Origin: an uncultured virus (IMG/VR IMGVR_UViG_3300037804_000366) | Lineage: Duplodnaviria; Heunggongvirae; Uroviricota; Caudoviricetes | Direction: 5' to 3' (one strand) | Virus record (IMG/VR): IMGVR_UViG_3300037804_000366 | DNA: 20,000 nt | Shown here: positions 1-20,000 of the stretch, piece after piece | Layout of the letters: the number at the start of each line of letters is the position of its first letter | Position numbering within the stretch: position 1 is the first letter of the stretch | Program-made: the position numbers and the translations under genes | Notes under the pieces: generated by a model | Told to the model about the DNA's origin: nothing | What the model saw: the letters and a program-made list of their open reading frames with translations, nothing else | The model's database searches: none

Positions 1-995
1 ACTTAGTTGTAGATGATACGACGCTCAGTCAATTGGAGGCTTCGCTAAATAATGCGAAAGAACCGGGAGTAAAGGCAAAGCTTAACCACAGGACTGGCGT
101 GGAGGCTATATTTGGTCACGTAAATAATATACACAGGTGTGGAGAGAAGCTTAAAGGTGACCTGCATTTGTTAAAAACGCATAAGGATTATGACCACACG
201 ATAGAATTGCTTGAAACTATGCCAAGTCAAATTGGTCTTTCAGTAGCATTTCAGGGAGACAAAGAAGTCGGTGCGGATGGAAGAGTGTTTGCGAGATGTA
301 AAAACATAGTCTCAGTAGATTTAGTAACCGATCCAGCGGCCAATCCCGATGGATTATTTGAAGCAAAAGTTGACAACATTAACTTAGATATGGACGACGA
401 AAATAACGAATCGAACATCGAAGACCGCTTGGCGGAAATCGAAGGGTTTCAAAGCGACCTCGCAGAAGCCATAGAAGAAGCCGCAGCTTTGGATGAGATG
501 GAAGAAGCTGGTGGCGAGGACTATGACTACGAAGACGAGGACTATTCCGAGGAGTATGACGACTCTGGTGAGTATGACGACTCAGAAGAGCTGGTAGGAG
601 CGGAGGCAATGGAGTACTCTGAGCCATCCAGCGTCGAAGAAGTCATGCAGTATTTTGAAGAAAAAGCACAAGGCGCACTAGAGGCCGAGCGAAACATTCG
701 TGAAGAGCATCAGTTTAGTCGTGTGAACGACAAAGTTGATGGACTTATCGAGTTTGCTAAGGAGCTTGAAGAAGAAAACGAACTTCTTCGTGAAGCACTA
801 GAAGAGTCTGGTGTCGCACCACTTACGCCGGGTAAGGGTGAGCTTTTCGGATTTGAAGCAAATGAAGGTACTTTTGAGTTTCAGGTGCAGAACGCTGATG
901 CCAAGAACAAGCCTGATGCTATTCGTAACGCCATCGAGACTGACCCACGTGGTCATCGTGAGTGGCTTATTCAGCAAGGAGTTTTCTCTAACTAA
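1..995 (+). CDS. Prohead protease fused to an acidic scaffold region (5' partial)
   Basis: Frame is open from position 3 (LVVDDTTLSQLEA...), so the gene starts upstream of the window. It has KLNH, IGLSV and SVDLVTDPAANPDGLF motifs typical of phage prohead serine proteases, an acidic/coiled-coil C-terminal half, and lies directly upstream of the decoration and capsid genes. Confidence 0.8.
   Translation, partial: LVVDDTTLSQLEASLNNAKEPGVKAKLNHRTGVEAIFGHVNNIHRCGEKLKGDLHLLKTHKDYDHTIELLETMPSQIGLSVAFQGDKEVGADGRVFARCKNIVSVDLVTDPAANPDGLFEAKVDNINLDMDDENNESNIEDRLAEIEGFQSDLAEAIEEAAALDEMEEAGGEDYDYEDEDYSEEYDDSGEYDDSEELVGAEAMEYSEPSSVEEVMQYFEEKAQGALEAERNIREEHQFSRVNDKVDGLIEFAKELEEENELLREALEESGVAPLTPGKGELFGFEANEGTFEFQVQNADAKNKPDAIRNAIETDPRGHREWLIQQGVFSN
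370..392 (+). promoter_or_regulatory. TTGACA-N14-ATG box, copy 1 (at putative internal scaffold start)
   Basis: TTGACA acattaacttagat ATG; the ATG at 390 is in frame with the protease ORF, just after the end of the protease domain. Confidence 0.55.
390..995 (+). CDS. Putative nested scaffolding protein (internal in-frame start)
   Basis: MDDENNESNIEDRL... starts at the protease/scaffold boundary and is preceded by the repeated box. Nested scaffolds are established for lambda C/Nu3 and Mu I/Z. Confidence 0.5.
   Translation: MDDENNESNIEDRLAEIEGFQSDLAEAIEEAAALDEMEEAGGEDYDYEDEDYSEEYDDSGEYDDSEELVGAEAMEYSEPSSVEEVMQYFEEKAQGALEAERNIREEHQFSRVNDKVDGLIEFAKELEEENELLREALEESGVAPLTPGKGELFGFEANEGTFEFQVQNADAKNKPDAIRNAIETDPRGHREWLIQQGVFSN
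552..583 (+). repeat. Short in-frame direct repeat (14 bp, 18-nt period)
   Basis: GAGTATGACGACTC at 552 and 570, encoding EYDDSG-EYDDSE. Confidence 0.85.
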
Positions 996-1011
996 AGGAG
1001 TTTAAAATATT

Positions 1012-1389
1012 ATGAATCATAACGGAGTAATTTCTTTACCATTAAAGACGGGAGAAACTTTGGTAGCTGGTGAAGCTATTGAAATTCACAACAACTCTCA
1101 AGTCCCTGAAGCTAAGTCAAACACTAATATTGATAAAGCCATTGGCGTCATACTACAAGATGCCAAACAAGCTGATTCTAATTTGCCTGCAGCTGTTCAA
1201 CTATATAGTGCTGGTGGTTGTGCCCTTGCTCTTATGGTTGGCGCTTGTAACGTGGGTGATGTGATTTACGTCGGTACGTCTGGAAAGCATACTGCTTCCA
1301 AGGGGTCAAACAAAGCCATCGGGGTCGCCTTAGAAGAATCTACCGGCGCAGACGATGTCGTTCGTGTAGCTCTAGGGTTTGCCGTTTAA
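1012..1389 (+). CDS. Capsid cement / head decoration protein (DUF2190-like)
   Basis: 125 aa between scaffold and capsid genes; AIGV..QDA, VGDVIYV, AIGVALE and DVVRVAL pattern; AAGGAG Shine-Dalgarno upstream. Confidence 0.75.
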   Translation: MNHNGVISLPLKTGETLVAGEAIEIHNNSQVPEAKSNTNIDKAIGVILQDAKQADSNLPAAVQLYSAGGCALALMVGACNVGDVIYVGTSGKHTASKGSNKAIGVALEESTGADDVVRVALGFAV

Positions 1390-1408
1390 TTTGAAAGGAT
1401 AATTTATC

Positions 1409-2416
1409 ATGTATCAAAACACTGCAGCTATCATTCGCCACGACTTAAATGCTTTCGTTGAGGAAGCGGCCAAGTCCGATGAGCATCTTTTTGGAAACAA
1501 AATTTTGCCGACGTATTCTACAAACGCTCGCGCCGGAATTTATCCAAGGATTGAAATCGCTTCTGGCGAACTTCTTAAAAAGGATTCGACTCTTCGCGCT
1601 CCAACCGGTACTTACAACGAAACGACTCGTAAGTTCAAGACAGCAACTTATGAGTGCTTGGATCGTGGTCTTGAGGAACGTATTGATGACGTCCTCGTAA
1701 AAGACTATGACAAGTTCTTCGACGTTGAGGTTCTTACTTCAAAGCTCATCATGCGTACTTTGAAGATGGATTACGAATCACGCGTATTTGGAGTACTTCA
1801 AGGTTCCGGAAACACTTCCACAATTACGGCAAGGGCTGCGGACTACAGGAGTACCGCTCTTGGTACTACTCAATGGGGTCAAGAAGCTGAGATCGCCGAA
1901 TGGGATTTCGCAAAGGTTCTTATGGATGCCATTAAGTCCATGACCAAGCTTGGTGAAACTCCAAACACCTTGGTTTTGTCTTCCACTCAATGGAACTACA
2001 TTCGTCGACTCTCTAAGCTTAACACCTTCCTTTATGGTAACCTTGGTTCCGGAGTTGGGTACAAGCTCATCAACGATACCGACATTGGAAAAGCATTTGG
2101 AATTAAGAATGTTTACATCACGCATTCCTATGTTGATGGCGCAGGTCGTATGTCCAGTTCCACTAGCCTCTCAGCTATGTGGGATAAACAAAAAGCTTGG
2201 CTTGGTAACGTCCAAGGAGGCGAGATCAGCGGAGGCGGATTTGGTAGAACTTTCGTATGGTCGAAAGACGGCGGATTGTTCAACACCGAAACCTATCGTT
2301 CTGAGCCACGTCGAGGAGACATGATCCGAGTACGTCATCACACATCCGAGCTTGTCGTAAATGGCAATGCTGGATGCTTGATCGACTTTGGTTCTGGCAA
2401 CACTTGGACAGACTAA
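1409..2416 (+). CDS. Major capsid protein (HK97 fold, lambda gpE-like)
   Basis: 335 aa; KILP, TLRAPTG and PNTLVLS...W motifs; position after the decoration gene; AAGGA SD upstream; strong terminator downstream. Confidence 0.85.
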   Translation: MYQNTAAIIRHDLNAFVEEAAKSDEHLFGNKILPTYSTNARAGIYPRIEIASGELLKKDSTLRAPTGTYNETTRKFKTATYECLDRGLEERIDDVLVKDYDKFFDVEVLTSKLIMRTLKMDYESRVFGVLQGSGNTSTITARAADYRSTALGTTQWGQEAEIAEWDFAKVLMDAIKSMTKLGETPNTLVLSSTQWNYIRRLSKLNTFLYGNLGSGVGYKLINDTDIGKAFGIKNVYITHSYVDGAGRMSSSTSLSAMWDKQKAWLGNVQGGEISGGGFGRTFVWSKDGGLFNTETYRSEPRRGDMIRVRHHTSELVVNGNAGCLIDFGSGNTWTD

Positions 2417-2440
2417 GATTTCTACACCACACTTCTATCA

Positions 2441-2472
2441 AAGAGGGTCACTCATCGAGTGGCCCTTTTTGT
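2441..2472 (+). terminator. Rho-independent terminator after the capsid gene
   Basis: Stem AGGGTCACTC, loop ATC, stem GAGTGGCCCT (one G-U pair), followed by TTTTGTT. Confidence 0.85.
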
Positions 2473-2480
2473 TGTGTAAA

Positions 2481-2503
2481 TTGACAGCTAGACTATATGT
2501 ATG
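2481..2503 (+). promoter_or_regulatory. TTGACA-N14-ATG box, copy 2
   Basis: TTGACA gctagactatatgt ATG, immediately after the capsid terminator, where transcription would need to restart. Confidence 0.55.
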
Positions 2504-2572
2504 GAAGGTATATCAATAAGGTGTGTAACTCACGGGGTACATTGCGCGTCTAAAACAGGCTCTTGTGTATGA
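2501..2572 (+). CDS. Small 23-aa ORF (MEGISIRCVTHGVHCASKTGSCV), absent from the ORF track
   Basis: Starts at the ATG of box copy 2; its TGA overlaps the next gene's ATG (ATGA, 2569-2572), the usual translational coupling arrangement. Confidence 0.45.
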   Translation: MEGISIRCVTHGVHCASKTGSCV

Positions 2573-2901
2573 ATAATTTCAACAAGTGTATGGATCTCGC
2601 TAATGGTTCGGCGTTTACGCAAATGGGAGAAACCATTGTAATCAACGATACGGAGTACCCTGCGATCTATGATCCAATAGAGAGAGATGAAAAAAGAATA
2701 CTTGGTGGCAGGGATAATAAGCTTGCCACGAATGTATTTCTACTCAAGACGGATATAATACCCAAGATTGGAGACCGACTAGAGTTCACTCAAAACTCCA
2801 TAGTCTTCAAGGGGCGCATCTTAAATATCATTGATGACGATACCGATTTATTAACCCTACAGGTCTCAGGACTTCTAACAGGAGTAGTGCCACGTGTTTA
2901 G
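2569..2901 (+). CDS. Head-tail joining / head closure protein (gpFII-like)
   Basis: About 110 aa; GETIVIN...YPAI and PKIGDRLEF...GRILNI pattern of head-closure proteins; synteny. ATG at 2569 preferred over TTG at 2563. Confidence 0.6.
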   Translation: MNNFNKCMDLANGSAFTQMGETIVINDTEYPAIYDPIERDEKRILGGRDNKLATNVFLLKTDIIPKIGDRLEFTQNSIVFKGRILNIIDDDTDLLTLQVSGLLTGVVPRV

Positions 2902-3172
2902 TGTAAACTTACAGCAATATAAAAACGAAGTTAATAAAGACATTAACGGCATATTGGCTGAGTATGAGAAGCAGGTGAAAATCTCAAAAAAGAAAATCAA
3001 AGAGATCGAAGCCAGCAAAAAGACTATAGCCGCGACACAGGATCAAGCTACCAACGAAAACCAAAAGGCATTGCGTAAGGTTATTGGAAAAGATACGAAA
3101 AGCGAAGCTATTGACCTTGTTAAGAAAAATATGGAGAAAATTCAAAAGATAGAGGTAGGCGATGACGGCTGA
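2894..3172 (+). CDS. Hypothetical Lys-rich helical protein in neck-gene position
   Basis: 92-aa ORF overlapping both neighbours; coiled-coil-like composition. Confidence 0.55.
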   Translation: MFSVNLQQYKNEVNKDINGILAEYEKQVKISKKKIKEIEASKKTIAATQDQATNENQKALRKVIGKDTKSEAIDLVKKNMEKIQKIEVGDDG

Positions 3173-3845
3173 AATTAATGACCCATATCATACCGACCCA
3201 AGGCGGATGACTGAACAGATACTTTGCGAGGTATTAAACAACTATGCAAAGGGGGCTGTGTTTCACCCATCAAATGCGGATACCCAACAAGAGCTTCCAT
3301 TTGGATCTGTGTATGTGGAAGAATCTTTGCCTACCATTGGAGATAGATCTCCGCGAGCATACTTGATGAGCATTAAGGTCGTTTACGTTAGTCATATAAA
3401 TGAGGTTGGCTCGCAGCTCCATTCTGAGAACGTTTCAAGAATACAGGATGGGCTAAACACGGTTGCAAATAAACAGTACACGGAATCATACTTGCGCCAA
3501 TATGATCTTCATAGTGGCAAGTGTAAAGTAATGGCAAGAACAGGACATTTGTATTTTGAGGACTTAGATGTCACGAGAGTCGCGAAGGGAGACTATTGCG
3601 AACTTACTATAAATAAAGATTTGAAAGAAGTAGCTAGAGTTGACCATATAAGCAAAACCCCAAGCAAGAAGTATTTAGCAACCGACAAAACATACAGTCG
3701 AGCGAAGAATAACGTGCCGTGTAGAATATACAGAGACATCCTAAAAATTGACGGAATTCACGTAGAAAGCATAGGCTCTTCGCAAGAAGATTTTTCATAT
3801 GGTGATGTATTCAGTATAAGGGCTGGAGTCATTACTTGCTTATAG
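3162..3845 (+). CDS. Putative tail terminator / completion protein with an internal insertion
   Basis: Directly upstream of the tube-like genes; N-terminal helix, ELPFGSVYVEE strand and a terminal strand fit this class; longer than usual. Confidence 0.5.
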   Translation: MTAEINDPYHTDPRRMTEQILCEVLNNYAKGAVFHPSNADTQQELPFGSVYVEESLPTIGDRSPRAYLMSIKVVYVSHINEVGSQLHSENVSRIQDGLNTVANKQYTESYLRQYDLHSGKCKVMARTGHLYFEDLDVTRVAKGDYCELTINKDLKEVARVDHISKTPSKKYLATDKTYSRAKNNVPCRIYRDILKIDGIHVESIGSSQEDFSYGDVFSIRAGVITCL

Positions 3846-3868
3846 TTGACAAGGAAAACATAGATATG
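3846..3868 (+). promoter_or_regulatory. TTGACA-N14-ATG box, copy 3
   Basis: TTGACA aggaaaacatagat ATG fills the whole intergenic gap; shares GTTGACAA-N4-AAC-N-TAGATATG with copy 1. Confidence 0.55.
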
Positions 3869-4258
3869 CCATTAACTAAACTTACAGGAGACCCGGATTA
3901 CGTATTCGGAATTGATGACGAGAGCCAAGAAGTGGAGGCTATAATCGTAGAATCCTACTCTAAGGAGACTACGGTAGAGTTTGAAGCCGAAGCTAAGGAT
4001 GACACGGGAAACACGGCATGTGTTGTTCGTGGGCCACTAAAGCACACTTTTAATTTCTCAGGCTATTGTAAGTCTGGAAAGTTGCTTACCGCTTTTAGTG
4101 GTAGTAATTGCAAGGTGTCCTTTAAGGATGCGGAGCTTGGTAATATAGACGAAGCTTTTGTAGAAAAGTTCGGAATCAATGCTTCTAATACGGACTTTAA
4201 AAAAGCAGAACTAACCGCTGTGTTTTACCCAGACGGTAAGGTTTGTTGCGCAGATTAA
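3866..4258 (+). CDS. Putative tail tube (major tail) protein 1
   Basis: 130 aa, beta-rich, upstream of chaperone and tape measure genes; motifs YVFGI, EAKDDTG, SNTDFKK. ATG at 3866 preferred over TTG at 3836. Confidence 0.55.
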   Translation: MPLTKLTGDPDYVFGIDDESQEVEAIIVESYSKETTVEFEAEAKDDTGNTACVVRGPLKHTFNFSGYCKSGKLLTAFSGSNCKVSFKDAELGNIDEAFVEKFGINASNTDFKKAELTAVFYPDGKVCCAD

Positions 4259-4276
4259 TACACGGAGGAATTTAAA

Positions 4277-4624
4277 ATGGCTAGTACTTGTAATGGATAT
4301 ATATATGGGGTTGATGGAAACATCAGCGGTATTAAGGTAGAAACCCAAAACGCTGACACCGGACCGCAGTATGTCGCGGAAGCGAAAGACGCGTGTGGTC
4401 GCACGAAGGCTATTAAGCTTGGTAAGCACACGGGTACTTGTACTGTAGGTGGTTACTTTTTTAAGCAGTTGCCCACGGTAAACTCAAAGGTTATTATTTC
4501 GGGTCGTACATTTTTTATCGACAAAGTTAGCAAGAGCCAGAGCAACACCGAATTTCAAAAATGTGAAATGACTGGAAAGTTCTGGGAAGGCGTTGATACA
4601 ATAGGCCAGACTAATAACTGTTAA
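4277..4624 (+). CDS. Putative tail tube-like protein 2 (paralog of the previous gene)
   Basis: Motifs YIYGV, EAKDACG and SNTEFQK are collinear with those of the upstream protein; GGAGG SD. Confidence 0.55.
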   Translation: MASTCNGYIYGVDGNISGIKVETQNADTGPQYVAEAKDACGRTKAIKLGKHTGTCTVGGYFFKQLPTVNSKVIISGRTFFIDKVSKSQSNTEFQKCEMTGKFWEGVDTIGQTNNC

Positions 4625-4628
4625 TGAT

Positions 4629-5240
4629 GTGGCTCTTGATGAAAAGTTCGCAGAGGCTTTTGTTAATCTTGAGAGTCATCGAGTATTAGGATACAAGCTA
4701 CAGCCATTTTCTATATGGCATAGGTTTTTATTGGAGTTTTTTGATTCTCCAATAATTACAGAAACAAACGACTCAGGCGGAATCGAGGACGTATTAAAGG
4801 CAATACAGATATGTCGCGTCACATACCCCCACTACCCAAAGAAACAAGGGCTTTTAAGTAAGCTTGCGATTCTTTGTCGCAGCTGGCAAATAGAAATCCA
4901 AGCAAATCGGTTTATGGCGTATATTGAAGACTATGCGTCGTTTCCAGAATTGTGGGACAAAGAAGATTCTGATGGGAAAACCTCTTCTGCTCCTGAATCT
5001 CTATCAATGGCTGTACAGCTAATGGAGTTAGGGTTTTCTGAAAAAGAAGCATGGGACATGCCTATAGGTAAAGCTTTTTGGTATTCCTCAATCTCCGCTT
5101 TGTTGAAGGGAGCTGAAATAGACTTCGTTACGGCAGAAGAACGTCAAATGCAGGAAAATAAAGACCAGATCCTTAAGGACATGGCTGAAGCGGAAAAAGC
5201 AATGAAAGCAAAAATGGCAGGACAAGCAAATGGCGTTTGA
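4629..5240 (+). CDS. Putative tail assembly chaperone
   Basis: 203-aa helical protein between tube and tape measure genes; C-terminal LGFSEKEAWDMPIG..FW resembles gpT-type chaperone ends. Confidence 0.55.
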   Translation: MALDEKFAEAFVNLESHRVLGYKLQPFSIWHRFLLEFFDSPIITETNDSGGIEDVLKAIQICRVTYPHYPKKQGLLSKLAILCRSWQIEIQANRFMAYIEDYASFPELWDKEDSDGKTSSAPESLSMAVQLMELGFSEKEAWDMPIGKAFWYSSISALLKGAEIDFVTAEERQMQENKDQILKDMAEAEKAMKAKMAGQANGV

Positions 5241-8200
5241 TTTTAAAACAGTATTTTCAACCGCAGGAGCGGATAAACTAAAGGCCGCGTTTGCTGGTGC
5301 GCTAGAGCCAGCTATGATATTTGCTTCAACCGGAAGTAAGTCAGCCGCGATATGGGGCGGTATGAAGTCAGTTATATTAAATAACGTACTAGGCCCCATG
5401 GCCTTGCTTTCTGGAGCTGTATTAGGAGTAATAGGTGCGGTAAAACTTTTGGTTGGAAATACTGAAATGCTTCGCAAGGGGATGCAGAAGCTCAAGCAAA
5501 TTGAATTTACTGAAGCTCAATTCAAAGGCTTATTAGGAGGAGTGGAGGTCGCGCGTGAGCGCGTGGAGTCTTTATATAAGTTTGCGAATGAAACTCCATT
5601 TCAAATGGGGCAGGTAGCGGAAGCTTCTCGTATGTTAGAGGTTTTGACGAAAGGAGCATTATCCACTACTGAAAATTTAAAGAAAATAGGTGATGCCGCA
5701 GCAACCGCAGGCGCTGATTTTAGTAATGTTTCTATGCACGTTGGTCGTATGTATGACGGCTTACAAAGTGGAAGACCAGTAGGAGAGTCGGCCGCGAGGC
5801 TTCAAGAGCTTGGGCTTATGAGCGGTCAAGCAAGAGCCAAGATAGAGGATATGACTAAGGCAGGAAATAGCTTTAGTGAAATATGGAAAGTTGTTTCTGA
5901 TGAACTTGAAAAGAATGAAGGCGGGATGAAAACGATGTCCCAGACCATCCAAGGTCTGGAGACGACCCTTGCCGACGCGCAAGATAAAATGCAGGCAGGA
6001 TTCGCGGAAGGCTTCATGGAGGCAGAAAAGGAATCACTTGAGCGAGCAAGATCCGTAGCTATCGCACTACAAGAGCCTTTAGAGAAGCTAGGAGAATTAT
6101 TTGGAGCAGTAGCTAAAGTCGGTAGTTGGGTCGCTGGTATATTTTTACGAATAGCTGGTGGGGCAAAAGGGTTAAGTACCGCCATTAACTTCGCCATTGA
6201 TGCGTTTTTAATGTTCGCCGCAGCAGTCATGGCCGCACAGGTATACACTATGGTGGCTGGGCTTCTCTCATTGAAAAGCGCGTTCTTAGCTTCTTCGCAG
6301 GGGGCGATAATGGCTTCCTCTTGGAATATGGTTCATACAAAAGGTGTATGGGCTTCGATTGTTGCACTTAAAGGACAATCATTAGCAAATAAGATGGCTG
6401 GTGCATCCGCGATACTCGCGGGGGGAGCTTATAAGTTGGCTTCCGTTTTAGTTAAAAGCTTTACGGGTGCTATTGCCGCATCTTTTAAAGTAATGCTGGC
6501 AAATCCAATAACCGCAGTTATTGCTGGCTTGGCTGCGCTTGCTGTTGGGATTTGGCAAGTCGTGAGCGCATATAACAAGGAGCAAGAAGCTGGAGCTAAA
6601 GTGCGTAAAGCCACCCAAGAGATTACTGATAAATACAAAGAGCAGGCTGCGGCAGTAACAACCGCGGCTGAAAAACTCTCTTTACTATCTTCTATGTATG
6701 AAGGGTTATCAAGTGCGTCAAAAGATTATGAAGCAGCATTAAAGGACGTCGAGGCGGGCGCGTTGTCTGGCTTACTAGGGACCGATTTCAATGAAGGTTT
6801 ACAGGCTGTGCAGGGGATGGAAGACCGCATGTATGCTATTGTTGCTCAGATGAGCAAGTTAAACCAAATGGAGAAATCGAGACTGAGGCTTTCGGAAGCT
6901 CGCCTAGCTTTAATGCAAAAGGAAGTTGAACTAAGTAAAGATTTAGCGAAGCAAGGATGGGATCAAAAAATGGCGAAGGCTAATCAAGCTGAACAAGTTT
7001 CTCTTCTCATACAAAGACAAAATGAACTTAATGAAAAAATAGCAAAGTCTTCCGTTGATAGAGAACATGAAGTAGCAAGCAAGGAGTATGACGATGAAAT
7101 TGGGGGCGACAAAGAAGTTAGAAAAGCCGAGATTGAAATAGAATTCGGCAAAAAAATAGCCGAACAGCGTGCGCTATCTGATCAAATGAGAGAGGGTAAA
7201 GATCCGGCAAACGTTGTTGAAGACTGGATGGCTACCGATGCTGGGCGTCAGGCCATGAGCGCAGCTGCGAAGGAAGACCCTGACCGGTATGTTCGTGGGA
7301 ACTTGGAACGGTACGGCAATGCGCTTTTAACGAACATGACCGGTGGCTTAAATGTGGCGTGGAGCGACACGGAAAGTACCGGAATGGATGTTTTCAAACA
7401 TGATCAATTTTTACAGGATACGCTGAAAAATGACAAACGCTTTAAGGGTGGTGGCTACAACAATGAAGCGGATTTGATTCAGCAAAAGGCCGATGCTATG
7501 GCCGCGATGGAGCGCGAATATGCTGAAGAAAAGGAACGGAAAACAGGTCTTGTAACTATAAAAAATGGACAGGTAGATTACGATACTGGAAGAACCAACC
7601 GACAAAAGGAAATGGGGCAGATCGCGGCCCTTGAAAGTACCCTACAAGCTGCGGCTCGCGGAGAGGATGAGGGTGGGATTTCAATGACTAAAAGAGATGT
7701 AAGTATTTTAGAAGACGCTAAAAAGCAATTAAAAGAAATGGTTAAAGATCATGAAGCCAATGTTAAAGAAGCCGACAATCTAGCTAATGCTATAGAAACA
7801 ATTCAGGACAACCTCATGGCTGCGGCAAATTTGCGTATAATTGATACGAATGAAATAGAGGAGTTGCGAAAAGTAACTAAGGAAACCTTAAATGCTGAGA
7901 AGGAAAAAGCGGCCATTATGATGAACGCAAATAAGGCGCGAATTGAAGCTCACAACCGCTCGTACGATAAGGGCGCCGGAAAGAGCAGGCAAAGAGCGGG
8001 GGATGACTTACGCGATAAGCAAGACAGGGCTGGCTTATTACAGGCAAAAATAGATGCTGGCGGGATGAGTCCAGATGACCTAGAGGACGCCTCAAGAGAA
8101 CTAAGCCAGCTTAACAGGGATATCATGACCCTAGAGGGAGTTCTAAAAACATTTGATGAAGCTGAAAAGAAAACAAAGAAGTGGATAGACGCTAATAAAA

Positions 8201-8916
8201 AGCTAGAAGATTCCGTGGCAAAAATGGAAAGGCAAGCGATCAAAACATTCAACAGGCTTAAAGAAGATCTGGAAATACTTGCCGCGAGTAATGAAATAGA
8301 TTTTCGCTTTGACATAGGCGACTTAGCAGGAGCTATGGACATGATGGAAGCACTTGGTAATATGGAGGATAAGAAGTTCTTGGAGCGTAGAACTGAAACT
8401 CTTTCCAAAAAAATGGGGGACAAAGAAGCTGCAGAAATGGCGCAAAAGGAGTTGATAGAAAAGAAAAGAGCTAGAAGCGAACAGGTGCAGGGCAACGCGG
8501 CAAAAGCAAGGCGTAAACAGGACATTGCGGAGCTTGATTTAGCTGCGAGGATGGGCGATCCTAATGCCAAAAAAAAAGCCACGGCTATGAAGGATCGAGA
8601 CTTCTTAGAGGCTTCATTCAGGAAGAACTTAGGAGATTCTAAAGACCCAATGGACATAAGCACAGCCAAGAGTGCGGCCTTATCCGAACTAATGACGAAA
8701 AAGGTTGGTGAAGTACCAGAGGTTAAAACAATAAGTGATAGCTTTAGAAAAATAGGAGCAGGGGGAGGCGCGTCTAGTACTGACCCGCAGATCATTCTTG
8801 CGAGGAAAAGAACTGAAGCGTTAAAAGCGCTTGCTGACCTTACGAGAGATATGAAAGCCATTCAGCTCGACACGAAGGAAGTTATTGATAATAGATTAAA
8901 CTTTGACGTAAAATAA
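5230..8916 (+). CDS. Tail tape measure protein
   Basis: 1228 aa, Ala/Lys/Glu-rich and helical; tape-measure N-terminal signature FANETPFQMGQVAEASRML...LKKIGDAAA; hydrophobic Ala/Gly stretches with LANPITAVIAGLAAL. Confidence 0.92.
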   Translation: MAFDFKTVFSTAGADKLKAAFAGALEPAMIFASTGSKSAAIWGGMKSVILNNVLGPMALLSGAVLGVIGAVKLLVGNTEMLRKGMQKLKQIEFTEAQFKGLLGGVEVARERVESLYKFANETPFQMGQVAEASRMLEVLTKGALSTTENLKKIGDAAATAGADFSNVSMHVGRMYDGLQSGRPVGESAARLQELGLMSGQARAKIEDMTKAGNSFSEIWKVVSDELEKNEGGMKTMSQTIQGLETTLADAQDKMQAGFAEGFMEAEKESLERARSVAIALQEPLEKLGELFGAVAKVGSWVAGIFLRIAGGAKGLSTAINFAIDAFLMFAAAVMAAQVYTMVAGLLSLKSAFLASSQGAIMASSWNMVHTKGVWASIVALKGQSLANKMAGASAILAGGAYKLASVLVKSFTGAIAASFKVMLANPITAVIAGLAALAVGIWQVVSAYNKEQEAGAKVRKATQEITDKYKEQAAAVTTAAEKLSLLSSMYEGLSSASKDYEAALKDVEAGALSGLLGTDFNEGLQAVQGMEDRMYAIVAQMSKLNQMEKSRLRLSEARLALMQKEVELSKDLAKQGWDQKMAKANQAEQVSLLIQRQNELNEKIAKSSVDREHEVASKEYDDEIGGDKEVRKAEIEIEFGKKIAEQRALSDQMREGKDPANVVEDWMATDAGRQAMSAAAKEDPDRYVRGNLERYGNALLTNMTGGLNVAWSDTESTGMDVFKHDQFLQDTLKNDKRFKGGGYNNEADLIQQKADAMAAMEREYAEEKERKTGLVTIKNGQVDYDTGRTNRQKEMGQIAALESTLQAAARGEDEGGISMTKRDVSILEDAKKQLKEMVKDHEANVKEADNLANAIETIQDNLMAAANLRIIDTNEIEELRKVTKETLNAEKEKAAIMMNANKARIEAHNRSYDKGAGKSRQRAGDDLRDKQDRAGLLQAKIDAGGMSPDDLEDASRELSQLNRDIMTLEGVLKTFDEAEKKTKKWIDANKKLEDSVAKMERQAIKTFNRLKEDLEILAASNEIDFRFDIGDLAGAMDMMEALGNMEDKKFLERRTETLSKKMGDKEAAEMAQKELIEKKRARSEQVQGNAAKARRKQDIAELDLAARMGDPNAKKKATAMKDRDFLEASFRKNLGDSKDPMDISTAKSAALSELMTKKVGEVPEVKTISDSFRKIGAGGGASSTDPQIILARKRTEALKALADLTRDMKAIQLDTKEVIDNRLNFDVK

Positions 8917-8918
8917 TT

Positions 8919-9761
8919 ATGGGCTGTTTAAATTACTTACTAGAACAACCGGGTGCTACTATTACCATGAATCCTCATGGTATGGCAGGTGGCACTCTTT
9001 CGTATAAATGTGACCGCAGGGCTTCTTGCATGCTTGCAAGTAGTAAAATGATAGGTCCGGGTCATGTTCATCCTAGAGAACGTTGGTTGTATTGCAGTAA
9101 TGTAGTACACACGAATGATGGAGCATATGATATTATAAACGCCACCTACGAAGGACTGTCTCAAGACGCTATGCCAACTGGTGGATATTCATTGGGTACT
9201 ATACAGACGGCAATCCCACTACACGTAAACTATAAGGATAATCGTCCGGGCAGTTTTGCCGGCCCGATTGGAGAGGGTACTAGCCCCAATACGTACGGCA
9301 GGCTCTTGGATGAAGATGGCGCGTTTAAGGCATTCGGCCCACTCCCTGATGGTTTAATGAATCGTCCGCAGCCTGCCCCAGATGATGGAGCTGCAGAGTT
9401 AGAGGGAGTAGAGAATTTTCTACAAGCTGGTCAGTTGACTTTTAAATATGGCGCTCTACATAAAGAGAAATTACATGCGAGGTGTGGCCCAAAAAAAGAA
9501 CAAGCGCAGTCTGGGCGTTTAGCCAAGCAACACATTAGTAGTGTTGGGTATGTTTCTACCCCAATATCACAATCAATCCCTTATCTTGACCCGCCTTATG
9601 AAGAAGCAAATTGGTTGTTTGTTGCTCTTAATGAAGATGTTAGAACACAAAATGGTGGGAACGTTAGATTTTTTACGACTCAACTGGAGTTTTTAGCTAG
9701 TGGGCCGGGCGGATGGAATCCATTACTTTATAAAGACGTAGGCGCTACAAGGCTTCCGTGA
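8919..9761 (+). CDS. Putative distal tail / hub protein
   Basis: 280 aa directly after the tape measure gene; ends in GPGGWNPLLY; assignment mainly by synteny. Confidence 0.5.
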   Translation: MGCLNYLLEQPGATITMNPHGMAGGTLSYKCDRRASCMLASSKMIGPGHVHPRERWLYCSNVVHTNDGAYDIINATYEGLSQDAMPTGGYSLGTIQTAIPLHVNYKDNRPGSFAGPIGEGTSPNTYGRLLDEDGAFKAFGPLPDGLMNRPQPAPDDGAAELEGVENFLQAGQLTFKYGALHKEKLHARCGPKKEQAQSGRLAKQHISSVGYVSTPISQSIPYLDPPYEEANWLFVALNEDVRTQNGGNVRFFTTQLEFLASGPGGWNPLLYKDVGATRLP

Positions 9762-12268
9762 ATATAAACTTGCAGAAGCTGGACACTATTCGCACAGGTG
9801 CGAATATTTTTAATACCCTTACGGCGGATCGTATAAATGCCATACAGGACGCTATTAAAGAGCTTTCTCGTGGTCGCAATGTAGTAGCGGGAGACAATGT
9901 ACGGGTAACCCATGCAGGTGGAGCGGTCAATATATCAGCTACTCAAAAAAAAGACACGACGCAGTTTAGGGCAATACAAGAATATGCGTATTGCGCTAAA
10001 GACATGCAGCGACAATGCTCATATAATGGGAGACCAGACTATCAGCCATACAGAGACTTAAAAGGCATAGAGATACCACTTCCACGACCGAATAACATAT
10101 TCGACTTAAACTGCGAACCCTACCCAAACCCCCCGCTAAACGTATGGGAAAAATTAGAAAATACATACAACGTCGGTGCGGAGTTTATGGAGGACAAGGG
10201 GGATCATTTTGTTTTCACGAAGCCGGGGGTTTATGAAATAGAATTTGAATACACGGCAATGCACAAAGCGGATGCTTGTGAATGGAATAAGAATACCCAT
10301 AGTTTTGATTGTCTATTCTTTCCCGCATTGGGTAACAAGGGCACAACACCCGTATGGCTACAAGGACTTCAGCGGTGGGACTGGATACAAGGACGATATG
10401 AATGCGATGGTAAAGAACTCAGAGTTATTCATCCTGCGAATGCATATGTACAGTATTCAATACATGGAAAGCAACGCATACCTAATGACAATAATGTCTT
10501 ACTAGAGTTTTATGATAAAGAGAAGAAAGTAGGACTACGAGGAGATGCGGGAATAAAGTACAAAGGAGATTGTAGTTATATCCCAACCACGCCTGATTCT
10601 TGTGCGTTCGTGCGAGATGAGGGAACACCAGAAGGTGGAGGTTGTTCAGCTAGTTCGGTCGTAATTCAATACTGTTCTTTGTCTTCATCAGATAAACACA
10701 TAAATTTCAATACTTATAAATACAGTTTAACATCCGTACCGCACATCTGCTCATCTTCATACACTTGGGATTCACTATATGACCCCTGTGACACTACCTC
10801 TATTCAAGACTGGGATATCGACACGATCTACAATCCCGGCGACTGGGTAAATCGCAATGGTGAGTTTTTCATAAATACCCAGACTACCAATACGACTGAG
10901 CCATTACCAGATGATGATATATTTTGGAGTAAGCAAGACCCATGCGCTAACAATTACGATGTGGCTGTTTGCTCTGGGTCTTCTGTTACTACTCTTTATT
11001 TGGATGGTAACGTTGAAGCAGATGTTACTGGATCTATAAACGTACCAACTTGTAAGCTAAAAGGATACAAGACTTGTCCCGGCGCTACTGTTTGGTCGTT
11101 CACTCAATTTAACAATCAAAGGGTACACTACGATCAGAATAAAATTACTAAGATAGGTGACAATGAAACCGTCATTCATGGCGAGCTAGAGTTTGATGTT
11201 CCAGTCTCACTCACGAAGACTACAGCGAGTTGCGTCCATATAGTTAATGATTATGTGATAAAAAGCTCTATTGACAGCCAGATTTCATTTGCTAATAATT
11301 TGTCGGAAACACCATATAATTGTGGCGGATATGAAGGTAAGATTGACGTAGATATAACGATACCCACGGCTCTAGTTCCTACGACCAAAACCGTACACTA
11401 TCAGTACCCACGTTTTTCGACCACAACAGTAAGCTGCGGTGGTGCAACGGTAGATGTTGATATCGAAGATCCTACGATTAATATTCCAACTACAATAGCG
11501 AGCACACAACGTGATACTGTTAAGAAGTGGACGGCGGGAACTGATACGGTTAACTATGACACGGTAAATAACGATGGCAACGTAGTCATACAAAAGTACT
11601 CGCAGTCTACTAATACGTGCGCTGGTGGTACTTTGTCTGGACTCGCTTTTGAAGCGACTCTTGATATTCCCGTTGATGTTAAGGAAGGCGTGAAGCAGAT
11701 CATCGGTCAGGTATATATGCCTGAGTACACGACTGAATCAGAAAGCGTCATAACCGCTTGTCCTACGTTTTCTAGTGGAGACGTACTTTATAGCGTTACC
11801 CCAGTTAAGGGAACGGTTACGGATGCCGCGACTGGTACTATTAATCTTAATGTTCCGACTTCACTTGCCCCAACGACTACGACCGAAAATATTACTATTG
11901 CAGTACCAAGGATACAAAAGACCACTATTACTGTGCCACAAGTCCATAGCACCATAACTGAAAGCGTAACTACGGGGATAACGGAATCTGCCGCGAGCGC
12001 CCTTACTGGTCTTGACGTCACGACGTCAACTCAAGAAGAAGCGTTCGGTGGTACTATCTCTGTAAATGTTCCAACATCGCTTGATGTAGGAGAAACTGTA
12101 GTAGACGTAGAAATTGCTACGGATAAGATCACCACGGAAAGTGTCGTATTGGTAACGAATGTTACTGGAACTAATACGACTCTCAGCATTCCTACGATAA
12201 CCTCCGGCATGACTAGCGCGAGTGATTGTTGCTACTGTGACTGTGATGAAGAGGAGAGTGGAGATTAA
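9758..12268 (+). CDS. Tail tip / fibre protein A (Cys-, Thr-, Val-rich; contains a CBM5/12-like module)
   Basis: GTG start coupled by GTGA overlap; N-terminal LTADRINAIQDAI...VVAGDNVRV attachment-like segment; long beta-strand-type body with recurring (I/V)x(I/V)PT; ends CCYCDCDEEESGD. Confidence 0.65.
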   Translation: MNINLQKLDTIRTGANIFNTLTADRINAIQDAIKELSRGRNVVAGDNVRVTHAGGAVNISATQKKDTTQFRAIQEYAYCAKDMQRQCSYNGRPDYQPYRDLKGIEIPLPRPNNIFDLNCEPYPNPPLNVWEKLENTYNVGAEFMEDKGDHFVFTKPGVYEIEFEYTAMHKADACEWNKNTHSFDCLFFPALGNKGTTPVWLQGLQRWDWIQGRYECDGKELRVIHPANAYVQYSIHGKQRIPNDNNVLLEFYDKEKKVGLRGDAGIKYKGDCSYIPTTPDSCAFVRDEGTPEGGGCSASSVVIQYCSLSSSDKHINFNTYKYSLTSVPHICSSSYTWDSLYDPCDTTSIQDWDIDTIYNPGDWVNRNGEFFINTQTTNTTEPLPDDDIFWSKQDPCANNYDVAVCSGSSVTTLYLDGNVEADVTGSINVPTCKLKGYKTCPGATVWSFTQFNNQRVHYDQNKITKIGDNETVIHGELEFDVPVSLTKTTASCVHIVNDYVIKSSIDSQISFANNLSETPYNCGGYEGKIDVDITIPTALVPTTKTVHYQYPRFSTTTVSCGGATVDVDIEDPTINIPTTIASTQRDTVKKWTAGTDTVNYDTVNNDGNVVIQKYSQSTNTCAGGTLSGLAFEATLDIPVDVKEGVKQIIGQVYMPEYTTESESVITACPTFSSGDVLYSVTPVKGTVTDAATGTINLNVPTSLAPTTTTENITIAVPRIQKTTITVPQVHSTITESVTTGITESAASALTGLDVTTSTQEEAFGGTISVNVPTSLDVGETVVDVEIATDKITTESVVLVTNVTGTNTTLSIPTITSGMTSASDCCYCDCDEEESGD

Positions 12269-12270
12269 TT

Positions 12271-14223
12271 ATGGCTGACCCATGTTGCATTACAATTTCC
12301 GTACCTACTTATTCAGTAGTAGGTAGTTCGCAGACTGCTCTTGGCGACATTGAACTTACTACAGAAACTAAGTATTTAGCGGTAGTAGATGGTACGGAAT
12401 CACAAACCGTTCAAGTTACAATACCCACATACGATCTTGCGTTTGGGCCACCACAAACGTTTGATTTTACTGGCACGATAGACGTCAATACGGTTACTGG
12501 GGTAACGGCAACTACTGGTACATTTCTTACTGATGTCGGGGTTACCAATAAAACAATAAATATTCCTGTATTAGGGACGCAAAATTTAGATATAGCGCAA
12601 GTATATGGTACGACCAATCAGACGGTAGCAATATCACATACCGAATACGAGATTGCCACTTCCCCAATCGACATAGATTGGTCTACTGACATAAACATTG
12701 AATGCGTAACGGATATAACGCCAGCAACGCAATCAGTTCTAACAGGGATAAAAGCACCTTGCGAATCTAAAACCCTTAACTATTTAAGCTCCACGGGTAG
12801 CGTGCTACCACAAGATATCACTTTAGATGTTCCTACTTACACTTTAGAAACAGAAGCAAAAGTAATTAAAGGAGCTATTGATTCGGTCACGATACCTCCA
12901 TGCAATATTCCCGTTTTGTTACCTGATGGAAATTATACGGTACCATCATACTCTCCCGTCACTTCTAGCTTTAGCTATGCGAGCCTGCAGGATGCTGGCA
13001 ATGCGACCCTATACGACTACACCCTTAGCGGTAATACTCCAATTACCATAGAAGGCGCTACAGCCACTATACCCCCCTGCGACATACAGGTTCTAAGGTT
13101 TTGGTATAATCAACAAGGGAGCATACAAGTTCCCTCTTTTGATATAACTACATCCACGCAGACAGTTGAAGCGGATATAGTTATTCCTAGTTGTACCGTA
13201 TACTCATATTCGTGGGAGACCGACTATGCTTACCTGAAGGATTACTGGATTAAGTCTACTCCACGCGCCCTTGTATGTAAGTTTAATGACTATGACTTAG
13301 AGACCGAAAACAAGAAGCTGGATTATACGGCCAAGATAAAAGTACCGATTTATAAGACCGACGTAGAAAATAAACACTTTGATTACAACGTTCCAAATTT
13401 TGAAAAAATCGTAATACAAGATTGCCAAGTTCCAATAATAGAAGAAGTTAATGCATACGCGAAAATTGCAGGAAAGATTAAGGTTAATCTTGGTAAGATT
13501 GATGAAACAATAACCACGCCCCTGATCAGTTGCTCTACTATTCCAGTGCCAATTTATAGTACGGCAACACACACTATCGACTTTTCTTGCTCTACCAATA
13601 GTTACAGTTTGTCTGAAACAGTAGTACCAAACTCGATTACAGTTCCATCATATTCGCAAAGCTGTAGTTCTGTGTCATTAAAGAGCTATGCGAAAGCATA
13701 TTACAGTTCGTCTTCTATACCGTCTCGTACGCTTGTTCCTTGTAGTCCGGGAGGATATCAAAAACAGCCACCTACACCAACTTGGACAAATACAGGGAGG
13801 GCTAAACTTCGGCTTGATGTAGCTTATAGGAAAGGTGTAGCCAAGAAACTTGAGAAAGAGGGAAAAAATGTACCTGATGGATGGCACATGGATGATCCGG
13901 GATGTCAGTTGTGTATATTCGTACGCGATTATGATACTGGCGCTATACTGGAAGAGCTAGACAACTCAATAGACCTGTGGGGCTGGGTAACTGCAAAAGA
14001 TGCGGAAAATTCTTTTAATGACAAATTTGATCCGTTTGGCAATAAGGTTCGTGGAGATTCAAGATATGAACAAAATCCAATTGATCTTATAAAAGCCAAT
14101 TTACGGATTGAGCGACACCATCAATTGGAAAACGTGAAGTTTATTGACACCCCGCTTAAGTCAGGACACTTGAGCTACGAACAATTGAAACCGCATATGC
14201 CTTATCACAAGATTAAGTACTAG
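12271..14223 (+). CDS. Tail fibre protein B (putative antiparallel partner of A)
   Basis: Starts 2 nt after A with a GGAG SD; begins MADPCC; same (I/V)x(I/V)P(T/S)Y beta repeats; charged globular C-terminal region of about 150 aa. Confidence 0.65.
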   Translation: MADPCCITISVPTYSVVGSSQTALGDIELTTETKYLAVVDGTESQTVQVTIPTYDLAFGPPQTFDFTGTIDVNTVTGVTATTGTFLTDVGVTNKTINIPVLGTQNLDIAQVYGTTNQTVAISHTEYEIATSPIDIDWSTDINIECVTDITPATQSVLTGIKAPCESKTLNYLSSTGSVLPQDITLDVPTYTLETEAKVIKGAIDSVTIPPCNIPVLLPDGNYTVPSYSPVTSSFSYASLQDAGNATLYDYTLSGNTPITIEGATATIPPCDIQVLRFWYNQQGSIQVPSFDITTSTQTVEADIVIPSCTVYSYSWETDYAYLKDYWIKSTPRALVCKFNDYDLETENKKLDYTAKIKVPIYKTDVENKHFDYNVPNFEKIVIQDCQVPIIEEVNAYAKIAGKIKVNLGKIDETITTPLISCSTIPVPIYSTATHTIDFSCSTNSYSLSETVVPNSITVPSYSQSCSSVSLKSYAKAYYSSSSIPSRTLVPCSPGGYQKQPPTPTWTNTGRAKLRLDVAYRKGVAKKLEKEGKNVPDGWHMDDPGCQLCIFVRDYDTGAILEELDNSIDLWGWVTAKDAENSFNDKFDPFGNKVRGDSRYEQNPIDLIKANLRIERHHQLENVKFIDTPLKSGHLSYEQLKPHMPYHKIKY

Positions 14224-14486
14224 TATGTTACGGTCTCAGGATCTATTCCATCCTTTTTACAAATTAGCATTAATTGGTTTCTTATTTTCTTGAGAGCTTT
14301 CCATTCTATTTGCCTTATCCTTTCTCTGGTGAGACCGGCGATGTTGGATATCTCTTCAAGAGTCCACTCTTTTTGAGGACAGTTTTCTTCCGTCCATAGC
14401 ACGGCCGCTCTTATCCGTTCGTCGGCATCAGGGTACTGCGATTTTATGTCTGGGACGTCAGGGCAATCTATTGATGTCGCGTTCAA
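14220..14486 (-). CDS. Stand-alone sigma70 region 4 HTH protein
   Basis: WTLEEISNIAGLTRERIRQIEWKALKKIR closely matches the RpoD region 4.2 consensus (TLEEVG..F.VTRERIRQIE.KALRKLR); no region 2 in 88 aa; start codon uncertain. Confidence 0.85.
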   Translation of the reverse strand: MNATSIDCPDVPDIKSQYPDADERIRAAVLWTEENCPQKEWTLEEISNIAGLTRERIRQIEWKALKKIRNQLMLICKKDGIDPETVTY

Positions 14487-15165
14487 CTTTCCTGAAGACC
14501 CTTTCTTTTACTTCTTCTTCCACGATAGATTTAACTTCATCTCCGTGTTGTTCTATTAGCCCAGTCGCATGCAGCCCCATGACTAGCACATAATAACCAG
14601 ACTGCGTGATTTGTAAATCAAGATTGCCGATGTACCTTACATATTCATCCACGATGGATGAATTATTGACCATTGAAAGAGTCAACCCCTCTCCGTGGTT
14701 TCCCTTGAAAAAGGTTGGAAACTTTAACTTCCCGCCACTTATAAAGCAGATTAAGCTTTGCCCTCCCTTATCGCTGGTTTTTATTTCTTTCGTAGGCTCA
14801 AGAAACCCACCCTGCATTGGATTGCATTCTGACAAAAAGCGTCCGTCATCTATGGCAATGTTCATAAATGCCATCTTGCCTTCAAACTGAATTAGGTGAT
14901 TTTTGATCCCTTCATTAAAAAGAACCCCCTCCATTGCGAAAACAAAAGGATCTTCGGCATGCTTGGCTATAAAGTCCAGCTTTCCTTCGTATCCACTTTC
15001 AAAATGAAAACTACAAAAGCCGGCATAGCTTTCCAAGAGTCGGGCTTCTTGTTGAAATGGGTCGCTTGTACCTATTATTATCTCACAACCCTCTATGCAG
15101 TCTCTCGCGGAGTTTGCGGTTGACCAGACTCTTTCGCGATTCTCTCCCCATATTAAAACTTTCAC
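14458..15165 (-). CDS. Hypothetical protein, possibly degenerate GT-A (GT2-like) fold
   Basis: GTG start at 15165, one base after the upstream stop, with GAGG SD (MKVLIWG...). Beta-alpha pattern recalls a GT2 N-terminus but there is no clear DxD. Confidence 0.5.
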   Translation of the reverse strand: MKVLIWGENRERVWSTANSARDCIEGCEIIIGTSDPFQQEARLLESYAGFCSFHFESGYEGKLDFIAKHAEDPFVFAMEGVLFNEGIKNHLIQFEGKMAFMNIAIDDGRFLSECNPMQGGFLEPTKEIKTSDKGGQSLICFISGGKLKFPTFFKGNHGEGLTLSMVNNSSIVDEYVRYIGNLDLQITQSGYYVLVMGLHATGLIEQHGDEVKSIVEEEVKERVFRKVERDINRLP

Positions 15166-15166
15166 T

Positions 15167-15712
15167 TTAGCTTTCCTCCTCAAGTTTCTGCAGTTCCAGT
15201 CTGAGTGCTGCCATTTTCTTTGCTCTCTCTGGGTCTTCTGGCGCAGGGATTGCGCCCACTTGCTGATCAACGATATGGGATTTTTTAATTTCTTTACCGA
15301 ACTTAAATACAACATGATGATAGTCTTCTACTAGGTTTTGCTCGATAACTAATTCGTTATCTTTCGACTCGAAAATTATAAGATGAGACTCCTTGGGGTA
15401 AATCCTACCAACGGTATAGTTTGCGATACCACCCAAAGCTGGCGCTAGTTTCGGAGTATAAATTCCAATTATGCCATCATACTTAAGGGTCGCGGCTTGC
15501 CCTTTTGGAACTTTAACTGCTGTGCATTCCGCATCACCGAAGGGTAGGGCGTTGTTCATTTCATAAAGAGGAGCTTCCATGTAAGTCTCATACTTCCCCC
15601 ACGCGTCGAGCCTTTCAAGTATAGGTGGGGTAATGCTCACAAGCCCCTGTGCGAAAAATGGGCTGTAATTGAAAAAATTGAAATCAATTATTTTCTCAAA
15701 ACTGTCATTCAT
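15167..15712 (-). CDS. Hypothetical protein
   Basis: 181-aa ORF tightly coupled to both minus-strand neighbours; no family recognised. Confidence 0.6.
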   Translation of the reverse strand: MNDSFEKIIDFNFFNYSPFFAQGLVSITPPILERLDAWGKYETYMEAPLYEMNNALPFGDAECTAVKVPKGQAATLKYDGIIGIYTPKLAPALGGIANYTVGRIYPKESHLIIFESKDNELVIEQNLVEDYHHVVFKFGKEIKKSHIVDQQVGAIPAPEDPERAKKMAALRLELQKLEEES

Positions 15713-16685
15713 ATCTGTTCTTGGTTATGTTTTCGATTATTTGTATTACTTCTTTTGGCGTAGTGTCTTCCATACACCTAGATATAAGAAGATTTGAATC
15801 TCCACTAGGAGAACTAATTTTGCGACCAAGGTCAACCCTATCTTCACAAATAGCTAACTCGTCTAGCTTTTTTCCTTCTTCTATTTCTTGCTCGCAAAAA
15901 GTCTCCGTAGATTTTGTTTTCCAGCAAGCACCCATAGAACAACATTTATACATTCCCACTTTGCTTAAATAAAAGTGATTGTCATAACCCTCCCAGCTAG
16001 TCTGCTCACGACCACCAGCTAAAACAATTGCGGGTATTAGCCCACCGCGTGATCCCATCATGTTTCCAGTTAAATGCATCAAGAAGCTAACTGGCGTAAT
16101 TACGCCCATTGCTTTTTTTGCTAACAACATCAAATGCCTTAGAGTGGTCTTCCCTACTAAATTCGTAACACCCTTGAGGTCAGGATGGTAATGCCCCGCA
16201 CCACCGACTTGTAAAAACTTTATTGCACCCGCAAAATGATCTACTACTTTTTGATAGTGATGGGGATTCCACCATTTAGCCGTGAAGTCGTGTTTCCCTC
16301 CCGCATTCAACAACCAATAGTCACCATGTCCTGTGTCCCATTTCTGCTCTACATCTGAAAAGTAAATATCAGGCCCATGTCCAGATATTGGTATATCTAT
16401 CCCTATTGACTCGCCTATATGATCCGTAAATGCTCTGGAAAAATGAAACTTACGTTGGTGGCTCTTGTTTACCTCATGTTTGTAGTCCGAATCTATTACG
16501 AAATCAGCATACTCTTCTTTAACTGATGGGCTTAAGTTAATATTGTTCTCCCATAACTCTGGGCAACTCGTATGAACGTTGATCTTCCAGCTAGGCTTGA
16601 AGGTCTTTAGGTCACGAACCGCGGCCGTTAGCATTAATATATCGCCGGGGCTTTGAAACTGCTTAAGTAGGACACTCGTTGACAT
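15705..16685 (-). CDS. Glycosyltransferase family 9 (ADP-heptose:LPS heptosyltransferase-like)
   Basis: SPGDILMLTAAVRDLK, NLVGKTTLRHLMLL, VITPVSFLMHL, IPAIVLAGG and RCMEDTTPKEV match GT9 motifs. Confidence 0.85.
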   Translation of the reverse strand: MSTSVLLKQFQSPGDILMLTAAVRDLKTFKPSWKINVHTSCPELWENNINLSPSVKEEYADFVIDSDYKHEVNKSHQRKFHFSRAFTDHIGESIGIDIPISGHGPDIYFSDVEQKWDTGHGDYWLLNAGGKHDFTAKWWNPHHYQKVVDHFAGAIKFLQVGGAGHYHPDLKGVTNLVGKTTLRHLMLLAKKAMGVITPVSFLMHLTGNMMGSRGGLIPAIVLAGGREQTSWEGYDNHFYLSKVGMYKCCSMGACWKTKSTETFCEQEIEEGKKLDELAICEDRVDLGRKISSPSGDSNLLISRCMEDTTPKEVIQIIENITKNRYE

Positions 16686-16737
16686 CGCGTTGTTTAATGT
16701 ACATATGAATAATTTTTAAATAAACAGAGGTCAATCT
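16686..16737. promoter_or_regulatory. AT-rich divergent intergenic region (probable promoters)
   Basis: 52-bp gap between divergent genes; TTGACA at 16679 (+) and TTGACC at 16734 (-); neither has a convincing -10 at 17 bp. Confidence 0.35.
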
Positions 16738-16953
16738 ATGAATTATGATGGCTATGTATTAATAGGGATCGGGGTTGCTCTTTCGGTTTTAGGTTTTTTC
16801 TTAAAAAGAATAAAGGAAGAAATAGACGTACTGAAAGCAAAGCATAGCAGAATTGAGATAAATCAGGCGCGAAACTTTGAGAGGCTGACCAATATTGACA
16901 AGCTCCTTGAGGATCGCAGGCAAGACATTAAAAAACTCTTTGAGAAAAAATGA
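16738..16953 (+). CDS. Small membrane protein (one TM helix plus coiled coil)
   Basis: YVLIGIGVALSVLGFFL followed by a charged heptad region; GAGG SD. Confidence 0.65.
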   Translation: MNYDGYVLIGIGVALSVLGFFLKRIKEEIDVLKAKHSRIEINQARNFERLTNIDKLLEDRRQDIKKLFEKK

Positions 16954-17276
16954 AAACGGAAATTAATGAAGGCATGCAAGTAAAGGCTAACCTTGCATTT
17001 ATGGTTAAAACCATAGCTCTCGTAGGAACTGCGGTTTGGGGGTATTCCGTCATATGGAACAAGATTAGCACTATTGAGAATGATATAATTCGCATGAATC
17101 ATGCCATGCAGCTAAACAACGAGTTTCGCATTAAGTGGCCGCGAGGGGAGATTGGGGCTTTGCCTGCGGATGCCACTCAAGATATGAACATAGAACACCT
17201 TAAGAATCGAGTTAATAAACTAGATGAGCATGTAGATAGCCTGCGTTATAAAGGTACAGATAGGATTGACCCATAA
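16950..17276 (+). CDS. Small membrane protein (one TM helix plus coiled coil)
   Basis: LAFMVKTIALVGTAVWGYSVIW then coiled coil; ATGA overlap with the previous gene. Confidence 0.65.
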   Translation: MKTEINEGMQVKANLAFMVKTIALVGTAVWGYSVIWNKISTIENDIIRMNHAMQLNNEFRIKWPRGEIGALPADATQDMNIEHLKNRVNKLDEHVDSLRYKGTDRIDP

Positions 17277-17740
17277 TGTTTGAGCTTTTAACTTTGTTTT
17301 TAACGGGGGGAGGCTCTGCCGCGATGGGGAGCATCCTTAAGGGCGTGTTTGGGTCGCTAAACGATGCTCGCCAACATAAATACGAACTAGAGATGGCGCG
17401 GGAGGCCAGAAATAATGAATCAGCAGTTAAATTTCAAGAAGCCCTCAATAGTGGAGATGGTGGTGCATTTACTCGCGCTACTCGTCGTATGCTCGCTCTC
17501 ATCGGGATGTCTACGCTCTCGTTCACAACCTGCCTCACAGCCATCTATCCAAGCGTTCCAATCCTCAGTACAACGAACCTTACAGGAGAGGGCAGAAAAG
17601 AGTTCCTTTTCGGACTCATCAGTTTTCCAGCAGAGCAAGCCAGTATGGTTATTACAACGGGACATATCTGCATCTTCCAATGCAGCGTCGTCCTCCCAAT
17701 GATAGTTGGATTTTATTTTACGCCGGGTGGCAGGAGATGA
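17276..17740 (+). CDS. Putative holin (about 3 hydrophobic segments)
   Basis: Hydrophobic Gly-rich N-terminus, charged helix, TRR followed by TM segments, ends GFYFTPGGRR; TAATG coupling. Confidence 0.5.
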   Translation: MFELLTLFLTGGGSAAMGSILKGVFGSLNDARQHKYELEMAREARNNESAVKFQEALNSGDGGAFTRATRRMLALIGMSTLSFTTCLTAIYPSVPILSTTNLTGEGRKEFLFGLISFPAEQASMVITTGHICIFQCSVVLPMIVGFYFTPGGRR

Positions 17741-17745
17741 TATTT

Positions 17746-17937
17746 ATGAATATTGAATCACAATGGAGTTTAGCTGCGGCCGGTACTGGTGGCACATTTT
17801 TTCTTAATGAAGTAAACCCTGTTCTGGGGTTTTTATGTGGTGTGTTGACACTTACTCACGTAAGTATAGCGCTATACAGGCAGAACAAGACAAAAAAAGA
17901 AAAAGAAAAAGAACCCCCTAAGCGCCCTTTCCTATAA
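17746..17937 (+). CDS. Small membrane protein with basic C-terminal tail (holin-like)
   Basis: AGGAG SD before ATG 17746 (alternative start 17737); hydrophobic VLGFLCGVLTLTHVSIALY then a Lys-rich tail. Confidence 0.55.
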   Translation: MNIESQWSLAAAGTGGTFFLNEVNPVLGFLCGVLTLTHVSIALYRQNKTKKEKEKEPPKRPFL

Positions 17938-17939
17938 CC

Positions 17940-18674
17940 ATGAAAAAGTTTGTTTTCGCGACCGATCTACATGGTGACATGCAAGATCCGGTCGTTGTTT
18001 CGGCTCTATATGAATTTGTTAAACTTTATAAGCCTGACATAAAAATATTTGGTGGTGATCTTTTTGATTTTAGAAACTTTCGCAAAGGTGCTTCTCCAGA
18101 AGAAAGGGAAATGTCACTCAGGGGTGACATCGAAATGGGTTTGGAGTTTTTGAAAGTATATAAGCCCCATGTTTTTTTACGAGGCAACCATGATGAAAGA
18201 CTTTGGGATAGCGCTAGGCATGGCAAGGGAGTCATTAAAGATTGGTGCGAAATCGCCGTTAATCAAATAACGAAAAAAGTAAATGCCATCAAATGCAAGA
18301 TGTACCCATATGATAAGCGTAAAGGCATTTATAGCTTAGGCAGGTTGCGGTTTATTCATGGATTTAACGCAGGAGTTCATGCTTCTAGGGCGACCGCTTT
18401 AGTTTACGCCCCAGAAGGTGGAGCAGTGCTACATGGACACAACCATGCGTTTCAAAGTGCTACAATAAGTAAACTTCGCAGGACTGAGGGGTATGGCGTT
18501 GGAGCATTGGTACAGGTGGACATGGAGTACAATCGCAGTAAGCCCGGCGGTTTGATGCATGGAAATGGGTGGGCTTATGGCTTTGTGGATGGGGATGAGT
18601 GGGAAGTGTATTTAGCTAAACAAGGAGATGATAAAAAATGGCGCGTAGCGACAAACATAAAGAAGATTGGATAG
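17940..18674 (+). CDS. Calcineurin-like metallophosphoesterase
   Basis: All five motifs present: DLH, GGDLFD, GNHD, HG, GHNH. Confidence 0.92.
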   Translation: MKKFVFATDLHGDMQDPVVVSALYEFVKLYKPDIKIFGGDLFDFRNFRKGASPEEREMSLRGDIEMGLEFLKVYKPHVFLRGNHDERLWDSARHGKGVIKDWCEIAVNQITKKVNAIKCKMYPYDKRKGIYSLGRLRFIHGFNAGVHASRATALVYAPEGGAVLHGHNHAFQSATISKLRRTEGYGVGALVQVDMEYNRSKPGGLMHGNGWAYGFVDGDEWEVYLAKQGDDKKWRVATNIKKIG

Positions 18675-18892
18675 AAGCTTATAACAGCGCCCAAAAAAAG
18701 GGAGCGCTTATGCCCCCCGGCACTGGCTGGAGAAAGTTCGTGGAGCTAAAAAGCGATCTTAAGCTAGGTAGTTGTAAGCTTCGTGAACTAATTAAGACTT
18801 TACAAGATGAGGAAAAAATTGAAGTATACGTTGGCAGTGAACCTGACATAACAGGAGTGCTTAAAAAAAGAGTATGGTATCGTATAAAATAG
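18638..18892 (+). CDS. Small basic protein, probable winged HTH
   Basis: GWRKFVELKSDLKLGSCKLRELIKTL...KIEV...VWYRIK; overlaps the phosphoesterase 3' end. Confidence 0.55.
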   Translation: MARSDKHKEDWIEAYNSAQKKGALMPPGTGWRKFVELKSDLKLGSCKLRELIKTLQDEEKIEVYVGSEPDITGVLKKRVWYRIK

Positions 18893-18898
18893 CTTCAA

Positions 18899-19720
18899 AT
18901 GATCAAAAGTTTTTCTCTCGTAGGGACTCACGAGCTTAAGGAAGAGTGCCTACTATGTATATTGTCTATCAGGAGGCTGTATCCTGATGTTCCAATATTA
19001 CTATTTACCGACAAAATAACACAAGATTACCTTGATCCGAGGACGGATAATGTAGTATTTGACCCATTCTGCGAACCAGAAAACCTAAAAGTCTTACTTG
19101 AGCAGTATAGTTCCGTAAGCGTATCCAATAGATTCCATAGAGTAGATTGCATTGCAGCTAAAATGCACTGCCTGAGAAAAGCCATAGAGCTGTTTGGTAA
19201 CACGATGTTCGTGGATAGCGACATAGTGTTCCTTGAGAAGATAGATGACGCCTTACGATCAGATGTGGTTCTGTCGCCGCACTATCATGGAGACAACAGG
19301 CTGGGGCAGTGTGATAAGTATGGCGTATATAACGCTGGGTACGTTTATACCGACAACAACAATGCGGCCGATGTTTGGGATATTATATATCGCGAAAGGT
19401 CATCATTTTTTGAGCAACAAGGCATGATGCATTTCCATGAATACATGGATACTTATAATTTTGACAGGACGCATAACATTGGATTTTGGAGATGCAGGGT
19501 TTACTATAAAGAGTTTCCTAAACATCATGGGCCATTTATTGAAGTTCCTGATGGCTTGTTTGATGGAGCGAAGTCCTTACACGTTCACATGACGAAGTTT
19601 TATGAAGCCAGAGCGGATTCTGGACTAACCGCAGTGTATGATCAATGGATGGCCGAGTGCGATAAAGTCATAAAGAAGGAAGCCAAAGGCCTTATTGAAA
19701 AGTGGGAGAAGGTAAAGTGA
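18899..19720 (+). CDS. Nucleotide-diphospho-sugar transferase (GT-A fold)
   Basis: ILSIRRLYPDVPILLFTD, TMFVDSDIVF (DxD), YNAGYVY and FFEQ motifs. Confidence 0.8.
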   Translation: MIKSFSLVGTHELKEECLLCILSIRRLYPDVPILLFTDKITQDYLDPRTDNVVFDPFCEPENLKVLLEQYSSVSVSNRFHRVDCIAAKMHCLRKAIELFGNTMFVDSDIVFLEKIDDALRSDVVLSPHYHGDNRLGQCDKYGVYNAGYVYTDNNNAADVWDIIYRERSSFFEQQGMMHFHEYMDTYNFDRTHNIGFWRCRVYYKEFPKHHGPFIEVPDGLFDGAKSLHVHMTKFYEARADSGLTAVYDQWMAECDKVIKKEAKGLIEKWEKVK

Positions 19721-20000
19721 ACAACGCGGCTCTAGTTATAGCTCAGTTTGGAAATGGCTGGCCATATTTGGACTTATGGCTCTCTACCGTAGCTAGGCAA
19801 AATATGGATGTTTTGTTTTTTACGAATTATGATTTTGATGCTCCCCCCAACGTTAAAATACACAAGTGTTCTATGGATGATATATTCGATAGGGCTGAAA
19901 AAACATATGGGCTAAAGTTTCAAAACAGATATCCATACAAGCTATGCGACCTTAAGTCATTCTATGGTAAAATCTTTGAGGATGAACTTAAGGATTATGA
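19717..20000 (+). CDS. DUF6625-like putative glycosyltransferase (3' partial, not in ORF track)
   Basis: GTG at 19717 (GTGA overlap), open to the window end: MNNAALVIAQFGNGWPYLDLWL...PPNVKI...PYKLCDLKSFYGKIFEDELKDY, matching the YKLCD..P.YG.IF pattern. Confidence 0.7.
   Translation, partial: MNNAALVIAQFGNGWPYLDLWLSTVARQNMDVLFFTNYDFDAPPNVKIHKCSMDDIFDRAEKTYGLKFQNRYPYKLCDLKSFYGKIFEDELKDY

Follow-up and report, generated by a model that had tools for sequence, protein, structure and literature searches.

The host range of a phage is determined mainly by its fibres. The question raised by the locus described here is whether two adjacent genes, A and B, encode one such fibre together, the chain of A running out and that of B running back. 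The window, which is the whole stretch of DNA analysed (20,000 nucleotides of an uncultured virus, IMG/VR IMGVR_UViG_3300037804_000366), contains both genes, and the cysteines of the two products are arranged in mirror order. The original prediction matched the C-terminal part of A antiparallel to the N-terminal part of B, and this is borne out by a statistic on chains of equal gaps, by the conservation of the cysteines and by arms that co-vary in relatives.

Genes A and B and their neighbourhood

Both ORFs are present where they had been predicted (Table 1). They directly follow the tape-measure-like and distal-tail-sized genes and close the structural module, the position of tail-tip genes in siphophages. 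Family searches gave no match for the tape-measure-like protein; its size and the head genes upstream of it (with the major head protein, phrog_1005) point to a tape measure, and its position would put A and B at the tail tip. The protein encoded between it and A also gave no match in family searches and is, judged by position, probably the distal tail protein. The same order, in which a tape-measure-like protein is followed by one of 280-300 residues and then by one with an A-like N-terminus, is found in loci L001, L005 and L007, and in L003 a 300-residue protein directly precedes the A-like protein. We propose that the phage is an uncultured, siphovirus-like one whose tail genes end with A and B.

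Table 1. Features of the window discussed in the text
Feature	Position	Strand	Description
Tape-measure-like protein	5230..8916	+	1228 aa; charged, helical translation that includes a long hydrophobic stretch
280-aa protein	8919..9761	+	Between tape measure and A; last 4 nt shared with the start of A
Gene A	9758-12268	+	836 aa; tail-tip or fibre protein
N-terminal anchor of A	9758..9997	+	aa 1-80; TADRINAIQ motif
Conserved N-terminal domain of A	9758..10600	+	aa 1-281; dense invariant columns in alignment A1
Proximal (second register) arm of A	10601..10750	+	Cys282 to Cys331
CBM5/12-like loop of A	10787..10945	+	Flanked by Cys344 and Cys396, each within a DPC
Main ladder arm of A	10970..12244	+	Cys405 to Cys829
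GGAG ribosome-binding site for B	12260..12263	+	Within the last codons of A
Gene B	12271-14223	+	650 aa
Ladder arm of B	12283..13743	+	Cys5 to Cys491
C-terminal domain of B	13744..14220	+	aa 492-650; invariant columns of alignment A3

Neither A nor B has a match in Pfam, PHROG or PDB. The profiles A1 and A3 retrieved no PDB sequence in a search at E values up to 1, and the searches linked A/B to no Pfam or PHROG family, to no solved structure and to no relative among cultured phages. The homologs of A are P0004 (92% identity), P0005-7 (46-47%), P0008 (40%) and P0015, and those of B are P0003/P0016/P0017, P0009, P0010 and P0011. The N-terminal anchor of A is common to otherwise different tail proteins of uncultured phages: in L003 and L007 the tblastn matches are limited to residues 1-83, and downstream of the anchor the proteins are unrelated to A. 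The conserved N-terminal domain as a whole is retained even in the short homolog P0015. The C-terminal domain of B, which carries the motifs PTWTNTG, TAKDAEN.FND and IERHH, is the best-conserved part of the B family; it gave no family or PDB match and no usable Atlas match.

A and B are two ORFs in different frames, and B has a ribosome-binding site of its own. The stop codon of A (TAA) lies at 12266-12268 and the ATG of B at 12271, and the location of the GGAG of B inside the end of A suggests that their translation is coupled. At the L005 junction GGAGGA is followed by TAA, one base and ATG. A conserved frameshift fusion of A and B is unlikely, because the offset between the frames is not the same in the window phage and L005; the B profile, run against 1.84 billion representatives, gave 8 matches, none of them a fused form.

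Mirror register of the cysteines in the window

A contains 25 cysteines and B 15, and a recount gave exactly the positions and gaps of the original prediction. The main ladder consists of the A/B pairs 824/5, 668/164, 621/211, 560/270, 522/308, 492/336, 440/385 and 405/421 (position sums 825-832), and the second register of A282/B491, A306/B465 and A331/B440 (sums 771-773). In the main arm of A, seven single rungs (405, 440, 492, 522, 560, 621 and 668) are followed by the tip cluster (824-829), while the arm of B starts with a tip CC (5, 6), continues with rungs at 164, 211, 270, 308, 336, 385 and 421, and ends with 440, 465 and 491. The sequence contexts also agree with the earlier description: those of A are TCAGG, SCGGA and NCGGY, and the matching ones of B are IPPC, IPPC and IPSC; A terminates in CCYCDC and B begins with MADPCC. 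A272 and A296 are invariant yet have no partner in B. A search for a DNA inverted repeat beneath the region returned 0 pairs.

A permutation test of the register gave a divided result. A count of the cysteine pairs falling within one anti-diagonal band, compared with 1000 uniform shuffles, was marginal: a band of width 5 held 8 pairs (p 0.095), as did the parallel control, and one of width 7 held 10 pairs (p 0.006). The chain statistic, which was devised after the data were seen and which scores consecutive cysteines with equal gaps (tolerance 3) while penalizing skipped ones, was 7-8 for the antiparallel orientation versus 2-3 for the parallel one. The observed chain was reached by 0/3000 uniform and 0/3000 gap-order shuffles, the better of both orientations being taken. 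With clusters of cysteines collapsed to one, it was reached by 1, 0 and 11 of 10000 shuffles under three parameter settings.

The module predicted to loop out between the two registers is CBM5/12-like and is bracketed by two cysteines; removal of the 52 residues between these changes the main-ladder sums from 825-832 to 773-780, against the 771-773 observed in the second register, and unites the two. Residues 352-401 of A align to the CBM_5_12 region (PF02839) of the B homolog P0009 (37% identity, E 5e-5) and have the same aromatic pattern; the Pfam match of P0009 itself has an E value of 7.5e-7 and 29.5 bits, the cut-off being 26.2. The window copy differs from the Pfam family in falling below its threshold (no Pfam CBM match for A344-396 at E up to 1) and in being inserted between bracketing cysteines of a fibre arm. 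The loop resembles a CBM5/12 sugar-binding domain, and such a module occurs in A or in B depending on the lineage. No lectin-like host domain was detected in A or B, and the arms sit in two genes.

AlphaFold2 gave no confident fold for either chain alone (pLDDT 27 for A and 31 for B). The two proteins have a common module grammar, being Thr/Val-rich with hydrophobic-x-hydrophobic-Pro motifs. Mirror hydropathy correlation at the ladder offsets is absent in the window and in L005 (r about 0), so that direct strand-to-strand pairing of A and B is unsupported, as is the earlier picture of fully extended strands of 0.33 nm per residue reaching ~160 nm.

Conservation and joint variation of the arms

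In A, C405, 440, 492, 522, 560, 621, 668, 824 and 825 are invariant in 6/6 sequences, and no Ser, Ala or Val takes their place down to 40% identity. All 9 matched cysteines of B in the main ladder are retained in P0003, which keeps C5, 6, 164, 211, 270, 308, 336, 385, 421, 440 and 491; C145 and C465 are not conserved there. Outside the window, C432, C827 and C829 of A occur in its 92% relative alone. Conservation therefore extends to 18/18 matched cysteines versus 0/4 unmatched ones (A432, A827, A829 and B145; Fisher p 1.4e-4).

The L005 pair lies on a single IMG/VR contig and has 47% (A) and 42% (B) identity to the window. Its ladder has 9 consecutive pairs with zero skipped cysteines (sums 873-878), a run reached by 3-113 of 10000 shuffles; within the main ladder the spacing is simply conserved and is thus not independent evidence. 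A second register comprises 371/447, 335/483, 322/496 and 286/534 (sums 818-820). Compared with the window, the same rung interval, within the Cys282-Cys331 arm of A, is longer by 34 residues in A and by 36 in B, and in the span with these insertions the one matched pair of the window, the lineage-specific A306/B465, gives way to two new matched pairs. These are compensating indels in a homologous gene pair, which the original prediction had named as a check; cysteines and length were gained jointly in L005, and not independently in A and B. Each main arm of L005 has 9 cysteines, an odd count that rules out complete pairing inside a single chain.

A third lineage is represented by P0015 (A-type, 448 aa) and P0011 (B-type, 345 aa), which came from separate searches; each lies on a Logan contig of 7125 nt, and it is only from this equal length that we take the contig to be shared. 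The pairs are 441/32, 440/33, 434/37, 433/38, 400/73, 361/112, 319/154 and 280/194 (sums 471-474). Their spacing is nearly periodic (39-42), and with clusters collapsed the parallel orientation scores equally (59-502 of 10000), so that the orientation rests here on the homologous anchor cysteines and the terminal CC clusters. Measured between homologous anchor cysteines, with the CBM loop removed from A, the arms of A and B are 490/485 long in the window, 524/523 in L005 and 153/156 in P0015/P0011. Across these three lineages, which make up the pair evidence, the two arms have cysteines in mirror order and balanced lengths. As a positional observation, the Pro motif nearest the tip is in mirror position in all three.

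A putative two-chain fibre and its alternatives

The mirror register of A and B is conserved, and arm length and cysteine number vary jointly in the two proteins; from this we infer the physical contact of A with B, the disulfide chemistry, the topology of tip and base, and the function. The predicted antiparallel juxtaposition is well supported by the sequences, and on balance we consider it probable that A and B build one heteromeric, cysteine-linked antiparallel fibre. From Cys282 onwards A would head away from its conserved N-terminal anchor, and B would begin at the end of A and return, so that the chain termini with their CC clusters would form the distal tip and the proximal end would bring together the conserved C-terminal domain of B and the N-terminal domain of A. 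Each arm would consist of modules of 28-61 residues, rich in Thr, Val, Ser and Ile and of matching length in the two proteins, with one conserved cysteine per chain meeting at each module boundary. The rung set of the window phage would comprise seven single rungs, the tip cluster and three proximal rungs. Assembly occurs in the reducing cytoplasm, which counts against a disulfide model; the rungs would most likely be oxidised to A-B disulfides after the virion leaves the cell. The CBM5/12-like sugar-binding module would loop from A between its two bracketing cysteines, and the role of the fibre would probably be host adhesion.

All of the register and co-variation evidence is blind to chemistry, and phage proteins fold in a reducing environment, both of which would suit an antiparallel A-B fibre whose paired cysteines bind axial metal ions or stay buried as free thiols. 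It would have a precedent in the fold-back distal needle of T4 gp37, held by seven His-bound iron atoms (PMC6957217). We nevertheless think this version unlikely. With one cysteine per chain per rung, a metal site could form only in a trimer or a larger assembly; no conserved His or Asp partner was found beside the ladder cysteines, the His content is just 1.1% in the A arm and 0.6% in the B arm, and regularly spaced His-x-His sites were not seen in the arms, where the conserved periodic residue is Cys. A pure packing role is opposed by the strict invariance of the cysteines down to 40% identity. Just as improbable in our judgement is that A and B fold separately, for example as parallel homotrimers or strings of small domains, with cysteines linked within a chain or a homo-oligomer and the mirror order arising from similar module sizes. 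The shared module grammar, the missing residue-level mirror signal and the marginal band count speak for this, and most known phage fibres, to our knowledge almost all, are parallel homotrimers. However, gap-order shuffling preserves module sizes and yet reaches the chain in just 0-11 of 10000 trials, the odd cysteine count in each L005 main arm is at variance with separate folding, and the matched +34/+36 indel, the joint gain and loss of cysteines and the balanced arms of three lineages would be left unexplained.

That B is an assembly template or chaperone, antiparallel to A during folding and then released, would agree with its place directly after A, with their apparent translational coupling, and with the general observation that a chaperone gene often lies downstream of a phage fibre gene. 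This is quite improbable, since B is a protein of 650 residues with its own strongly conserved C-terminal domain, its homolog P0009 bears a sugar-binding module, which fits a structural and exposed role, and conserved paired cysteines would hinder release. Coincidence, finally, draws on the marginal band test and on the choice of the stronger statistic after the data had been seen; it is very improbable indeed, because shuffles reach the chain in 0-11 of 10000 trials, conservation falls on exactly the matched cysteines, and the third lineage repeats the pattern at a different spacing.

The tip of T4 gp37 has a fold-back topology, and the fibre proposed for A and B would resemble it in being elongated, with polypeptide running out to the tip and back and with regularly spaced cross-ties. 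It differs in that gp37 has one chain per protomer, His-iron ties and a far shorter length, whereas in A/B the outward and the returning part each have their own gene, the division falling exactly at the tip, single cysteines of each chain serve as ties, His is rare, and a profile search of PDB found no solved structure similar in sequence or profile. The virion of Agrobacterium phage Milano reportedly contains an inter-protein disulfide network. In the available parts of the respective sources, the fibres of cyanophage Pam3 are disulfide-linked to the baseplate wedge and released by DTT (PMC9942802), Mycobacterium phage Jabs has about 1700 disulfides (PMC13419713), and the tail-tube rings of a siphovirus are joined by inter-protein disulfides (PMC13576161). 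The likeness is that cysteines of different structural proteins tie tail parts outside the cell; the difference is that those portions of the sources describe local attachment or ring-to-ring links and no registered, antiparallel, co-varying ladder.

The sequence suggests a fibre design that has yet to be described, in which two chains lie head to tail, are cross-linked and together bind the host. A fuller picture, which we offer as speculation and hold to be rather doubtful, is a covalently closed two-gene hairpin stalk, possibly A3B3, of a previously unseen fibre architecture. Its length would be tuned by matched modules gained or lost in both genes, and swappable sugar-binding knobs would be carried at various levels: close to the base on A of the window, close to the tip on B for P0009, and at the very tip for P0011. 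With both globular ends at the tail it would be a loop anchored twice, and a change in the rungs at the cell surface, by reduction or rearrangement, could act as the trigger relayed to the tail tip. As the family has no cultured member, Pfam or PHROG family or structural relative, one expressed A/B pair would open a new structural class, and would also provide a modular scaffold for displaying binding domains. If the proposed fibre is real, it would broaden a recent finding, the dependence of some phages on extracellular disulfide networks; arms that change length in step would provide a built-in co-evolution signal, usable for pairing genes in metagenomes, and a pair of oppositely directed chains joined at each module would be a new principle of fibre construction.

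Genomic setting and relatives of A and B

The window comes from an uncultured tailed phage that is highly divergent. The tail proteins A and B are encoded at the close of a plus-strand run that begins with head genes, and the strand of the genes changes after B (table). A sheath-sized gene is absent, from which we surmise that the tail is probably non-contractile. No tRNA is found in the window.

Features of the window, cysteine rungs (residue of A/residue of B) and arm lengths
Feature	Position	Strand	Details
Cement/decoration-like protein and major head protein		+	first in order; head protein phrog_1005, E 5e-25
Small tail genes		+	after the head genes
Putative tape measure		+	1228 aa; helical, long hydrophobic stretch; read from translation and position
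280-aa protein		+	between putative tape measure and A
A	9758-12268	+	836 aa
B	12271-14223	+	650 aa
Four ORFs directly after B	14220-16685	-	one encodes 88 aa and matches sigma-70 region 4 (PF04545, E 4.5e-10)
Metallophosphoesterase (PF00149)	17940-18674		downstream
Start of DUF6625 protein	19702-19998		downstream; E 1.9e-19
Window rung	A824/B5		sum 829
Window rung	A668/B164		sum 832
Window rung	A621/B211		sum 832
Window rung	A560/B270		sum 830
Window rung	A522/B308		sum 830
Window rung	A492/B336		sum 828
Window rung	A440/B385		sum 825
Window rung	A405/B421		sum 826
Window, second register	A331/B440, A306/B465, A282/B491		sums 771-773
L005, main ladder	865/10, 864/11, 707/171, 660/218, 600/278, 562/316, 532/344, 480/393, 445/429		sums 873-878
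L005, second register	371/447, 335/483, 322/496, 286/534		sums 818-820
P0015/P0011 rungs	441/32, 440/33, 434/37, 433/38, 400/73, 361/112, 319/154, 280/194		sums 471-474
Arm length, window			A 490 aa, B 485 aa
Arm length, L005			A 524 aa, B 523 aa
Arm length, P0015/P0011			A 153 aa, B 156 aa

The other three ORFs of the minus-strand block have no family match. Neither A nor B matches a family in Pfam or PHROGs, and profile searches of the PDB with either protein gave no solved structure. In a tblastn search of cultured phages (INPHARED, 50,697 records) neither A nor B nor the major head protein had a match, and single-sequence scans of IMG/VR were equally without a match. The genome contigs of GTDB representatives also gave none, and therefore hold no prophage copy.

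Six relatives of A were found: P0004 (92%), P0005 to P0007 (46-47%), P0008 (40%) and the short P0015. A profile built from B itself (P0002) and its homolog P0003 matched only 8 proteins among 1.84 billion representatives. These include the two founding sequences and five real relatives or fragments (P0009, P0010, P0011, the 72-aa P0012 and the 68-aa P0014), and none of the 8 is a fused form of A and B. The remaining one, P0013, which we take to be an AHNAK-like repeat protein, was rejected as a compositional false positive; it is a 6907-aa K/P/G/D-rich repeat protein whose 12 matches arise only through a hydrophobic-x-hydrophobic-Pro-Lys motif. Both genes occur together on one further IMG/VR contig, L005 (overlapping L004), at about 45% identity to the window pair.

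Two further uncultured phages encode proteins that share residues 1-80 of A at the N-terminus and are unrelated to it beyond that. Both proteins directly follow a protein of 290-300 aa, and the one at locus L007 also follows a tape-measure-like protein; the first 80 residues of A are probably an anchor to the tail tip. The protein at locus L003 (2382-5852), of at least 1157 aa, has only this 80-aa N-terminal segment in common with A. About 20 cysteines are crowded into its residues 323-633, and it also has repeats of a 'YDLGQERASAITGR' unit and a long tail rich in Gly and Ser.

Cysteine register and its conservation

A contains 25 cysteines and B 15, and the cysteine positions and all other numbers of the original prediction proved correct on recounting. 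In A, none of the six sequences in the alignment departs from cysteine at 405, 440, 492, 522, 560, 621, 668, 824 and 825, and in B, cysteines 5, 6, 164, 211, 270, 308, 336, 385 and 421 are retained in P0003. The unmatched C432, C827 and C829 of A are confined to the window and the 92% relative, and the unmatched C145 of B is not retained in P0003. Conservation is thus 18/18 for matched versus 0/4 for unmatched cysteines (Fisher p 1.4e-4, from few and related sequences).

B offers no partner for two cysteines of A, A272 and A296 (window 10571-10573 and 10643-10645), that are invariant in all A homologs, with equivalents at 270 and 294 in P0015; the two lie on either side of the base rung A282 and may be paired with one another. 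A C-x-F-V-R-D motif is common to A282 (CAFVRDEGT, 10601-10627) and B548 (CIFVRDYDT, 13912-13938) and is largely conserved in both families; the hairpin model would place both copies at the proximal end.

The register could be a product of chance, against which a crude count of pairs within an anti-diagonal band is only marginal evidence. At width 5 the band holds 8 antiparallel pairs (p 0.095), as many as the parallel control (p 0.10), and widening it to 7 raises the count to 10 (p 0.006); the p values come from 1000 shuffles. A chain score, in which consecutive cysteines with equal gaps are counted with a tolerance of 3 and skipped cysteines are penalised, amounts to 7-8 in the antiparallel versus 2-3 in the parallel orientation. 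It was equalled in 0/3000 uniform placements and 0/3000 gap-order shuffles, the better orientation being taken each time, and, when CC clusters were collapsed to one, in 1, 0 and 11 of 10000 under three settings. By this score the proposed match between reversed A and B withstands permutation, which we regard as support and not as proof, since the statistic was devised after the data had been seen. An inverted repeat in the DNA as the source of the symmetry was rejected, with 0 such repeats in the region. The coding arrangement speaks against a programmed frameshift fusing A to B: B has a GGAG ribosome-binding site of its own within the last codons of A, with a stop-to-start spacing of 2 nt, and L005 has the same arrangement with a different relative frame. 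The separate binding site and differing frames are consistent with A and B being made as two chains, by coupled translation and in roughly equimolar amounts.

Arm lengths in cognate gene pairs

The main ladder of L005 has zero skipped cysteines and was equalled in 3-113 of 10000 shuffles. The pair A306/B465 of the window lineage is missing from both L005 proteins, and two new pairs stand in its place. The original prediction had looked to compensating indels in homologous gene pairs, and these are found: between the same homologous rungs, L005 exceeds the window by 34 aa in A and by 14 + 22 = 36 aa in B, as read from the respective family alignments A1 and A2.

A far shorter ladder is seen in a third lineage, that of P0015 (A-type, 448 aa) and P0011 (B-type, 345 aa), which came from separate searches and very probably share one Logan contig, each lying on one of 7125 nt. 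Their final rung matches the homologs of two window cysteines, A282 and B491. The spacing of their rungs is near-periodic (39-42), and with clusters collapsed the parallel score is equal and 59-502 of 10000 shuffles reach the observed chain.

Arms were measured in A from the A282-equivalent cysteine to the terminal CC, less the cysteine-bracketed loop, and in B from its CC to the B491-equivalent cysteine (table). In P0008, an A-type protein in which this loop is absent, the arm measures 526 aa and matches, uncorrected, an L005-type B arm, here standing in for that of its own partner. Scans of IMG/VR for partners of P0009, P0008 and P0011 gave spurious loci only; the candidates L008 and L009 were discarded as a radical-SAM cluster and a high-GC phage. 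Taken from the sequences, the antiparallel register of A and B is well supported by cysteine conservation together with length co-variation.

Inserted module, fold and proposed architecture

The B homolog P0009 has a Pfam CBM_5_12 domain between C48 and C98 (E 7.5e-7, above cut-off), and residues 352-401 of A align to this region with 37% identity (E 5e-5). The B arm of P0009 measures 355 aa, the CBM loop accounting for 50 aa of it. The segment of A is bracketed by C344 and C396, each in a DPC motif, and by itself falls below the Pfam threshold. Subtraction of the 52 residues between the bracketing cysteines brings the main sums of 825-832 to 773-780, near the 771-773 of the second register. 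From the P0009 alignment and this correction we surmise that the jump in register reflects a domain of sugar-binding type that projects from the stalk. The site of the module differs by lineage, being in A in the window and in B near the tip in P0009; P0011 has a smaller, aromatic, cysteine-bracketed loop at its extreme N-terminus.

Structure prediction gave little for the arms. The complex of A 396-836 with B 1-430, modelled with alignments, scored 0.17 against a mark of 0.32, which weighs neither for nor against pairing, and the AlphaFold2 models of A (pLDDT 27.3, 6-row alignment) and B (31.2, 5 rows) were unusable. The ESM Atlas yielded no usable match (best feature score 0.87, all TM-scores <0.45), and its own models were equally poor (pLDDT 0.31-0.33). 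Thr, Val, Ser and Ile abound in the arms, along with recurring hydrophobic-x-hydrophobic-Pro motifs. In P0015 280-433 and P0011 39-194 there is a clear hydropathy period of 13 residues, giving three sub-repeats per 39-42-aa module with motifs such as S-F-V-x-x-V and N-Y-V-x-x-V; no such period is seen in the arms of the window. Composition, proline motifs and the period suggest beta structure.

One picture would have A zipped to B residue by residue in two fully extended strands, and the estimated length of the fibre was 160 nm. The mirror correlation of hydropathy between A and B has no peak at the ladder offsets, which leaves both the extended strands and the length estimate unsupported; nor do the two proteins have detectable homology by BLASTP (best E 0.52). 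It is more likely that each inter-cysteine module of A packs against a B module of equal size.

In the arrangement we propose as the most likely, A would be held by its N-terminal domain with its arm running outward, and B would begin at the tip and run back toward the base, to which its conserved C-terminal domain would return. The chain termini would form a cysteine knot at the tip, and one A-B disulfide would tie each module boundary after the particle has reached oxidising surroundings. This proposed disulfide-zipper chemistry is plausible. Phage Milano is said to have covalent links between tail proteins, a precedent for such ties, and the T4 gp37 needle is reportedly a fold-back fibre, a precedent for the out-and-back course of A and B. 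The Pam3 (PMC9942802) and Jabs (PMC13419713) reports likewise describe covalent links between tail proteins, and a gp37 report describes iron sites in the T4 needle (PMC6957217). Open-access papers and bioRxiv gave no description of a two-chain antiparallel cysteine-registered fibre encoded by two genes and co-varying in length. A and B would make up a phage tail fibre divided between two genes and registered by cysteines, with arms that change length together.
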